This document shows, in pieces, positions 1 through 64,000 of a DNA stretch of 64,000 nt. This stretch comes from an uncultured Gemmatimonadales bacterium (GTDB lineage Bacteria; Gemmatimonadota; Gemmatimonadetes; Gemmatimonadales; GWC2-71-9): positions 960,001-1,024,000 of the forward strand of contig CAWCFX010000001.1 in assembly GCA_963795085.1 (NCBI GenBank), written 5' to 3'. Under the pieces are notes generated by a model that was not told the DNA's origin, ran no database searches, and worked only from the letters and a program-made list of their open reading frames with translations. A program made the translations under genes and the position numbers. Position 1 is the first letter of the stretch, and every line of letters begins with the position of its first letter.

Positions 1-1
1 G

Positions 2-1884
<1,883 letters not shown>

Positions 1885-1888
<4 letters not shown>

Positions 1889-3108
1889 GCGGGGTGGACC
1901 CCGTTCGCCAGGTTATCGTTGGCCAGTTCCTCCTGCTCTTCCGCGGCGATCGCCCGCCAGGCGGGGAGCGCCCGCCCCACGTCCTCCCGCTCCTGGATTC
2001 GCTGGCCCAGCGATTCCATCCGAGCCGGCTCCCCGCCGGCCAACGCCGTCGCATCGTGGGCCAGCACGTTGGCGATGTGAACTGCCAGTCCCGGACCCAG
2101 CGGCTCCCGGACCAGCACGGTGGGATCATGGTGCAGCGCCACGGCCTCCACGATCTCGCCCGGCAGACCCCAGAGCCGCAGGAGTTCCGCCCCGGTCAGG
2201 GCGTGGCTGGGAAGATCCTGTTTCTGCTCGGTCGCCACTGACGTCCCTCCGGTTGTGTCCGCCAGCACCCGCCCGTACGGTTCCGGCAGGTGGGCGGCGT
2301 ACACCAGCTTGCCGATATCGTGGAGCAGCCCGGCGGTGAAGGCGGCTTCCCGGTCCTGCCGGGTGTCCATCATCCGGGCCGCGATCCGCCCCACCAGCAG
2401 GCCGTGTTGTTTGTGCCCCGCCAGTGAAAACAGGGGACAATGGCGGCTGGCCGCGAAATGCCGGAAGCTTTCGATGGAGAGCACGATCGCCTTGAGGGCG
2501 TTGCTGCCGAGGTAGGCGACGGCGTCCTGGATGGACGTGACCCGGTGGGCCGGCCCGAAACAGGACGAGTTGGCCATCTGCAGGGCCTTGCTGGCCACGG
2601 CATCATCCCGCTCCACGATCTCGGCGAGGTCCCGGGTGCTGGCGGCCGGGTCGAGCAGGGTCGTGAGCAGGTCGCTGTACACGCTGGGCGCGGTGGGCAG
2701 TCCGGCGAGCTGGACCAGGACCTTCTGAATGCTGGCGGGCAACCGGGCCTGGACCTGTTCCATGCGGTCCAGGGCATCGCGCAGGTGGAGGACGCTGCAG
2801 GGCTTGGCCAGGTGAAGATGGATCAGCGGGACCAGCTGGCCGCCGATCTCGGGATCGGCGTGGCCGGAGAGGACAATCCTCCCCATCCGCGGATAGTGCA
2901 GCTTCACATGCTCGAGCAGGCCGACGCCGCTCATGCCCGGCATCTGGATATCGGTGATGATCACGTCGAACGGGGCGCGGTCCATCCTGGTGATCGCGCT
3001 GGCGGCGTCTTCCGCGGTCTCGACCTCGGCTACTCCGGGCGACAGCCGCAGGGCCCGCGCCAGGGCGCTGCGCACGGCGGCCTCATCATCGACCAGGAGG
3101 ACCCGCAT
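1885..3108 (-). CDS. Response regulator: receiver + HDOD domain
   Basis: VLLVDDE...ITDIQMP receiver; LQMANSSCFG and AGLLHDIGKL HDOD motifs; stop overlaps relA stop (CTAG). Confidence 0.85.
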
Positions 3109-3926
3109 CAGGCACTCCGCGGCGACGGCAGGCGGGAACGGTCATCCATCGGAAGGCGGACCCGGAAGGTGGCGCCTTTTCCCGGTTCGCTCACGAAGTC
3201 CAGGGAGCCGCCGTGTTCCTCGACCACGATGGCCCGCGCGATGGCCAGTCCCTGGCCGGTGCCGGCGCCGGCCTGCTTGGTGGTGAAGAACGGGGTGAAG
3301 ATGTTCGGTGCCACCTCGCGGGAAATCCCGGAGCCGGAGTCGGTGACCGTGAGGACTGCCCAGGGCCCCACGCAGGACGTGGTGATTTCGATGATGCCGG
3401 TCTGGCCGTCGCGGCCGGATTTTTCTTCGATGGCATCCGCCGCGTTAAGCAGCAGGTTGAGCGCCACCTGCTGGAGCAGCCCCGGCTGGCAGACCACGGG
3501 GGGTAAGGACGCCAGGTCGGTGCGAATCACCGCCACCGGGCGAATGCGGTTCGCCGCGAGCATGATGGCGCCTTCCACCAGCCGGTTCAGGTCGGCGGCG
3601 GACTTGGTGGTGGTGCCCGGATGGGCCAGGGTCTTCACGGCGTGGACGATCTCCCGGGCCCGGGCGACCCCTTCCAATGCCTCTTCAATCGCCAGCGAAA
3701 TTTCCGCGCCCAGGTTCCGGGGCGCGATTCCGCCGCCGGGGCTGCCCGACTCCGGCAACCGGGCCAGATAGGGCTGCAGGCAGGCGTGGGCCTCCTGCAG
3801 GAACTGCAGGGTGTCGCCCAGGCTCTGGAGCGGGGTGCTCAGTTCATGGGCGATGCCGGCGGAGACCTGTCCCAGCGCCTCCAGCTTCTGCACCTGCCAT
3901 CGCTCATGGTTGGACCGCACCGGCAT
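3108..3926 (-). CDS. Cytoplasmic histidine kinase (HisKA + HATPase), no sensor domain
   Basis: IAHELSTPL H-box, NAADA N-box, DSGSGI, FTPFFTTK, GTGQGL; start placed at ATG 3926, downstream of the sigma28-like promoter. Confidence 0.8.
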   Translation of the reverse strand: MPVRSNHERWQVQKLEALGQVSAGIAHELSTPLQSLGDTLQFLQEAHACLQPYLARLPESGSPGGGIAPRNLGAEISLAIEEALEGVARAREIVHAVKTLAHPGTTTKSAADLNRLVEGAIMLAANRIRPVAVIRTDLASLPPVVCQPGLLQQVALNLLLNAADAIEEKSGRDGQTGIIEITTSCVGPWAVLTVTDSGSGISREVAPNIFTPFFTTKQAGAGTGQGLAIARAIVVEEHGGSLDFVSEPGKGATFRVRLPMDDRSRLPSPRSA

Positions 3927-3959
3927 GACTCGAGGACTCTCATGAAGGGTCCTCGACGA

Positions 3960-3986
3960 GTATCGGCCGGGGCGGGCGGTTCTTGA
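3960..3986 (-). promoter_or_regulatory. sigma28 (FliA)-type promoter of kinase-HDOD operon
   Basis: TCAA-N15-GCCGATAC on minus strand. Confidence 0.7.
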
Positions 3987-3996
3987 CGACATGCGG

Positions 3997-4995
3997 TCAG
4001 CCGGCTTGCAATGGCCGCAGCGGGGCCATGCCAAAGGGGCCAGGCAGGGGGGCGGGGACCAGCCAGCGGCCCGGCTCCAGCGCCCGGCTCTTTTTCCGCC
4101 GGTAGAGGGCCTGGTCAGCCCTGTCCACCAGGCTGGCCACGTCGAGGTCGTCTCCTGCGGCGAGCTCGACCGATCCGATACTCAGGGTTACCGGGTAGGC
4201 GAGCCCGGCCGCCCCGCTGATCTCCTTCAGCTTGGTTTCGATCCGGCGGGTCAGGATCCGGGCCGACGCGTCCCGGGCGTCGTATCCGAAGGCCACGAAT
4301 TCGTCGCCTCCGAACCGGGCCAGCAGGTCGGAATCCCGGAACGAGGTCCGCAGGGCCCGGGCCGCGAGGACCAGCGCCCGGTCCCCCTCGGTGTGGCCGT
4401 AACGGTCGTTGATGATCTTGAGACCGTCCATGTCGGCGCAAAGCAGGAGGCAACGCCGGCGATTCCGGCGCGCTACCCGCAACTGCGCTTCGGCGAGAGC
4501 ATAGAACCCCCGGCGGTTATACAGGCCGGTGAGCGGGTCGGTGAGGGAGAGATCGCGGAGTGCGAGCACGTGCCGGTGCCGCTCCACGGCGCAGCGGATG
4601 GTGCGCAGCAGGTTGGGCGTGGTCAGCTGGTCCCGGTTCAGATAGTCCTGGGCCCCCCGACGGACGGCCTCGATGGCGAAGCTCTCATTCGCGGTGTCGG
4701 TCACCACGATCACCGGCACGTGGGGCGAGACGCCCAGCAATTCCACCAGGATCCGGATGTCCCGGTCGGAGACCGCATCGACCAGGAGCAGGTCGATTCC
4801 CGGCTGTTCCAGTCTCCGCTCCACCTCGGCCTTCCGCTCGACCGACTCGAAGACCACCTGGGTGCCCGAGGCCGACAGCATGTGGGCGAGGTAGGCCGCG
4901 TGCTGCTTCCGAGCCGACAGTCCGAGTACCATGAGTGGTTTATCGGGACCGGGGACAGCCGGAGCCTGCGCGGATCGCGAAGGTGAGGTAGCCAT
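3997..4995 (-). CDS. Receiver-like + GGDEF diguanylate cyclase
   Basis: DPLTGLYNRR, INDRYGH, RDSD (RxxD I-site) and RFGGDEF. Confidence 0.9.
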   Translation of the reverse strand: MATSPSRSAQAPAVPGPDKPLMVLGLSARKQHAAYLAHMLSASGTQVVFESVERKAEVERRLEQPGIDLLLVDAVSDRDIRILVELLGVSPHVPVIVVTDTANESFAIEAVRRGAQDYLNRDQLTTPNLLRTIRCAVERHRHVLALRDLSLTDPLTGLYNRRGFYALAEAQLRVARRNRRRCLLLCADMDGLKIINDRYGHTEGDRALVLAARALRTSFRDSDLLARFGGDEFVAFGYDARDASARILTRRIETKLKEISGAAGLAYPVTLSIGSVELAAGDDLDVASLVDRADQALYRRKKSRALEPGRWLVPAPLPGPFGMAPLRPLQAG

Positions 4996-5042
4996 GGCTC
5001 GCGTAAGAGAGAGAAGGGAAACGGGTGTCGCGGAGGGAAAAG

Positions 5043-5057
5043 GCAGAAAGCGTGCCT
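5043..5057 (-). promoter_or_regulatory. sigma54 -24/-12 promoter of GGDEF gene
   Basis: AGGCACGCTTTCTGC (GG-N10-GC). Confidence 0.65.
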
Positions 5058-5160
5058 CAGAGTTATCCTGAGTGCCCCGGTTGATTTAAACCAATTGCCG
5101 GTAACGGCTTATGTGATGGCCTCCAGTCGTTGGGTTGTTGGCGTTACCGGTCCACCGAGG

Positions 5161-5197
5161 GGAAGGATTTTCCGGTGAGGAGGAAGGATTGTCCGGT
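5161..5197. promoter_or_regulatory. Paired enhancer-like sites (putative bEBP UAS)
   Basis: GGAAggattTTCCggt and GGAAggattGTCCggt, 21 bp apart, ~105 bp from the sigma54 promoter. Confidence 0.55.
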
Positions 5198-5202
5198 TCG
5201 GA

Positions 5203-5589
5203 CTACTCGACGGCCGCCTTGGGCGGCTGGTTCTCCAGCAGTTCCGCGATCTTGGCCTTCAGGCTTTCGGCGGTGAAGGGCTTGATAAGGTAGCCATCGA
5301 TGCCGGCCTCCATGGCGGCGAGGATGTCTTCTTTGACGTTCCGGCCGGTTGCCATCAGGATCCGGACGTTGGCGGTGTCGGGCCGGGCCCGGAGTTGCCG
5401 GGCCAGTTCCACGCCGCCCAGGGTCGGCATGTTCCAGTCGGTGATGACGAGGTCGAAACTCTGGTCCAGCTGCTCCAGGGCCAGCTTGCCGTCGGCGGCC
5501 TCGAGCACCTCGTGGCAGCCCAGCTCCTGCACCATGTTGGCCATGATACGGCGCATCGTAATGGAGTCGTCCACCACCAGGCACTTCAT
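5203..5589 (-). CDS. cheY: CheY-like single-domain response regulator
   Basis: LVVDDS, ITDWNMP, YLIKPF; follows flgM. Confidence 0.8.
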   Translation of the reverse strand: MKCLVVDDSITMRRIMANMVQELGCHEVLEAADGKLALEQLDQSFDLVITDWNMPTLGGVELARQLRARPDTANVRILMATGRNVKEDILAAMEAGIDGYLIKPFTAESLKAKIAELLENQPPKAAVE

Positions 5590-5596
5590 GGCGGGT

Positions 5597-5908
5597 CTAG
5601 CGGTCCAGTTCCGACAGGAGCCGCCGGCTGACCTCGTCCTGGACTTCGGGGCGGTCGTAATGGCCGCCGGCGATCTTCCGGGACAGCGCGCTCAACCGTT
5701 CGGGCGACAGGGTTCCGGCCGGGGGCAAATCCTCGCTCGATCGCTGGGCCAGCGCCTGGGCGGCCTCGGAGAGCTCGATCCCGTCGGACCCGGCCGCGCC
5801 GGTTTTCTCCCCGCTGGCCCCTTTCCCCGCCTCCGGGGCCTCGGAGGCCTGGGTGCGGGAGTACTGGGCCGGGTTGATCTTGCCTGAGGATGCCGGTTTG
5901 ATGTCCAT
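5597..5908 (-). CDS. flgM: Anti-sigma28 factor FlgM
   Basis: ~100 aa, D-x-IELSEAA and ERLSALSRKIAGGHY motifs; sigma28 promoter upstream. Confidence 0.7.
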   Translation of the reverse strand: MDIKPASSGKINPAQYSRTQASEAPEAGKGASGEKTGAAGSDGIELSEAAQALAQRSSEDLPPAGTLSPERLSALSRKIAGGHYDRPEVQDEVSRRLLSELDR

Positions 5909-5973
5909 GTGTCACGCCCCGATTGATGTAGCCGGTAAGGACCGGGACCCTCGCGGGGAGGGTATCGTACAGA

Positions 5974-6000
5974 GCATCGGCCGCTCCCCGGGAAACTTTA
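5974..6000 (-). promoter_or_regulatory. sigma28 promoter of flgM-cheY
   Basis: TAAAGTTT-N11-GCCGATGC, near-consensus; -35 overlaps the flaF stop codon. Confidence 0.8.
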
Positions 6001-6378
6001 GACTCCGGCCCGGACCGAGAGGCCGTCGGCCACCGAGCGGTTGATATTGATCAGGATCTGGAGCGCCGCCGGGTCGGGGTCGGCCAGGACCTCGTAGGTC
6101 CGGCGGTCCACGAAGCGGCAGAGGTTCAGGAGATTGGCGCGGACCTCCGCGGCCAGCTGGTGGTCGGGGCTGGCCAATTCGCACTGAAACACCGTCCACA
6201 GGCGCTGGTTGAACCGGAGGGCTCCGGCCAGGAGGTCGCCGCGGTTGGCCCCGTCCCATTGATTCCGGACCGCTTCCAGTTGCCGGGCACTCTTGTAGAG
6301 CGCGGCCGCTTCCAGGTCGCGCGTGGAGAAAGTGGCTTTGCCACCGGCCTCATAGGCCAGATGCGGACTACTGAACAT
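5998..6378 (-). CDS. flaF: Flagellin regulator FlaF
   Basis: RDLEAAAL...ALRFNQRLWTVF...LRANLLNL-like...LININRSVADGL pattern; downstream of flbT. Confidence 0.85.
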   Translation of the reverse strand: MFSSPHLAYEAGGKATFSTRDLEAAALYKSARQLEAVRNQWDGANRGDLLAGALRFNQRLWTVFQCELASPDHQLAAEVRANLLNLCRFVDRRTYEVLADPDPAALQILININRSVADGLSVRAGV

Positions 6379-6757
6379 TGGCTATCAACCCTCGTTCGTG
6401 GGCCAGCAGCATCCGGGCGGTCTTGAGGGCCCGGTAGAGATGGCCGGTGGTGAGCTGGAAATCGATCTTGTCCAGGACTTTCCGGCAGCTGGGTGCGGCG
6501 ACTGCGAGTTCGGCGGCCAGCGCGGCATAGGTCAGCCGGTGGGTGTGGCGGTGTTCCGGGTCCACGTAGATCAGCTGGAGGGCCATGTAGACCCGCTGGG
6601 CCGGCGTCTGGACGTCGCCGGGTCCCAGGATATCCGACTGGCGGAGGACCGGAACCGTATTCTCGACGAACAGCTCCACCTTTGCGGAGCCGTTGCGCAC
6701 CACGGCGCCGCTGATGACGACGCGCTCATTGGGTTTGAGTCTCAGGCGGAGGGCCAT
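6368..6757 (-). CDS. flbT: Flagellin post-transcriptional regulator FlbT
   Basis: MALRLRLKPNERVVISGAVVRNG, TPAQRVYMALQLIY, YRALK motifs. Confidence 0.9.
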   Translation of the reverse strand: MALRLRLKPNERVVISGAVVRNGSAKVELFVENTVPVLRQSDILGPGDVQTPAQRVYMALQLIYVDPEHRHTHRLTYAALAAELAVAAPSCRKVLDKIDFQLTTGHLYRALKTARMLLAHERGLIANVQ

Positions 6758-6820
6758 GGCGATCGGACCTGGAGTCGAAGGACACGGGGGCCGAAGCCCC
6801 GGGAGAACTCTGCGGCGAAC

Positions 6821-6857
6821 TCGGAGCGGCCGGCGCGCCTTCGCGCCGGCCTTCCGA
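6821..6857 (-). terminator. GC-rich stem-loop just after flagellin stop (partial terminator or mRNA stabiliser)
   Basis: TCGGA-gc-GGCCGGCGCG-cctt-CGCGCCGGCC-t-TCCGA; no U tract. Confidence 0.45.
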
Positions 6858-6871
6858 TTCGACCGGCGTGC

Positions 6872-7684
6872 TTAGAAAAGCCGGAGCACGCTCTGCTGCG
6901 CCTGCGAGGTGAGGCTCAGGGCCACCACGCCGAGCTGCTGGCGGGTCTGGAGGGCGAGCATGTTGGCGCTCTCCTCGTTCTGGTCCGCGGCCGTGAGGTT
7001 GTCCGCACCGGTCGTCAGGGTGTTGATCATTTCGGCGGTGAAGTCCTGCCGGGTCGAGATGACGCCGTTGCTGCTGGAGAGCGACGCGGCGTTGGTCCGC
7101 AGCGTGCTCAGGGCCGCATCGAGGTCCACGACGGCGGCATCGATGTCGGCGTCCGCCACCCAGGCGTTCGCGGCCGCGCCGATCGAAAGGCCGCCAGAGT
7201 CGGCGTCGAAGCCCACCACGTCGATGGACGACGTGCCGGCCTCGTTGAACTCGACCGTCAGCGTGGCCGACTGCAGCAGGTTGGACCCCTTGTAGCCGGA
7301 GTCGCCCGCCAGCTCGTCGATCTGGGTCATGATATCGCCGAACTGGGTGGCCAGGGCCGCCCGGCCGGTCGCGTCGGCGCTACGGGCCGCCGTCGCCAGA
7401 CCCTTCGCCTGCTCGATCAGCTTGGTGATGCCCGAGATACCGGCGCTCGCCGCCTTGATCGTCTGGATCGCCTCGCTCATCGCGTCCTTCCGGGCCGCCA
7501 GGTCGCTGGCGCGGCCGCGGTGGCCTTCGGCCGCGAAGAACGCGGCGGCATCGTCGATCGCGCTGTTGACCTTACGTCCGGTCGCCAGCCGCTCGGTGGT
7601 CCGTGAGAGCAGAGCGCTCACGTTCTGCAGGGACTGCAGGTTGCCCCGCATCCCGCCAGCCAGGGTGACATCATTGATAGCCAT
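6872..7684 (-). CDS. Flagellin, short (270 aa), alphaproteobacterial type
   Basis: ERLATGRKVNSAIDDAAAFF N-terminus; AADQNEESANMLALQTRQQL...SVLRLF C-terminus. Confidence 0.9.
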   Translation of the reverse strand: MAINDVTLAGGMRGNLQSLQNVSALLSRTTERLATGRKVNSAIDDAAAFFAAEGHRGRASDLAARKDAMSEAIQTIKAASAGISGITKLIEQAKGLATAARSADATGRAALATQFGDIMTQIDELAGDSGYKGSNLLQSATLTVEFNEAGTSSIDVVGFDADSGGLSIGAAANAWVADADIDAAVVDLDAALSTLRTNAASLSSSNGVISTRQDFTAEMINTLTTGADNLTAADQNEESANMLALQTRQQLGVVALSLTSQAQQSVLRLF

Positions 7685-7756
7685 GGAAACCCCCTTCTAG
7701 GGTAGTACGTGGGACCGGGCTTCTCCCGGTTGCCGGCGCGGTGCCGACAATTCCCA

Positions 7757-7783
7757 GCTTCGTACCCACCCGGAAAAACTTGA
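7757..7783 (-). promoter_or_regulatory. Probable sigma28 promoter of flagellin
   Basis: TCAAGTTT-N11-TACGAAGC; strong -35, degenerate -10. Confidence 0.5.
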
Positions 7784-7811
7784 GGGGCGCCCGGGGTGCC
7801 AGGCGCGTGGC

Positions 7812-8681
7812 TCAGGCGCGGAGGTAGTCCAGCAGGTTGGTGGAGAGGACCCGGCCCAGGGCCGCGTAGGCCTGTTCCATGCTGTTCTGCAGGCTGATGA
7901 GCCGGACGGCCGCTTCGGCCGGGTTGACGTCGGCGATGGCTTCCCGGTTGTCCAGCGAGGTGGCTGCCCTGCTGGCCAGGTCGCGGGCGGTGCTCTGGAT
8001 CTGGGCCAGCCGGACCCCGTTGACCGATTGGGTGGCCAGGGCCTGCTGGGCCGGGGCGTCGATGCCGATGGCGGCGGCCGCCACGGCGCTCCCCGCGCCG
8101 GCCTGGACCTCCTGGATCAGGGCATCGATGGCCTGGATTCCGGGGAGGAAGAGCTGGTCACCGGTGTGGGTGGTATCCATCATGACGCCATCGTCCAGCT
8201 GGACCTGCCGGATCGTGGTGTCCCCGACGTAGTTGCCGGCGGAATCGAACGGGGGGGTCGCGGTCTGGGCCCCGCCAAAGAGGTACTCCTCGCCCACCCG
8301 GGTATTCCCGAGCGAGATAATCTGGTCCCGGATCTGACCAAGGGCGGCGAGCGCCGGCTGGCGGGCCGGGTCGCTGGGCAGCGGCGTGGCCGCGCCGAGG
8401 CCGATTTCCCGGGCCTGGGCCAGGAGGGTTCGCAGCGAGGAAAGAGAAGCGTCCTCGACCGAGAGACGGGTGGTGGCCATGGTGCCGTTGCGCTGGAACT
8501 GGGCCACGTCCCGGAGTCCCGCATCGAGCCGCATGAGGGTGGCCGCGTTGGCGGGATCGTCCGAGACCGTGTTGATCCGCTTGCCGGTGGTGACCGCGGA
8601 CTGGGCCCGGGCCAGCGCCTCCAGGTTTCGGCGAACGGTCTGTAGCGCATTCTGCTGCAACATCTTGGACGAGATTCTCAC
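7812..8681 (-). CDS. flgL: Hook-associated protein 3 FlgL
   Basis: MRISS..., TGKRINTVSDDP, YLFGGAQTATPPF, NLLDYLR. Confidence 0.85.
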   Translation of the reverse strand: MRISSKMLQQNALQTVRRNLEALARAQSAVTTGKRINTVSDDPANAATLMRLDAGLRDVAQFQRNGTMATTRLSVEDASLSSLRTLLAQAREIGLGAATPLPSDPARQPALAALGQIRDQIISLGNTRVGEEYLFGGAQTATPPFDSAGNYVGDTTIRQVQLDDGVMMDTTHTGDQLFLPGIQAIDALIQEVQAGAGSAVAAAAIGIDAPAQQALATQSVNGVRLAQIQSTARDLASRAATSLDNREAIADVNPAEAAVRLISLQNSMEQAYAALGRVLSTNLLDYLRA

Positions 8682-8704
8682 GGCACTCTCCTGCCTCGAA
8701 AAGG

Positions 8705-8733
8705 GTGACAGACCCTTCAGTATCGGCTAGATT
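8705..8733 (+). promoter_or_regulatory. sigma70-like promoter of the sigma54 activator gene
   Basis: GTGACA-N17-TAGATT. Confidence 0.45.
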
Positions 8734-8747
8734 GGGGTACCCCTTGA
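8720..8747 (-). promoter_or_regulatory. sigma28 promoter of flgL
   Basis: TCAA-N16-GCCGATAC. Confidence 0.6.
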
Positions 8748-8775
8748 GCATACCCGCGTTTTCGGACGGGACCGA

Positions 8776-10170
8776 ATGGCTTCCATTCTCTGTGTAGACG
8801 ACGAACCCGCGGTCGCCGTGGTGCTGGAACATGCCCTGGAACTGTTGGGGCATACCCCGGTGCTGCGTAACAGCGTGGCCGACGCCCTCAAGGAGATGGG
8901 CCGGCAGCCCTTCGACCTGGTCATCTCCGATTTCCGGATGCCGGAACAGACCGGCATCGACCTCCTGGGGCTCATGCAGGAACGGGGACTGGATATCCCC
9001 GTCATCATCATGACCGGCTACTCCAGCATCGAGCACGCCGTGATGAGCATCCGGCACGGGGCCGTGGACTACCTGACCAAGCCGCTCCGGGCCGAAGCCC
9101 TCCGGATCGCCGTCAGCAACGCCCTCGAAGTCATGCGGCTCCGCCGCGAGAACGACGCCTTCCGCCGCGAGATCAACAGCCTCAAGGGCGCCCGCATCAT
9201 CGTCGGCGAAAGCCCCGCCCTCCGCGACGTCCTCTCGACGATCACGACGGTCGCCCCAACCCGGGCCACCGTGCTGCTGGAAGGCGAGTCCGGCACCGGG
9301 AAAGAACTTTTCGCCCGGGCCCTCCACGAGCAGAGCGGCCGGTCCGGCGTCCTGGTCACCATCAACTGCGCCGCCCTGCCCGAAGGCCTGGTCGAAAGCG
9401 CCCTGTTCGGCCATGAGCGGGGCGCCTTTACCGGGGCCACCGCTCGGAGCGCTGGCGCCTTCGAGCGGGCCCACAACGGCACCCTCATGCTGGACGAGAT
9501 CTCCGAGATGCGGCTGGACCTCCAGTCCAAGCTGCTCCGGGCCATCCAGGAACAGGAGTTTGAGCGGGTCGGCGGCACCCAGCCGATCCGGGTGGACGTG
9601 CGGCTGGTCGCTACCACTAACCGGAAACTCCAGGACGAGGTCGCCGCCGGGCGGTTCCGCCAGGATCTCTACTATCGGCTGAGCGTCATGCCCATCCGGA
9701 CGCCGCCGCTTCGAGAGCGGCACGGCGATGTCCCCCTCCTGGTGAAGCACTACGTCGCCCACGTCGCGTCCCAGCTGGGCACCAAGCCCCCCATCATTGT
9801 GCCGGAGGCGATCGATTTTCTCCAGCAACAGAGTTGGCCCGGCAACATCCGGGAACTCGCCAACGCGGTGGAGCGGGCGGTGATCCTCTGCCGCAACAAC
9901 CGGCTCACCCCCGATTCCTTCGGCTTTATCGCAGGCGGTATGCCACGGACGGCCGCGACCGCGTCGCCAGCCGCGGCCGACGCGCCGTTCTACGCCGCCG
10001 ATGGCAACGGCGGGGAGCAGCCGCTGGACCTCGAAACGCTGGAAAAGCAAGCGATACAACGCGCTCTGGCCGCCAGCCAGGGTCACCGCGGACGCGCCGC
10101 CGAGCTGCTCGGCATCAGTGAACGGACCCTCCGCAACAAGCTGAATCCCCGCCCCGACAAGACCGCATGA
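8776..10170 (+). CDS. sigma54-dependent response regulator (NtrC/FlbD/FleR-like bEBP), likely flagellar activator
   Basis: Receiver, GESGTGKE, GAFTGA, LDEI, WPGNIREL, C-terminal HTH. Confidence 0.9.
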   Translation: MASILCVDDEPAVAVVLEHALELLGHTPVLRNSVADALKEMGRQPFDLVISDFRMPEQTGIDLLGLMQERGLDIPVIIMTGYSSIEHAVMSIRHGAVDYLTKPLRAEALRIAVSNALEVMRLRRENDAFRREINSLKGARIIVGESPALRDVLSTITTVAPTRATVLLEGESGTGKELFARALHEQSGRSGVLVTINCAALPEGLVESALFGHERGAFTGATARSAGAFERAHNGTLMLDEISEMRLDLQSKLLRAIQEQEFERVGGTQPIRVDVRLVATTNRKLQDEVAAGRFRQDLYYRLSVMPIRTPPLRERHGDVPLLVKHYVAHVASQLGTKPPIIVPEAIDFLQQQSWPGNIRELANAVERAVILCRNNRLTPDSFGFIAGGMPRTAATASPAAADAPFYAADGNGGEQPLDLETLEKQAIQRALAASQGHRGRAAELLGISERTLRNKLNPRPDKTA

Positions 10171-10183
10171 CCGGGCCCCAACC

Positions 10184-10217
10184 GGAAATTCTGGCCGCCA
10201 TCCCGGAAGTTTCTTCC
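10184..10217. promoter_or_regulatory. Paired enhancer-like sites upstream of flgB
   Basis: GGAAattctGGCC and GGAAgtttcTTCC, 21 bp apart. Confidence 0.55.
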
Positions 10218-10319
10218 GCGCTTCCGGGGCTGGTCCCGGCAGTCCTGCAAGCCGGTCCTCTCCTCGCAACATCCTTCCCCACGAAGACTTAGACGTTTTT
10301 CGCCGGGCCGTGCGCGGAG

Positions 10320-10334
10320 TGGTACGTCGCTTGC
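10320..10334 (+). promoter_or_regulatory. sigma54 promoter of flgB operon
   Basis: TGGTACGTCGCTTGC (GG-N10-GC). Confidence 0.75.
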
Positions 10335-10368
10335 CCCTGCGGCGTCTGCCACTCACACAGGAAACCGT

Positions 10369-10665
10369 ATGCTGCGCGGACTATTCGGACCCACATCAGT
10401 CTCGGCGATGCTGCGAGGCGGCCTGGAGGAAGCCAGCGCCACCCACCGCGCGATCTCCCAGCGGGTTGCCGGCGCGCTCACGTCGAGCTCCAGCACCGGC
10501 TTCGATAATGCGCTCAAGTCGAGCGAGGCCGCCCAGCAGACCGAGGCGAACCTGCAGCGGGACATGGCCGAACTGGCCGATACCCAGCTGCGCTACGAAG
10601 CCGATGCCAAGCTGCTCCAGCAGGCCTATGCCCGGCTCCGCACGGCGATCCGCAGCAATGTCTAA
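10369..10665 (+). CDS. flgB: Basal-body rod protein FlgB (short)
   Basis: First gene before flgC; NLQRDMAELADTQLRY...LRTAI C-terminus. Confidence 0.75.
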   Translation: MLRGLFGPTSVSAMLRGGLEEASATHRAISQRVAGALTSSSSTGFDNALKSSEAAQQTEANLQRDMAELADTQLRYEADAKLLQQAYARLRTAIRSNV

Positions 10666-11077
10666 TCCGCCCTTTCCCATCACCCCGCGCCCGGTCCGCA
10701 ACCTGTTGCGGCCCCTCGCGATGAGCGCCGAGGGCATGTCGGTGCAGCAGAAATTCATGGAGATCATCTCCGCCAACATCGCCAACTCCGAAACCACCCG
10801 GACACCGGAAGGCGGGGCGTACCGCCGGCAGATGGTGGTCGCGGGGCGCAGCGCCGGCGGCGGCATCACCACCCAGGTGGTGGAGGATCTGAACCCCGGC
10901 CGTTCCGAGTACGACCCGTCCCACCCTGACGCGGATGCCCAGGGGTATGTCGTCCGGCCCAACGTGGAAATTGCCAACGAACTGGTGGACCTGATGATCG
11001 TCCGCCGGGTGCACGAAGCCAACGTCAGTGTGTTCCAGGCGGCGAAAGCCATGCTCCGCCGCGCTCTCGAGATCTGA
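10658..11077 (+). CDS. flgC: Basal-body rod protein FlgC
   Basis: ANIANSETTRT, YDPSHPDAD..GYV..PNV, HEANV. Confidence 0.9.
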   Translation: MSNPPFPITPRPVRNLLRPLAMSAEGMSVQQKFMEIISANIANSETTRTPEGGAYRRQMVVAGRSAGGGITTQVVEDLNPGRSEYDPSHPDADAQGYVVRPNVEIANELVDLMIVRRVHEANVSVFQAAKAMLRRALEI

Positions 11078-11091
11078 ACAGGACGAACCCC

Positions 11092-11349
11092 ATGACTCCG
11101 ATCCGGCCCGCCGGTCTCCCGTTTCCGGCACCCCAGTCCGCTTCGCCTCTTGCCCGGCCTTCCGGGGCCCGGCCGGCCCCGGCGCCGGCTGCCGCCGCGG
11201 AACCGGCCGCATCCTTCATGGACGTGCTGACGCCGGAGGAGCGCGAGTTCTTCGCCCAGCTTTCGGCCATGGGGAGCCTGACCTACCGGCCCGGCTCGGC
11301 CGACACTCCCGCCGCCCCCACGGGGCAGCGGATCGACGTGAGGGCCTGA
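11092..11349 (+). CDS. Hypothetical 85-aa protein in flagellar operon
   Basis: AGGA RBS; fills the flgC-fliE gap; ends GQRIDVRA. Confidence 0.6.
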   Translation: MTPIRPAGLPFPAPQSASPLARPSGARPAPAPAAAAEPAASFMDVLTPEEREFFAQLSAMGSLTYRPGSADTPAAPTGQRIDVRA

Positions 11350-11352
11350 TCC

Positions 11353-11652
11353 ATGACCGCGCCCATCGGCGGAATTCCCCCGGTCGTCAGTCCCATTGAG
11401 CGGGCCAACGGCGGGATCGAACTGGGAACCGGAGACAGCTCGTTCGGCGATCTCTTTACCAAGGCGCTGAACGACACCTCCGCGCTGCAGGACGATGCGA
11501 AGGACATGATAGGCGCGTTTCTGCGCGGAGAGCCGGTCGAGTTGCACCAGGTCATGGCCGCGAGCGAGGAAGCCCAGATCTCGCTCGAGCTGCTGGTCGA
11601 GGTCCGCAACAAGCTGACCGATGCTTACCGCACCATCATGAACATTCAGTAG
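11353..11652 (+). CDS. fliE: FliE
   Basis: ELHQVMAA..EA..SLELLVEVRNKL..AY. Confidence 0.9.
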   Translation: MTAPIGGIPPVVSPIERANGGIELGTGDSSFGDLFTKALNDTSALQDDAKDMIGAFLRGEPVELHQVMAASEEAQISLELLVEVRNKLTDAYRTIMNIQ

Positions 11653-11664
11653 CGGAACTCACGC

Positions 11665-13125
11665 ATGAGCCAGCCGTCCCTGGTGGACAACGTACGCAGC
11701 GCTTCCGGTACCCGCCGCTTCCTCATCCTCGGCGGGGCGGTCCTGGCCATGATCACGATCTGGATGCTGGCCCGGTGGGCCTCGGCCCCGACCTACGTGA
11801 GCCTGTTTCGCAACCTGGAACTGGGGGAGGTGCCCACGGTCGAGTCGGCGCTTACCAAGGCCGGCATCACCCACCGGCTGGCCGAAGGCGGCACCACGGT
11901 GGAAGTGGATGCCGGCGAACTGGCCCGGGCCCGGGTGGCCATCGCCAGCAGCGGGCTGCCGTCCAACGGCCGGCCCGGCCTCGAGCTGTTCGATAAACCG
12001 TCCTGGGGCATGACCGATTTTACCCAGCGGGTCACCTACCAGCGGGCGCTCGAGGGCGAGCTCGCCCGCACCATCGGCGGCATCCAGGGGATCGAGCGGG
12101 CCCAGGTCCACCTGGTGCTTCCCACCAGCAGCCCGATCCGGCGGCTGGAGCGGGGCGCCGCGGCCTCGGTGGTGCTGACGCTCAACTCCAACGGGGTGAG
12201 CCCCGAGACGGTGCAGGGCATTACCTACATCGTCAGCAATAGCGTGGAGCAGCTGTCGGCCGACAACGTCGCGGTCATGGACGACCGGGGCCACGTGCTC
12301 ACGGTGCCCGGGACCGCGGGGTCCGCGACCGGCCTTACGACTCGCCAACTGGACGTGCAGTCCTCGGTAGAGCGGCGCCTCACCACCAAGATCGAAGACC
12401 TGCTGGCCACCGTGGTCGGCGCCGGCGGCGCCCGGGCCCAGGTGACGGCCCACCTGGACTTCAATCAGGTGGACCGCACCACGGAATCGTTCAATCCCGA
12501 TGGCCAGGTGCTGCAGACCGAGCAGCGCAGCGAGGGCGGCGATGACGGGACCATCCTGTCGCCCACCATCGTCAGCAACACCTACCAGAACTCTCGGCAG
12601 GTGGAAAAGGTCATCAGCTCGGTAGGCGGCATATCGCAGCTGAGCGTGGCGGTGCTGGTGGACCAGCGGTCGCTCGCGCCCCGCAACGGCGCGCCCGCTC
12701 CTCCCGGTATCGACAGCCTCGAACGGCTGGTGCGGAACGCGGTGGGCGCCGACAGCGCCCGGGGCGACCGGATCAGCGTCATGGCGGTCCCTTTCGAAAG
12801 CCCGCTGGCCCTGGCCGCCGGCGGTGACAGCGCCAGCCTGGTGGCGGCGGACGGCGCACCCGGTCCGGACCTGATGCAAATGGTCCAACGAGTGGGGCCC
12901 ACCGCCGTGGCGGTGCTGGCCATGCTGGGCATCATCCTCCTCGCCTGGAAAGCGCTCAAGGGAGCTCCGATGGTGGCCGCGACCGAGTCGCGCACCCTGG
13001 CGTTGAACCGTTCGGAGAGCCGGGCCGATCTTCCCGCCAGCACCGCGCCCCGGTTGGAGCCGGCCATGGCGGACCGGCCTGAGTCGGCCGCGCGAATCGT
13101 GCGCAGCTGGCTGGCGGAGTCCTGA
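11665..13125 (+). CDS. fliF: MS-ring protein FliF
   Basis: GLELFD, YQRALEGELARTI, AVGADSARGD; two TM segments. Confidence 0.9.
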   Translation: MSQPSLVDNVRSASGTRRFLILGGAVLAMITIWMLARWASAPTYVSLFRNLELGEVPTVESALTKAGITHRLAEGGTTVEVDAGELARARVAIASSGLPSNGRPGLELFDKPSWGMTDFTQRVTYQRALEGELARTIGGIQGIERAQVHLVLPTSSPIRRLERGAAASVVLTLNSNGVSPETVQGITYIVSNSVEQLSADNVAVMDDRGHVLTVPGTAGSATGLTTRQLDVQSSVERRLTTKIEDLLATVVGAGGARAQVTAHLDFNQVDRTTESFNPDGQVLQTEQRSEGGDDGTILSPTIVSNTYQNSRQVEKVISSVGGISQLSVAVLVDQRSLAPRNGAPAPPGIDSLERLVRNAVGADSARGDRISVMAVPFESPLALAAGGDSASLVAADGAPGPDLMQMVQRVGPTAVAVLAMLGIILLAWKALKGAPMVAATESRTLALNRSESRADLPASTAPRLEPAMADRPESAARIVRSWLAES

Positions 13126-13127
13126 GC

Positions 13128-14156
13128 ATGACTGCCATTCGCCCCCTTACCCGCGATTCCCTGAGCGGCGCCCAGCGGGGCGCCATCCTCTGCATGGCGC
13201 TGGGCCCCAAGGCCGCCGCCAGTATCCTCCAGCATCTCACCTCCGACGAGGTGGAGCAGATCACCCGGGAGATCGCCCAGTTGCCCAGCGTCAGCGCCGA
13301 CCTGGTGGAATCGGTCATGTCCGATTTCCAGGAGGACACGGTGGGGGTCGATGCATCAGCCCGGGGCGGCGTCTCCTATGCCCGCGAGATCCTGGAGCAG
13401 GCGCTGGGGCCCGGCAAGTCCAAGCCGGTCATGGAACGGATCGAAGGGCAGGTGGTGGACAGCGGCCTCAAGCGGCTCAAGCGGGCGGCGCCCGAGGTCC
13501 TGGTCGGCGTGCTCCGGGGCGAGCATCCCCAGACGATCGCGCTGATCATGGCCCACGTGGACAGCCGGCAGGCCGCCAGCGTGGTGCAGGCGATGGAGCC
13601 GGGGCTCGCGGCGGACGTGCTCTACCGGGTGGCCCGGATGGAAAAGATTTCAGCCGATATGCTCGCGCTGGTGGAAGCGGGCCTGGCCGGAAAAACCGAT
13701 CTCTCCCTCTCTCACGACATGGCGCTCTCCGGCGGCCCGGCCGCGGTGGCCAAGCTGCTGAACCTGACCGGGGGCACCCTGGAGAAGCAGTTGCTGGACG
13801 GGATCACCTCCCGCAGCACCGAGATCGGCAGCGAGATCAAGGCGTTGATGTTCACCTTCGAGGACCTGATGCAGCTGGACGGGCGGAGCATGCAGCGGCT
13901 GCTGCGCGACGTGGACTCCAAGGACCTGGCCCTGGCCCTCAAGGCCGCCAGCGACGAACTCAAGCGACACATCAAGACCAGCATGTCGGAGCGGGCGGCC
14001 GCGGCGCTGGACGAAGAGATCGAAATGCTGGGCGCCGTCCGGGTGCGCGACGTCGAAGCGGCCCACGCCGGGGTGATCGAAAAGGTGCGGGTGCTGGAGG
14101 AAGCCGGCGAGATCCTGGTCCGGAACCGGGGAGGCAATGATGAGATCATCAACTGA
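13128..14156 (+). CDS. fliG: Motor switch FliG
   Basis: EHPQTIAL, MFTFEDL, MSERAA. Confidence 0.95.
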   Translation: MTAIRPLTRDSLSGAQRGAILCMALGPKAAASILQHLTSDEVEQITREIAQLPSVSADLVESVMSDFQEDTVGVDASARGGVSYAREILEQALGPGKSKPVMERIEGQVVDSGLKRLKRAAPEVLVGVLRGEHPQTIALIMAHVDSRQAASVVQAMEPGLAADVLYRVARMEKISADMLALVEAGLAGKTDLSLSHDMALSGGPAAVAKLLNLTGGTLEKQLLDGITSRSTEIGSEIKALMFTFEDLMQLDGRSMQRLLRDVDSKDLALALKAASDELKRHIKTSMSERAAAALDEEIEMLGAVRVRDVEAAHAGVIEKVRVLEEAGEILVRNRGGNDEIIN

Positions 14157-14778
14157 CGCCTCCGGCTGGATCGCACTGGACCTGAGCGAGGTCCCGGTGA
14201 CCGCGGCGGCGCCCCACCCGGCTATCCCCGGGCTCGCGCTCCCGGAGCTTCCCGACCGGGTTCCTCCCGCCGAAGCCCGGCGGGAGGACGCCGGTGAGGC
14301 GGCGTACGAGCGCGGCTTTGCCGATGGCATGGACGCCGGGCTTCGCCGGGCCACCGAACAAATCCGCCCCCTGTCCCAGGCGCTGGAACACGTCGGCCGG
14401 GCCCTGGCGGCGAGCCAGGAAGATTTCGTGCTGGACCTCTCGCGCAACCTCTCCGCCCTGGCGATCGCGGTGGCCGAAAAAGTCATCCAGCGGGAAATCA
14501 CCGCGGACCCCGGGATCGTGGCGGAGCTGGTAGAGCGGGCGATCGCCCTGCTTCCCCAGGATACCGTGTTCACCATCCGGCTCAATCCCCATGACCTGGA
14601 GCGGCTGGGCCACTCTGCGGTTCGCCAGGAGAACGCGCGCGGCGTGTCCATGGCGTGGATCGCGGATCCTAACCTCGAGCCGGGAAGTTTTCTCCTGCAG
14701 ACACCGGCCCGCCTGGTGGATGGCCGGACCGACGTATCGCTCCGTATGCTCTATGACCGGCTGGCGTACGATGAGTAG
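14137..14778 (+). CDS. fliH: FliH
   Basis: YERGFADGMDAG GxxxG run, IRLNPHDL; between fliG and fliI. Confidence 0.8.
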   Translation: MMRSSTDASGWIALDLSEVPVTAAAPHPAIPGLALPELPDRVPPAEARREDAGEAAYERGFADGMDAGLRRATEQIRPLSQALEHVGRALAASQEDFVLDLSRNLSALAIAVAEKVIQREITADPGIVAELVERAIALLPQDTVFTIRLNPHDLERLGHSAVRQENARGVSMAWIADPNLEPGSFLLQTPARLVDGRTDVSLRMLYDRLAYDE

Positions 14779-16120
14779 CGCCGCGACCACGCCGGTCCTG
14801 GACCGGGCGCTCGACCGGGTCGGCGCGCTGCCCCGGTTCGTCGTCTATGGCCGGGTCACCCGGGTCATCGGCCAGGTGGTGGAGGTTTCCTCTATGCCGG
14901 TCGCCGTGGGCGAGGTCTGCCGGATCGCGCCCGACGATCACGCCGGGATCATCGCGCAGGTGGTCGGATTCCACGAGGGCGGCGTGATGCTGATGCCGCT
15001 GGGCGATCTCCAGGGCGTGCATCCCGGCGCCATGGTCATCCCCATGGGGCGGGCGCTCTACGCCGAAGTCGGCGAGGGACTGATCGGCCGGGTGCTGGAC
15101 GGGCTGGGTCACCCGATCGACGGCCGGGGCCCGGTAGGGGCGACCCGCCGCTGCCCGCTCACCGCGGAGCCGCCCAACCCGCTGGAGCGGGCCCGGATTA
15201 CCACGCCCCTGGGGACCGGCGTGCGCGCCATCGACGGGCTGATCACCCTCGGCCTGGGGCAGCGTATCGGCATCATGGCCGGCAGCGGGGTCGGCAAGAG
15301 CGTGCTCATGGGCATGGTCGCCCGGAATTCCACCGCCGACATCAACGTCATCGCCCTGGTGGGCGAGCGGGGCCGCGAGGTCCGCGATTTCATTGAGCGG
15401 GACCTGGGACCGGAGGGTCTCCGGCGCTCGGTCATGGTGGTGGCCACCAGCGACCAGGCGGCGGTGGTGCGGGCCACCTGCGCGCTGGTCGCTACCGCCA
15501 TCGCAGAGTATTTCCGGGGCAACGGACGCAACGTGCTGCTCATGATGGATTCGGTGACCCGGGCGGCCATGGCCTGGCGCGAGATCGGCCTGGCGGTGGG
15601 CGAACCGCCCACCACGAAAGGCTATCCGCCGTCGGTGTTCGCCATGCTGCCCCGCCTGCTGGAGCGGGCCGGCACCGCCCGGCAGGGGAGTATTACCGGC
15701 CTGTATACCGTGCTGGTCGAAGGCGACGACTTCAACGAGCCGGTGGCGGACGCCACCCGCTCGATCCTGGACGGGCACATCGTGCTCAGCCGCAAACTGG
15801 CGGCCGCCAAGCATTTCCCGGCGATTGACGTGCTGGAAAGCGTCAGCCGGGTGCGCGACGACGTGGTGCCCCGCGACCAACTGACCGCCGCGAACGGGTT
15901 TCTCCAGCTGGAGGCCGCCTACCGGGCCCAGGAGGACCTGATCGCGGTGGGCGCCTACAAGAGCGGGACCGACCGGCAGGTAGATACCGCGCTGGCCATG
16001 CGCGCGGAGTGCCAGGCGTTTCTGCGGCAGGATTCGACAGAACATTCCAGCCTGACCGATACCAGGAGCCAATTGCTGGCCCTGGCCGGCCAGGCGCAGA
16101 CACGCCAAGGAGCGCGGTGA
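14771..16120 (+). CDS. fliI: Export ATPase FliI
   Basis: AGSGVGKS Walker A, GERGREV, GEPPTTKGYPPS, DGHIVLSR. Confidence 0.95.
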   Translation: MSSAATTPVLDRALDRVGALPRFVVYGRVTRVIGQVVEVSSMPVAVGEVCRIAPDDHAGIIAQVVGFHEGGVMLMPLGDLQGVHPGAMVIPMGRALYAEVGEGLIGRVLDGLGHPIDGRGPVGATRRCPLTAEPPNPLERARITTPLGTGVRAIDGLITLGLGQRIGIMAGSGVGKSVLMGMVARNSTADINVIALVGERGREVRDFIERDLGPEGLRRSVMVVATSDQAAVVRATCALVATAIAEYFRGNGRNVLLMMDSVTRAAMAWREIGLAVGEPPTTKGYPPSVFAMLPRLLERAGTARQGSITGLYTVLVEGDDFNEPVADATRSILDGHIVLSRKLAAAKHFPAIDVLESVSRVRDDVVPRDQLTAANGFLQLEAAYRAQEDLIAVGAYKSGTDRQVDTALAMRAECQAFLRQDSTEHSSLTDTRSQLLALAGQAQTRQGAR

Positions 16121-16566
16121 TGGGATTTGTATTCCGGCTGGAACGGCTGCTCAGCCTTCGGGAGCGGGAAGAGAAGACCCGGGCCGGCGACCTGGCGCAG
16201 GCGCTGCAGGCCGAGGTGCAGTTGCGCCAGGCGCTGGAGGCGGCCACCGAACGGCTCTCCCGGGCCAGCCAGGAGATGGGCCGCCGCACCGGCCGGGTGA
16301 CGCCGGTCGGCACCCTGCGGAACCTGGCGCTGACGGTCGAGGCCGCCGCCCGCAACGTGGATGAGGCGGAAGTGTCCCATCACCAGGCCGTCGCCGGCCG
16401 GGAAGCGGAACAGGAGCGATTCGTCGCCGCCCGGAAGGACCGGAGGGCGGTGGAGCGGCTGCGCGAGATCCGCAGCGAAGTCTGGCACCATGAGGCTGGG
16501 CGCAAGGAGCAGCACGAGACGGACGAAATTGCCGGCCAGCGGCACCGGAGGCGGGAGACGAAATGA
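16120..16566 (+). CDS. fliJ: FliJ
   Basis: FVFRLERLLSLRE start, coiled coil, EQHETDE; coupled to fliI. Confidence 0.8.
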   Translation: MGFVFRLERLLSLREREEKTRAGDLAQALQAEVQLRQALEAATERLSRASQEMGRRTGRVTPVGTLRNLALTVEAAARNVDEAEVSHHQAVAGREAEQERFVAARKDRRAVERLREIRSEVWHHEAGRKEQHETDEIAGQRHRRRETK

Positions 16567-17123
16567 TCAAGCTCATCCTGGCGGGTGCCATCGTTTTCGC
16601 GGTGGCCATGGGCGGCGCGACCGGGTTCGTCATCTGGCGGACCCCGGCCCCGGCCGCGCTGGACAGTACCGCGCATGATGCCGGGGCGGACTCCACGGCT
16701 CTGGGCACCGGCGCGGCCCACCCAACGACGCCTGCCGTTGATTCCGGCCCGGCGCCCACGGCGGTGGCCGATTCCCATTCGGCTCCGGCCGTCAGCGGGC
16801 CCGCAGCGGCGGACCCCGGATCGGTCCATGCTGTGGCACCCACGCCGACGGTGACTCCTCCGATGCCCCGGCTCACGGCCATCGTGCAGCCCACCCAGGC
16901 CGACAGCCAGAAAGCGCTGCAGCAGCTGGCCCGCATCTTCACTTCGATGAAGCCGGCGGAAGCGGCCAAGATCATGGCGTTTCTCTCTGATTCCCAGGTG
17001 GAGGGCCTGCTCCGCCAGCTGGGCGTGCGCCAGGCGGCGCAGTTGCTCACCGAGCTTCCGACCGAGCGCGCCGCGGTGCTGAGCCGCCGGCTGCTCGACA
17101 CCCAGACCGTGGGGGCACGATGA
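16563..17123 (+). CDS. MotE/MgtE-N-like flagellar membrane protein
   Basis: N-terminal TM; LARIFTSMKPAEAAKIM...QAAQLL motif; after fliJ. Confidence 0.7.
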   Translation: MIKLILAGAIVFAVAMGGATGFVIWRTPAPAALDSTAHDAGADSTALGTGAAHPTTPAVDSGPAPTAVADSHSAPAVSGPAAADPGSVHAVAPTPTVTPPMPRLTAIVQPTQADSQKALQQLARIFTSMKPAEAAKIMAFLSDSQVEGLLRQLGVRQAAQLLTELPTERAAVLSRRLLDTQTVGAR

Positions 17124-18229
17124 ACCCCGGGATGGTGACGGCAACGCCGGCCGCCCCGCAGGCTCGGAGGGCGGACCGCCGCCGGGAGGGCGAGGACGCG
17201 GCCCAGTTCGCGGAGGCGATGGCGCACGCGGTGACCGCGCCGATGGCTTCCGGAACGAAACCGGCGGACGAGGCCTCGAAATCGGCACCATCGGCCGTCG
17301 CGGCGAAGCCGGCCGCCGATGGAAAGGAGCCGGAACCAGCCACTGGCCCCGATAGCCTGAAGGGAAGGGAGACCAAGGAATCCGGCGAGCGCCGGGGCCT
17401 GGCCCAGCGGGAACCGGGAGGCGAAGCTCCGCCGGCGGGAGAACCGCGATCCGAGGCCGAGAATACCGTGACCGAGCCCGCCCGGGGAGCCGCGGGGCGG
17501 GTCCAGTTGCCGGCCGGAATGATTGCCCAGGAGGTTGTGCTGCCGCTGGCGGCCGCAAAGGGAAATGCAGCCACCCAACCGACACTGGAGCCAGCCGGCG
17601 GACCGGCCGCGGCGCCCGCCGCCGTCGCGGCGGCGGGCGGGAGCCAGCCGGAGTCGGCGGCCGAAGAGCAGGGGCAGCAGGACCGGCCGCAGCCCGACCG
17701 CCCCCAGCCGGAAGGAGTGGCCGGCAGGACCGCGGGGGACAGTGCATCAATCCCAGCCGCCCGGTTCGATGCGGGGCCGATGCCGGGCCGGGCCGCCGGC
17801 CTCGACGTGAGGGAGGGATCCGCTCTTCCGCTCCGGGCCCCAGCGCCGGCGTCGCCCGTGGTTTCCCGGCCGCCGGTGACGGAAGTCGCGCTGCAGCTGC
17901 AGGGGGAACTGGGTGTCGAAGGCCGGCTTCGCGTGGCGCTCCGGGGGGATACTCTCCGCGTCATCATCCACGCGACCGATCCCCGGGCCGCGCTCCAGTT
18001 GGGCGCGCGGATGGAGGAGCTGCAGCGGAACCTCGCGGTGCGCGGTTTCTCGGAAACCCGGATTGAAATCCACCATACGGGCGGGCAGGGCACCCGGACC
18101 GGCGAAGGCGGCGAGGAGACTCACCGGGAACGGTCCGGCGAGCAGGATCCGCGTCACCCGCGGCAGGACCCCCACAAGCAGCGTGACGACGCCCGCCGCC
18201 GCGCATTCCTCGACGATTTCTGGAGGTAG
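17120..18229 (+). CDS. fliK: Hook-length control protein FliK
   Basis: Pro/Ala-rich low complexity with C-terminal FliK-like domain; directly before flgD. Confidence 0.6.
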   Translation: MNPGMVTATPAAPQARRADRRREGEDAAQFAEAMAHAVTAPMASGTKPADEASKSAPSAVAAKPAADGKEPEPATGPDSLKGRETKESGERRGLAQREPGGEAPPAGEPRSEAENTVTEPARGAAGRVQLPAGMIAQEVVLPLAAAKGNAATQPTLEPAGGPAAAPAAVAAAGGSQPESAAEEQGQQDRPQPDRPQPEGVAGRTAGDSASIPAARFDAGPMPGRAAGLDVREGSALPLRAPAPASPVVSRPPVTEVALQLQGELGVEGRLRVALRGDTLRVIIHATDPRAALQLGARMEELQRNLAVRGFSETRIEIHHTGGQGTRTGEGGEETHRERSGEQDPRHPRQDPHKQRDDARRRAFLDDFWR

Positions 18230-18233
18230 CACG

Positions 18234-18884
18234 ATGATTTCTTCCATCAACGGCATCGGCTTCGGCGGGACCGCCACGCCGGTTCGCAAGACGGAAATGG
18301 ACCGCGATGCGTTCCTGACCCTGCTGGTTGCCCAGCTCAAGCACCAGGATCCCACCAGCCCGCTGCAGCCCCACGAGTTCGCCGCGCAGCTGGCCCAGTT
18401 TTCGTCGGTCGAGCAATTGACCGAGCTCAACGCCCGGTTCGAGGCCCAGGCGCAGGCCACCCAGCTCTCCACGCTGGTGGGGCAGACCTCGCTCAGCGCG
18501 GCGCTGATCGGCCGGGTGGTCGTGGCCGAAGGCAACCAGGTGAGCATCCCGTCGGGAGGCGCCGGCGAAATCCGGGTGGACATCGGGGGAACCGGCGGCG
18601 TAGCCAGATTGCGGCTGCTCGATGCCAAGGGCCAGGCCGTGGCCGAGCGGGACCTGGGCCAGCTGCCCCCCGGCAGCCAGACCCTGATGCTGCCGGCCGA
18701 CCTCCCGCCCGGCGACTATCACTACGCGCTCGAAGTTACCGGGCCGAACAGCTCGGTGGTCCCGGTGACAACCTATACCACGGGCACGGTGAGCGGCGTG
18801 TCGTTCCAGAACGGGCAGATCATGCTCCGGCTGGGCGGCATTGAAGTGACGCTGGAATCCCTGGCCGCGATCGAGCCGGCCTGA
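18234..18884 (+). CDS. flgD: Hook cap FlgD
   Basis: FLTLLVAQLKHQDPTSP, QLAQFSSVEQL. Confidence 0.9.
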   Translation: MISSINGIGFGGTATPVRKTEMDRDAFLTLLVAQLKHQDPTSPLQPHEFAAQLAQFSSVEQLTELNARFEAQAQATQLSTLVGQTSLSAALIGRVVVAEGNQVSIPSGGAGEIRVDIGGTGGVARLRLLDAKGQAVAERDLGQLPPGSQTLMLPADLPPGDYHYALEVTGPNSSVVPVTTYTTGTVSGVSFQNGQIMLRLGGIEVTLESLAAIEPA

Positions 18885-18937
18885 ACGAAACCCCCGCGGC
18901 ATCGTGACGCCGCCAACTTGAACCAGGAGTCTGCCGT

Positions 18938-20179
18938 ATGATGCGCGCGCTTTTCGCTGGGGTGTCCGGGCTGCGGAGCCACCAGACCAAGATGGACGTG
19001 ATCGGCAACAATATCGCCAATGTGAATACCGTCGGCTTCAAGGCCTCGCGGGTGACCTTCAAGGAGGCCTTCGTGCAGCTGATCCGCGGGGCGTCCCGGC
19101 CGGGGACGCTGGGCGGGACCAACCCGGTGCAGATCGGTACCGGCGTGAACGTCGGCAGCATTGACCAGCTGTTTACCCAGGGCAGCCTGGAGACGACCGG
19201 CCTGCCGCTCGACATGGCGATCCAGGGTAACAGCCTGTTCGTGTTGAGCGACGGTGGACGCCAGCTCTACAGCCGGGCCGGGGACTTCCGGCTGGACGCC
19301 TCGGGCCGTTTGACCTCCGGGTCCGGGCTGGCGGTGCAGGGGATCAACGCCGACGCCCAGGGCAACTTTTCGTCCTCGTCCAGTATCGGCGATATCGTTA
19401 TCCGCACCGATCAGCGGTCTCCCGCTCAGCAGACCAGCCAGCTCACCCTGGCCGGCAACCTGGACACGGGCGCGGCGGTCGGCGATACCCACTCCATGAG
19501 CATTACCGCCTACGACAGCGCCGGCGCTCGCCATGACCTCCAGCTGGTCTTCACCAACACCGGTCCCGGCACCTGGGACTGGAACGCGACCAGCGCGACC
19601 GGCGCGGTGACCCCGGCGACGCCCGGCACCGTGGCCTTCAATCCCAACGGCAGCCTGGCTTCCTTTACCCATCCGGGCGGCGCCAACTTCACCTTCACGC
19701 CAACCGGCGGTACGGCCATCGCGATGACCGTCAACTCCGGCACCGTCGCCGGCTTCGATGGGCTGACCGGCTTTGCCAACCCGTCCAACGCGGTCGTCAA
19801 CAGCCAGAACGGCTACGCCTCGGGCGACCTCACCAACATCAGCGTGGATTCGACCGGGATGATCACCGGCTACTTCTCCAACGGCGTGAGCCGGAGCCTG
19901 TCCCAGGTCGCGCTGGCCACCTTCAACAACCCGGCCGGCCTGCTCAGCTCGGGCGACGGAGCCTTCCTCGAATCGCCCAATTCGGGCCTGGCCGTCATCG
20001 GCTTCGCCGGGACGACCAATCCCTCGAGTATCACGGCGGGCGCGCTGGAATCGTCCAACGTGGACATCTCCCAGGAGTTCACCAACATGATCATCGCCCA
20101 GCGGGGTTTCCAGGCCAACGCGCGGGTGATTTCCACCGCCGACGACATGCTCCAGGAGCTGGTGAATATCCGTCGTTAA
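18938..20179 (+). CDS. flgE: Hook protein FlgE
   Basis: VIGNNIANVNTVGFK, LESSNVDISQEF, QRGFQANAR. Confidence 0.95.
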   Translation: MMRALFAGVSGLRSHQTKMDVIGNNIANVNTVGFKASRVTFKEAFVQLIRGASRPGTLGGTNPVQIGTGVNVGSIDQLFTQGSLETTGLPLDMAIQGNSLFVLSDGGRQLYSRAGDFRLDASGRLTSGSGLAVQGINADAQGNFSSSSSIGDIVIRTDQRSPAQQTSQLTLAGNLDTGAAVGDTHSMSITAYDSAGARHDLQLVFTNTGPGTWDWNATSATGAVTPATPGTVAFNPNGSLASFTHPGGANFTFTPTGGTAIAMTVNSGTVAGFDGLTGFANPSNAVVNSQNGYASGDLTNISVDSTGMITGYFSNGVSRSLSQVALATFNNPAGLLSSGDGAFLESPNSGLAVIGFAGTTNPSSITAGALESSNVDISQEFTNMIIAQRGFQANARVISTADDMLQELVNIRR

Positions 20180-20218
20180 CCCCTGATGGGCCGGGCCGGG
20201 AGCAGCACTCCCCGGCCC

Positions 20219-20251
20219 GGCAGCTTTTTCCCTCCTTCGGAAGAGTCTTCC
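20219..20251. promoter_or_regulatory. Paired enhancer-like sites upstream of fliL
   Basis: GGCAgctttTTCC and GGAAgagtcTTCC, 20 bp apart. Confidence 0.5.
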
Positions 20252-20407
20252 GCCCGGAGGCGGCTCGCCCGTTCACCCCGGGCCCGGGCGGGCGCAGGAA
20301 ACGGTGCGCCGCCACGTAGTTCATTCCCCTGTAACCCCATTGTTCCGCGATAGTTAGCGGCTCCTCCCCTGCGGCTGGCCCACTTCGTTCTCCGCTTTCG
20401 CCCCATC

Positions 20408-20422
20408 TGGTATGCCGGTTGC
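20408..20422 (+). promoter_or_regulatory. sigma54 promoter of fliL operon
   Basis: TGGTATGCCGGTTGC (GG-N10-GC). Confidence 0.75.
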
Positions 20423-20480
20423 TTTTCCTATCCCCGGAACGATGTGAGCAGGTCCTTTTTTTCCTCCTCGAATCCGGCGC

Positions 20481-20987
20481 ATGAGCGAAGCCCCAGCACC
20501 AACCGATACCCCGGCCGCCCCAGCCAAAAAGTCCCGCGGGATGCTCTATGGCATCCTGGGCGGGGCCGGCGTTCTCGGCGCCCTTGGCGGGTTCTTCCTG
20601 ATCGGTCCCCGGGTGGCCGGGGGGCACGCAGCCCCGGCCGACACCGCGGCCGCCGAGGCGGACGGCGGCGAGCATGAGACCGGGAAGGGCAAGATGGTCC
20701 GGCTCGACAACGTGATCGTGAATCCGGCCGGGTCGCAGGGGATGCGGTTCCTGATGATCTCGGTGGCCCTGGAGGTGACCGACCCCAAGGTGGAGAGCCA
20801 CCTGCGGGAGCGGGACGTGGAGCTGCGCGACGCGCTGATCACCATCCTGAGCGGCATGAGCATGGAGGTGTTGAGCGCGCCGGCGGGCCGTGACTCGGTC
20901 AAGCAGCGGATCGGGACAGCCGCGCAGGCCGTGGTGGGCCATCCCGCCCGGATCCGGGTGTTCCTCCCCCAGTTCGTGATCCAGTAA
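20481..20987 (+). CDS. fliL: FliL
   Basis: N-terminal TM, VIVNP, LRDALITILS, FLPQFVIQ. Confidence 0.85.
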   Translation: MSEAPAPTDTPAAPAKKSRGMLYGILGGAGVLGALGGFFLIGPRVAGGHAAPADTAAAEADGGEHETGKGKMVRLDNVIVNPAGSQGMRFLMISVALEVTDPKVESHLRERDVELRDALITILSGMSMEVLSAPAGRDSVKQRIGTAAQAVVGHPARIRVFLPQFVIQ

Positions 20988-20989
20988 CC

Positions 20990-21988
20990 ATGAGCATCGA
21001 GCGACTTTCCCAGCGGGACATCGACTCCCTGCTTCGCGGCAGCGAGCCGGACGCGCCCCAGGGCGTGGGCCCCGACGTCGTCCCCTACAACTTCATCCGC
21101 CCGCCCCGGGTCTCCAAGGACCGGCGCACCACCCTGCAGGCGATCTACACCAGCTTCGCGCTCAACGTCCAGGCGCTGCTGTCCTCCCGGCTGCGGTCCC
21201 CGCTCGACGTGGTCGTTTCGTCCATTGAGCAGGCCACCTTCGGCGAGTTCCTGCTGTCGCTGGGCTCGCCCTGCGCGGCCTTCGTCTTCGCCACCGGCGG
21301 CCCGGCGCCCAGCCATGGCGTGCTGGATGTCGGGTCCACGATCTCGGAATACCTGGTGGACCGGCTCTTCGGCGGCCCCGGCGAGCCGACCGCCCAGCGG
21401 CGGCCGCTGACCCAGCTGGAAACGGTGGTGGTCCGGAGCCTGGTGGAGCGGACCATGGTGCTGTTGCGGGAAGCGTGGAAAGATCACCTCCGGATCACCG
21501 GCGATGTGGTCGGCTTCGAGAGCGATCCCGACGCGCTGCAGATCACCAGCCGGGAAGACAACGTCCTCATCACCAATCTCGAGATCCGGGCCGGCACCAT
21601 GCGGGGATTCATGACCGTGTGCCTGCCCATGACCGTGCTGGAACCGTTTCTCCAGGAGGCCGTGGCCGGCCGCCGCACTGCCCGGCCCGGTTCCGAGCTG
21701 GCCGCCTCGCGGGCGCTGGTCAATTCCGGCCTGCAGCATGCCCACCTCTCGGTATCCGCCCGTTTCAGGGAAGTCTGGATGCCGGCCCGCGCGCTGGCCC
21801 AACTGCAGGTCGGCCAGGTGTTGCCGACCCGGCAGACGGTGGATGGCCCGGTCGAGATCCACGTCAACGGCAAGCTCCGCTTTGCCGGGAAGCTGGGCCA
21901 GGTCCGCAAGCGGGTCGCCGTGCACATCACGCAGTCCATTTCCGCTACGTCCCAGGACGGGCGCCATTCCACCAGAAGGGAGAGCTGA
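20990..21988 (+). CDS. fliM: Motor switch FliM
   Basis: LSQRDIDSLL CheY-binding motif, YNFIRP, RPLTQLE. Confidence 0.9.
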   Translation: MSIERLSQRDIDSLLRGSEPDAPQGVGPDVVPYNFIRPPRVSKDRRTTLQAIYTSFALNVQALLSSRLRSPLDVVVSSIEQATFGEFLLSLGSPCAAFVFATGGPAPSHGVLDVGSTISEYLVDRLFGGPGEPTAQRRPLTQLETVVVRSLVERTMVLLREAWKDHLRITGDVVGFESDPDALQITSREDNVLITNLEIRAGTMRGFMTVCLPMTVLEPFLQEAVAGRRTARPGSELAASRALVNSGLQHAHLSVSARFREVWMPARALAQLQVGQVLPTRQTVDGPVEIHVNGKLRFAGKLGQVRKRVAVHITQSISATSQDGRHSTRRES

Positions 21989-21991
21989 ACC

Positions 21992-22300
21992 GTGAGCCGG
22001 CAGGAATCCGTGGCACCCGAAACCAATGGCGGTACCCAGGTCACACCGTCGCTGGAAGCGTTGTTTGATGTCTCCATGCCCATGATCATCGAATTCGGCC
22101 GCGCCAGCATGACGGTGCAGGAGCTGCTCCAGCTGGGCACCGGGTCGGTGATCCAGCTCGATCGCATGGTGGGCGAGCCGGTGGATATCTACGTGAGCGA
22201 CCGGCGGCTCGCCCAGGGCGAGGTCGTGGTGATCGGCGAGTACTTCGGCATCCGGATCACCCGGATCCTGAGCGGCCCCGGCCAGGAAAGCGCGGCCTGA
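21992..22300 (+). CDS. fliN: FliN
   Basis: GEPVDIYV, GEVVVIGEYFGIRIT. Confidence 0.9.
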   Translation: MSRQESVAPETNGGTQVTPSLEALFDVSMPMIIEFGRASMTVQELLQLGTGSVIQLDRMVGEPVDIYVSDRRLAQGEVVVIGEYFGIRITRILSGPGQESAA

Positions 22301-22301
22301 G

Positions 22302-23423
22302 ATGCTGGGTAGTGCTTTCAGCCTGCTGGGCGCGCTCGCGGTAACCATCGGGCTGCTGATGCTGGCCATGCGGCTCCTCAAGCGGCTCCAGCAGCAGCAG
22401 TCGGGGGCCGGGAACGGGCCGGCTCGTCTCCAGCTGTTGCAGCGGCTCGCGGTGGGGCCCAAGCAGGGCGTCGGCCTGTTGCGGGTGGGGGACCGGGTGC
22501 TGGTGATCTCGATCTCCGAGCAGGGCAGCCGGATGCTGACGGAACTGGACGGCCCGGAGCGGGAGGCGGCGCTGGCCCCGGCCCCGGCCGAGCTGCCCTC
22601 GGTCGCCATGTTCCGGAAGGTTCCCATGCTGGCCCGGCTCTTCAGCCTGGCCGCCCTGTTGGTGCTGCTGCTGCCGGCGACGGGCCATGCCCAGCGGGTC
22701 GCGGCGCCCCAGGTGACTGCGCCTTCCGCGCCCTCGGTCTCCGCGCCCGGACTGCCCCAGGTTGACATCAAGGTGGGCGAGGGCGCCAACGCGCTCCGGC
22801 TCTCCGGCGCCGTGAGCCTGGTGGTGTTCATGGGCGTGCTGACCCTGCTGCCCGCCGTCTTTCTGCTGATGACCAGCTTTACCCGGATCCTGATCGTGCT
22901 CCACTTCCTCCGCTCGGCGCTGGGCACCCAGACGACACCACCCGGCCAACTGCTCGTGGCCATCGCGGTGCTGCTCACCGGCGTGGTGATGAACCCGGTG
23001 CTCCAGGAGACCAACCGGACCGCGGTCCAGCCCTACTTCAACGGGACCCTGGCCCAGGCGGACGCCTACAAGGGCGCCCTCAAGCCGTTCCGCGAGTTCA
23101 TGCTGGCCAACACCCGGGAACAGGATATCTCCCTGTTCGCCGACCTCACCCGGGGCGACCCGGTGGAAACGGTCGAGGACCTCCCTACGGTCACCATCGT
23201 GTCGGCGTTCGTCACCAGCGAGCTGCGGACCGCCTTCCAGATGGGCTTCGTCATCTTTCTCCCCTTCGTGGTGGTGGACCTCATCGTGGCCTCGGTGCTC
23301 ACCAGCCTCGGCATGTTCATGCTGCCGCCGGTGATGATCTCGCTCCCGTTCAAGCTGCTGCTCTTCGTGCTGGCCGACGGATGGACGCTGGTGGTCCAGA
23401 ACCTCGTCGCGAGTTTCCGCTGA
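22302..23423 (+). CDS. fliP: FliO-FliP fusion
   Basis: aa 1-100 FliO-like (TM, LAVGPKQGVGLLRVG); then signal peptide; then FliP (MTSFTRILIV, AFVTSEL, MLPPVMISLPFK). Confidence 0.85.
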   Translation: MLGSAFSLLGALAVTIGLLMLAMRLLKRLQQQQSGAGNGPARLQLLQRLAVGPKQGVGLLRVGDRVLVISISEQGSRMLTELDGPEREAALAPAPAELPSVAMFRKVPMLARLFSLAALLVLLLPATGHAQRVAAPQVTAPSAPSVSAPGLPQVDIKVGEGANALRLSGAVSLVVFMGVLTLLPAVFLLMTSFTRILIVLHFLRSALGTQTTPPGQLLVAIAVLLTGVVMNPVLQETNRTAVQPYFNGTLAQADAYKGALKPFREFMLANTREQDISLFADLTRGDPVETVEDLPTVTIVSAFVTSELRTAFQMGFVIFLPFVVVDLIVASVLTSLGMFMLPPVMISLPFKLLLFVLADGWTLVVQNLVASFR

Positions 23424-23692
23424 TGTCCGCGACCCTGGCCCTCGAGCTGGTCCGCCGCGCGGTCCTGATCTGCCTGCTGGTGTCGGCTCCGCTGCTGGTG
23501 ACCGCGCTGGTGACCGGCGTCATCATGAGCCTGATCCAGGCGATCACCCAGGTCCAGGAACAGAGCTTGACCTTCGTGCCCAAGCTCCTGCTGATGGCGC
23601 TGGTGCTGCTGCTCACGCTGCCCTGGATGCTGAGCCAGCTGATGGAGTATCTCGTCGGCATCCTCCGCAGCCTCCCCGCGCTGGCCGCCTGA
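23423..23692 (+). CDS. fliQ: FliQ
   Basis: QAITQVQEQSLTFVPK. Confidence 0.9.
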   Translation: MSATLALELVRRAVLICLLVSAPLLVTALVTGVIMSLIQAITQVQEQSLTFVPKLLLMALVLLLTLPWMLSQLMEYLVGILRSLPALAA

Positions 23693-24495
23693 TGCCGGAC
23701 TACTTCGCCCAGGCCTTCTCCCCCGAGCGCTGGCCCATCTTCGTGCTGATCAGCGCGCGGGTCGGCGGTCTCATGCTGAGCGCGCCGCTCTGGTCCATGA
23801 GCGCGCTGCCCGGGCGGGCCCGGTCGGCGCTGACCGTGCTGCTGACTCTCCTGCTGCTGCCGCTGGCCCCCCAGGTGGCGATCCCCGAGCAGATCCTGGA
23901 TATCCCGCTGCCCATGGTGATGGAACTGCTGGTCGGACTCGCCATCGGCCTGACGGCGGCGGTGCTGGTCCAGGGCGTCGCCCTGGCGGGCGAAGTCCTC
24001 TCGCTGCAGATGAGCCTGTCCCTCGGCCCGGTGCTGGCGCCGATGCCCGACGTGCAGGTCTCCGGGCTGGGCCAGCTCAAGACGTTCTTCGCGCTGCTGC
24101 TCTATGTCACGGTCGGCGGCCATACCATGCTGCTCCAGGGCCTGGCCGGGAGCCTCCGGCAGCTGCCCCCCGGCATGCCGATGAGCCTCGACGCCGGCGC
24201 CATCGGCGCCACCGCGGTCATGGGGACGGTGTTCACCGTCGCGGCCCGCGCCGCCGGCCCGATCATGGTGGCCCTGCTGATCACCAACGTGGCGCTGGCC
24301 ATTCTCAGCCGCGCGGTGCCCCAGTTGAACGCCATGATGGTCGCGTTTCCGATCACCATCTCCGTCGGCCTGGTGATGTTCGGCATCTCGCTCGACCTGC
24401 TGGGCGCGTCGATCATGGGCTGGATGGTCCGGCTTCCCGGGGACGTCCAGCATGTGCTGGACGGGTTCCAGGTCGTGGGAGGCGCCCCGCGATGA
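23692..24495 (+). CDS. fliR: FliR
   Basis: Hydrophobic; RAVPQLN; position fliQ-fliR-flhB. Confidence 0.9.
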   Translation: MPDYFAQAFSPERWPIFVLISARVGGLMLSAPLWSMSALPGRARSALTVLLTLLLLPLAPQVAIPEQILDIPLPMVMELLVGLAIGLTAAVLVQGVALAGEVLSLQMSLSLGPVLAPMPDVQVSGLGQLKTFFALLLYVTVGGHTMLLQGLAGSLRQLPPGMPMSLDAGAIGATAVMGTVFTVAARAAGPIMVALLITNVALAILSRAVPQLNAMMVAFPITISVGLVMFGISLDLLGASIMGWMVRLPGDVQHVLDGFQVVGGAPR

Positions 24496-25601
24496 GCCAG
24501 GAAAACCAGAGTTCCGAGGACAAGACCGAAGCCCCTACACCGCGCCGGCGGAAACAGGCGCGGGACGAAGGCAAGATCGCCCGGAGTCCCGAGCTGGCGG
24601 CCGCCGCCCTGCTGCTGACCGGCACCGGCATCCTGTCGGTGAGCGGCGGGGGCGGGCTGGGTTCCTTCGTGTCGGAGATGTTCCGGGTTTCGGCCAGCCG
24701 GCTCAGTTCGGACCCGATGACCGCCGCCGGCGCGCTGGACCTGCTGCGCCGGATGGGCGCCGGGATGCTGCTGGCCCTGTTGCCCCTGCTGGCGGGGATC
24801 GTGGTCGTCGCCACCTTCGCGGGCCTGGTGCAGACCCGGGGCGGCGTTTCGTTCCAGGTGCTGGAACCCAAGCTCTCCCGGCTCAACCCGCTCTCCGGCC
24901 TCCGGAAGATCTTCGGGCTGGATGCCGTGGTGACCCTGGTCAAGGCCGTCGCCAAGATTGCGGTCCTGGCCGCCATCACCTACGCGGTGCTCTCTCACGC
25001 CTGGCCCCAGTTCGTCCGGCTGGCCGAATCCGGCCCGGTGGCGGTGCTGGCCACCATGCGTTCCGAAGTGCTCCGGCTGACCATCGCCACCGGTATCGCC
25101 TTTCTCGCCATCGCCATGCTGGATTATGGCGTGGCGCTCTACCGGCACGAGAAGAGCCTCAAGATGACCCGGCCCGAAGTGGTCCGTGAGCACCGCGAGA
25201 ACGAAGGCGACCCGCTCATGAAGAGCCGGATCCAGGCGCTGGGCCGCTCCCGTGCCCGCCACCGGATGATGCAGCAGGTGGCGACCGCCGACGTGGTCAT
25301 CGTCAACCCGACCCACATCGCGATCGCCCTGCGCTACGACATCAGCGTGGCGGCCGCCCCGGTGGTGGTGGCCATGGGCGAGCGGAAGCTGGCCGAGCGG
25401 ATCAAGGCCCTCGCCCTCAAGAGCAAGGTGACCATCGTGGAGAACAAGCCGGTTGCCCGGGCCCTGCTGGCCACCGCCGTGGTGGGCCGGCCGATTCCCT
25501 CGGCGCTGTACACCGCGGTCGCGGAAATCCTGGCCTACGTCTATCGCCGCCGCGCCGGGCTTCCGGCTCTGCTGCCGCGCATCGCGGGTGACCTGCGATG
25601 A
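24492..25601 (+). CDS. flhB: FlhB
   Basis: KTEAPT, ENEGDP, NPTH autocleavage motif. Confidence 0.95.
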   Translation: MSQENQSSEDKTEAPTPRRRKQARDEGKIARSPELAAAALLLTGTGILSVSGGGGLGSFVSEMFRVSASRLSSDPMTAAGALDLLRRMGAGMLLALLPLLAGIVVVATFAGLVQTRGGVSFQVLEPKLSRLNPLSGLRKIFGLDAVVTLVKAVAKIAVLAAITYAVLSHAWPQFVRLAESGPVAVLATMRSEVLRLTIATGIAFLAIAMLDYGVALYRHEKSLKMTRPEVVREHRENEGDPLMKSRIQALGRSRARHRMMQQVATADVVIVNPTHIAIALRYDISVAAAPVVVAMGERKLAERIKALALKSKVTIVENKPVARALLATAVVGRPIPSALYTAVAEILAYVYRRRAGLPALLPRIAGDLR

Positions 25602-27754
25602 CCGCCGTCGCCACGACCACCTCCGCCACCGCGGTGCGGGCGCCGGTGACCGGCGGGGCCACCCCGCCCGTCGGGGCCCGTTCCCGGGGCGCTCCCCCGG
25701 CCGGCGGCCCCCGGCGAGTGTCGGCCAATGCGGAAACCCTGCTGGCCATCGGTGTCGTCATCGTGGTGGCGCTGCTGGTCATGCCGCTGCCGGCGTTCAT
25801 GCTGGACGCCCTGCTGGCCCTCAGCATCGCCCTGTCGATCATCATCCTGCTGGTCTCCCTCTCCTGCCGGGACCCGCTGGAGTTCAGCATCTTCCCCAGC
25901 CTGCTGCTGCTGATCACCCTGCTTCGGCTGGGGCTCAACGTGAGCAGCACCCGGCTCATCCTCAGCACCGGCAAGGCCGGCGACGTCATCGCCGCCTTCG
26001 GCGATTTCGTGATCGGCGGCAACTACGTCGTGGGGCTGGTGATCTTTCTCATCCTGGTGGTCATCAACTTCACCGTCATCACCAAGGGCGCCGGCCGGAT
26101 CGCGGAAGTGGCCGCGCGGTTCACCCTCGATGCCATGCCGGGGCGGCAGATGAGCATCGATGCCGACCTGAGCGCCGGGCTGATCGATGAGACCGAGGCC
26201 CGCCGCCGCCGGGAAGAGATCAGCCGCTACGCCGATTTCTACGGCTCCATGGACGGCGCCGCGAAGTTCGTCCGCGGCGATGCGGTCGCCGGGCTCATCA
26301 TCACGGCCATCAACCTGGTGGGCGGATTCATCATCGGGATGACCCAGCACGGGATGAGCGCCGGCGAGAGCATCAGCACCTTCACCGCGCTCTCCGTCGG
26401 CGACGGCCTGGTCACCCAGATCCCGGCCCTGGTCGTGAGCACGGCCGCCGGCATGCTGGTGACCTACGGGACCGCCGGCGTCTCGATGGCGCCCTCGCTG
26501 GCGGCCCAGCTCAGCCGGGACCCCCGGGCCATCTGGACCGCCTCCGGCATGCTGGCCATCTTCGCGGTGGTCCCCGGCCTGCCCGCGGTTCCGTTCCTCG
26601 TGCTGGCCGGCGGCACCGCCATCATCGCCTACCGGTCCGGCCGCCGGGATGCCCGGCCCGTCGAAGTGCTGGAGCTGCCCACCCCGGAAGAAGCCAATCC
26701 CAATGCCGCGCCGGCGGTGCGTGAGATCGTCGCGGTGGACCCCCTCGAACTCGAAGTCGGCTATGCGCTGGTGCCCCTGGTGGGCGACCGCCAGAGCGGC
26801 GACCTGCTGCAGCGGATCGGGTTGTTGCGGAAACAGCTGGCGTTCGAGATGGGCCTCATCATTCCGCCGGCCCGGATCCGTGACAACATCCAGCTGCCGG
26901 CCAACGAGTACGTGATCAAGCTGCGGGGCGCCCGGGTCGCGAGCGGCGAGATTTTTCCGCGCCAGCTCCTCGCGCTCAATACCACCGGCACCGCAGCGCG
27001 GCTGGACGGCGTCCAGACCGAGGACCCCTGCTTCGGCATTCCCGCCGTGTGGATCAGCCCCGCCCAGCGGGGCGAAGCGGAGGCCGCCGGCTACAACGTG
27101 GTGGAGCCGCAGGCCGTGCTCTCCACCCACCTGATGGACACCATCCGCGAGCACGCGGCCGACCTGCTGAGCCGCCAGAACACCCGGGAACTGCTCGACG
27201 GGCTCAAGGAGACCCATCCGGCGCTGGTCGAGGACGTGGTCCCCAACAAGCTCTCCCTCGGCACGGTGCAGCGGGTGCTGCAGCGGCTGCTCCGGGAGGG
27301 CGTGCCGGTCCGCGACCTGGTCACCATTCTCGAAGCGCTCTCCGATGCCGCGGAACAGACCAAGGACCCCGAGGCGCTGACCGAGCACGTGCGCCGCGCC
27401 TTGTCCTCCGTGCTGGTGCAGATGCTGGGCGGCGGGCCGGTGCGCGCCATCACCGTGGGGCCCCGCCTGGAAGCCGCCCTGATGCAGCTCTACAGCCCCC
27501 GGGTCCGGGAAGGCCAGCGCACCCTCGACTCCGCCGAGCTGAGCGCGATGCTCGAATCCATCGGCCGCCTGGCGCTCGACGGCAAGTGCGACGGCCGGCT
27601 GCCTCCGCTCATCGCACCGCCCGCGCTCCGGGTCGGCATCCGCCGCCTGCTGGAGCCGATTCTTCCCCGCCTGCCGGTGATTTCGCTGGCGGAGCTGCCC
27701 ACTCAAACCCCGATTCAGCCGATTTCCTGCTGGGAGCTGCCCCATGCCGCTTGA
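25598..27754 (+). CDS. flhA: FlhA
   Basis: RIAEVAARFTLDAMPGRQMSIDADL, FYGSMDGAAKFVRGDA. Confidence 0.95.
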   Translation: MTAVATTTSATAVRAPVTGGATPPVGARSRGAPPAGGPRRVSANAETLLAIGVVIVVALLVMPLPAFMLDALLALSIALSIIILLVSLSCRDPLEFSIFPSLLLLITLLRLGLNVSSTRLILSTGKAGDVIAAFGDFVIGGNYVVGLVIFLILVVINFTVITKGAGRIAEVAARFTLDAMPGRQMSIDADLSAGLIDETEARRRREEISRYADFYGSMDGAAKFVRGDAVAGLIITAINLVGGFIIGMTQHGMSAGESISTFTALSVGDGLVTQIPALVVSTAAGMLVTYGTAGVSMAPSLAAQLSRDPRAIWTASGMLAIFAVVPGLPAVPFLVLAGGTAIIAYRSGRRDARPVEVLELPTPEEANPNAAPAVREIVAVDPLELEVGYALVPLVGDRQSGDLLQRIGLLRKQLAFEMGLIIPPARIRDNIQLPANEYVIKLRGARVASGEIFPRQLLALNTTGTAARLDGVQTEDPCFGIPAVWISPAQRGEAEAAGYNVVEPQAVLSTHLMDTIREHAADLLSRQNTRELLDGLKETHPALVEDVVPNKLSLGTVQRVLQRLLREGVPVRDLVTILEALSDAAEQTKDPEALTEHVRRALSSVLVQMLGGGPVRAITVGPRLEAALMQLYSPRVREGQRTLDSAELSAMLESIGRLALDGKCDGRLPPLIAPPALRVGIRRLLEPILPRLPVISLAELPTQTPIQPISCWELPHAA

Positions 27755-28583
27755 AACGCTTACTGGGACCGACATGCAGGGCCTCCTGGCCCTCGCACAG
27801 CAACGCCTTGGCCCCGAGGCCATGGTCCTCTCCGCGCGGAAGACCGCGCGGGGCTTTGAGCTGGTGGCCACCGACACGCCGCCCGCCGAGCCGGCGCGCC
27901 CCGCCAGCCGCCCGATGGACCCGGCGCTGACCAGCCTGCGGCCCCGGCTGGCCGCCCGGGCCGGACGGGAAGGCCGGCCACCGTTCATCCTCGCCGCGGT
28001 GGGTCCCACCGGTGCCGGCAAGACGACGACGCTGGCCAAACTGGCGACCCATCCCCAGGTCTTCGGAGGCGTGCGGACCGGGCTGCTCTGTCTCGACACC
28101 TACCGGGTGGGCGCGCTGGAACAGTCGGCCCAGTACGCCGAGATCGCCCGGCTCCCCCTGCAGGTGGTGTACGAGCCCGCCGACATCCGGCCCGCGCTGC
28201 GCCGCATGGAGGACTGCGATGTCATCCTGGTGGATACCGCGGGCCGGGGCCCCGGGCGCGGCGCCGATATCGAAACCACCCGCACCCTGCTCCGGCAGCT
28301 GCGGCCCAATGAGGTCCACCTCGTCCTTCCCGCCGGCATGCAGCGCGCCGCGGTGCAGCGGCTGATGAACGATTACAGTGTCCGCGGCATGACCCACGTG
28401 CTGGCGACCAAGCTGGACGAATACCCGGAAGAGAACGAGATCTTCAGCCTGGCCCGGGCGGCCCATCTGCCGATGCGCTGGATGACCGATGGACAGGACG
28501 TGCCGGCCGACCTGCGCTCCCCCGCCGACCGGCTCCTCAACCTGCCGCTGCCGGCCACCGCGCGCCGGGCGGGAGCGGCATGA
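27744..28583 (+). CDS. flhF: SRP-type GTPase FlhF
   Basis: GPTGAGKTTTLAKLA, DTYRVGA, DTAG, TKLDE, GQDVP. Confidence 0.9.
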   Translation: MPLETLTGTDMQGLLALAQQRLGPEAMVLSARKTARGFELVATDTPPAEPARPASRPMDPALTSLRPRLAARAGREGRPPFILAAVGPTGAGKTTTLAKLATHPQVFGGVRTGLLCLDTYRVGALEQSAQYAEIARLPLQVVYEPADIRPALRRMEDCDVILVDTAGRGPGRGADIETTRTLLRQLRPNEVHLVLPAGMQRAAVQRLMNDYSVRGMTHVLATKLDEYPEENEIFSLARAAHLPMRWMTDGQDVPADLRSPADRLLNLPLPATARRAGAA

Positions 28584-29392
28584 ACGACCAGGCTGCGACG
28601 CTCCGCGCCATGATGATGGCGGCGCCCCGTCCCCAGGCCCCCGGGGATACGCCCGGCTGCCCGGTGCTGGTCGTGGCCAGCGGCAAAGGCGGCGCCGGCA
28701 AATCGGTGGTTGCCATCCTGCTGGCCTGCGCGCTGGCGCGCAGTGGCAAGCGGGTGCTGCTCCTCGACGGGGCTCAGAACCAGGGCAATCTCCACATCCT
28801 CACCGGGGTTCGCCCCCGCGGCCAGCTGGCGGCGCTGGTCCGCGGCGACAGCGGTGCCCGCGACCTGGTGACGCCGGTGATGGACAACCTCTGGCTGCTG
28901 CCGGGCGATTCCGGCGCCGAGGAGATGCACAGCCTCACCGCGACCGACCGGGCCCGGCTGCATCACCGGCTGGCCCAGCTCTACGACGAGTATGACGCGG
29001 TGGTCGTGGACGCGGGGCCGGGCATCGAGAGCGGGGTCCGGGCCGCGGCGATCCGGGCGACCCACCTCGTCGTGGTGGCGACGCCGGAGCCGGCGGCACT
29101 GAGCGACGCCTATGCCCTGATCAAGTTGGTGAACCTGCAGGTGCCGGGGCTCGATATCGGCGTCCTGGCCAACCGGACCAGCGGGCCGGCCGATGCGCAA
29201 CACGTCTTCGACGGCCTCCGGGTCGCGGCCAGCCGGTTCCTGCGCCGCGATCTCCGGTCGCTGGGCGCACTGGCCGAGGACCCGGCCGTGCGCAACGGCG
29301 TACTGCGCCCGCCCGCGCTGCTTCAGTACCAGGCCGCCGAGGTGGACGGCATCGCCCAGCGGCTGTTCGCCCTGGAGCCCGCCAATGGCTGA
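28580..29392 (+). CDS. flhG: MinD-like FlhG/FleN
   Basis: N-terminal DQAATLR, SGKGGAGKS, TPEPAALSDAYALIK. Confidence 0.85.
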   Translation: MNDQAATLRAMMMAAPRPQAPGDTPGCPVLVVASGKGGAGKSVVAILLACALARSGKRVLLLDGAQNQGNLHILTGVRPRGQLAALVRGDSGARDLVTPVMDNLWLLPGDSGAEEMHSLTATDRARLHHRLAQLYDEYDAVVVDAGPGIESGVRAAAIRATHLVVVATPEPAALSDAYALIKLVNLQVPGLDIGVLANRTSGPADAQHVFDGLRVAASRFLRRDLRSLGALAEDPAVRNGVLRPPALLQYQAAEVDGIAQRLFALEPANG

Positions 29393-30179
29393 CACCCAGA
29401 CCGTGGCAGCCACCACCGCCTCGGCTCACCGGGGCAGCGCCGGCCTCTGGGCCCGCTATCGCAGCACCGGTGATCCCGATGCGCGGCGGCAGCTGCTGGA
29501 AAACAATCTCGGGCTGGTGCACTACTGCACCAACGAGATGGCCATGCGGCTCCGCGACCGCGCCGCCTTCGACGAGCTGCTCGGCGCCGCCACGCTGGGG
29601 CTGGTGAGCGCGGTGGAAGGGTTCGATCCCGAGCGCGGGCTCGCGTTCAGCAGCTACGCGACCCCCCGAATCCGCGGCGCCATCCTGGACGAATTGCGGC
29701 GGCAGGAATGGCGGCCCCGGCGGACCCGCGCCCGGCAGACCGAGCTGGCCCGCACCCGGGAGAGCCTGTCCCAGCAGCTGGGCCGGGCCCCGCGCCCCGT
29801 CGAGGTCGCGGAAGCAATGGGGATTGATCTCCCCACGTTCTACAGCTGGAGTGACCGCACCGCGATGCAGCAGGTGCCGCTCGATGCGCCGGCGGACCGG
29901 GATGGCGCCCGGCATTCGCTCGAGGAAACCCTCGGCGATCCCGAGCCGACCGACCTGTTCGAACATCTCGACAGCGCCGACCGGCTCCTGATGCTGCGGG
30001 AAGCGCTGGCCTCGCTGCCCGAGCGGGAGCGGCTGGTGCTGTCGCTGTCTTATTACGAAAACGTCAACCTCAAGCAGATCGGCGAACTCCTGCACATCAC
30101 GGAGTCGCGGGTCTCCCAGATCCGGACCCGGGCGCTCAAGCGCCTGCGGGAGCGGATCGGAGCACGGGAGGATCTATGA
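29385..30179 (+). CDS. fliA: sigma28 FliA/WhiG-family sigma factor
   Basis: RIRGAILDELR, LSYYE..NLKQIG, TESRVSQI. Confidence 0.9.
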   Translation: MADTQTVAATTASAHRGSAGLWARYRSTGDPDARRQLLENNLGLVHYCTNEMAMRLRDRAAFDELLGAATLGLVSAVEGFDPERGLAFSSYATPRIRGAILDELRRQEWRPRRTRARQTELARTRESLSQQLGRAPRPVEVAEAMGIDLPTFYSWSDRTAMQQVPLDAPADRDGARHSLEETLGDPEPTDLFEHLDSADRLLMLREALASLPERERLVLSLSYYENVNLKQIGELLHITESRVSQIRTRALKRLRERIGAREDL

Positions 30180-30604
30180 AGCGCTCGACCTGGTGGATGG
30201 TGGTGGCGGCCCTCGCGGTCCTGGTGGCGTCCAGCGTGGTGCCGGCGGTATGGCCCGCGTTCAGGGACTCGGCGGATTTTCTGCTGGGCGCCGCGGCCAA
30301 CCGGCCTGTCGAACTGACCGACCAGGACCTGGCGGCGCTGGTGGCGGCGCACCTGGCCATGCTGCTCCTGACCGGGCGTCAGCGAGTCAGGCGGGAACCC
30401 CGGAGCCAGCCGGCTCCGGGCCCCGACGTGGCCCGCGAAGCCCGGCGGCAGCGGACGTCCCGCGATGCCCTGCGGCTCATGCAGGTGTCGGGCGGACGGG
30501 CGCCGAGACGGAATCTTTTTCCGGTGCGGCAAACTTCGCCGTCCCGGCCGGCGGCGTCGGATGCGTGGCGCATGCAGTCAAGTGCCGGTCCTGCAGCCAG
30601 TTAA
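30176..30604 (+). CDS. Hypothetical membrane protein
   Basis: ATGA-coupled to fliA, GGAGG RBS, hydrophobic N-terminus. Confidence 0.5.
   Translation: MKRSTWWMVVAALAVLVASSVVPAVWPAFRDSADFLLGAAANRPVELTDQDLAALVAAHLAMLLLTGRQRVRREPRSQPAPGPDVAREARRQRTSRDALRLMQVSGGRAPRRNLFPVRQTSPSRPAASDAWRMQSSAGPAAS
30510..30540. promoter_or_regulatory. Paired enhancer-like sites upstream of flgF
   Basis: GGAAtctttTTCC and GGCAaacttCGCC, 18 bp apart. Confidence 0.5.
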
Positions 30605-30629
30605 GGTGACGGTCCCGGGGAAGGCGTTC

Positions 30630-30644
30630 AGGCACAGCGATTGC
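30630..30644 (+). promoter_or_regulatory. sigma54 promoter of flgF operon
   Basis: AGGCACAGCGATTGC (GG-N10-GC). Confidence 0.7.
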
Positions 30645-30697
30645 CCTTGGGGGTTGATGGACCCCCTGGATGGATTCACGCAGGAGACTCGACCGAT

Positions 30698-31390
30698 ATG
30701 ACCGGCATTCCTGGCATCGTCAATACGGCGCGCTCGCTGGCCTACCTGGACCGGCTGCAATCGCTGACCGCGAACAACCTGGCCAATACCAACTCCGACG
30801 GTTTCAAGGGCGACCGGCTGACGGCGCACCTGCTGCCCGGCCTCCAGTTCCCGGTGCCGGTGCAGAAACTGGATCTCCAGCAGGGCACCTTCCGCGATAC
30901 GGCACGCCCGCTCGATGTCGGGCTGGACGGGGCCGGATTCCTGGTGGTGGACACCGCGCAGGGCGAGCGGCTGATCCGGGGCGGGTCGCTGCAGCTGGAC
31001 GTAGCCGGCCGGCTGACTGACCTGCACGGCGATCCGGTCCTCGGCGAGAAGGGGCCGATCATCGTGACCGGCTCGTCGCTGGAGGTGGAAGCCGATGGTA
31101 CCATCACCGCCGACGGTGCCACGCTGGGCCGGCTGCGGGTGGTGAACGTGGAAAACCCGTCATCGCTCAAGAAGGAGGGCCTGGGGCGGTTCATCGCCGA
31201 CGGCGAGCTGCTGGACGCCCCGATGACGACCCGGGTCCGCCAGGGCGCGGTGGAAGAAGCCAACGTGGATCCGCTCTCGTCCATGGTGGACCTCATCACC
31301 ATCCAGCGGGCCTACGCCGCCAATCTCGATGCCCTGAAAGCCATGGACAGCGTGCTCGGCTCGGTCACGACCGAAGTCGGCAAAGTCTGA
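30698..31390 (+). CDS. flgF: Rod protein FlgF
   Basis: ANNLANTNSDGFK, RPLDVGL.G.GF, EEANVD; before flgG. Confidence 0.85.
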   Translation: MTGIPGIVNTARSLAYLDRLQSLTANNLANTNSDGFKGDRLTAHLLPGLQFPVPVQKLDLQQGTFRDTARPLDVGLDGAGFLVVDTAQGERLIRGGSLQLDVAGRLTDLHGDPVLGEKGPIIVTGSSLEVEADGTITADGATLGRLRVVNVENPSSLKKEGLGRFIADGELLDAPMTTRVRQGAVEEANVDPLSSMVDLITIQRAYAANLDALKAMDSVLGSVTTEVGKV

Positions 31391-31423
31391 CCCCCGACCT
31401 GACCACTCTTTAGAGGACCGGAT

Positions 31424-32212
31424 ATGACTCCCAGTCTCCGCACGTCAGCCAGCGGCATGATCGCGCAGCAGCGCATGATCGACGTGATCGCCAACAACCT
31501 GGCCAACGTCAATACCACCGGCTTCAAGCGCAGCCGGGTCAGCTTCGAGGACGTGCTCTACCAGACGGTGCAGAACGGCCAGCTGGTGAACTACCAGGGC
31601 ACCACCGCGCTGGCGCCGGTGCAGATCGGCAAGGGCGTCCGGCTCGCCGCCGTGCTCCGGCTGCACAGCCAGGGCTCCCCGGAAATGACCCAGCGGCCGC
31701 TCGATATCAGCATTGAAGGCGACGGGTTCTTCCAGGTCCAGCGCCCCGACGGCACCATGGCCTACACCCGGGACGGCAGCCTCACGCTCTCCGAGAGCGG
31801 GCAGCTGGTCACCAACGGCGGATACCTGGTGATGCCGGGCGTCATGGTTCCCGCGGACGCCACCAGTTTCTCGATCGCGCCCAACGGCACGGTCAGCATC
31901 ACCTCGACCGGCAGCACCAGCCCCGTCGAGATCGGGCGGATCGAGCTGGCCCGGTTCCTCAATCCCAGCGGCCTGCTGGCCATCGGCGAGAACCAGTTCA
32001 CTGAGACCGATGCCTCGGGCCAGCCGACCCTGGGCCTGCCCCAGGAGGAGGGCTTTGGCCGCCTCCTGCAGGGCACCCTGGAGTCGAGCAACGTGGAGAT
32101 CGTGCAGGAAATGACCGACATGATCGCGGCCCAGCGCGCCTACGAGATCAACGCCAAGGCCATCCGGGCCGGCGAAGAGATGGCGCAGGCGGTCCATGAT
32201 CTCATTCGCTAG
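31424..32212 (+). CDS. flgG: Distal rod protein FlgG
   Basis: ANNLANVNTTGFK, FEDVLYQ, AQRAYEINAKAI. Confidence 0.95.
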   Translation: MTPSLRTSASGMIAQQRMIDVIANNLANVNTTGFKRSRVSFEDVLYQTVQNGQLVNYQGTTALAPVQIGKGVRLAAVLRLHSQGSPEMTQRPLDISIEGDGFFQVQRPDGTMAYTRDGSLTLSESGQLVTNGGYLVMPGVMVPADATSFSIAPNGTVSITSTGSTSPVEIGRIELARFLNPSGLLAIGENQFTETDASGQPTLGLPQEEGFGRLLQGTLESSNVEIVQEMTDMIAAQRAYEINAKAIRAGEEMAQAVHDLIR

Positions 32213-32858
32213 CCTGCTGCTGCTGTCGCTGGCGGCGGCCCCGCTCTGGGGCCAGGCCACCACCGACGCGGTGGAGCGGCGGGTCCGCGCCGAGCTGGCC
32301 GAGCGGTGGCGGGTGGCGCCGGACCAGGTGCGCCTCGAGTGGGGGCGATGGCCCGACGAGCGCCTGGCGGACGACGTGCCGTTCCGGGTGCAGGGGCAGG
32401 GAAGCGACGGGCGTTTCGTGCTGGTGTTGCGGCCCGATTCCGCGCCGCGCGCGGTGCCGCTCCGCGCCGGCATTGCCGACAGCGGCTGGGTGGCTGCCCG
32501 CCCGCTCACCCGGGGAACCCGGATCGGGTTCGACGACGTGCGTACGGTCGAATCGGTGCGCTGGGGGGCCGCGGCGTCTGAGACCGGCTCACCGATGGGA
32601 TGGGAAGTGCAGCGCCCGCTGGCCGAGGGCCAGCCGCTGAAAGCCCCGGCGGTCGCGCCCCCGGCCGTCATCGAGGCGGGCGACCCCGTGCGGATGACCT
32701 GGCGGCAGGGCACCGTGGCCCTGCAGGTCATGGGCGTGGCGATGAACCGCGCGCGCCTGGGAGAACGGGTTCGGGTCAAGGTCGAAGGACGCACCGGGCG
32801 GCTGTCGGGGACCGCCAACGGTCCCGGCACCGCCACACTGGGAGGAGATGATTCGTGA
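32196..32858 (+). CDS. flgA: P-ring chaperone FlgA
   Basis: Signal peptide, VAARPLTRG SAF motif, GERVRV; between flgG and flgH. Confidence 0.75.
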   Translation: MISFASLLLLSLAAAPLWGQATTDAVERRVRAELAERWRVAPDQVRLEWGRWPDERLADDVPFRVQGQGSDGRFVLVLRPDSAPRAVPLRAGIADSGWVAARPLTRGTRIGFDDVRTVESVRWGAAASETGSPMGWEVQRPLAEGQPLKAPAVAPPAVIEAGDPVRMTWRQGTVALQVMGVAMNRARLGERVRVKVEGRTGRLSGTANGPGTATLGGDDS

Positions 32859-33463
32859 GAACTGTTTCTGTGGTCACTTTGCTGGCGCTGGCCGCCGGCT
32901 CCGCCGCGGCCCAGCAGGCCGCCGACAGTACCGCCGCGGCCCGGCCCGCCCAGCTGGCGGTGCGCCGCGCCTCCTGGACTTCCGACCGGATGCCGATGGC
33001 GGTGGGCGACATCATTACCATCGTCGTTGATGAGCAGACCGCCGCCCGGGAACGGGTCTCAACCGTGGCCACCGGGCAGCGGAGTCAGAATGCCGGGCTC
33101 AACGCCACCGTCGCCGAGGGCGTCCGGCTGGGACCGGCCAAGGGGTTCGGCACCACGCTCCAGGGGAACTCCCGGGACGAGGGTGAAGCCAACCGCCGCG
33201 GCGACCTGACCGCGGTGCTCAGCGTCCGGGTCACCGAGATCGAACCCAACGGCGTCGCCCACATCAGCGGATCCAAGAAAGTCATCGTCGACGGCCGGGA
33301 ACAGCAGGTGGAACTCCAGGGCCTGGTACGGCCCGAGGACGTGACCTCCGCCAACCTGGTGGCGTCCAGCCGGATTGCCGACGCCGTCATCACCTATCGC
33401 GGCAAGAAGATCGGGCCGCGGGCCGGCATCCTCGGCCGCATCCTTTCCATACTCTGGCCATGA
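32855..33463 (+). CDS. flgH: L-ring protein FlgH
   Basis: VGDIITIVVDE, GLVRPEDV..N.V.SSRIADA. Confidence 0.9.
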   Translation: MRTVSVVTLLALAAGSAAAQQAADSTAAARPAQLAVRRASWTSDRMPMAVGDIITIVVDEQTAARERVSTVATGQRSQNAGLNATVAEGVRLGPAKGFGTTLQGNSRDEGEANRRGDLTAVLSVRVTEIEPNGVAHISGSKKVIVDGREQQVELQGLVRPEDVTSANLVASSRIADAVITYRGKKIGPRAGILGRILSILWP

Positions 33464-34509
33464 ACAATCTTCGCGAAGCTTTGCTCGCCGCCGTCGCCGT
33501 CCTGGCGCTGGCGGCGCCCCTCGCCGGCCAGGGCCAGGCCCGGATCAGCGATCTCACGATTCACCAGGGGGAAGTGCCCCGGCGCATCGTCGGCTATGGA
33601 CTGGTGGTGGGCCTCGACGGTACCGGCGACCGCAGCTTCGGCACCAACGCCGGCGCGGTGGCGACCGTCCGCTCGGTGGTCAACCTGCTGCGCCGGTTCA
33701 ATGTCGAGGTGCCCGCCGAGCGGCTCCGGCTGCGCGACGTGGCTGCGGTGCTGGTGACGGCGGAGGTCTCGCCCTATCTCCGGGCCGGCGGGAAGTTCGA
33801 AGTCCAGGTTGCCGCGCTGGGCGATGCGACCTCGCTCCGCGGCGGCATGCTGTGGATCACCCCGATGGTGACGGACCCGGGGGCGCCCCCGGTGGGCACC
33901 GCCCAGGGCATCCTGATTACCGCGGACCAGGCGGGACGGGGCGGCTACGGCTCACGGACCAACTCCGGCCGGATTCCCGATGGCGGGGTGATTGAAGTGG
34001 AACCCCCCGCCCAGGAACTGCAGCCCCACCTGGTCCTCAAGTCGCCCAGCCTGGCCACCGCCCGCAACATCGCGGAGGCGATCAATACCTCGCTGGGGGG
34101 CGGTATCGCCAAGGTGACCGATGCCGGCCTGGTGACGCTGACGCCCGCGACGGCCTGGGGCGATACCGCCAGCCTGGTGCTCGCCGCGATCGACACGCTG
34201 CCGGTGAGTTTCCGGCTGCCCGCCCGGGTCATCATCAATGCCCGCGAAGGCACCGTGGTGGCCGGCGGCGAGGTGACCGTGGGCAACGCGGTGGTCAGCC
34301 ACCGCGGCATCACCCTGCAGATCGGGGGGAGCGCGCCGGCCGACAGCACCCGGCCCGGCGATACCTATCTCCGGGTGGAGCCCCGGGCCAGCGTCCAGGA
34401 CATCGCCGGCGGTCTCCGGGTGATCGGGGCGCGTTCGGACGAGATCGCCGCCATTTTCGAGGCGCTGCGCGCCGCCGGCTCGCTCACCGCCGAGGTTGTG
34501 ATCCGGTGA
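33460..34509 (+). CDS. flgI: P-ring protein FlgI
   Basis: GYGLVVGLDGTGD, VAAVLVTA, GDATSLRGG. Confidence 0.9.
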   Translation: MNNLREALLAAVAVLALAAPLAGQGQARISDLTIHQGEVPRRIVGYGLVVGLDGTGDRSFGTNAGAVATVRSVVNLLRRFNVEVPAERLRLRDVAAVLVTAEVSPYLRAGGKFEVQVAALGDATSLRGGMLWITPMVTDPGAPPVGTAQGILITADQAGRGGYGSRTNSGRIPDGGVIEVEPPAQELQPHLVLKSPSLATARNIAEAINTSLGGGIAKVTDAGLVTLTPATAWGDTASLVLAAIDTLPVSFRLPARVIINAREGTVVAGGEVTVGNAVVSHRGITLQIGGSAPADSTRPGDTYLRVEPRASVQDIAGGLRVIGARSDEIAAIFEALRAAGSLTAEVVIR

Positions 34510-34817
34510 CTATTCCCTCCGGGCTGACCGGTATCGCCGCGCCGCCCCGCGACCCGGGGCAGCAGCTCCGCCGCATGGCCGACGAGCTCGAAGCCGTGTT
34601 TCTCAACCAGCTGTTCCAGGTGATGCGGGCCAGTGTGCCCGAGGGCGAGGCCGCCAACCCGGGAGAGCAGATGTTTACCGCCATGCTGGACGAAAAGATG
34701 GCCAGCGAAGCCGCCCGGCGCGCCCAGCGCGGACTGGGCGAAGCGGTCTTCCGCCAACTGAGCCGGCGCCTGCCGCCGGCCGACCCGCCGGCTCCGGCGC
34801 CCGGGAACCTTCCATGA
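34506..34817 (+). CDS. flgJ: FlgJ rod-binding domain only
   Basis: LEAVFLNQL...MR, MFTAMLDE, GLGEAVFRQL; no muramidase domain. Confidence 0.75.
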   Translation: MTIPSGLTGIAAPPRDPGQQLRRMADELEAVFLNQLFQVMRASVPEGEAANPGEQMFTAMLDEKMASEAARRAQRGLGEAVFRQLSRRLPPADPPAPAPGNLP

Positions 34818-35347
34818 TGCCCGCACGAAATCACGAATCCATGCCCAGCGACGCGGCCGCCCGCGGCTTGGGGCTGCTGGCCCGCGCGCTCGACGCCGAG
34901 ACGCGCCAGATCATCGACCTGCGGAACAACCTGGCGGCGCAGCGGGACGCGGTGTCCCGGGAGGACGGCGAACGGCTGACCGGCACGGTCCACCAGATCC
35001 AGCGCATCCTGCTCGGACTCGACGAATCCCGCCGGGCCCGGGGCGACCTGATGGAAACGCTCACCGGCGGACGGGATATCGCGCTCGACGAACTGGAAAC
35101 CCGCACCGGGCTCCCGCTCTCCGCGGAACTGATCACCGCCCGCGCTCGGCTGGGCCGCGAAGCCCGGGAGGCCGCCCTGGAAGCCGCGATCAACCGCGAG
35201 GTCCTCGAGCGGGTCATGCAGACCAGCGAAGCCTTCCTGCAGCGGCTGTTCACGACGGTGGCCGGCGAGACCCCGGTGTACCACGCCACGGCCGACGAGT
35301 CGCCGGCCGCCGCCGGGTCCGGCCTCCTGCTCAACCGGACGGTGTAA
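34814..35347 (+). CDS. flgN: FlgN-like export chaperone
   Basis: Helical protein directly before flgK; ends LLNRTV. Confidence 0.6.
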   Translation: MMPARNHESMPSDAAARGLGLLARALDAETRQIIDLRNNLAAQRDAVSREDGERLTGTVHQIQRILLGLDESRRARGDLMETLTGGRDIALDELETRTGLPLSAELITARARLGREAREAALEAAINREVLERVMQTSEAFLQRLFTTVAGETPVYHATADESPAAAGSGLLLNRTV

Positions 35348-35348
35348 C

Positions 35349-36710
35349 ATGTCCCTCGTCAGCATGCTCAGTATTGCCCGCTCCGCCATGCTGGTCCACC
35401 AGCGCGCCATGGCGGTGACCGCCAACAACGTCGCCAATGCCCAGACGCCCGGCTACAGCCGCCAGCGGCTCAACCTGGCCTCGGCCTCGCCGTTCCTCTC
35501 GCCCCAGGGCCCGCTGGGCCGCGGGGTCAGCGACGGCGGCGTCACCCGGGCGCGGAGCGAGTTCTTCGACAGCGCCTACCGGCGAGATAACGGCCTGCTC
35601 TTCTCGTCGTCCACCCTGGGCGATTTCCTGGGCCAGGTGGAAGCGGCGGTGCACGAGCCCTCCGACTTCGGGATCGCGGCCGGCATGGACGGGTTCTTCG
35701 GCGCCTTTGCCGACCTGGCCAACGCCCCGACCAGCGGTGTCAACCGGACCCTGGTGGTCCAGGGGGCGGTGACCCTGGTGAACCGGCTGCACCAGCTCGA
35801 TGGCGCCCTCACCCAGGCGGGGCAGGATGCCCTGACCCAGATGCGGACCGACCTCGAGCAGGCCAACTCGATTCTCAAACGGATCGCCGACCTCAACAAC
35901 CAGGTGGTGGCCGCCCGGGGCGCCGCGGGATCCGCGCCCGACCTGGAAGACATGCGCGACGCCGCCGTGGACGAACTGAGCGGCCTCGCCGCCGTGCGGG
36001 TGCTGACCCGCCCCGATGGCAGCATCGGCGTCCTCGCCGGCAACGCCCTCGTCGTGGACGGCGCCAACGTGCAGCCGCTGGCGCTCGCCGCGGCGCCGGG
36101 CGGCGGCTTCGTGTTTACCGCGGGGGGCAACCCCATGGACCCCCAGGCCGGCAGCCTCAAGACCCTGAGTGACCTCACCACCACGATTCTTCCCGGAATC
36201 CGGGGCCAGCTGGATGCGCTGGTGAGCGGGCTGGTGAGCGAAGTAAACGCCGTACACCGGGCCGGATATACCGCGACCGGCGCCACCAATACCGATTTCT
36301 TCGACCCGGCCGGGGTGACGGCGGGCAGCATCCAGGTCAGTGCGGCCATCCTCGCCTCGCCCGACGAGATCGCGGCGGGCGGAACCGCGGCTCCGGGCGA
36401 CGGCTCTATCGCGCTCGCCATCGGCGGGATGGCCTCGGCCCCGCTGGCCGCGCTGGGCGGCCGGTCGGCCCGCGACGTGTACACCGAGCTGGCCGGCGCC
36501 GTGGGCGCCGCGGTGCGGGATGCCCAGCAGAACGCGTCCACCCAGCTGGCCCTGACCGAGCGTGCCGATACCATGCGGTCGAGCGTGAGCGGCGTGTCCA
36601 TCGACGAAGAGATGGTCGGCCTGATCGGCCAGCAGCAGGCCTACGCGGCGGCGGCCCACCTGGTGAAGACGGCGAACGACATGATGGAGGAAATCCTGCG
36701 GATGGTCTGA
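35349..36710 (+). CDS. flgK: Hook-associated protein 1 FlgK
   Basis: NNVANAQTPGYSRQR, SGVSIDEE, QQAYAAAA. Confidence 0.95.
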   Translation: MSLVSMLSIARSAMLVHQRAMAVTANNVANAQTPGYSRQRLNLASASPFLSPQGPLGRGVSDGGVTRARSEFFDSAYRRDNGLLFSSSTLGDFLGQVEAAVHEPSDFGIAAGMDGFFGAFADLANAPTSGVNRTLVVQGAVTLVNRLHQLDGALTQAGQDALTQMRTDLEQANSILKRIADLNNQVVAARGAAGSAPDLEDMRDAAVDELSGLAAVRVLTRPDGSIGVLAGNALVVDGANVQPLALAAAPGGGFVFTAGGNPMDPQAGSLKTLSDLTTTILPGIRGQLDALVSGLVSEVNAVHRAGYTATGATNTDFFDPAGVTAGSIQVSAAILASPDEIAAGGTAAPGDGSIALAIGGMASAPLAALGGRSARDVYTELAGAVGAAVRDAQQNASTQLALTERADTMRSSVSGVSIDEEMVGLIGQQQAYAAAAHLVKTANDMMEEILRMV

Positions 36711-36715
36711 AGCGG

Positions 36716-37438
36716 TTAGTGCCGTCTGCTCTGCCAGGCCGGGAAGGTGAGGGTGGCCCGGCAGCCCCCTTCGGCGCGGTTGTCCACGATCAGGTCGCCA
36801 CCGGTCTCCCGCACCAGGGATCGCGCGACCAGCAGGCCCAGTCCATGGTGCGGCGCGTCCTTGGTCGTGACGCCGGCCTCGAAGAGCCGGGGCAACACCG
36901 TTCCCGCGATCCCGCCTCCGGCATCCTCGACCCGCAGCCGGACGCTCTGTTCATCGCCATCTGCCCACAACTCGATACGGCCCTCCACGGTGCCCAGGGC
37001 TTCCTTGGCGTTGGTGACCACGACCAGCAGGGCGGTCAGCGCCCGGCCGGGGCTGGTGCGAATCGGGGGGAGGGAGGGCTGTACGGTGGACTGGACCGCG
37101 GTGGTGACCAGCCGGGTCTGCATCCGCTGAAAGCGGGTCACTTCGGCCAGCAACTCCGGAACCAGTTGGGGACCGACGGTCCAGTCGTAGAGCCGGTCGA
37201 ACCCGGCCAGCACCTGCCCCAAGTCGGTCATCAGGTCGGCGACCCAGGTGAGCCGGTCCGGCAATCCCGGGTCCTCCCAGTCGTCGCGGGCCAGGCTCAG
37301 CGTCTGCGCGCCGTTGTTGATCGCATGCTTGACTCCGTACACCATGCTCCGCACCAGGGAGCCCTGCACGGCCTGGAGATACACCGGAGTGAACTGATGG
37401 GGAAGTGCTGGAGCGGCGGGACCATCCGTGGGAGTCAA
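36716..37438 (-). CDS. Small histidine-kinase-like ATPase, no sensor domain
   Basis: KHAINN H-box-like, TNAKEA, DAGGGI, FEAGVTTK, GLGL; TTG start uncertain. Confidence 0.7.
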   Translation of the reverse strand: MTPTDGPAAPALPHQFTPVYLQAVQGSLVRSMVYGVKHAINNGAQTLSLARDDWEDPGLPDRLTWVADLMTDLGQVLAGFDRLYDWTVGPQLVPELLAEVTRFQRMQTRLVTTAVQSTVQPSLPPIRTSPGRALTALLVVVTNAKEALGTVEGRIELWADGDEQSVRLRVEDAGGGIAGTVLPRLFEAGVTTKDAPHHGLGLLVARSLVRETGGDLIVDNRAEGGCRATLTFPAWQSRRH

Positions 37439-37465
37439 GCAGAAACCCTGGTCTGGGGCCAGAGC

Positions 37466-37494
37466 AGTGTACTTAAGGAAGGATCGAAAGGCAA
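37466..37494 (-). promoter_or_regulatory. sigma70-like promoter of the small kinase
   Basis: TTGCCT-N17-TACACT. Confidence 0.5.
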
Positions 37495-37498
37495 TCCA

Positions 37499-38668
37499 TC
37501 AGGATCCCTCTTGCCGGACCCGCGCCGGCCCCACGATGGGATCGTGGCGGTTGCGGAGCTGCACGGTGTGGATCACTTCCGGGGTCAGCCGGGTTCCGTT
37601 GCCCACCAGCTTGATCCCGGCATCGGTGAAGAGATCGTCGGCCAGCACCATGCCGGCGCGGAGATCGGGGATCGCGACGGTCCGGGAGTGTTGCCGGCCC
37701 GCCGGGCCCGACTCTTCTTCTTCTACCTGGTGCAGGTAGACAAGCGCCATCGGGTCATAGGAGGAGCCGGCGTGGGTGGCCATCTCTTCCAGCGCCTGGG
37801 CCGGGGTCCGGAAGCGGCCGCTCTCCAGGAGCGCTACGTACTCGACGGCGACCCGGAGGATACGGCTCCGTAGCGGTATCTGGCCCTGCAGGAGGTGCTC
37901 AGGGAAGCCGGACCCGTCCCAGTTCTCGTAGATGCTCCCCACCAGGTCGGCCGCCCGTTCCAGCGCCGGGATCTGCCGCAACAGCTGCCGGCTCCGGAGC
38001 GCGTAGTGCCGGCTTTCCGGTCCCCCGTCGCGGCCGCCGTTGCCATGCGCTGGCCCGCCTTCCAGCAACCTGCCCAGCTCGCTCAACTGTGCCGCCAGTT
38101 CCAGGTCCAGCAACAGGGCGTCCGGCACATGGAAGCGGTCGGCCAGCGCCCGGGTAATGTCACCGATGCGCTCGGCCCGTTCGCCGGAGCGCGGAACCCG
38201 GTGTTCGAGCACCGATTTCAGTACTGCCAGGATGCCTTCCAGCTTGATTGTCGCGCTGCGGCGGAGCTGGTCCAGTTCGGCGGCCATCATGGCGTCCCGC
38301 CGCTGAAGCGTTTCCAGATGCAGCAGCGTTTCCACCAGGCGGGCTGCCTCCCCCGGCGATACCGGGGTTCGCAGCAGCGCGCTCACCGCCGGGGGGAGAT
38401 CGGTATCCGGGTCCTCCGGGCCAACGAGGAGGATGATGGCCGGGGACGGGGCCTGGTTCAACTGGCGCTCTACCAGGCGCTCCGGGTTCCAGCTCGCGGC
38501 ATCCTGGATGACCAATGCGGGATCCAGTTGCCGCCAGAGCGGCGCCGCCTCGGCGTCGCTGCCGGCCTGGGTCAGCTGGACGGCATCGACCCCGGCGGCG
38601 ATCGCGCCGAAGAGGTCGGCCAGGGCGGGATCCCCGGAGACCAGCAGGATATGGCGCAGGGGCATCAC
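37499..38668 (-). CDS. Degenerate receiver + degenerate HD-GYP domain protein
   Basis: QLSELGR in place of LHDIGK; YENWDGSGFP..L...QIPLRSRI; coupled to motB. Confidence 0.75.
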   Translation of the reverse strand: MMPLRHILLVSGDPALADLFGAIAAGVDAVQLTQAGSDAEAAPLWRQLDPALVIQDAASWNPERLVERQLNQAPSPAIILLVGPEDPDTDLPPAVSALLRTPVSPGEAARLVETLLHLETLQRRDAMMAAELDQLRRSATIKLEGILAVLKSVLEHRVPRSGERAERIGDITRALADRFHVPDALLLDLELAAQLSELGRLLEGGPAHGNGGRDGGPESRHYALRSRQLLRQIPALERAADLVGSIYENWDGSGFPEHLLQGQIPLRSRILRVAVEYVALLESGRFRTPAQALEEMATHAGSSYDPMALVYLHQVEEEESGPAGRQHSRTVAIPDLRAGMVLADDLFTDAGIKLVGNGTRLTPEVIHTVQLRNRHDPIVGPARVRQEGS

Positions 38669-39483
38669 TGGCCCGGCACCCCGGCGCCCAGCGTGGCTCG
38701 CAGCGAATCCCGGCCGGGGCGGTCCAGCATGACCGTAATCGCGATGCGCCGGTTGCGGGGAGACAACGGGTCGGAGGCGTCGCGCAGCTGCCGGTCGGCC
38801 CAGCCGCGGATCTGCGCCACGCGGTACTCCTGCAGTCCGTGGGCGTTGAGAATCCGGCGCGCGGCATTGGCCCGGTCGGCGCTCAACTCCCAGTTGGAAT
38901 AGGGCGCGCCCCGGGTGTAGGGGCGCGCATCGGTATAGCCCTCGATCATGATCCGGTTGTCGAGCGTGGTCAGGTTGGCGCCCAGGAGGGCGAGGAACGC
39001 CGCGCCCCGTTCGCTGGGCCGGGAGCCGCCGGTTTCGAAGAACATGCCGGCCGAGTCCTCCAGCAACTGGATCCGGAGCCCCTCGTCGGTCAGCTCGATC
39101 TCGATGTTGTTGGCCAGCGCTTCGAGGGCGGGCAGCTGCTCCAGCTGTTCCTTCACCTGTTCGCCCAGCTGGATGAGCCGGTTCTGGCGGAGGTCGAGCA
39201 CCTGGGACTGGGTGAGCGGCCGGACCGCGGCCGACTGGGCCCCCTCCCCGGGCAGGATCGAACTGCCGTACTCGTCGGCCCGCCCCAGCGGATCCTGGAA
39301 GTACCCGGCGATGGACGACTTGACGTCGGAGCTCTGGTTGACGAGCCAGAGCACGAGGAACATGGCGAACATCGCCGTCATGAAGTCGGCAAAGGCCACC
39401 TTCCAGGCGCCGCCGTGGTGGGGGTGCGCGCCTTTCTTCTTCCGGACGACGATGCGGACGGGGACTTCGCGGCTCTTGTTCAT
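38665..39483 (-). CDS. motB: Stator MotB
   Basis: HGGAWKVAFADFMTAM, NWELSADRAN, NRRI. Confidence 0.95.
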   Translation of the reverse strand: MNKSREVPVRIVVRKKKGAHPHHGGAWKVAFADFMTAMFAMFLVLWLVNQSSDVKSSIAGYFQDPLGRADEYGSSILPGEGAQSAAVRPLTQSQVLDLRQNRLIQLGEQVKEQLEQLPALEALANNIEIELTDEGLRIQLLEDSAGMFFETGGSRPSERGAAFLALLGANLTTLDNRIMIEGYTDARPYTRGAPYSNWELSADRANAARRILNAHGLQEYRVAQIRGWADRQLRDASDPLSPRNRRIAITVMLDRPGRDSLRATLGAGVPGQ

Positions 39484-39484
39484 C

Positions 39485-40357
39485 TCAGGCGGCCTCCGCC
39501 TTTCCCTTCACGCCCTTGCAGGCGCTCTCCATCTCGAGGAAGGTGGGCCGGTCGGCGGCGAAGATCGCTCGCCGGGCAAACTCCACCGAGACGATCGGCG
39601 AGAACCCCTTGGCAAAGGCGACGACGCTGGCCTTGATGAAATGGTAGAACCGGGCCTCGGCGGCGTTCTCGTGCTCCATGCTGACCGAGAGCGGGCTGGC
39701 GAAGCCGTAGGCGAGCAGCACCCCGAGGAACGTGCCGGTGAGCGCAGCCCCGACCTTTTCACCGATCTCCTCGACCGGCCCCGCGATGGCGCTCATGGTG
39801 ACCACGATGCCGAGCACCGCCGCCACGATCCCGATGCCGGGAAGGGAATCGCCCACCTTCTGGAGGGTGGACACCGGGCGGTTCTCCTGCTCGTGGTGCA
39901 CGTCGATCTCGTTCTCCATCAGGGTCTCGAGGTCGTACGCCGGCACGCTCCCCACCAGGACCAGGCGGAGCGAGTCGCAGAGAAAGGTCACCGCGTGGTG
40001 GCGGTGGAGAATCTCGGGGTACTTGTTGAAGATGGTGCTCTTGTCGGGCCCCTCGATGTGGGACTCGATGGCGACCAGGCCGTCCCGCCGGGCGGTCTGG
40101 AACAGCTCGAACAGCATCTTGAGGGCGTCGAGGTAGAGGCCCTTGTTGTAGGGCGAGGACTTCATCAGGCCGATCAGCCGGCTGGTGGTGTCCTTGAGGA
40201 CGGGACCGGGGGTGGAAATGAGCATGGTCCCGAGGGCGGTGCCCCCGATGACCACGAACTCGGAGATATGGAACAATGCCGGAACGTGGCCGCCGGCGAT
40301 GATGAAACCGCCCAGGACGGACCCGATGACGACCACGATGCCGAACAGTGCTATCAT
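39485..40357 (-). CDS. motA: Stator MotA
   Basis: PGIGIVAAVLG, ALTGTFLGVLLAYG, RPTFLE. Confidence 0.95.
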   Translation of the reverse strand: MIALFGIVVVIGSVLGGFIIAGGHVPALFHISEFVVIGGTALGTMLISTPGPVLKDTTSRLIGLMKSSPYNKGLYLDALKMLFELFQTARRDGLVAIESHIEGPDKSTIFNKYPEILHRHHAVTFLCDSLRLVLVGSVPAYDLETLMENEIDVHHEQENRPVSTLQKVGDSLPGIGIVAAVLGIVVTMSAIAGPVEEIGEKVGAALTGTFLGVLLAYGFASPLSVSMEHENAAEARFYHFIKASVVAFAKGFSPIVSVEFARRAIFAADRPTFLEMESACKGVKGKAEAA

Positions 40358-40415
40358 GAAACGCGCTCCCGAGGCGGCTGGTGCAGGCCCCCATGGGGGG
40401 CGCCTTCAGGAGCGA

Positions 40416-40442
40416 GTATCGGACAGGCGGGACGGGGCTTGA
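40416..40442 (-). promoter_or_regulatory. sigma28 promoter of motAB
   Basis: TCAA-N15-TCCGATAC. Confidence 0.7.
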
Positions 40443-40553
40443 GAGGGCAAAAGTGCGGATTTTTGTCGAAGAACGCGACAGGCGTCACTTTCTATCCAGT
40501 CCCCTCTCCATTCTTCCCCACCTCCCTCCAGATCCTCCGGGTCGAAGTGCCCG

Positions 40554-40579
40554 AGCCCCCGCCCAGATGGGCGGGGGCT
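40554..40579 (-). terminator. Stem-loop after the broken lipoprotein gene
   Basis: AGCCCCCGCCC-agat-GGGCGGGGGCT 11-bp stem; no U tract. Confidence 0.45.
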
Positions 40580-40590
40580 GCAAGGGACGT

Positions 40591-41835
40591 TCAGTTGACC
40601 AGGCAGCAGCCCGCCTGGCAGCGGACCCAGAGCTGCTCGTCAGCCGGATCCCAGTGCCAGCGGACCGCGCCAACCGGTCCGTCATGCGGTTTTCGTGCAA
40701 CGCATGAGTATCTGGGGCTTCCCTGGGCCGGGCTGATACGAGCCCACCAGGTCTCGGGAGGCTTGTCCTTGCAGGGGACAAAGGTGGCCGTCCCGATGCA
40801 GGACTCCTGCGTTCCACTGCAAAGGTGCACGCGGTTCAGACCCGGCTTGAGCCCAAAACTGGTATAAGGTTGCGATCCCTCGAGAACAATATTGGCTACC
40901 GGCACCCACTGCACCGGGATTCTTCCCGTTATCCCAGGCTGATAATGCGGGGACCGGGAATGCGTAGGCGATGATTCCGCTCGGCGTGACCACGCCGTCC
41001 TTGGGGCGACTGGCCACCTTGCTCGTCATACCATCCCTTCACCGCGAGAACCCGTCGCTGCTATTGGGGGTGGATGGTTTGACGTCTCCTCCAATTTCTT
41101 CGGGACTTCCCCGAAGCTGGGGGTCCCGGCTCGACGGCGGAACTGTAAACCCTACTTTCGGCCCAACCTCGCAGTCAGCGTCACCACAGCGCATTCCGAT
41201 ATGTACTGGGTCCTTGTGGACGGATCCCAATCCCAGCGACGACCGTGAGGTACATGCTGCTTCCTCGATCGGCCTGTCGCGGGACGGTACAGTTCGGGAG
41301 ACATCCGACCAGTCTGCAGGCCGGCGGGAATGACGGGACGGCTGCGACCCTTTTGGTCGTGCCGCAAATTCACGACTCTGGCCGCCCATCGATGCGGCTC
41401 GCGCAGGTAGAGGCAATTGCCTCCAGAGTTCAGTCCGAGAGGAGAATCACCATTGTGTCCTCGGGCCAGCGATATAGGATCGCCACCGGGATGGCCTTCC
41501 GGAACGTCAAATCGAGGGAACGTCACCTCGTCGAGCTTGACGCGGGCGAGAAGCGCTATCGGGGGCCGTAGGACATGTCCTGGTTGATCATCCGCTGGCA
41601 ATCATGGTACTCCGGCTTGTCCGAAATATTGCCGACCAAGGTCAACCTTTCGAACTGATTCCGCGTCCAGTGGCTGTCACGGCTCTTGACATCAAAAACC
41701 CCTGGTGGGCACTCATCTGCCTGGATGACCGGTAGGTCCGTCAATGGCGACGAGTGAAGTTGGCGTTACCGGCTCTTCGCCACACGCACTGAGGGCTAAG
41801 GATATACTAGCGGCAATGAAGATAGTGCGGATCAT
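40591..41835 (-). pseudogene. Multiply frameshifted paralog of the adjacent Cys-rich lipoprotein
   Basis: GGAGG RBS then MIRTIFIAASISLALSAC lipobox; paralog motifs PEYHDCQR, CLYL, RWDWD..QYI, GMRCGDADCEVG, VKGWYDEQ, WWAR, DEQLWVRCQAGCCLVN lie in order but in changing frames. Confidence 0.85.
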
Positions 41836-41880
41836 GGTACCTCCCCCTGTGTGTGATACCCTCTCTCGCGACTTCGAGCT

Positions 41881-43170
41881 TCAATTCACCGTGCAGCACC
41901 CGACCGTGCACCGCACCCACAGCTGCTCGTCGCGCTCTGACCATCGCCACCGGGCGGCATCGGCGGGAATTACCGAGTGGGTCATGCGCGTCACGCAGCG
42001 ATCCGTCGTCGTCCCGTCCGGATTCTGAAACCGGGCCCACCACTGGGAATCCGATGCCGGGTCCACCGTGGATGGACAGCCGAGCGGTGCCGTAACGCCG
42101 CAGGCCGGCCCTCGGCAGAAGGCGACCGCGGTCATGCCCTGCTGGAATTCGAGCTTTCCCTTGTATGGCGCCGTCACAAATACGGACGCGGATGAGACCC
42201 ATCGGCCGCCATAGTCATCCTCCCCGGCGGCGCCGAGGCCGGGGTCCGGGATGATGGTGCCGAACGCCGGCGAGAGCGTCAGGCCGGCTCCGCCTGCCAC
42301 CGAGAGCCGCTGTTCGTCGTACCACCCCTTGATCGCTATCACCCGCTGCCGCAGCCGCGCCGCGTCCGGCCCGCTGCCCCCCAGCGCCAGCAGCCGGGCG
42401 CTGATCTCCCGAACCCGGGCGTTGGATGACCCGGGATCGAGAGGGTACGTCGGCGAAGATGCGAGCCTCTTGTCACCGATTTCGCACCACTGGGCACCGC
42501 ACCGGATGCCGATGTACTGGCGGGCGTTAACGGAGTCGTAATCCCACCGCGCCACGGGAGCCACGTCGCGGGCCGCCAGTCCGGCCGGGAGGGTCTGGGC
42601 GTGGACGGCCAGGACCGCGCCGCCCAGGGTGGCGGCATCCTGGGGGTCTCGGCAGGGTGTCGCCAGCGGACCCAGCGAGACCATTCGCGCCTCCCACCCC
42701 GCCGCCTCTCCCGGGTTGGGAATGAGATAGAGGCAACTGAACCCATGCTTGATGTGCAGCGGCGCGTACTCGGTGCGGTCGAAGTTGTGAATCTCCGCCA
42801 CCGGCGTGGCCCGGGTGACGCCGCTCCCGGAGCCGAGGCCGGGAGACGACACCGTGTCGAGGTCGGAGTTGATGAAGTACCGGGCCAGGTCGGTCGCGGC
42901 CCAGATGGCCACCAGCTGGCCCAGGGTATCCGGCGGGAGCCGGAACCGCTGGCAGTCATGATATTCGGGGATTTCGTCAATCTCCGAGGCCACGGGAATG
43001 TCGCGCGTCGTGTCCGAGCCCACGACGATGCTGATCGAGTCCCGGGGGCAATCGGGGACGTAGGCGATGCGCGAACCATCCGGGTCTCGCTGGCAGGCAC
43101 CGGCTGCGACCAGTGCTAGACAGAGAAGCAACCCATCTGCTGCCATGCCGCTCCGGTCGTGTTGGCGCAT
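41881..43170 (-). CDS. Cys/Trp-rich hypothetical lipoprotein
   Basis: GGAGG 10 nt before ATG 43170; LVAAGAC lipobox-like; 13 further Cys; ends DEQLWVRCTVGCCTVN. Confidence 0.75.
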   Translation of the reverse strand: MRQHDRSGMAADGLLLCLALVAAGACQRDPDGSRIAYVPDCPRDSISIVVGSDTTRDIPVASEIDEIPEYHDCQRFRLPPDTLGQLVAIWAATDLARYFINSDLDTVSSPGLGSGSGVTRATPVAEIHNFDRTEYAPLHIKHGFSCLYLIPNPGEAAGWEARMVSLGPLATPCRDPQDAATLGGAVLAVHAQTLPAGLAARDVAPVARWDYDSVNARQYIGIRCGAQWCEIGDKRLASSPTYPLDPGSSNARVREISARLLALGGSGPDAARLRQRVIAIKGWYDEQRLSVAGGAGLTLSPAFGTIIPDPGLGAAGEDDYGGRWVSSASVFVTAPYKGKLEFQQGMTAVAFCRGPACGVTAPLGCPSTVDPASDSQWWARFQNPDGTTTDRCVTRMTHSVIPADAARWRWSERDEQLWVRCTVGCCTVN

Positions 43171-43215
43171 CGGCTCGTCTCCTCCGTTCAGGTGGTTGCC
43201 TACGCTCACTTCCGT

Positions 43216-46200
43216 TCATCCGGTCCGGATCTTTTCCATGGCGTCTCGCACCGGATGCAGATAGGGGTCGCTCCCGGCCCAGAGAATCGCAACCATGCTG
43301 GCCCAGGTCCGGGCGCCTGCCCGGTCGCCCAGCCGCATTGCCAGGTCTGCCCGGAGGGCCATGGCACGCACCAATGCCGCCGCCCGGTACGGCTCCTGGA
43401 ATCCTGGCGAGGCGGTCGCAAGCGATCCCAGGACGGGATCGAGCCAGGCCGCGGCGTCGCCGGCCCGTCCAATCGCTTTGAGCAGGTAGGCTTCCGCATA
43501 GAGCGCATCGAGGGAGCCCTCGCCGAGCCCCATGCCCTCACGCTGTCGCGCGATTTCGCCCAGCAACCGGCTGACCGTGAGCGTATCCCCGCGGGCCAGC
43601 GCCGCCTGGGCCGTGATCAGGATGTCCCCCTGGTCTTCCAGGCTTTGAATACTGGCCATCGGGTGCGAAGCGAACGCCATGGCGGCGGCGAAGCCAAGAG
43701 TTGCCGCGCGAAGGCCAGGGCGTTGTTCGGATTCGAAGTCGCGATCAATGATTCGGGTCATCCGGGTTTCCAGCTCGTCGAGGCTGTCGGCCGGTCCCCC
43801 GAGGGCGGCATACACCAGCAGGGCGGGCGCCGTGATCGCAAGTTCTCGCGGCAGGCCCCAGAAGTCCCGGGCCTCCGGCGACTGAGACAGCCGGGCCGCG
43901 AGATGCCCGCGGCCCAGCAGGGCCGCCAGGCTGGCCAGTTCGATGTGGCCGGTGACCAGGCGGGGGTCAAGGCGGAGGAGCGAATCGGCCAGCCGGGCTG
44001 CCTCCGCCACCGCTGCCGGGTTTCCCGGGATCCCAAACCGGAGCCGCATGAAGACATCACGGCACGCCAGCCGGATTCGATCGGGGTCTTCCCTCGCCAG
44101 AGCCATGGCGCGGTGCAGGGTGTCGAGCGCCGCCGGGTCTCCGGTGACTTCCATAGACGTCGCGACGGCTTCCAGCGCCTGAAAGCTCTGGGGATACTCC
44201 CGCAGCCACCCCTCGGCGATCTCCCGGAAAATCCGCCGCTGCTGCCGTATGGCGAAGGTGGTGGTGGGTCCCATGATCGCGCGTCCTCGGTGCACATGGT
44301 CCATGGGCACCGGATAAAACACCAGGGAGTCTCCGATCCAGGACGGTGAGGCGAGGAAGCTGATCGTGTCCGGGGGGACCGCCCGGCCCCCCCGAACCAT
44401 GGCGGCGCTGCTGAGCCAGGCGAAGGAACGGTGAGCCCGGTGAATCGAAGGAAGAATGCGGAAGGCCTGCCGGTAGGCCTGGAGTGCGGAGTGGTAGCTG
44501 TTCCGGTAGCGCCATCCCGTGGGGCTTTGAGGGTCCCGAACCACGGCGTCATCCCGCCGCAGGCAATCGCCAAGGCCGAACCAGGTGACAAAGCTGTGGG
44601 GATCGTCCCGGGCCAGGCGGCTCCACACCTGGCAGGCGCGGTCCAGGCGGCCCTGGGCGGCGAGGAGGACAGCATCGGCAATGCCCTGGTCGTTGGGCGC
44701 CAACTGTGCCCGTCCCATGTGGCCCCGCTCTGCCGCCGAGCGCCACTGGGCCGCGGGTTCGTCCCGCCAGAGCCGGGTCAGCGCCAGCCAGGTGAACCCC
44801 TGGGAGAACTGCGGGTCGTACGCGGTCGCCGCGTCAAAGGCGCTGTCCGCCGCATCCAGGCGCCACTCGGTCAGCGCGTCATACCCCGCGAGAAATGCCT
44901 GCCGCGCGGGCAGGACCGTGGTTCCCTCGCCCTGGGCTTCCCGCCTCCGCGTACGTTCATGACGAACGAGAAGGCGTTCCGCCATCCTGGCAAAGGCGGA
45001 GTCGCCTCCTACCAGTTCGGCGGGCACCCGCTCGGCATGGTCCGCCAGTTGCCGGTTGGTCGCCGTTTCGTAGAGCACGGCATGCACCCTCGTTTCTGCA
45101 CCGAGCGGATGCATCGTGACCCGGACGTAGCGCCCGGCTCCCAGTCCCGCGGCCGCCCGCCGGGCCGGGTCGTCCTTCCCGGCCGCGCCGAGGACGGCGC
45201 GGCTGATCCGCTCGGGATCGACCAGCGTGATACCTGACCAGGCCGCGACCGCGTCGGAGAAGAGCAGTGAAGGGTCCGGCGATGCCGAATCACCCGGGAT
45301 GACGGCCAGGAGCGTGGTATCCAGCTCCGGCCCTGCCGGTCCGGTAACCCCGCCCCGGAGCAGGGTCAACGAAGCGGTGCCCGCGATGAGCACCAGTCCG
45401 ATCACGGCTCCCGCCTGCCAGGACCGCCGCGGGCGCGCCACCGGCATCCGCGCCGTCGTCGCGATGCCCTCCAGTGCCCGCGCAAGGTCCCCCGCCGTCT
45501 GGAACCGGTCCGCCGGCTGCTTCTGCAGCGCCTTGCGTACCGTCAGCTCCAGCGCCGCGGGCACGGTCGGCCGGATCGTGATCAGCGATGGCACCGGGTC
45601 CAGCTGGTGGCGCGCCACGATCGCCTGCGGCGTGGCCCCCATGAACGGCGGGTCCCCGCCCAGCATTTCGTAGAGCACGCAGCCCAGCGCGTAGATGTCG
45701 CTCCGGCCGTCGATTTCGCTCGACGCCAGCGACTGCTCCGGCGACATGTAGGCCGGCGTCCCCACCGCCATTCCCTCGGTGGTGATCACGTCCCGCTCCG
45801 CCGCCCGGTTGATCGCCCGGGCGATGCCGAAGTCGGCGACCACCGCCTCCGTCCCGGCCAGCAGGATATTCTCCGGCTTGATGTCGCGGTGGACCACCTG
45901 GTGGGCGTGCGCGTAGCTCAGCGCCGAGGCAACGTCCCGCGCGATGGACACGGCCTCCTCGATGGGCAGCTGCTTCTGCCGCTGGAGCCGGGCCCGCAGC
46001 GACTCTCCTTCCACGAACGGCATGGTGTAATAGGGAAGCGTCCGGCCATCCACGGTGACGGTGCCGGAGTCGAGCAGCGGAAGGATGTGCGGGTGGGTCA
46101 GCTCGGAGGCAAAGCGGGTTTCCTGGAGGAACCGTTCATGCCCCACCGCGCCGGCCAGCCGGGGGTGCAGCACTTTGATCGCGACCCGGCGGTGATGGGA

Positions 46201-46332
46201 GAGATCCAGGCCGAGGTACACCGCAGCCATCCCGCCGCTGCCGAGCTGAATTTCCAGCTGGTAGCGTTCGGACAGCGCGGCCTGCAGCATCCGGAAGAGC
46301 TCGGACATGGGGTCCTGGGGATCGCTACTCAT
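43216..46332 (-). CDS. Hanks-type Ser/Thr kinase with TM helix and large helical (TPR-like) extracytoplasmic region
   Basis: LGSGGMAAVY, VAIKVL, HRDIKPEN, DFG, GTPAYMSPEQ; TM near aa 305-325. Confidence 0.9.
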   Translation of the reverse strand: MSSDPQDPMSELFRMLQAALSERYQLEIQLGSGGMAAVYLGLDLSHHRRVAIKVLHPRLAGAVGHERFLQETRFASELTHPHILPLLDSGTVTVDGRTLPYYTMPFVEGESLRARLQRQKQLPIEEAVSIARDVASALSYAHAHQVVHRDIKPENILLAGTEAVVADFGIARAINRAAERDVITTEGMAVGTPAYMSPEQSLASSEIDGRSDIYALGCVLYEMLGGDPPFMGATPQAIVARHQLDPVPSLITIRPTVPAALELTVRKALQKQPADRFQTAGDLARALEGIATTARMPVARPRRSWQAGAVIGLVLIAGTASLTLLRGGVTGPAGPELDTTLLAVIPGDSASPDPSLLFSDAVAAWSGITLVDPERISRAVLGAAGKDDPARRAAAGLGAGRYVRVTMHPLGAETRVHAVLYETATNRQLADHAERVPAELVGGDSAFARMAERLLVRHERTRRREAQGEGTTVLPARQAFLAGYDALTEWRLDAADSAFDAATAYDPQFSQGFTWLALTRLWRDEPAAQWRSAAERGHMGRAQLAPNDQGIADAVLLAAQGRLDRACQVWSRLARDDPHSFVTWFGLGDCLRRDDAVVRDPQSPTGWRYRNSYHSALQAYRQAFRILPSIHRAHRSFAWLSSAAMVRGGRAVPPDTISFLASPSWIGDSLVFYPVPMDHVHRGRAIMGPTTTFAIRQQRRIFREIAEGWLREYPQSFQALEAVATSMEVTGDPAALDTLHRAMALAREDPDRIRLACRDVFMRLRFGIPGNPAAVAEAARLADSLLRLDPRLVTGHIELASLAALLGRGHLAARLSQSPEARDFWGLPRELAITAPALLVYAALGGPADSLDELETRMTRIIDRDFESEQRPGLRAATLGFAAAMAFASHPMASIQSLEDQGDILITAQAALARGDTLTVSRLLGEIARQREGMGLGEGSLDALYAEAYLLKAIGRAGDAAAWLDPVLGSLATASPGFQEPYRAAALVRAMALRADLAMRLGDRAGARTWASMVAILWAGSDPYLHPVRDAMEKIRTG

Positions 46333-46380
46333 ATAGCGCGCATCCCGCCACCCCGCAAGACGGGACCTGCCACCCCCCGG

Positions 46381-47721
46381 TTACAACTCGCCCCGGCCCC
46401 AGTCCCCCCAGATGGCGCAGGTCAGGCCGGGCGCCTGCACGTTAAGGAAGAGGGTCTGCCCGTCAGGGCTGAACGTCGCCCCGGCGAACTCGGCGCTGGC
46501 GGGGTGCAGGTTGAGCGCAAAGTCAAAGATGCGGCCGTCGCGGGTCAGGCCCCGGAGGTAGTTCTCCCCCGCGCCGTCTTCACAAAGAAGGAGACCGCCC
46601 CGCGGGCTGACGCAGATGTTGTCGGGAGACTGGAGTACCGCCGCCGAGGGAGACTCGAAAAGAAGGATCACCTCGCCGCCGGCATCGCCGGCCGGCCGGT
46701 ACTGCCACACCTGGCCCATCCCCGCATTCCCGCCGCTCGTAGCATTGAAGTAAATGTGGCCGCCGCCCTGCCAGCAGCCTTCCAGCCGGCCAAAGATGGC
46801 GCCGCCGCCTGCGGCACCCTGGGCGAACACCGCCGCCGGGTTCTCAGCGGCGTCGGAGGGATCGGGATCGGCGATCGGCACCCAGCGGGCTTCGAGCGGC
46901 ACCCCGGTCCGCTGCCCGGTCCGGGTGTCGTAGCCGGGCCGGCCCGCGATGGCCAGCATCTCCAGCTGCCCCCCCGCCGCCAGGCGGCCCCCTTCCGCCG
47001 GCAGGAACCGGTAGAATCCGGCTGCCAGGGCATCCTCGGTTTCGTAGACGATGCCAGTGGCGGGATCCACCGCCACCGCTTCGTGGACAAACCGGCCCAT
47101 GGCGCGGAGCGCCACCGGGTCCGCTTCCCGCTGGGCGGCAACCGGGACATCGAAACAATACCCGTGCGGCCGTTCGAACCCCTGTGCTTCACCCGCGACG
47201 GCCTCCTCGCAACTGATCCAGGATGCCCATGGCGTGGGGCCCCCGGCGCAGTTGCGGATGGTGCCACTCAGCGATACAAACGCCTCGAGGGGAAGCCGGG
47301 TGCGCGGATCTACCGTCAGCGTCGTGGTGCCGCCGTTCGCCCGCGGATCCCAGGAGCGCGCCGGGGCGCCGATGGACACCGCGTCGGCCAGCGTGCGGGG
47401 ATAGGATTCATGGTTCCGGACCAGCCGGACCCGGCTGCCGTGGGCAAACGCCGCCATGCCATCGTGCATCGGCGGGGTGGGCCGCCCGTCCGACATGATC
47501 TCGCCGGTCCGCCCGAAGACGGTGTACGCGAATCCCTCGGGCAGGGCCAGCAGGGTCTCTCCGGTATTACTGGCGGGCGTGGGCACCAGACGGCCGTACC
47601 CGACACGGTCAGCCGGAAACCGCGCTGGGGTTGCACCCAGGCTCCGCGCCTGGAGCGACTGCAGGCCCAGGATGCTTCCACCCACGGCGGCTGTTCGCAG
47701 GAACGATCTGCGACTTGTCAT
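46381..47721 (-). CDS. phoX: PhoX-family alkaline phosphatase, Tat-exported
   Basis: SRRSFL Tat motif; HDGM, RNHE, NCAGG.TPW, SCEE, GRFVHEA, PDNI, CED, EFAG..FSPDG.TLF.NVQ. Confidence 0.85.
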   Translation of the reverse strand: MTSRRSFLRTAAVGGSILGLQSLQARSLGATPARFPADRVGYGRLVPTPASNTGETLLALPEGFAYTVFGRTGEIMSDGRPTPPMHDGMAAFAHGSRVRLVRNHESYPRTLADAVSIGAPARSWDPRANGGTTTLTVDPRTRLPLEAFVSLSGTIRNCAGGPTPWASWISCEEAVAGEAQGFERPHGYCFDVPVAAQREADPVALRAMGRFVHEAVAVDPATGIVYETEDALAAGFYRFLPAEGGRLAAGGQLEMLAIAGRPGYDTRTGQRTGVPLEARWVPIADPDPSDAAENPAAVFAQGAAGGGAIFGRLEGCWQGGGHIYFNATSGGNAGMGQVWQYRPAGDAGGEVILLFESPSAAVLQSPDNICVSPRGGLLLCEDGAGENYLRGLTRDGRIFDFALNLHPASAEFAGATFSPDGQTLFLNVQAPGLTCAIWGDWGRGEL

Positions 47722-47750
47722 TCCAGTAGGGCCTCCTGCTACTTTCCGGG

Positions 47751-48155
47751 ATGCGCAACTATTGGATTCTCAAGACCGAGCCTTCAACATACTCATTCGA
47801 GGACTTGGTTGCCGAGCAGGTGGCCACCTGGGACGGGGTCGCCAACCCGGTTGCCGTCAAGCACCTGCGCAGCATGGCCCCCGGCGACCAGGTGATGATC
47901 TATCACACCGGAAAGGAGAAGGCGATCGTCGGACTTGCCACGGTCGCCGGACCCCCCCGGCCGGATCCCCGGGATCCCAGACTCGTCGTCGTGGACCTCG
48001 AGGCGGGCCGGCCGGTCGGGAAACCGGTGTCACTCGCGGCGATCAAGGCGGACTCGGCCTTCAAGGATCTCGCGCTGGTGCGACAGGGCCGCCTCTCGGT
48101 CGTGCCGGTGCCCGAATCGCTGTGGACTCGGCTGGTCGCCATGGGCCGCTCCTGA
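47751..48155 (+). CDS. EVE domain protein
   Basis: [29 protein letters not shown]. Confidence 0.85.
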
Positions 48156-48195
48156 GCCCATACCGAAGAAATACCGTACCTGCTATCTTGGGGCC

Positions 48196-50241
48196 ATGCC
48201 CAGCCCGCGTTTCGAGGTCGTCGCCCCCTTTGAGCCCGCCGGGGATCAGCCCCGCGCTATCGCGGAGCTGACCACGGCGATCCGCGCGGGCGAAAAATAT
48301 CAGACCCTCCTCGGGGTCACCGGGTCGGGTAAGACGATGACCCTGGCCCACGTCATCGCCAACATCGGGAAGCCCACCCTCGTCCTCTCCCATAACAAGA
48401 CGCTGGCCGCGCAATTGTACGGCGAATTGCGCCAGTTTCTGCCCCGGAACGCGGTCGAGTATTTCGTCTCCTACTACGACTACTACCAGCCGGAAGCCTA
48501 TGTCCCTTCGACCGATGTCTATATAGAAAAGGACGCCTCGATCAACGAGGATATCGAATCGCTTCGGCTTCGCGCGACCACCAGCCTGGCCGAACGGGAG
48601 GACGTGGTCATCGTCGCGACGGTGAGCGCCATCTACGGCCTCGGTGACCCGGTCGAATACCGTAACCTGATTACCGCGGTCTCAGTCGGCGAACAGCGGG
48701 GTCGCGACTCCATCCTCGCCGACCTGGTCCGCATTCATTACCAGCGGAACGATGTTTCCTTCGAGCCGGGGACCTTCCGGGTCCGGGGCGACACTATCGA
48801 GGTGTTCCCGGCCTACGACGAAGTCGCGGTTCGCATCGAGCTCTGGGGCGACGAGGTCGAGCGGATTTCCAAGGTGAGCCCGCTCACCGGCGAAGTGATC
48901 CAGCAGCTGGAGAAATGCGCCGTCTATCCGGCCAAGCATTTCGTCACCCAGCGGCCCACGATCGAGCGGGCGGTCCGCGCCATCAGGGCCGAACTGGCCG
49001 AGCGGCTCCTGGAACTCAAGACCGCCGGGAAGCTGCTGGAGGCGCAGCGGCTGGAATCGCGCACCACCTTCGACATCGAAATGATGCTGGAGATCGGCAC
49101 CTGTGCCGGCATCGAGAACTATTCCCGCCACCTGAGTGGGCGGCTGCCGGGCGAACGACCGGCCTGTCTCTTCGACTATTTTCCGCCCGAGTTCATGGTC
49201 GTAGTGGACGAGTCCCACGTGACGCTGCCCCAGATCGGCGGCATGTTCAACGGCGACCGGGCCCGCAAGCTCACCCTGGTGGACTACGGCTTCCGCCTTC
49301 CCTCGGCGCTGGACAACCGGCCCCTGATGTTCGACGAGTTCCTGGGGCTGGTCCAGCAGATGATCTCCGTCTCGGCGACCCCGGGAGAATACGAGCTCGG
49401 GCTCTCCAACGGCCGGCCGGTGGAACAGATCATCCGCCCTACCGGCCTGATTGACCCCGAGATCTCCATTCGCCCGGTCAAGGGCCAGGTGGACGACCTG
49501 CTGCACGAGATCCGGGCGCGGGTCGCGCTGAGTGAACGGGTCCTGGTGACGACGCTGACCAAGCGGATGTCGGAGGACCTCACCGATTACCTGCAGCAGA
49601 CGGGCGTGAGGGTGCGGTACCTCCACTCCGATATTGACGCCATCGAGCGGATGGAGATCCTCCGCGGGCTGCGGCTGGGGGATTTCGACGTCCTGGTCGG
49701 AATCAACCTGCTGCGCGAAGGCCTCGACCTCCCCGAGGTGTCGCTGGTGGCCATTCTCGATGCCGACCAGGAAGGGTTCCTCCGCTCCGACCGCGCCCTG
49801 ATCCAGACGGTAGGCCGGGCCGCCCGGAACGTGAACGGCAAGGCCGTGCTCTACGCCGACCGGATGACGGGGTCGATGCAGCGCGCCCTGGCCGAGATGG
49901 ACCGCCGGCGCGAGATCCAGCGGGCGCATAACCTGGAACACGGCATCACCCCGGTCTCCATTATCAAGTCGCTGGAGCAGGTTCGCCTCTCCACCCGGGT
50001 GGCCGACGCCCGCACCGAGAAACCGCCGCCCCAGAAGGGCGTCCTCGTGGGCGGGGATCTCCACGACCCGGTCCGGCGGGAAAAGGCGGTGGCCGCCCTG
50101 GAGCAGCAGATGCGGGAGGCGGCCGCCAACCTGGAATTCGAAGTGGCCGCGATGCTCCGCGATCAGCTGCTCGAACTCAAGGCAGCGAGCGGAGGGGAGG
50201 CCCGGAAGTCCGGCGCAACCCGCCGCCGACGTACCGGCTGA
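48196..50241 (+). CDS. uvrB: Excinuclease ABC subunit B
   Basis: [44 protein letters not shown]. Confidence 0.97.
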
Positions 50242-50247
50242 CCCGGT

Positions 50248-50673
50248 ATGATCGGGACATTTACCGAGGCCGAACTCCGCCGGTGGGGAACCAGCGCAGG
50301 GCAGGCCCTGCCTCCCGGCAGCATCGTGCTCCTCGAGGGCGAGCTGGGCGCCGGCAAGACCACCTTGATCCAGGCGGTCGCCCGCGGGCTGGGGGTGGCC
50401 GTGAATGCCACCAGTCCCACCTACGCACTGGTGCACCGCTACCAGGGTGCGCGGGGACCGGTCTACCATCTGGACTGTTACCGCCTGCGCCGCCCGGAGG
50501 AAGCCGCCGACCTCGACTGGGAGACCATGCTGCGCGAAGGCGACGCGGTGCTGATCGAGTGGCCGGAGAAGGCCGGCAGCTACGTACCGGCGGCCACCCG
50601 CCGGTTCCGGCTTTCGCATGTCGCCGAAGATCCCGATTTGCGCCGGTTGGAGGAGCCGGACCCCGATGCCTGA
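50248..50673 (+). CDS. tsaE: t6A biosynthesis ATPase TsaE
   Basis: GELGAGKTT, SPTY, HLDCYRL, IEWPE. Confidence 0.9.
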   Translation: MIGTFTEAELRRWGTSAGQALPPGSIVLLEGELGAGKTTLIQAVARGLGVAVNATSPTYALVHRYQGARGPVYHLDCYRLRRPEEAADLDWETMLREGDAVLIEWPEKAGSYVPAATRRFRLSHVAEDPDLRRLEEPDPDA

Positions 50674-51346
50674 TCGCTGGCTGGCCATTGAGACCAGCGG
50701 CGACCAGGCCAGTGTGGCCATTGAGCGGCCCGGCGGCGAGGTCATCGAAGAGATCATCACCGGCTCCCGCCAGCACGCGAAGGAACTGGTCCCCGCCATC
50801 GGACGGGTGCTGGAGCGGGCCTCGTTCCGGCCCGGCGACCTCCACGGCCTCGTGGTCAGTGAGGGCCCCGGCAGTTTTACCGGCATCCGGATTGGCGCCA
50901 CGGTCGCCAAGGGGCTGGCCCATCTGCAGGGCCGGCCCCTGCGCACCGCGTCTGCCCTGGCGGTCATGGCCCGGGGTGCCTGGCGGGAATCGGCCGTTCT
51001 CGAGAGTGCGGGCTGCGAGCTCGCCGTGCTGGCGACGACCGATGCGCTGCGCGGAGAGTTCTACGCCGCCCTCTATCACATTGGGCCCCGAGGCGTGAGG
51101 ACCATCCGGGAGCCCGCGGTGCTGTCCCCCGAGGCCCTCGCCGGGTGGCCGGCGGCCGACCTCCGGGCCCTGCATCCACCCCTCGCCTCCACGCTGCTCG
51201 ATCTCCTGGAGGTGGAAGGGGGTACCGTTCTGGTTGACGCCCTGGAGACCTGGGAGCCGGTGTATGGCCGCCCCGCCGAGGCCCAGGCCAAGTGGGAGGC
51301 CGCTCATGGGCGCCGGCTACCGGATTCGCCCAGCACTGCTCGCTGA
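50666..51346 (+). CDS. tsaB: t6A biosynthesis TsaB
   Basis: LAIETS, GPGSFTGIRIG, DALRGEFY. Confidence 0.9.
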   Translation: MPDRWLAIETSGDQASVAIERPGGEVIEEIITGSRQHAKELVPAIGRVLERASFRPGDLHGLVVSEGPGSFTGIRIGATVAKGLAHLQGRPLRTASALAVMARGAWRESAVLESAGCELAVLATTDALRGEFYAALYHIGPRGVRTIREPAVLSPEALAGWPAADLRALHPPLASTLLDLLEVEGGTVLVDALETWEPVYGRPAEAQAKWEAAHGRRLPDSPSTAR

Positions 51347-51773
51347 CGTTCCCGGTCTTGCGGAGCTGGAGCCGCGGTGCTTCAGCGACCCGTGGTCGGC
51401 AACCGGGTTCCGGGAGATGCTGGAAGCGCCCCATATTTTGGCCCTGGTTACCGAGGGGCCCGGACGCAAGCTCGCCGGCTACCTGGTCGCCCGGGTTATA
51501 GAAGGGGAAGGTGAGATTCTCAACCTCGCCGTGGATCCTGCCCGCCGGCGCCGGGGGTTGGGCTCCGAGCTGCTGGAGGCGGGGCTGAGCCTGATCAAGG
51601 CCCGGGGCGGGGAGGCCATTTTCCTCGAGGTTCGGGTCTCCAACCAGGCCGCCATTAACCTGTACCTGGCGAAAGGGTTCCGTCCCATCGGCCAGCGGCG
51701 GGGCTATTATCGGCGGCCGGTGGAGGACGCCATGGTCCTCCGGTGGCAGGCCGGCCGCCCTGTCGCCCCTTAG
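51306..51773 (+). CDS. rimI: Ribosomal protein S18 alanine N-acetyltransferase
   Basis: NLAVDP..RRRGLG, LEVRVSN..A..LY, R.GYY..P.EDA. Confidence 0.9.
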   Translation: MGAGYRIRPALLADVPGLAELEPRCFSDPWSATGFREMLEAPHILALVTEGPGRKLAGYLVARVIEGEGEILNLAVDPARRRRGLGSELLEAGLSLIKARGGEAIFLEVRVSNQAAINLYLAKGFRPIGQRRGYYRRPVEDAMVLRWQAGRPVAP

Positions 51774-51892
51774 AGAAGTGCTCGCGCTTTTTTGTACCAC
51801 TCGCAGTATCTTTTGGCATCCCACTCGGAGGGACCCGGTGCTACGTTAGCTCACCGTCGTGTCCCATACTCTGCACACCGCAGGAGGTCGTC

Positions 51893-52369
51893 GTGAGTCG
51901 AAGCCTGAACAAAGTCACCCTGATCGGAAACCTGGGCGCCGATCCCGAAATCCGCAGTACGTCCAATGGGTCCCGCGTGGCGACCCTCTCGCTGGCCACC
52001 GGCCGCCAGTGGAAAAACCAGAGCGGGGAGAAACAGGAGAAGACCGAGTGGCACCGCGTCATCTTCTGGAGCAGCAAGTTCAACAACGTGGTCGACACCA
52101 TCGAGAAGTATGTCAAGAAGGGTGACAAGCTCTACATCGAGGGTCGGATCGAATATCGCTCCTGGCAGGATCGCGAGGGACAGACCCGGTACACCACCGA
52201 GATCATCGGCAACGAGCTGCTGATGCTGTCCGGCCGGGGCCAGGCGGGCGAGGGCGAGTCCTACAGCCCGGCCAAGGTCGGGGCCGCGGCCGCGGCGCCC
52301 AAGAAGGACGAGAACTTCGACGACTTCCCGGAAGCCCTGGACGCCGAGGACGACGACCTGCCGTTCTGA
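51893..52369 (+). CDS. ssb: Single-stranded DNA-binding protein
   Basis: AGGAGG RBS + GTG; NKVTLIGNLGADPE, TEWHRV, DDDLPF tail. Confidence 0.95.
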   Translation: MSRSLNKVTLIGNLGADPEIRSTSNGSRVATLSLATGRQWKNQSGEKQEKTEWHRVIFWSSKFNNVVDTIEKYVKKGDKLYIEGRIEYRSWQDREGQTRYTTEIIGNELLMLSGRGQAGEGESYSPAKVGAAAAAPKKDENFDDFPEALDAEDDDLPF

Positions 52370-52521
52370 AATTGAAGGAATGGGGGAAATGTGGGAATTG
52401 AGGGAATGTGGGAATTGGGGAATTGAGGGAATTGAAGGAATGTGGGAATTGGATTCAATTCCTTCAATTCCCACATTCCTTCAATTCCCTCAATTTTCTC
52501 ATTCCCTCAATTCCCTCAATT
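52369..52521. repeat. 8-9 nt tandem repeats (GGGAATTGA/GGGAATGT) followed by their reverse complement
   Basis: Perfect 31-bp inverted repeat 52421-52451 / 52465-52495 with 13-nt spacer, flanked by more degenerate units. Confidence 0.9.
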
Positions 52522-52744
52522 ATTTTGCCTCTCCTCCCGCGATCCGCGTAGCTCCGTCCCCGCATCGAGCGTTCCCAGCCGGCCAGCCGAGCCCCTTAAG
52601 TGGCGTTCCCGCACCCCTTTGCGAGATACTACTTGAGGTGGGTCTTGTATGGCGTTGATTTTGCTAGGGTTATATATTATCGCGGTCTTCGTTCATCCCG
52701 AATCCCAGTGGTCCGTTCCATCAGACTCGCTTGGAGATAACTCC

Positions 52745-53950
52745 ATGCCTCGCAGGATCTTCGGTCAACCGGTCGGCGCCCGTCTTCGCGCCATATCCCT
52801 GGGGCTGGCGGTTTCCGCCCTTCCCGCCCTGCTTGCTGCGCAGGTATCGGCGCCGCAAACCCATACCGTGCGTCGGGGGGATACCCTCTGGGGCATTGCC
52901 GGGCAGTACCTTGGCGATCCGGTGCTCTGGCCGGAGATCTATCGGCTGAACACCGCCGTGGTCGAGGACCCCCATTGGATCTATCCGGGTGAGGAGCTCC
53001 AGTTGGTGGCCGGGGCGGCGCCCCGGCCCGCCGTGCCGACGGAGGATACGCCAGCGCCGGGAGTCGTCATCACGGTACCTCCCGCCCACCAGGCCGACAC
53101 GGTCATGGTGCTGGTGCAGGCGCCGGACAGCGGCATCTCCGGCGTCCTTACGGTCGCCGCCGATACCGCCCCGACCGACATGTCGCCCCTGTTCGGGACC
53201 AGCGCCCGCCGGCGGGACATGGATGCGACCCTGCTCGCCTACAGCCAGCAGCCCTACCGGCCGCTCCGACGCAGCGAGTTCCATTCGTCAGGCTTCCTCA
53301 GCGAGGGACAGGACCTGCCGTTCGGCAAGTTCCAGGGGCCGGTCTCACCGACCCAGATCGCCACCATGACCAGTAATGCCTCCAACGCGCTCTACTCCAA
53401 GGTGGCCGTGATGCCGCCGGCCGGGGGCGCGTACCAGGTCGGCGACAGCCTGCTGGTCGTTCGCATCGACCGGCGGACGGCGGATTACGGGGACGTGGTA
53501 GTCCCGGTGGGGATGCTCCGGATTACCGACGTGAGCCGGGCCGAGAACACCGCGGAAGTCATTGCGATCTACGGACCGATGCGGGCCGGCCATCACACCC
53601 TGCCGGTGGAGCACTTCCCCGACCCGGGCGAGGTGCGTCCGGTGCCAATTTCCGATGGCGTCGAGGGAGCCATCATCGAAAGCCGCGACCTCCAGGTGCT
53701 GAAAGGCCCCCAGGACGTGGTCTTCATCAACAAGGGGCGGAGCGACGGCGTCGCCGTGGGTGACCTGTTCGAGATTCGGCGGCTGCCCGAGGAGCGGCCC
53801 GAAGGCGCTATGACGGTGCCCGAAACCATGGGCGTGCTGCAGGTCGTGCACGTGCGGGACCGGACGGCGACAACCCGCGTGCTCACCATTTCGGCCCCCT
53901 ACGTGACGCCGGGGACCGCAGTCCGCCAGGTCGCCAAACTTCCTTCCTGA
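52745..53950 (+). CDS. Exported LysM peptidoglycan-binding protein
   Basis: Signal peptide; HTVRRGDTLWGIA..YLGDP.LWP.IY..N..DPHWIYPG. Confidence 0.85.
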   Translation: MPRRIFGQPVGARLRAISLGLAVSALPALLAAQVSAPQTHTVRRGDTLWGIAGQYLGDPVLWPEIYRLNTAVVEDPHWIYPGEELQLVAGAAPRPAVPTEDTPAPGVVITVPPAHQADTVMVLVQAPDSGISGVLTVAADTAPTDMSPLFGTSARRRDMDATLLAYSQQPYRPLRRSEFHSSGFLSEGQDLPFGKFQGPVSPTQIATMTSNASNALYSKVAVMPPAGGAYQVGDSLLVVRIDRRTADYGDVVVPVGMLRITDVSRAENTAEVIAIYGPMRAGHHTLPVEHFPDPGEVRPVPISDGVEGAIIESRDLQVLKGPQDVVFINKGRSDGVAVGDLFEIRRLPEERPEGAMTVPETMGVLQVVHVRDRTATTRVLTISAPYVTPGTAVRQVAKLPS

Positions 53951-53969
53951 CCGGCGGCCGGTCCGCCCG

Positions 53970-53998
53970 AAAAGGTGCCCGCCTGGCGGGCACCTTTT
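53970..53998. terminator. Bidirectional intrinsic terminator
   Basis: AAAAGGTGCCCGC-ctg-GCGGGCACCTTTT. Confidence 0.85.
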
Positions 53999-54132
53999 GT
54001 TTTGGGTCCCTCCATTCCGCCCAGTTCACCCTGCCGAAGTTCATTGGTCACATGGCCTTTCGCCGCAGGGCCGTATTATCCTTCGTCGGAATTCTGGGTG
54101 GCGGCGATCAAACGAACGCACAAGGGGTGGCT

Positions 54133-55079
<947 letters not shown>

Positions 55080-55083
<4 letters not shown>

Positions 55084-55790
55084 TGCTGCAGGTGGGCGGC
55101 GCCATTCCCTCGTCTTCGCTGGAGCTGGTACTCTCCTCCAGTGTGGAGACCAAGGTCGTGCTTGCGGTGATCGCGATCTTCTCGCTCACGGCCTGGTTCA
55201 TCATCGCCTACAAGTGGTGGCAGTTTCGCCGGGTTCGCCGCCAGGCCGACCGTTTTTTCAGCGAGATGGAGCGCGCCACCCGGCTGGAGGAGGCCTATCA
55301 CACTGTGATGCGGCTGCCGCCCTCGCCGTACAACCGGATTTTCCGGGAGGCGATGGCCTTCGTGTCCGATCTCCGGCCCCGGGGCCCCGAGGGGGGATTG
55401 GTCACCCACGGCTCAATGACGGGCACCCAGCTCGAGGCGTTCAAGATGGTGCTCGCCAAGGATATCGCCGCCGAGCGGGATGCGATGGCGCACTTTATTC
55501 CGTGGCTCGCGACCGTGGGATCGGTGGGCCCCCTGCTGGGCCTGCTGGGGACCGTGCTGGGCGTGATGGATGCCTTCATCGGCATCGCCAGCAAGGGCTC
55601 CGGCAACATCGCCGCGGTCGCCCCGGGCGTGGCCGAAGCGCTGGTGACCACGGTGGCCGGACTCGCCGCGGCTATCCCGGCGGTGATCGCCTATAACATC
55701 TTCGTCAATCGCCTCAATGTCTTCGAGGGCGAAATGGACGGCTTCGCCAACGAACTGATCGGGACCATGGCCCGGGAGGGGGTCCTCTAG
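55080..55790 (+). CDS. tolQ: TolQ/ExbB proton channel
   Basis: LATVGS.GPLLGLLGTV.G, APGVAEAL.TT..GL..AIPA. Confidence 0.85.
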
Positions 55791-55792
55791 CG

Positions 55793-56224
55793 ATGGCCGG
55801 CCCCACCGGCGCCGGGCTCCGCCGCCGCGGGCGGATTCCGCTCACGGCCGATATCAACGTCACCTCGCTGGTCGACGTCGCCTTCGTGCTGCTCATCATT
55901 TTCATGATCACTGCCCCCATGATGCAGGGCGGGGTGGACGTGCAGCTGCCCCGCGCCGAGGCCCGTCCGCTCAGCGCCAAGGAAGGGATGGTGGTGTCGG
56001 TGGACCGCGAGGGCCGCATTTTCATCGACCAGACCGAGGTGAGCTACAACGACTTCCGGCTCACCTTCAAGTCCATCGTCTCGGCCCGGAACCCCACCGG
56101 CGTGTACCTCCGCGCCGACAGCCGGGTACCCTATGGCGAGGTGGTGCGGGTGCTCGCCGTGATCCGCACCGCGGGGGTGAGCGACGTGGGCCTGGTGGCC
56201 GAGGACGAGCGGGGCGGGCCCTAG
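55793..56224 (+). CDS. tolR: TolR/ExbD
   Basis: INVTSLVDV..VLLIIFMITAP, LRAD..VPYG. Confidence 0.85.
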   Translation: MAGPTGAGLRRRGRIPLTADINVTSLVDVAFVLLIIFMITAPMMQGGVDVQLPRAEARPLSAKEGMVVSVDREGRIFIDQTEVSYNDFRLTFKSIVSARNPTGVYLRADSRVPYGEVVRVLAVIRTAGVSDVGLVAEDERGGP

Positions 56225-56232
56225 CGGGCGCC

Positions 56233-56922
56233 ATGGCGATCCGGGTCCGGGCTCACGCCAGGGGGAACGCGACGGTCGGCATCGCGGGGACGCTCCTCGT
56301 GCACGCGACCGCCGTGGGCCTCCTGGTCTTTGCCGTGAAGGCGCCCAAGGAGTTCCCGCCGGTGTACTCGGTGAACCTGGTCGCCGCGCCGGCGCCCCGG
56401 GAGGACAGCCGGCCCGCCCCGGAGGCGGTTGCCCGGCCGGTGGAAGAGCCGCCCGCGCCGTCGGTGCCGGTCGCCGAACCCGCCAGGACCGTGCCCAAGC
56501 CGGTCCCGACCCGGCCGCAGCCGGCCCAGCCGAAAGAACCGGCGCCGCGGACCCGGAGTCCCGAGCGCCCCGCACCGGGGGAGACGCCGGGCACCGGCAG
56601 CGACGCTGTGACGGTCAAGACACCGGGGCTGACTTTCCCGTACCCCGGTTATCTTGAGAACATCTACAACCAGATCTACCGCCGCTGGGAACGCCCGGTC
56701 AGTTCCAGTCTCAGCGCAGAAGTCACTTTTCTGATAATGCGGGATGGTTCGGTGCGGGATCTCCGGTTCTCCCGGTCTTCGGGGAACTTTTCATTCGACC
56801 TGAGCGCCCAGGGAGCAGTCGAGGCCGCCGGCAATACCAAGGCGTTCGGCTCGCTCCCCGATGGCTTCGAGGCAGACGTGCTATTGGTCAGTTTTTATTT
56901 TGCTCCGGCGGCTTCCCGATGA
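56233..56922 (+). CDS. TolA/TonB-like energy transducer
   Basis: TM with His, Pro-rich spacer, RDG.V...SSG...FD C-terminal domain; inside tol-pal operon. Confidence 0.75.
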   Translation: MAIRVRAHARGNATVGIAGTLLVHATAVGLLVFAVKAPKEFPPVYSVNLVAAPAPREDSRPAPEAVARPVEEPPAPSVPVAEPARTVPKPVPTRPQPAQPKEPAPRTRSPERPAPGETPGTGSDAVTVKTPGLTFPYPGYLENIYNQIYRRWERPVSSSLSAEVTFLIMRDGSVRDLRFSRSSGNFSFDLSAQGAVEAAGNTKAFGSLPDGFEADVLLVSFYFAPAASR

Positions 56923-58211
56923 GAACCATCGCGATCACCGCCCTCCTGGGTCTCCTGGCTGCGCCGCTTCTCGCGCAGGATACGCTCGGCGTTCGCCTGG
57001 GAATTACCTACGGCAGGGGAAGCCGGCCCGGACTGGTCATCCTCCCTTCCGCCGGGGTGGACTCGGTGCGGGCCATTCTGGCCCGCGATCTCGACTACAG
57101 CGACCGGTTTGAAGTCGTCGCCATTCCCGCGTCGGAAGTCGCCCGGGGCGGCGGTGGCCGGGCCGGCACCGTCAACTACGGACTCTATCGTACGCTGGGC
57201 GCGGCCTATGGCCTCGAGGTGCTGGCCGGTACCGGGGGTGGCGGGGTCCGGGTGCGGCTGCACGATCTCCAGGCCGGCTCCGTTCGCCGTGAGGAGACTA
57301 CCAACCTGCCGCCCCCCGATTCGCCGGCCTTTCGGATGATGGTCCACCGGCTGGCCGACGAAATCGTCCGCTGGATCACCGGGCTGCCCGGCATCGCGGC
57401 GACCCAGTTCGTCTTCCTGGTGGACAAACAGGTGTACCGGATGGACAGCGACGGCTACAACATGACGGCCGTGACGGGCCGCGGCGAGGAGGCGCTCTCG
57501 CCCACCTGGTCGCCCGATGGAGCCCGGGTTGCCTACACGCAGTTCGACGAGGGCCGCGGCTCCATCGTGATTGAGGACCGGGGCGGCACCAAGCGCTCGG
57601 TGCCCGGGACCGGCCGGGACCTCAACATCACCCCGGCGTTTTCGCCCGACGGGCAGTGGCTCGCCTATGCGCGGGTGGGCGAGGACGGGACCGACATTTT
57701 CAAGGTGAGCCTGGCCGGTTCGGGCGGGCCGCAACGCTTGACCGCCGGTCGCTTCGCGGATAACCTATCTCCGACCTGGTCGCCAGACGGGCGGCGGATC
57801 GGCTTCGTGTCCACCCGCTCCGGGCTGCCACAGGTGTATGTTATGGGGGCCGACGGGACGGACCAGGAGCTGCTCGCCCCGTTTGACTACGGTGTCACCG
57901 GGAGTTCCAACGCTCCGGAGTGGTCGCCGGACGGAGCCAGCCTGGTGTTTCACCGCGATGTCTCCCGTTCGCCCCAGGTTTTTGTGCTCGATATCAACAG
58001 CCGGCGGGTTCGCCAGTTGACCTCGTCCGGCCGCAATGAAGACCCGACGTGGGCCCCTGACGGGCGGCACGTGGCTTTCATCTCGGACCGAAGCGGCCGC
58101 CGCCAGCTGTGGGTCATCGACATGGAATCAGGCCGGGTGCGCCAATTGCGCACGTCGGCATCGGTGCGGTTGCCCTCGTGGTCCCGTCACCTGGACGGAC
58201 CCGTTCAATAA
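56919..58211 (+). CDS. tolB: TolB
   Basis: Signal peptide, RDLDYSDRF, HRLADEIV, repeated PxWSPDG. Confidence 0.85.
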   Translation: MRTIAITALLGLLAAPLLAQDTLGVRLGITYGRGSRPGLVILPSAGVDSVRAILARDLDYSDRFEVVAIPASEVARGGGGRAGTVNYGLYRTLGAAYGLEVLAGTGGGGVRVRLHDLQAGSVRREETTNLPPPDSPAFRMMVHRLADEIVRWITGLPGIAATQFVFLVDKQVYRMDSDGYNMTAVTGRGEEALSPTWSPDGARVAYTQFDEGRGSIVIEDRGGTKRSVPGTGRDLNITPAFSPDGQWLAYARVGEDGTDIFKVSLAGSGGPQRLTAGRFADNLSPTWSPDGRRIGFVSTRSGLPQVYVMGADGTDQELLAPFDYGVTGSSNAPEWSPDGASLVFHRDVSRSPQVFVLDINSRRVRQLTSSGRNEDPTWAPDGRHVAFISDRSGRRQLWVIDMESGRVRQLRTSASVRLPSWSRHLDGPVQ

Positions 58212-58231
58212 CCTTTTTATCAGGAGTTCCG

Positions 58232-58849
58232 ATGCGCTTTCCTTTGATGTTGGTTACGCTGGTGGTGGCCGGAGTTGTCGGCGCCGCGTGCGGTGGCAGC
58301 CAGCCGCCGGAGACCTCGACTACGCCCGCGGTAGATACCGCCGCTGCAAACGCCCGGGCCCGCGCCCGCCAGGACTCCATCGATGCGGCCAACCGCGCCC
58401 GCGCCGAAGCCGACCGTCTGGCCCGTGAAGAGGCCGAGCGCCGCGCCGCCGCCGATCGCGCCGCCCGCGACCGGCAGGCCCTGATGACCGACATGGCTGC
58501 GATGGTGCACTTCGACTATGACCGTGCCGACATTCGCTCGGACGACATGGCCAAACTTGACCGCAAGGCCGCCATCCTCAGCGCCAACACCGGTGCCCGG
58601 ATCCGGATCTCCGGCCACGCCGACGATCGCGGCTCCGATGAGTACAACCTGGCGCTGGGCAACCGCCGGGCCGCCGCCGCCAAGCGTTACCTGGTGAGCA
58701 AGGGCATCGCCGACGGCCGGATCGACATCGTGTCCTATGGCGAAGAGCGTCCCACGGCCCAGGGCACCGACGAGGCCAGCTACCAGCAGAACCGGCGGGC
58801 CGAGTTCGAGATCGTGGCGGGCGGCGATAACCTCATGGCGCCGAGATAA
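58232..58849 (+). CDS. pal: Peptidoglycan-associated lipoprotein
   Basis: GAAC lipobox; HFDYD, GHADDRGSDEYNLALG.RRA, SYGEE.P, NRRAE. Confidence 0.9.
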   Translation: MRFPLMLVTLVVAGVVGAACGGSQPPETSTTPAVDTAAANARARARQDSIDAANRARAEADRLAREEAERRAAADRAARDRQALMTDMAAMVHFDYDRADIRSDDMAKLDRKAAILSANTGARIRISGHADDRGSDEYNLALGNRRAAAAKRYLVSKGIADGRIDIVSYGEERPTAQGTDEASYQQNRRAEFEIVAGGDNLMAPR

Positions 58850-59680
58850 GTGGCCGCAATCAGGCGCAGTTCCCGAACCAACAGCAAGGCGCACCACGGT
58901 GCGCCCTTGCTGGCGCTCGGCCTCCTGGTGGTCCTGGGGGGATGTGCCCTCAAGGGCGACGTCAAGCGGGTCGAGACAGAGCTGGCGGCGTTCCGCATGG
59001 AATCCGCGGTCCAGGATTCCATTCGGGCGGCCCGGCTCAACGAAATGCTCGAATTGCAGCAGCGCCTCATGGACTCGCTGGGCTCCAGCATCGTTTCCAC
59101 CGAGCGCGCCGTCCTGGCGATCCGCGGTTCCCTGAGCCAGGACATGTACCGCATCCAGCAGCAGCTGGTGCAGGTCCAGGAGCTGACCGGGCAGAGCCAG
59201 CAGCGGCTGAGCGAGTTACGTTCCCAGCTGGAAACCCGCAGCCAGCAGGCCGCAGCGGCCCCGTCCGATTCCGCCGCCGCCCCGGTGCAGGGCTCGGGTG
59301 GCGGCCCCTCGGCCGACCAGATGTACGAGGCGTCGCTGCAGCAGCTGCGGCGGGGCAGCGTAGCCACGGCGCGAATGGGTTTCCGGCAACTGGTCCAGAG
59401 CCACCCGCAAAGCTCCCGGGTGGCTGACGCACTCTATTTTATCGGGGAGAGCTGGGCCGGCGAGTCTCCCGACTCGGCCGCGCGGTATTACGAGCAGGTG
59501 GTGACGACTTACCCCACATCTACCCGGGCCCCCGGTTCACTGTACAAGCTGGGGCTCCTGGCGGAGCGCCGCCGCGATATCGCCGCCGCCCGGGCCTACT
59601 TCACCCGGGTTGCCCGGGATTATCCACGGTCCGAAGAAGCCGCCCTGGTCCCTGACAAGCTGAAGGCGCTCGGGCAGTAA
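58850..59680 (+). CDS. cpoB: CpoB/YbgF-like tol-pal protein (lipoprotein-type signal)
   Basis: LGGC, coiled coil, TPR (ALYFIGES, YP.S); after pal; start uncertain. Confidence 0.75.
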   Translation: MAAIRRSSRTNSKAHHGAPLLALGLLVVLGGCALKGDVKRVETELAAFRMESAVQDSIRAARLNEMLELQQRLMDSLGSSIVSTERAVLAIRGSLSQDMYRIQQQLVQVQELTGQSQQRLSELRSQLETRSQQAAAAPSDSAAAPVQGSGGGPSADQMYEASLQQLRRGSVATARMGFRQLVQSHPQSSRVADALYFIGESWAGESPDSAARYYEQVVTTYPTSTRAPGSLYKLGLLAERRRDIAAARAYFTRVARDYPRSEEAALVPDKLKALGQ

Positions 59681-59698
59681 ACCCGGGCGATCCACCGC

Positions 59699-62600
59699 AT
59701 GGCCCGCGCCAATGGAGAGATGCCGTTCCTCGATCATCTCGAGGAACTGCGGATGCGGATTCTCAAGTCCGCCGGCGCGCTGGTGCTCGGCATGGCCGTT
59801 GGCCTCTTCGTGGTGGAGCGGTTTCAGCTGATCGTCCTGCTGAAACGCCCCATCGAGCCCTACCTGCCCGCCGGGGGCAAGCTGATCGTGACCGGCCCGA
59901 CCGAGCCGGTCATGATCGTCCTCAAGCTCGGATTCACCGTCGGGCTGGTTCTCGCCTCCCCGGTGCTCATCTACCAGCTGTGGGCCTTCCTTTCTCCGGC
60001 CCTCTACGCCCGGGAAAAGAAAGCCCTGGTCCCCGGGCTGCTGATCGGCCTCCTGCTGTTCATGGCGGGCGGGGCGCTGGGCTTCCTGTATATCGTGCCC
60101 CAGGCTCTCCGGGTGCTCTTCAGCTTCCAGTCGGAAGCGCTGGCCCCGTTCATCACCTACGACAAGTATTTCAGCTTCCTGCTCCAGGTGGTGCTGGCGA
60201 TGGGGATCTCGTTCGAGCTCCCCCTGGTCATCATCCTGCTGTCGATTTTCGGGTTGCTCACGCCGGCCGCGCTGCACCGGTTCCGCCGCTTCGCGATCGT
60301 GCTCGCCTGCATCGCAGGCGCGGTGCTTTCGCCCGGAGCAGACGTCATTTCCATGGTGATGATGACGGTCCCCCTGATCTTTCTGTACGAGGTGGGCGTC
60401 GCCGGGTCTTCAATCGTGTACCGGCGCAAGAAGCGGCGGGAGGCGCGGGCGGCCTCGGCGGCCGCGCTGCTCTTTTTCCTCTTCGCCGGAGTGGGAGCGG
60501 TATCGGCCCAGGAGCCGGTGCGGCCCCGGCCCGATTCACTCCGCCCGGCGATCCCCCGGGACAGCCTGCTTCGGGCGCGCCCCGACACGGGTCGCCGCCC
60601 CCGGGCCGGGAGCCAGCTGGACACCGCGACGGCCGCGCGCCTGGGGCTGCCGACCGCGCCCACCCGGAGTTTTCCCGCCCCCGACTCCATCATGGAGGCC
60701 CTCCTGGCGCGGCCCGGATTCCAGGCAGTGCGCTATCGGGCCGACTCCGCGACCCTGTATGCCGAGGAGCGGCGGATCCAGCTGCGCCGGGACGCGCTGA
60801 CTCAGCGGGGGCAGTCGGTGATGGAAGCCGACAGCGCCATCACCTACGACGACTCCGAGTGCATGATGACCGCCGGCGGCAATCCCCGCCTGTTCGACGG
60901 CGGGTCGGTGGTGGTCTCGAAACACATCTCCTACAATCACTGCATCCGGCGGGCCGTCATCGCCGACGCGCTGACCAATTTCCAGGAGGGATCCACCACC
61001 TGGTTCCTCCGGGGCACCCTGGCCCAGGACTCCAGCTCCAGCCGGCTCTACGCGCATTCCGGAGAGATCACCAGCTGTGATCTGCCGAATCCCCACTATC
61101 ATTTCTCGGCCCGGCAGGTGAAATGGATCTCCAAGACCGTGCTGGTCGCCCGGCCCGCGGTGCTCTACGTGCGCGATGTCCCCATCCTGTGGCTTCCGTT
61201 CATTTTCCAGGATGCCCGGCCGGGGCGGCGGTCCGGCATCCTGGTGCCCCAGTTCGGGATCAACGACATCGTGCGTCCCAATGGAGGCTATAACCGGCAG
61301 GTGACCAACGTGGGCTACTACTGGGCGCCCAACGAGTACTTCGACCTGACCGCCCGGCTCGACTGGTACGCCAATCGCTACACCCAGTATGGCATCGCGG
61401 GTCAGTACCGGTGGCTGAACCGGTTCGTCACCGGCAACCTCGCGTACAACCGCACCTCGGAGAACACCGGGCAGCGCTCCACCAACGTCCGCTGGGACCA
61501 CCGGCAGAGCTTCAACCTCAACACCACGCTCAATTTCAACCTGAACTATGCCAGCAACTCCAGCGTTATCCGGCGCAACGCGATCGACCCGCTCCTGTCC
61601 ACCCAGAACATCACCAGCGCGCTCAACTTCACCCGCCGCTTCGGCTGGGGGTCGCTGACCCTGGGCGGCAACCGGCGGCAGAGCCTCACCGACCGGAGCG
61701 TGACCCAGCAGTTCCCCGCGCTCACCATCAACCCCAAGCCCCTGGATCTGTCCCGGAACCTCACCTGGTCTCCCTCGGTGAGCTTCACCCGGGACGAGAG
61801 CCGCAATACCCCGCGAGGTTTCTTCGTGGTCGCCAATGCGCTGGGCGGGCTGGACTCGGTGGCGGCCACCGAGGATACCCGGCTGACCGCGTTCAACCTG
61901 GACACGCCGCTCCGGTTCTGGGGGTTCAACTGGCGCAACTCCGTCCGGATGACCGACCGGCTGGTGCAGGGCCGTCAGGCGGTGACCTTCCGGGAGGAGA
62001 ACACGGCTACGCCGGAGCCGGGGGACTCGGTGAACGTGACCCGGGTGTTCAGCGGAGATTTCTCGACCGGGGTAGACTGGAATACCGGCATCAATCTGCC
62101 GACACTGGCCCGCTCCACCTTCAAGCTGCAACCCACGCTGGGCATCGACAATATCGTGACCGGGCAGCCCTTTCTCCTCCGCAACCGCAACACCGGCGGC
62201 GACTACGTGGTGCAGGGCAAGCGGTTCGCGCTGTCGATGAGCGCGGCACCCACCGTGTTTGGCTTTTATCCCGGCGTCGGGCCGCTGGCCCGGATCCGTC
62301 ACAGCCTGTCGCCGGTCTTCAACTGGACCTACCGGCCCGCCGCCGAGATCCCGGCCGAGTTCGCCCGGGCCATCCAGCAACCGGGCCGGCCCATCGAATT
62401 GCGCAGCGATCCCAACCAGACGGCCAGCATCAGCCTGTCCCAGTCCTTCGAAGCCAAGGCGCGGCAGGCCCCCGGCGATACGACCGATCCGCAGAATGTC
62501 CGGAAGTACCGGCTGTTGAGCATCTCGACCAGCCAGCTGGCCTACGATTTCGAGCAAGCCAAGAAACCGGGCCGTACCGGGTGGATCACCCCTAGCATTT

Positions 62601-63247
62601 CGAACACCTTCCAGAGCGACCTGCTCCCCGGGTTCAACCTGTCGATGTCCCATGACCTGTGGCGGGGGGCGGTAGGGACCGACACGGCGGAGTTCGACCC
62701 GTTTCTCTCCAGTGTGAGCGCCGGGTTCGCGGTTTCAGGGAATACTTTCCGGACCCTCCTGTCGTTCGTCGGCCTGGCCCGGCGGCCGGAGCCCGCCGCG
62801 GCAGCCGCCGGGCAGCGTCCCGCCCAGCCGACCTCCTACGTCGCGGACGTGGGCCGCCGGCGGGGCGGCAGCAGTTTCTACAATACGGACCAGTACGCGG
62901 TGGGGATGGGGCGGGCGTTCACCGCCAACTTCAACTACTCGCTCTCCCGGGCCCGGCCCACCCCGGGCGATGGGATCGCCGATATCGAGCCGCGGCAGAA
63001 CCTCGGTTTCAGCACCAGTTTCTCGCCCACCCCGCTCTGGTCGCTCTCCTGGACCGCCCAGTACAACATCACCGACCGGCAGTTTGAGTCCCACGTGGTC
63101 CGCCTGGAGCGGGACATGCACGAATGGAAGGCCAGTTTCAACGCCATCAAGAACGCCAACGGCAACTTCCAGTTCTTCTTCAGTATCTACCTGAGCGACC
63201 TCCCGGAAGTGAAATTCGACTACGACCAGACCACCATCGAGCGCTAG
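59699..63247 (+). CDS. tatC: TatC fused in-frame to LptD-like outer-membrane protein
   Basis: aa 1-241 TatC (MPFLDHLEELR.R, YQLWAFLSPAL, FELP, LYEVG); aa 242-270 signal-peptide-like; then LptD-like (TSCDLPNPHY, LPFIF, R.SG.L.P, GYYW, RDMHEW...PEVKFDY). Confidence 0.85.
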   Translation: MARANGEMPFLDHLEELRMRILKSAGALVLGMAVGLFVVERFQLIVLLKRPIEPYLPAGGKLIVTGPTEPVMIVLKLGFTVGLVLASPVLIYQLWAFLSPALYAREKKALVPGLLIGLLLFMAGGALGFLYIVPQALRVLFSFQSEALAPFITYDKYFSFLLQVVLAMGISFELPLVIILLSIFGLLTPAALHRFRRFAIVLACIAGAVLSPGADVISMVMMTVPLIFLYEVGVAGSSIVYRRKKRREARAASAAALLFFLFAGVGAVSAQEPVRPRPDSLRPAIPRDSLLRARPDTGRRPRAGSQLDTATAARLGLPTAPTRSFPAPDSIMEALLARPGFQAVRYRADSATLYAEERRIQLRRDALTQRGQSVMEADSAITYDDSECMMTAGGNPRLFDGGSVVVSKHISYNHCIRRAVIADALTNFQEGSTTWFLRGTLAQDSSSSRLYAHSGEITSCDLPNPHYHFSARQVKWISKTVLVARPAVLYVRDVPILWLPFIFQDARPGRRSGILVPQFGINDIVRPNGGYNRQVTNVGYYWAPNEYFDLTARLDWYANRYTQYGIAGQYRWLNRFVTGNLAYNRTSENTGQRSTNVRWDHRQSFNLNTTLNFNLNYASNSSVIRRNAIDPLLSTQNITSALNFTRRFGWGSLTLGGNRRQSLTDRSVTQQFPALTINPKPLDLSRNLTWSPSVSFTRDESRNTPRGFFVVANALGGLDSVAATEDTRLTAFNLDTPLRFWGFNWRNSVRMTDRLVQGRQAVTFREENTATPEPGDSVNVTRVFSGDFSTGVDWNTGINLPTLARSTFKLQPTLGIDNIVTGQPFLLRNRNTGGDYVVQGKRFALSMSAAPTVFGFYPGVGPLARIRHSLSPVFNWTYRPAAEIPAEFARAIQQPGRPIELRSDPNQTASISLSQSFEAKARQAPGDTTDPQNVRKYRLLSISTSQLAYDFEQAKKPGRTGWITPSISNTFQSDLLPGFNLSMSHDLWRGAVGTDTAEFDPFLSSVSAGFAVSGNTFRTLLSFVGLARRPEPAAAAAGQRPAQPTSYVADVGRRRGGSSFYNTDQYAVGMGRAFTANFNYSLSRARPTPGDGIADIEPRQNLGFSTSFSPTPLWSLSWTAQYNITDRQFESHVVRLERDMHEWKASFNAIKNANGNFQFFFSIYLSDLPEVKFDYDQTTIER

Positions 63248-63353
63248 TCAGCGCAACCTGGATAGGTCGTGCTGTCCTCGACCAGGGACAGCCCCCCGTC
63301 CTTCCCGGGGCGCAACTCGCGGCGGGGCGGCGGGTTAGGGCCGGGGGGCCAGA

Positions 63354-63368
63354 TGGCACACCCCCTGC
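63354..63368 (+). promoter_or_regulatory. sigma54 promoter
   Basis: TGGCACACCCCCTGC (GG-N10-GC), 32 bp before ATG. Confidence 0.6.
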
Positions 63369-63400
63369 TTTAACGCCGGCATCCCCACTGGAGCAGACCC

Positions 63401-64000
63401 ATGCGAGTCGCGATGTCGGCGGTCCTGTTGAGTGTGTTGTCCCTCGGCTGCCAGGACGAGTTCCTCGGCGGCGGCTCCCTGCTGAACCCCCCGACCAACC
63501 TTACGTACAAGGTCGAACCCAGCGGCACTCCAGGAAGCCCTTCCGGGGTCCTGCTGCAATGGGATTTCAGCACCGATCCGGCCATCGCGGTGTGGCGGGT
63601 GTACTCGCGGGGAAGCAGCTCCGGGTCCTTCCGGCTCCGCGGGTCCACCACCTCCAACACCTATCATGACAACGGCATACCCCACCTCCAGTATTACGTG
63701 ACCGCGGAGGACGATGCCGGGTACGAGAGCGATCCCAGCAACGCGGTGACAGTGGACGAGCGGCTGGCCCTGGACGCGCCCCTGGCCCTGACCACCACGT
63801 CGCTCGACCAGGCCATCGCGCTCAGCTGGACCGACAACGCCTACACCTCCGAACCGCAGGGATTCTCGATTTACCGGATATACAGCACCGCCTATGACCT
63901 GGACCTGGGACTGTGCGGCGCGACCTGGTCGCTGGAAGGCACCACGGTAGCCCCCGAGTACATCGCCGGCGCGCTGACCAATGGCGCGCCCCGCTGCTTC
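63401..64000 (+). CDS. Lipoprotein with fibronectin type III-like domains, 3'-truncated
   Basis: Not in ORF track; my translation MRVAMSAVLLSVLSLGC..., PPTNL...LQWD...YYVTAED.AG.ES..SN; frame open to window end. Confidence 0.7.
   Translation, partial: MRVAMSAVLLSVLSLGCQDEFLGGGSLLNPPTNLTYKVEPSGTPGSPSGVLLQWDFSTDPAIAVWRVYSRGSSSGSFRLRGSTTSNTYHDNGIPHLQYYVTAEDDAGYESDPSNAVTVDERLALDAPLALTTTSLDQAIALSWTDNAYTSEPQGFSIYRIYSTAYDLDLGLCGATWSLEGTTVAPEYIAGALTNGAPRCF

Follow-up and report, generated by a model that had tools for sequence, protein, structure and literature searches.

TatC and LptD are encoded as one chain in an uncultured Gemmatimonadales family and are most likely separated at an internal signal peptide

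In an uncultured soil bacterium of the Gemmatimonadales, tatC and lptD form a single open reading frame in which the two proteins are joined by LptD's own export signal, so that cleavage of the product into two normal proteins is the most likely outcome. On the basis of the sequence, the LptD part would be exported by Sec and then cleaved off by signal peptidase I, yielding a TatC with a seventh helix and a free LptD; we give this reading a probability of about 0.75. The fusion itself was confirmed to be real and not an assembly error, since the same open frame runs across the joint in many independent assemblies.

The window analysed is a stretch of 64,000 nucleotides, and the coordinates of its relevant features are collected in Table 1. 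The first-pass annotation of this DNA had described one frame of 1182 aa with no stop after TatC, which the list of open reading frames and the translation bear out. Its placement of the n-region, the h-region, and the V268-S269-A270/Q271 site matches our reading of the DNA at nt 60422-60511, where the codons of the four site residues are gta tcg gcc / cag (nt 60500-60511). It had also named the two halves TatC and LptD, and HMM profiles of both families match (PF00902, E 2.5e-58; PF19838, E 1.2e-36). In a genome-wide profile search, the sole tatC and the sole LptD candidate of the genome were both those in 59699..63247.

Table 1. Parts of the fused tatC-lptD gene and genes upstream of it (positions in the window)
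Feature	Position	Strand	Basis or remark
Fused tatC-lptD ORF	59699..63247	+	1182 codons plus stop; single frame with translation
TatC domain, residues 8-240, six transmembrane helices	59720..60418	+	PF00902, TIGR00945, solved-structure profile matches, hydropathy
Basic cluster R242-R250 (RRKKRREAR)	60422..60448	+	DNA reading; R242/R243 conservation; net charge
h-region A251-G266 (AASAAALLFFLFAGVG), predicted seventh helix	60449..60496	+	Hydropathy; variable yet always hydrophobic
c-region and predicted signal peptidase I site, A267-V268-S269-A270 / Q271	60497..60511	+	Alignment, joint census
N-terminal tail of predicted mature LptD, residues 272-306, length-variable	60512..60616	+	Composition rich in R, A, P, Q, T
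Conserved motif QLDTATAARLGLPTAPTRSFPAPD, residues 307-330, preceding the LptD body	60617..60688	+	Top-residue fraction 0.79
LptD-like body, residues 331-1182, presumed jellyroll then beta-barrel	60689..63244	+	PF19838 LptD_2, weak profile matches
tolQ	55080-55790	+	Pfam
tolR	55793-56224	+	Pfam
tolA-like	56233-56922	+	Pfam
tolB	56919-58211	+	Pfam
pal	ORF 58109-58849	+	Pfam; likely start ~58232, inferred from lipobox
ybgF/cpoB-like	58850-59680	+	Pfam

Within the TatC half, the match to PF00902 (197.8 bits against a cut-off of 25.1) covers residues 12-225 and positions 1-208 of the 208 of the profile, and the NCBIfam tatC model TIGR00945 scores 191.1 bits (cut-off 132.7). Profile matches to the solved TatC chains 4htt, 4b4a, and 4hts had E values from 7e-68 to 7e-64. 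TatC has six helices and cytoplasmic N and C termini, an orientation taken from solved TatC structures. A simple hydropathy scan found six hydrophobic segments before residue 240 and a seventh at 249-271, and six of the eight residues of loop 241-248 are K or R. Since the C-terminus of TatC is cytoplasmic after helix 6, RRKKRR would serve as the n-region of the retained LptD signal peptide; the whole cluster, RRKKRREAR, is the cytoplasmic cluster that follows TM6 in TatC and would be put to a double use. The genome holds one gene of the TatA/B family (PF02416, G000:C1:1030107-1030253), about 6.9 kb downstream of tatC-lptD. We considered helix 7 as a substitute for a TatB-like partner, an idea left without support because the TatA/B-family copy number is mostly 1 in fused (f1) and split lineages alike (8/8 with one copy in f3).

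The LptD half matches PF19838 (LptD_2) with 126.9 bits against a cut-off of 22.5, at residues 483-679 (window 61145-61735) and in a second stretch. PF19838 is a Bacteroides-type family and, among the control genomes, it matches B. thetaiotaomicron only. No match to PF04453, the canonical proteobacterial LptD family, was found in the genome, and the NCBIfam LptD models NF003358 and NF002997 reached 25 bits, far below their cut-offs of 944 and 683; as judged by profiles, this places the LptD part in the LptD_2 type and not in the E. coli-type family. For the LptA-like jellyroll expected at the N-terminus, the PF03968 match on the LptD part stayed below its cut-off (E 0.3, 11.8 bits against 20.4). 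When the LptD part alone was compared with solved structures by phmmer, nothing meaningful was returned; only a profile built from 47 fusions reached solved LptD proteins, with weak matches to 8h1r (E 8.4e-5, query 339-512) and 7omm (E 2.2e-4). The genome also encodes LpxC and LptF/LptG, of LPS synthesis and transport, and LptD_2 is found at one locus only. In the motif of residues 307-330, which also occurs in the stand-alone LptD of relatives, D308, R314, G316, P318, P321, and D329 are invariant in the fusion alignment.

The predicted cleavage site was placed by simple rules of our own and by alignment. We compiled 183 distinct joints, which come from related genomes and hence are not independent, and took as the site the first small/Q close to where the hydrophobic stretch ends, so that Gln at +1 follows by construction; in a few cases the chosen site lies upstream of the aligned A/Q. 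A basic cluster, a hydrophobic stretch, and a small-x-small/Gln site were present in 183/183 joints. Position -1 was A in 158, G in 15, and S in 10 of them; position -3 was A (113), L (29), V (13), T (10), G (8), S (5), or I (2) in 180/183, with P, F, and M once each. The n-region had a median net charge of +5 (range 3-7), the length from the start of the h-region to -1 had a median of 21 (range 13-27), and a helix breaker, P or G, stood at -7..-3 in 168/183 joints. From +1 to the start of LptD homology, the distance was 40-76 aa (median 58).

In the alignment of 47 fusions, Q271 is the same in every sequence, and no other column lying between E231 and D308 is invariant. R242 and R243 come close to invariance, and the h-region and the tail 272-306 are the least conserved parts, each with a top-residue fraction of 0.40. 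Furthermore, the stand-alone LptD of sister lineages begins with the same element, an N-terminal signal peptide ending in ..A/Q at the homologous place; by this homology, we regard the joint as LptD's own signal peptide. The earlier reading of the linker as a signal peptide of the cleavable type is therefore supported, with all the features of a Sec signal kept across the joints. The genome has one signal peptidase I gene (PF10502, 154.8 bits, G000:C4:317186-317776).

Gln after the cleavage site is not peculiar to this protein. Genome-wide, a small-x-small/Q site was found in 188/429 signal-like N-termini against 90/1068 interior hydrophobic segments, and Q makes up 14.3% of the +1 residues against a background of 3.3%. 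Judging from these counts, Gln after the signal-peptidase site is a general habit of the signal peptides of this genome. A Q-rule, that is, Gln directly after the cleavage site of signal peptidase I substrates, has been described for Bacteroidetes (Bochtler et al. 2018, PMC5837995); it is presented there as specific to Bacteroidetes, and the main text of that paper does not mention Gemmatimonadota. The +1 Gln at the internal site and throughout the genome resembles that rule, whereas the host here belongs to the Gemmatimonadota and no Glu_cyclase_2 gene (PF05096) was found in its genome.

We then consider whether the fused frame could be an artefact. A survey of the phylum found the frame open across the joint in 139 of the 150 matches listed, all in the window's Gemmatimonadales family and with LptD identity down to 45% (five entries flagged TAG contain the terminal stop only). 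The frame is also open in 17 of the 25 relatives' loci that hold both parts, and PF00902 and PF19838 occur together in 120/120 of the database relatives listed. The assemblies with the fusion are MAGs from many projects. TatC relatives of 1150-1200 aa, which the first-pass annotation had proposed to look for together with a conserved linker, are abundant, and no stop or indel exposing the window's frame as an error was seen in relatives. From four DNA runs, out of nine runs listed, only short contig pieces mapped, none of which bridged positions 60400-60520; no indels were seen in them. Being of the metagenome type, the assembly consists of 6 contigs, and in some long-read relatives frameshifts are evident all along the gene (L045, L077, L080, L098, and L099), so a stop codon lost or an indel introduced in this MAG by assembly, binning, or sequencing could be imagined. 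However, the same open frame is present in well above 100 independent assemblies, down to 45% identity, and the relatives' loci, the database relatives, and the phylum survey together rule this out, leaving it a negligible probability. From the sequence comparisons, the tatC-lptD fusion is ancient and evolutionarily stable in most of its uncultured Gemmatimonadales family.

The gene lies, as had been claimed from the window, at the end of a tol-pal run: tolQ-tolR-tolA-like-tolB-pal-ybgF (55080..59680) is directly upstream, and a ybgF-like gene directly precedes tatC in 83/84 relatives' loci. Other Gemmatimonadota (f2, f3, and more distant lineages) carry separate tatC and lptD genes that encode the same proteins, in the same order, on the same strand, and in the same ybgF-tatC-lptD neighbourhood. 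There, TatC ends with an acidic, Ala-rich tail before its stop codon and lptD has its own start, while the LptD signal peptide ending in ..A/Q is followed by the tail and the motif as in the fusion. Conversely, in the window's family the acidic TatC tail, the stop, and the lptD start are all absent, and the basic cluster of TatC would double as the n-region. A second family is also fused, with a differently built joint that keeps both the acidic TatC tail and the full LptD signal peptide. On the LptD tree, the fused or split state changed at least five times, fusions and fissions counted together, and such easy interconversion fits products that are identical either way.

Taken together, these elements suggest the following route. 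From a starting state with tatC immediately upstream of lptD in Gemmatimonadota, one uncultured Gemmatimonadales family would have lost the tatC stop, the acidic tail of TatC, and the lptD start, so that translation would continue from TatC into the LptD precursor without a break. TatC would end in the cytoplasm after helix 6 with RRKKRR acting as n-region, and the LptD signal peptide would insert N-in/C-out as the seventh helix and restart translocation, by Sec, of the 912 residues that make up the LptD part. Signal peptidase I would cut after A270. The LptD freed in this way, with Gln271 at its N-terminus, would be assembled in the outer membrane by chaperones and BAM, and a TatC of 270 residues would be left behind with the spent signal peptide as helix 7. 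We infer from the features described above that export uses Sec and that the chain is cleaved, and likewise what becomes of helix 7. A possible benefit is that a large, aggregation-prone barrel precursor would be made on a translocon-docked ribosome and in fixed proportion to TatC.

The fusion may be real and most LptD may nevertheless be made separately from an internal start, with read-through as a minor or tolerated by-product. An in-frame ATG, GTG, or TTG that leaves a positive n-region is available in 60 of the 67 joints with DNA, and the window offers two such GTG codons, located 10 and 2 positions upstream of R242 in codons (the nearer is V240, just before the basic cluster). However, most of these candidates are ordinary GTG valine codons within helix 6, ATG occurs in just 4/67 joints, and the alignment shows no conserved start position. 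A Shine-Dalgarno-like motif is found in 10/67, although its lack elsewhere is weak evidence, because the start of tatC itself has no such motif. Since no stop codon intervenes, a ribosome initiating at tatC always yields a fused chain and processing would be needed anyway; we thus hold a predominant internal start to be unlikely. A smaller chance is left to a signal peptide that stays uncut. TatC, in the inner membrane, and the barrel of LptD, in the outer one, would then be halves of a single protein, connected by a flexible tether of 40-76 residues. The tail after the site is long, rich in Pro and Arg, and of low complexity, and by our own estimate it could span the periplasm if extended. 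However, stand-alone LptD proteins in sister lineages have the same tail and A/Q site, so neither feature is an adaptation to a tether. Moreover, the -1/-3/+1 pattern is kept while its flanks drift, and each of the repeated switches between fused and split would create or abolish a tether. The reading is equally improbable in its wider forms, with the signal peptide removed only in part or with the retained seventh helix altering TatC-TatA binding. If the chain did stay single, it would physically couple the Tat translocon to the place where LPS is inserted.

Export of the LptD part by Tat itself, through the arginine pair of the linker, appears the least plausible of these routes and very improbable. 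Outer-membrane barrels must arrive at BAM unfolded and Tat transports folded proteins, which argues against it. The Tat signal consensus is S/T-R-R-x-F-L-K, and the linker, V-Y-R-R-K-K-R-R-E-A-R, does not fit it, as the first-pass annotation had pointed out in denying it a canonical Tat motif: RR is followed by K-K-R, then R-E, and not by x-F-L-K. The near invariance of R242-R243 would favour Tat, but stand-alone TatC carries the same cluster behind helix 6, where it acts as a positive-inside signal and nothing more, and the signal peptides of the relatives' stand-alone LptD often have a single R or no R pair. There are polytopic proteins with an internal Tat signal, the actinobacterial Rieske protein being one reported case (PMC3471235).

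Cleavage of the TatC-LptD chain at an internal signal peptide would, by analogy, have a bacterial precedent in FbcH of Bradyrhizobium japonicum, a precursor of cytochrome b and cytochrome c1 that is reportedly split at an internal signal peptide (work of Thony-Meyer, Hennecke, and co-workers, around 1989-1991). Both combine a polytopic inner-membrane protein, an internal signal peptide, and an exported protein in one open reading frame, and processing of the signal-peptidase type giving two proteins is what we predict for TatC-LptD. The two are not related in sequence, and the products of FbcH share one inner-membrane complex, whereas TatC and LptD are parts of separate machines, each in its own membrane, with LptD forming an outer-membrane barrel of about 900 residues. 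In flavivirus polyproteins, the host signal peptidase cuts at internal signal sequences (PMC11637433). There too, translocation starts again at internal hydrophobic signals that follow membrane segments, and these are cut on the other side of the membrane, but the setting is the eukaryotic ER, with viral proteins and many cleavages, so the likeness is a mechanistic analogy only. Judged by title and abstract, our literature searches found no paper on a TatC-LptD fusion.

Public records label the fusion proteins of about 1170 residues as "TatC" only, with the consequence that LptD is seemingly absent from hundreds of Gemmatimonadales genomes. The final products are probably a pair of ordinary proteins, so the biological consequence of the fusion may be small. 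If the proposed reading is true, it would represent a natural, family-wide bacterial polyprotein whose halves, a polytopic subunit of an inner-membrane translocase and an outer-membrane barrel of about 900 residues, reside in different membranes and are separated by the host signal peptidase. It would then offer a test case for how SecYEG/SecA, once six helices have been inserted, restarts the translocation of a very large domain, for whether a membrane-docked ribosome aids the export of an aggregation-prone barrel precursor, and for the fate of a signal peptide that, being attached to TatC, is unable to diffuse away.

The first-pass annotation had read a single 1182-aa ORF with no stop after TatC, and the ORF listing and translation bore this out; the DNA also agrees with its placement of the n-region, the h-region and the cleavage site. 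Both families that it proposed for an HMM scan were matched. The N-terminal part is TatC by every test run, including the NCBIfam tatC equivalog (191 bits vs a cut-off of 132.7), and the C-terminal part is assigned by its profile match to Pfam LptD_2. Canonical NCBIfam LptD models scored the C-terminal part below cut-off, PF04453 had no match in a whole-genome search, and profile searches gave a weak signal for the LptD jellyroll. In a language-model look-alike search the C-terminal part fell among Gemmatimonadota "LptD family" clusters (0.99); we take this as a lead only. The window's genome (3.89 Mb, 6 contigs, 93% complete) makes and transports LPS, encodes LpxC and LptF/G, and has one TatC locus and one LptD_2 locus, both within this ORF, whose C-terminal part is the sole LptD candidate.

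Features of the fused ORF, its surroundings and related loci (window nucleotides unless stated otherwise; a slash marks the predicted cleavage site)
Feature	Position	Strand	Remark
tatC-lptD fused ORF	59699-63247	+	1182 codons, one frame
TatC	residues 12-225 of the fused protein		Pfam, complete, E 2.5e-58
LptD_2	residues 483-679 and a second stretch		Pfam, E 1.2e-36
RRKKRREAR	60422-60448		read from DNA
AASAAALLFFLFAGVG	60449-60496		read from DNA
V268-S269-A270/Q271	60500-60511		read from DNA
QLDTATAARLGLPTAPTRSFPAPD	60617-60688 (residues 307-330)		strongly conserved
TolB	56919-58211		predicted signal peptide ending ...APLLA/QDT
ORF directly 3' of the fused ORF	63401-64000	+	runs off the window edge
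Single tatA/B-family gene	G000:C1:1030107-1030253		window's own genome, outside the window
Fusion L113	G035:C6:68665-71994		Gemmatimonadaceae-like genome
Second, stand-alone tatC L120	G035:C2:141617-142539		immediately followed by a tatA

A hydropathy scan found the six TatC helices and then the expected seventh hydrophobic segment (residues 249-271), with 6 K/R in the intervening loop (241-248). The fused ORF is preceded by tolQ, tolR, a tolA-like gene, tolB, pal and a ybgF-like gene (Pfam), in keeping with the proposed placement at the end of a tol-pal run. The tatA/B-family gene lies ~6.9 kb past the end of the fused ORF, and in many relatives tatA is within ~7-10 kb of the fusion on the same contig. 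The ORF directly 3' of the fused ORF has a lipoprotein-like N-terminus (…LSVLSLGC/QDEF) and no Pfam match in its 199 residues inside the window.

A single frame ran through TatC and on to the LptD terminus in 17/25 fetched loci with both parts (among 40 relatives). A phylum-wide survey (401 genomes) listed 150 matches, one per genome and all within the window's Gemmatimonadales family (f1; 166 sampled, the window's own included). The query was covered end to end in 128 of these; 11 more reach across the joint and are truncated by contig ends or the alignment, and 11 carried LptD alone. The stop or indel that might have exposed an artefact was not the pattern in these relatives, as the frame is open and the fusion present in 139 of the 150 listed genomes (137/148 without G083 and G202, flagged as unpublished). 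A single TAG was flagged in five full-length survey rows and was the terminal stop in all five. The protein database held 1556 relatives at E 1e-3, and the 120 listed, from which domain content was taken, were all long TatC homologs of 1058-1193 residues with PF00902 and PF19838, called only "TatC" where a source name was given. The public records behind 77 loci come from many projects, and each is a MAG of an uncultured Gemmatimonadales or Gemmatimonadota bacterium. In five long-read MAG loci (L045, L077, L080, L098, and L099), frameshifts are scattered over the TatC part as well as the LptD part, and probably reflect sequencing indels, not real splits. Of the public metagenome contigs mapped there, none bridged the joint, and this check is uninformative either way. 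An assembly or sequencing artefact is excluded, since the open frame recurs in MAGs from many projects. The TatC-LptD fusion is real, widespread and apparently undescribed, a literature search having found no published description.

Where relatives keep the two genes adjacent but separate, helix 6 of TatC is likewise followed by this basic cluster, and an acidic, Ala-rich tail precedes the stop. Their LptD begins with a signal peptide ending in ..A/Q; a tail rich in Pro and Arg comes next, and then the motif LDTATARRLGLPxxPxRxF. Fused f1 genes have no acidic tail, tatC stop or lptD start, and the basic cluster directly abuts the hydrophobic stretch. This comparison identifies the linker as LptD's own signal peptide, its n-region supplied by the TatC positive-inside cluster.

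We then took a census of 195 distinct fused proteins (183 distinct joints), picking as the site the first small residue plus Gln close to where the hydrophobic stretch ends, a few picks falling upstream of the aligned site. This pair closed the stretch in 183/183 joints, Gln at +1 being so by construction because the rule demanded it. Position -1 was A in 158, G in 15 and S in 10, and position -3 was A in 113, L 29, V 13, T 10, G 8, S 5, I 2 and P, F or M in 1 each, counts that are not independent events because the sequences are related. The median net charge of the n-region was +5, the distance from the h-region start to -1 was 13-27 residues, and 168/183 joints had P or G at -7 to -3. The caveat on Gln is lifted by an independent MAFFT alignment of 47 fusions, in which Q271 is the sole invariant column between E231 and D308. 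Conservation in this alignment is lowest in the h-region (0.40), the c-region (0.49) and the tail that follows (0.40), compared with 0.75 for TatC and 0.68 for LptD. The motif QLDTATAARLGLPTAPTRSFPAPD, which separates the variable tail from the LptD body, recurs in LptD of both fused and stand-alone form throughout the order and might serve to dock a periplasmic Lpt partner.

Throughout this genome, Gln is strongly enriched immediately after predicted signal peptidase I sites. Among 2517 coding-like ORFs, 573 had a signal-like N-terminus (117 of them lipoprotein-like); a small-x-small site followed by Gln was found in 188/429 signal-like N-termini with candidate sites and, under the same rules, in 90/1068 interior hydrophobic segments. 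Gln was the commonest +1 residue (14.3% vs a 3.3% background; 3.1% after small-x-small elsewhere), and TolB offers an example in the window. The internal TatC-LptD site therefore resembles exactly the ordinary signal peptidase I sites of the genome, which has one signal peptidase I gene; no Glu_cyclase_2 was found in it. The likeness to the Bacteroidetes Q-rule for signal peptides (PMC5837995, whose main text does not mention Gemmatimonadota) lies in Gln after the cleavage site, here at predicted sites in a Gemmatimonadales genome.

We give a probability of about 75% to TatC insertion, Sec export of the LptD part and a signal peptidase I cut after A270. The six TatC helices would insert co-translationally and the basic cluster would remain cytoplasmic; the next hydrophobic stretch would go in N-in/C-out, reopening the Sec channel to the LptD part (912 residues). 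After cleavage, LptD starting at Gln271 would proceed to the outer membrane, and TatC would retain the spent signal peptide as helix 7. Separate initiation of LptD at an internal start codon seems unlikely: start codons are frequent in the region, but they are mostly GTG valine codons, ATG and a Shine-Dalgarno-like motif occur in 4/67 and 10/67 joints, respectively, and tatC read-through into LptD is unavoidable regardless.

The same tail and site in stand-alone LptD make it quite improbable that an uncleaved chain tethers TatC and LptD across two membranes, physically conceivable as this is. Tat self-export of the LptD part is very improbable, because the linker lacks the Tat consensus, as the first-pass annotation had pointed out, and barrels need to remain unfolded. 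A replacement of TatB by helix 7 found no support, TatA/B copy number being equal in fused and split lineages.

The adjacency of tatC and lptD is the rule across the phylum: tatC immediately precedes lptD, with both on one strand, in 5/5 distant genomes from five other families, and a ybgF-like gene is directly 5' of tatC in 83/84 loci, the exception being a second tatC copy. On a quick LG+G4 LptD tree (43 rows, including L025 from the unpublished genome G018; midpoint root for drawing only), the 38 rows of known state require at least five changes between fused and split, and split forms (genomes G005 and G014, loci L106/L109) are nested among fused f1 forms. A second family of Gemmatimonadota has three fused genomes. 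Two of its fusions (G035 and G247) keep the TatC acidic tail and a complete LptD signal peptide (...RSLYMLVVAALLVPGARVFG/QVP); the joint is differently built and the fusion hence independent of that in f1. Locus L113 is the G035 fusion, and this genome has a further tatC (L120) with a tatA next to it. Such recurrent gain and loss of the fusion, with the signal peptide always intact, would be expected if fused and split forms yield the same two mature proteins. The closest mechanistic precedent that we know of is FbcH of Bradyrhizobium, reportedly a cytochrome b-c1 precursor. The end products of the TatC-LptD fusion are probably two ordinary proteins.
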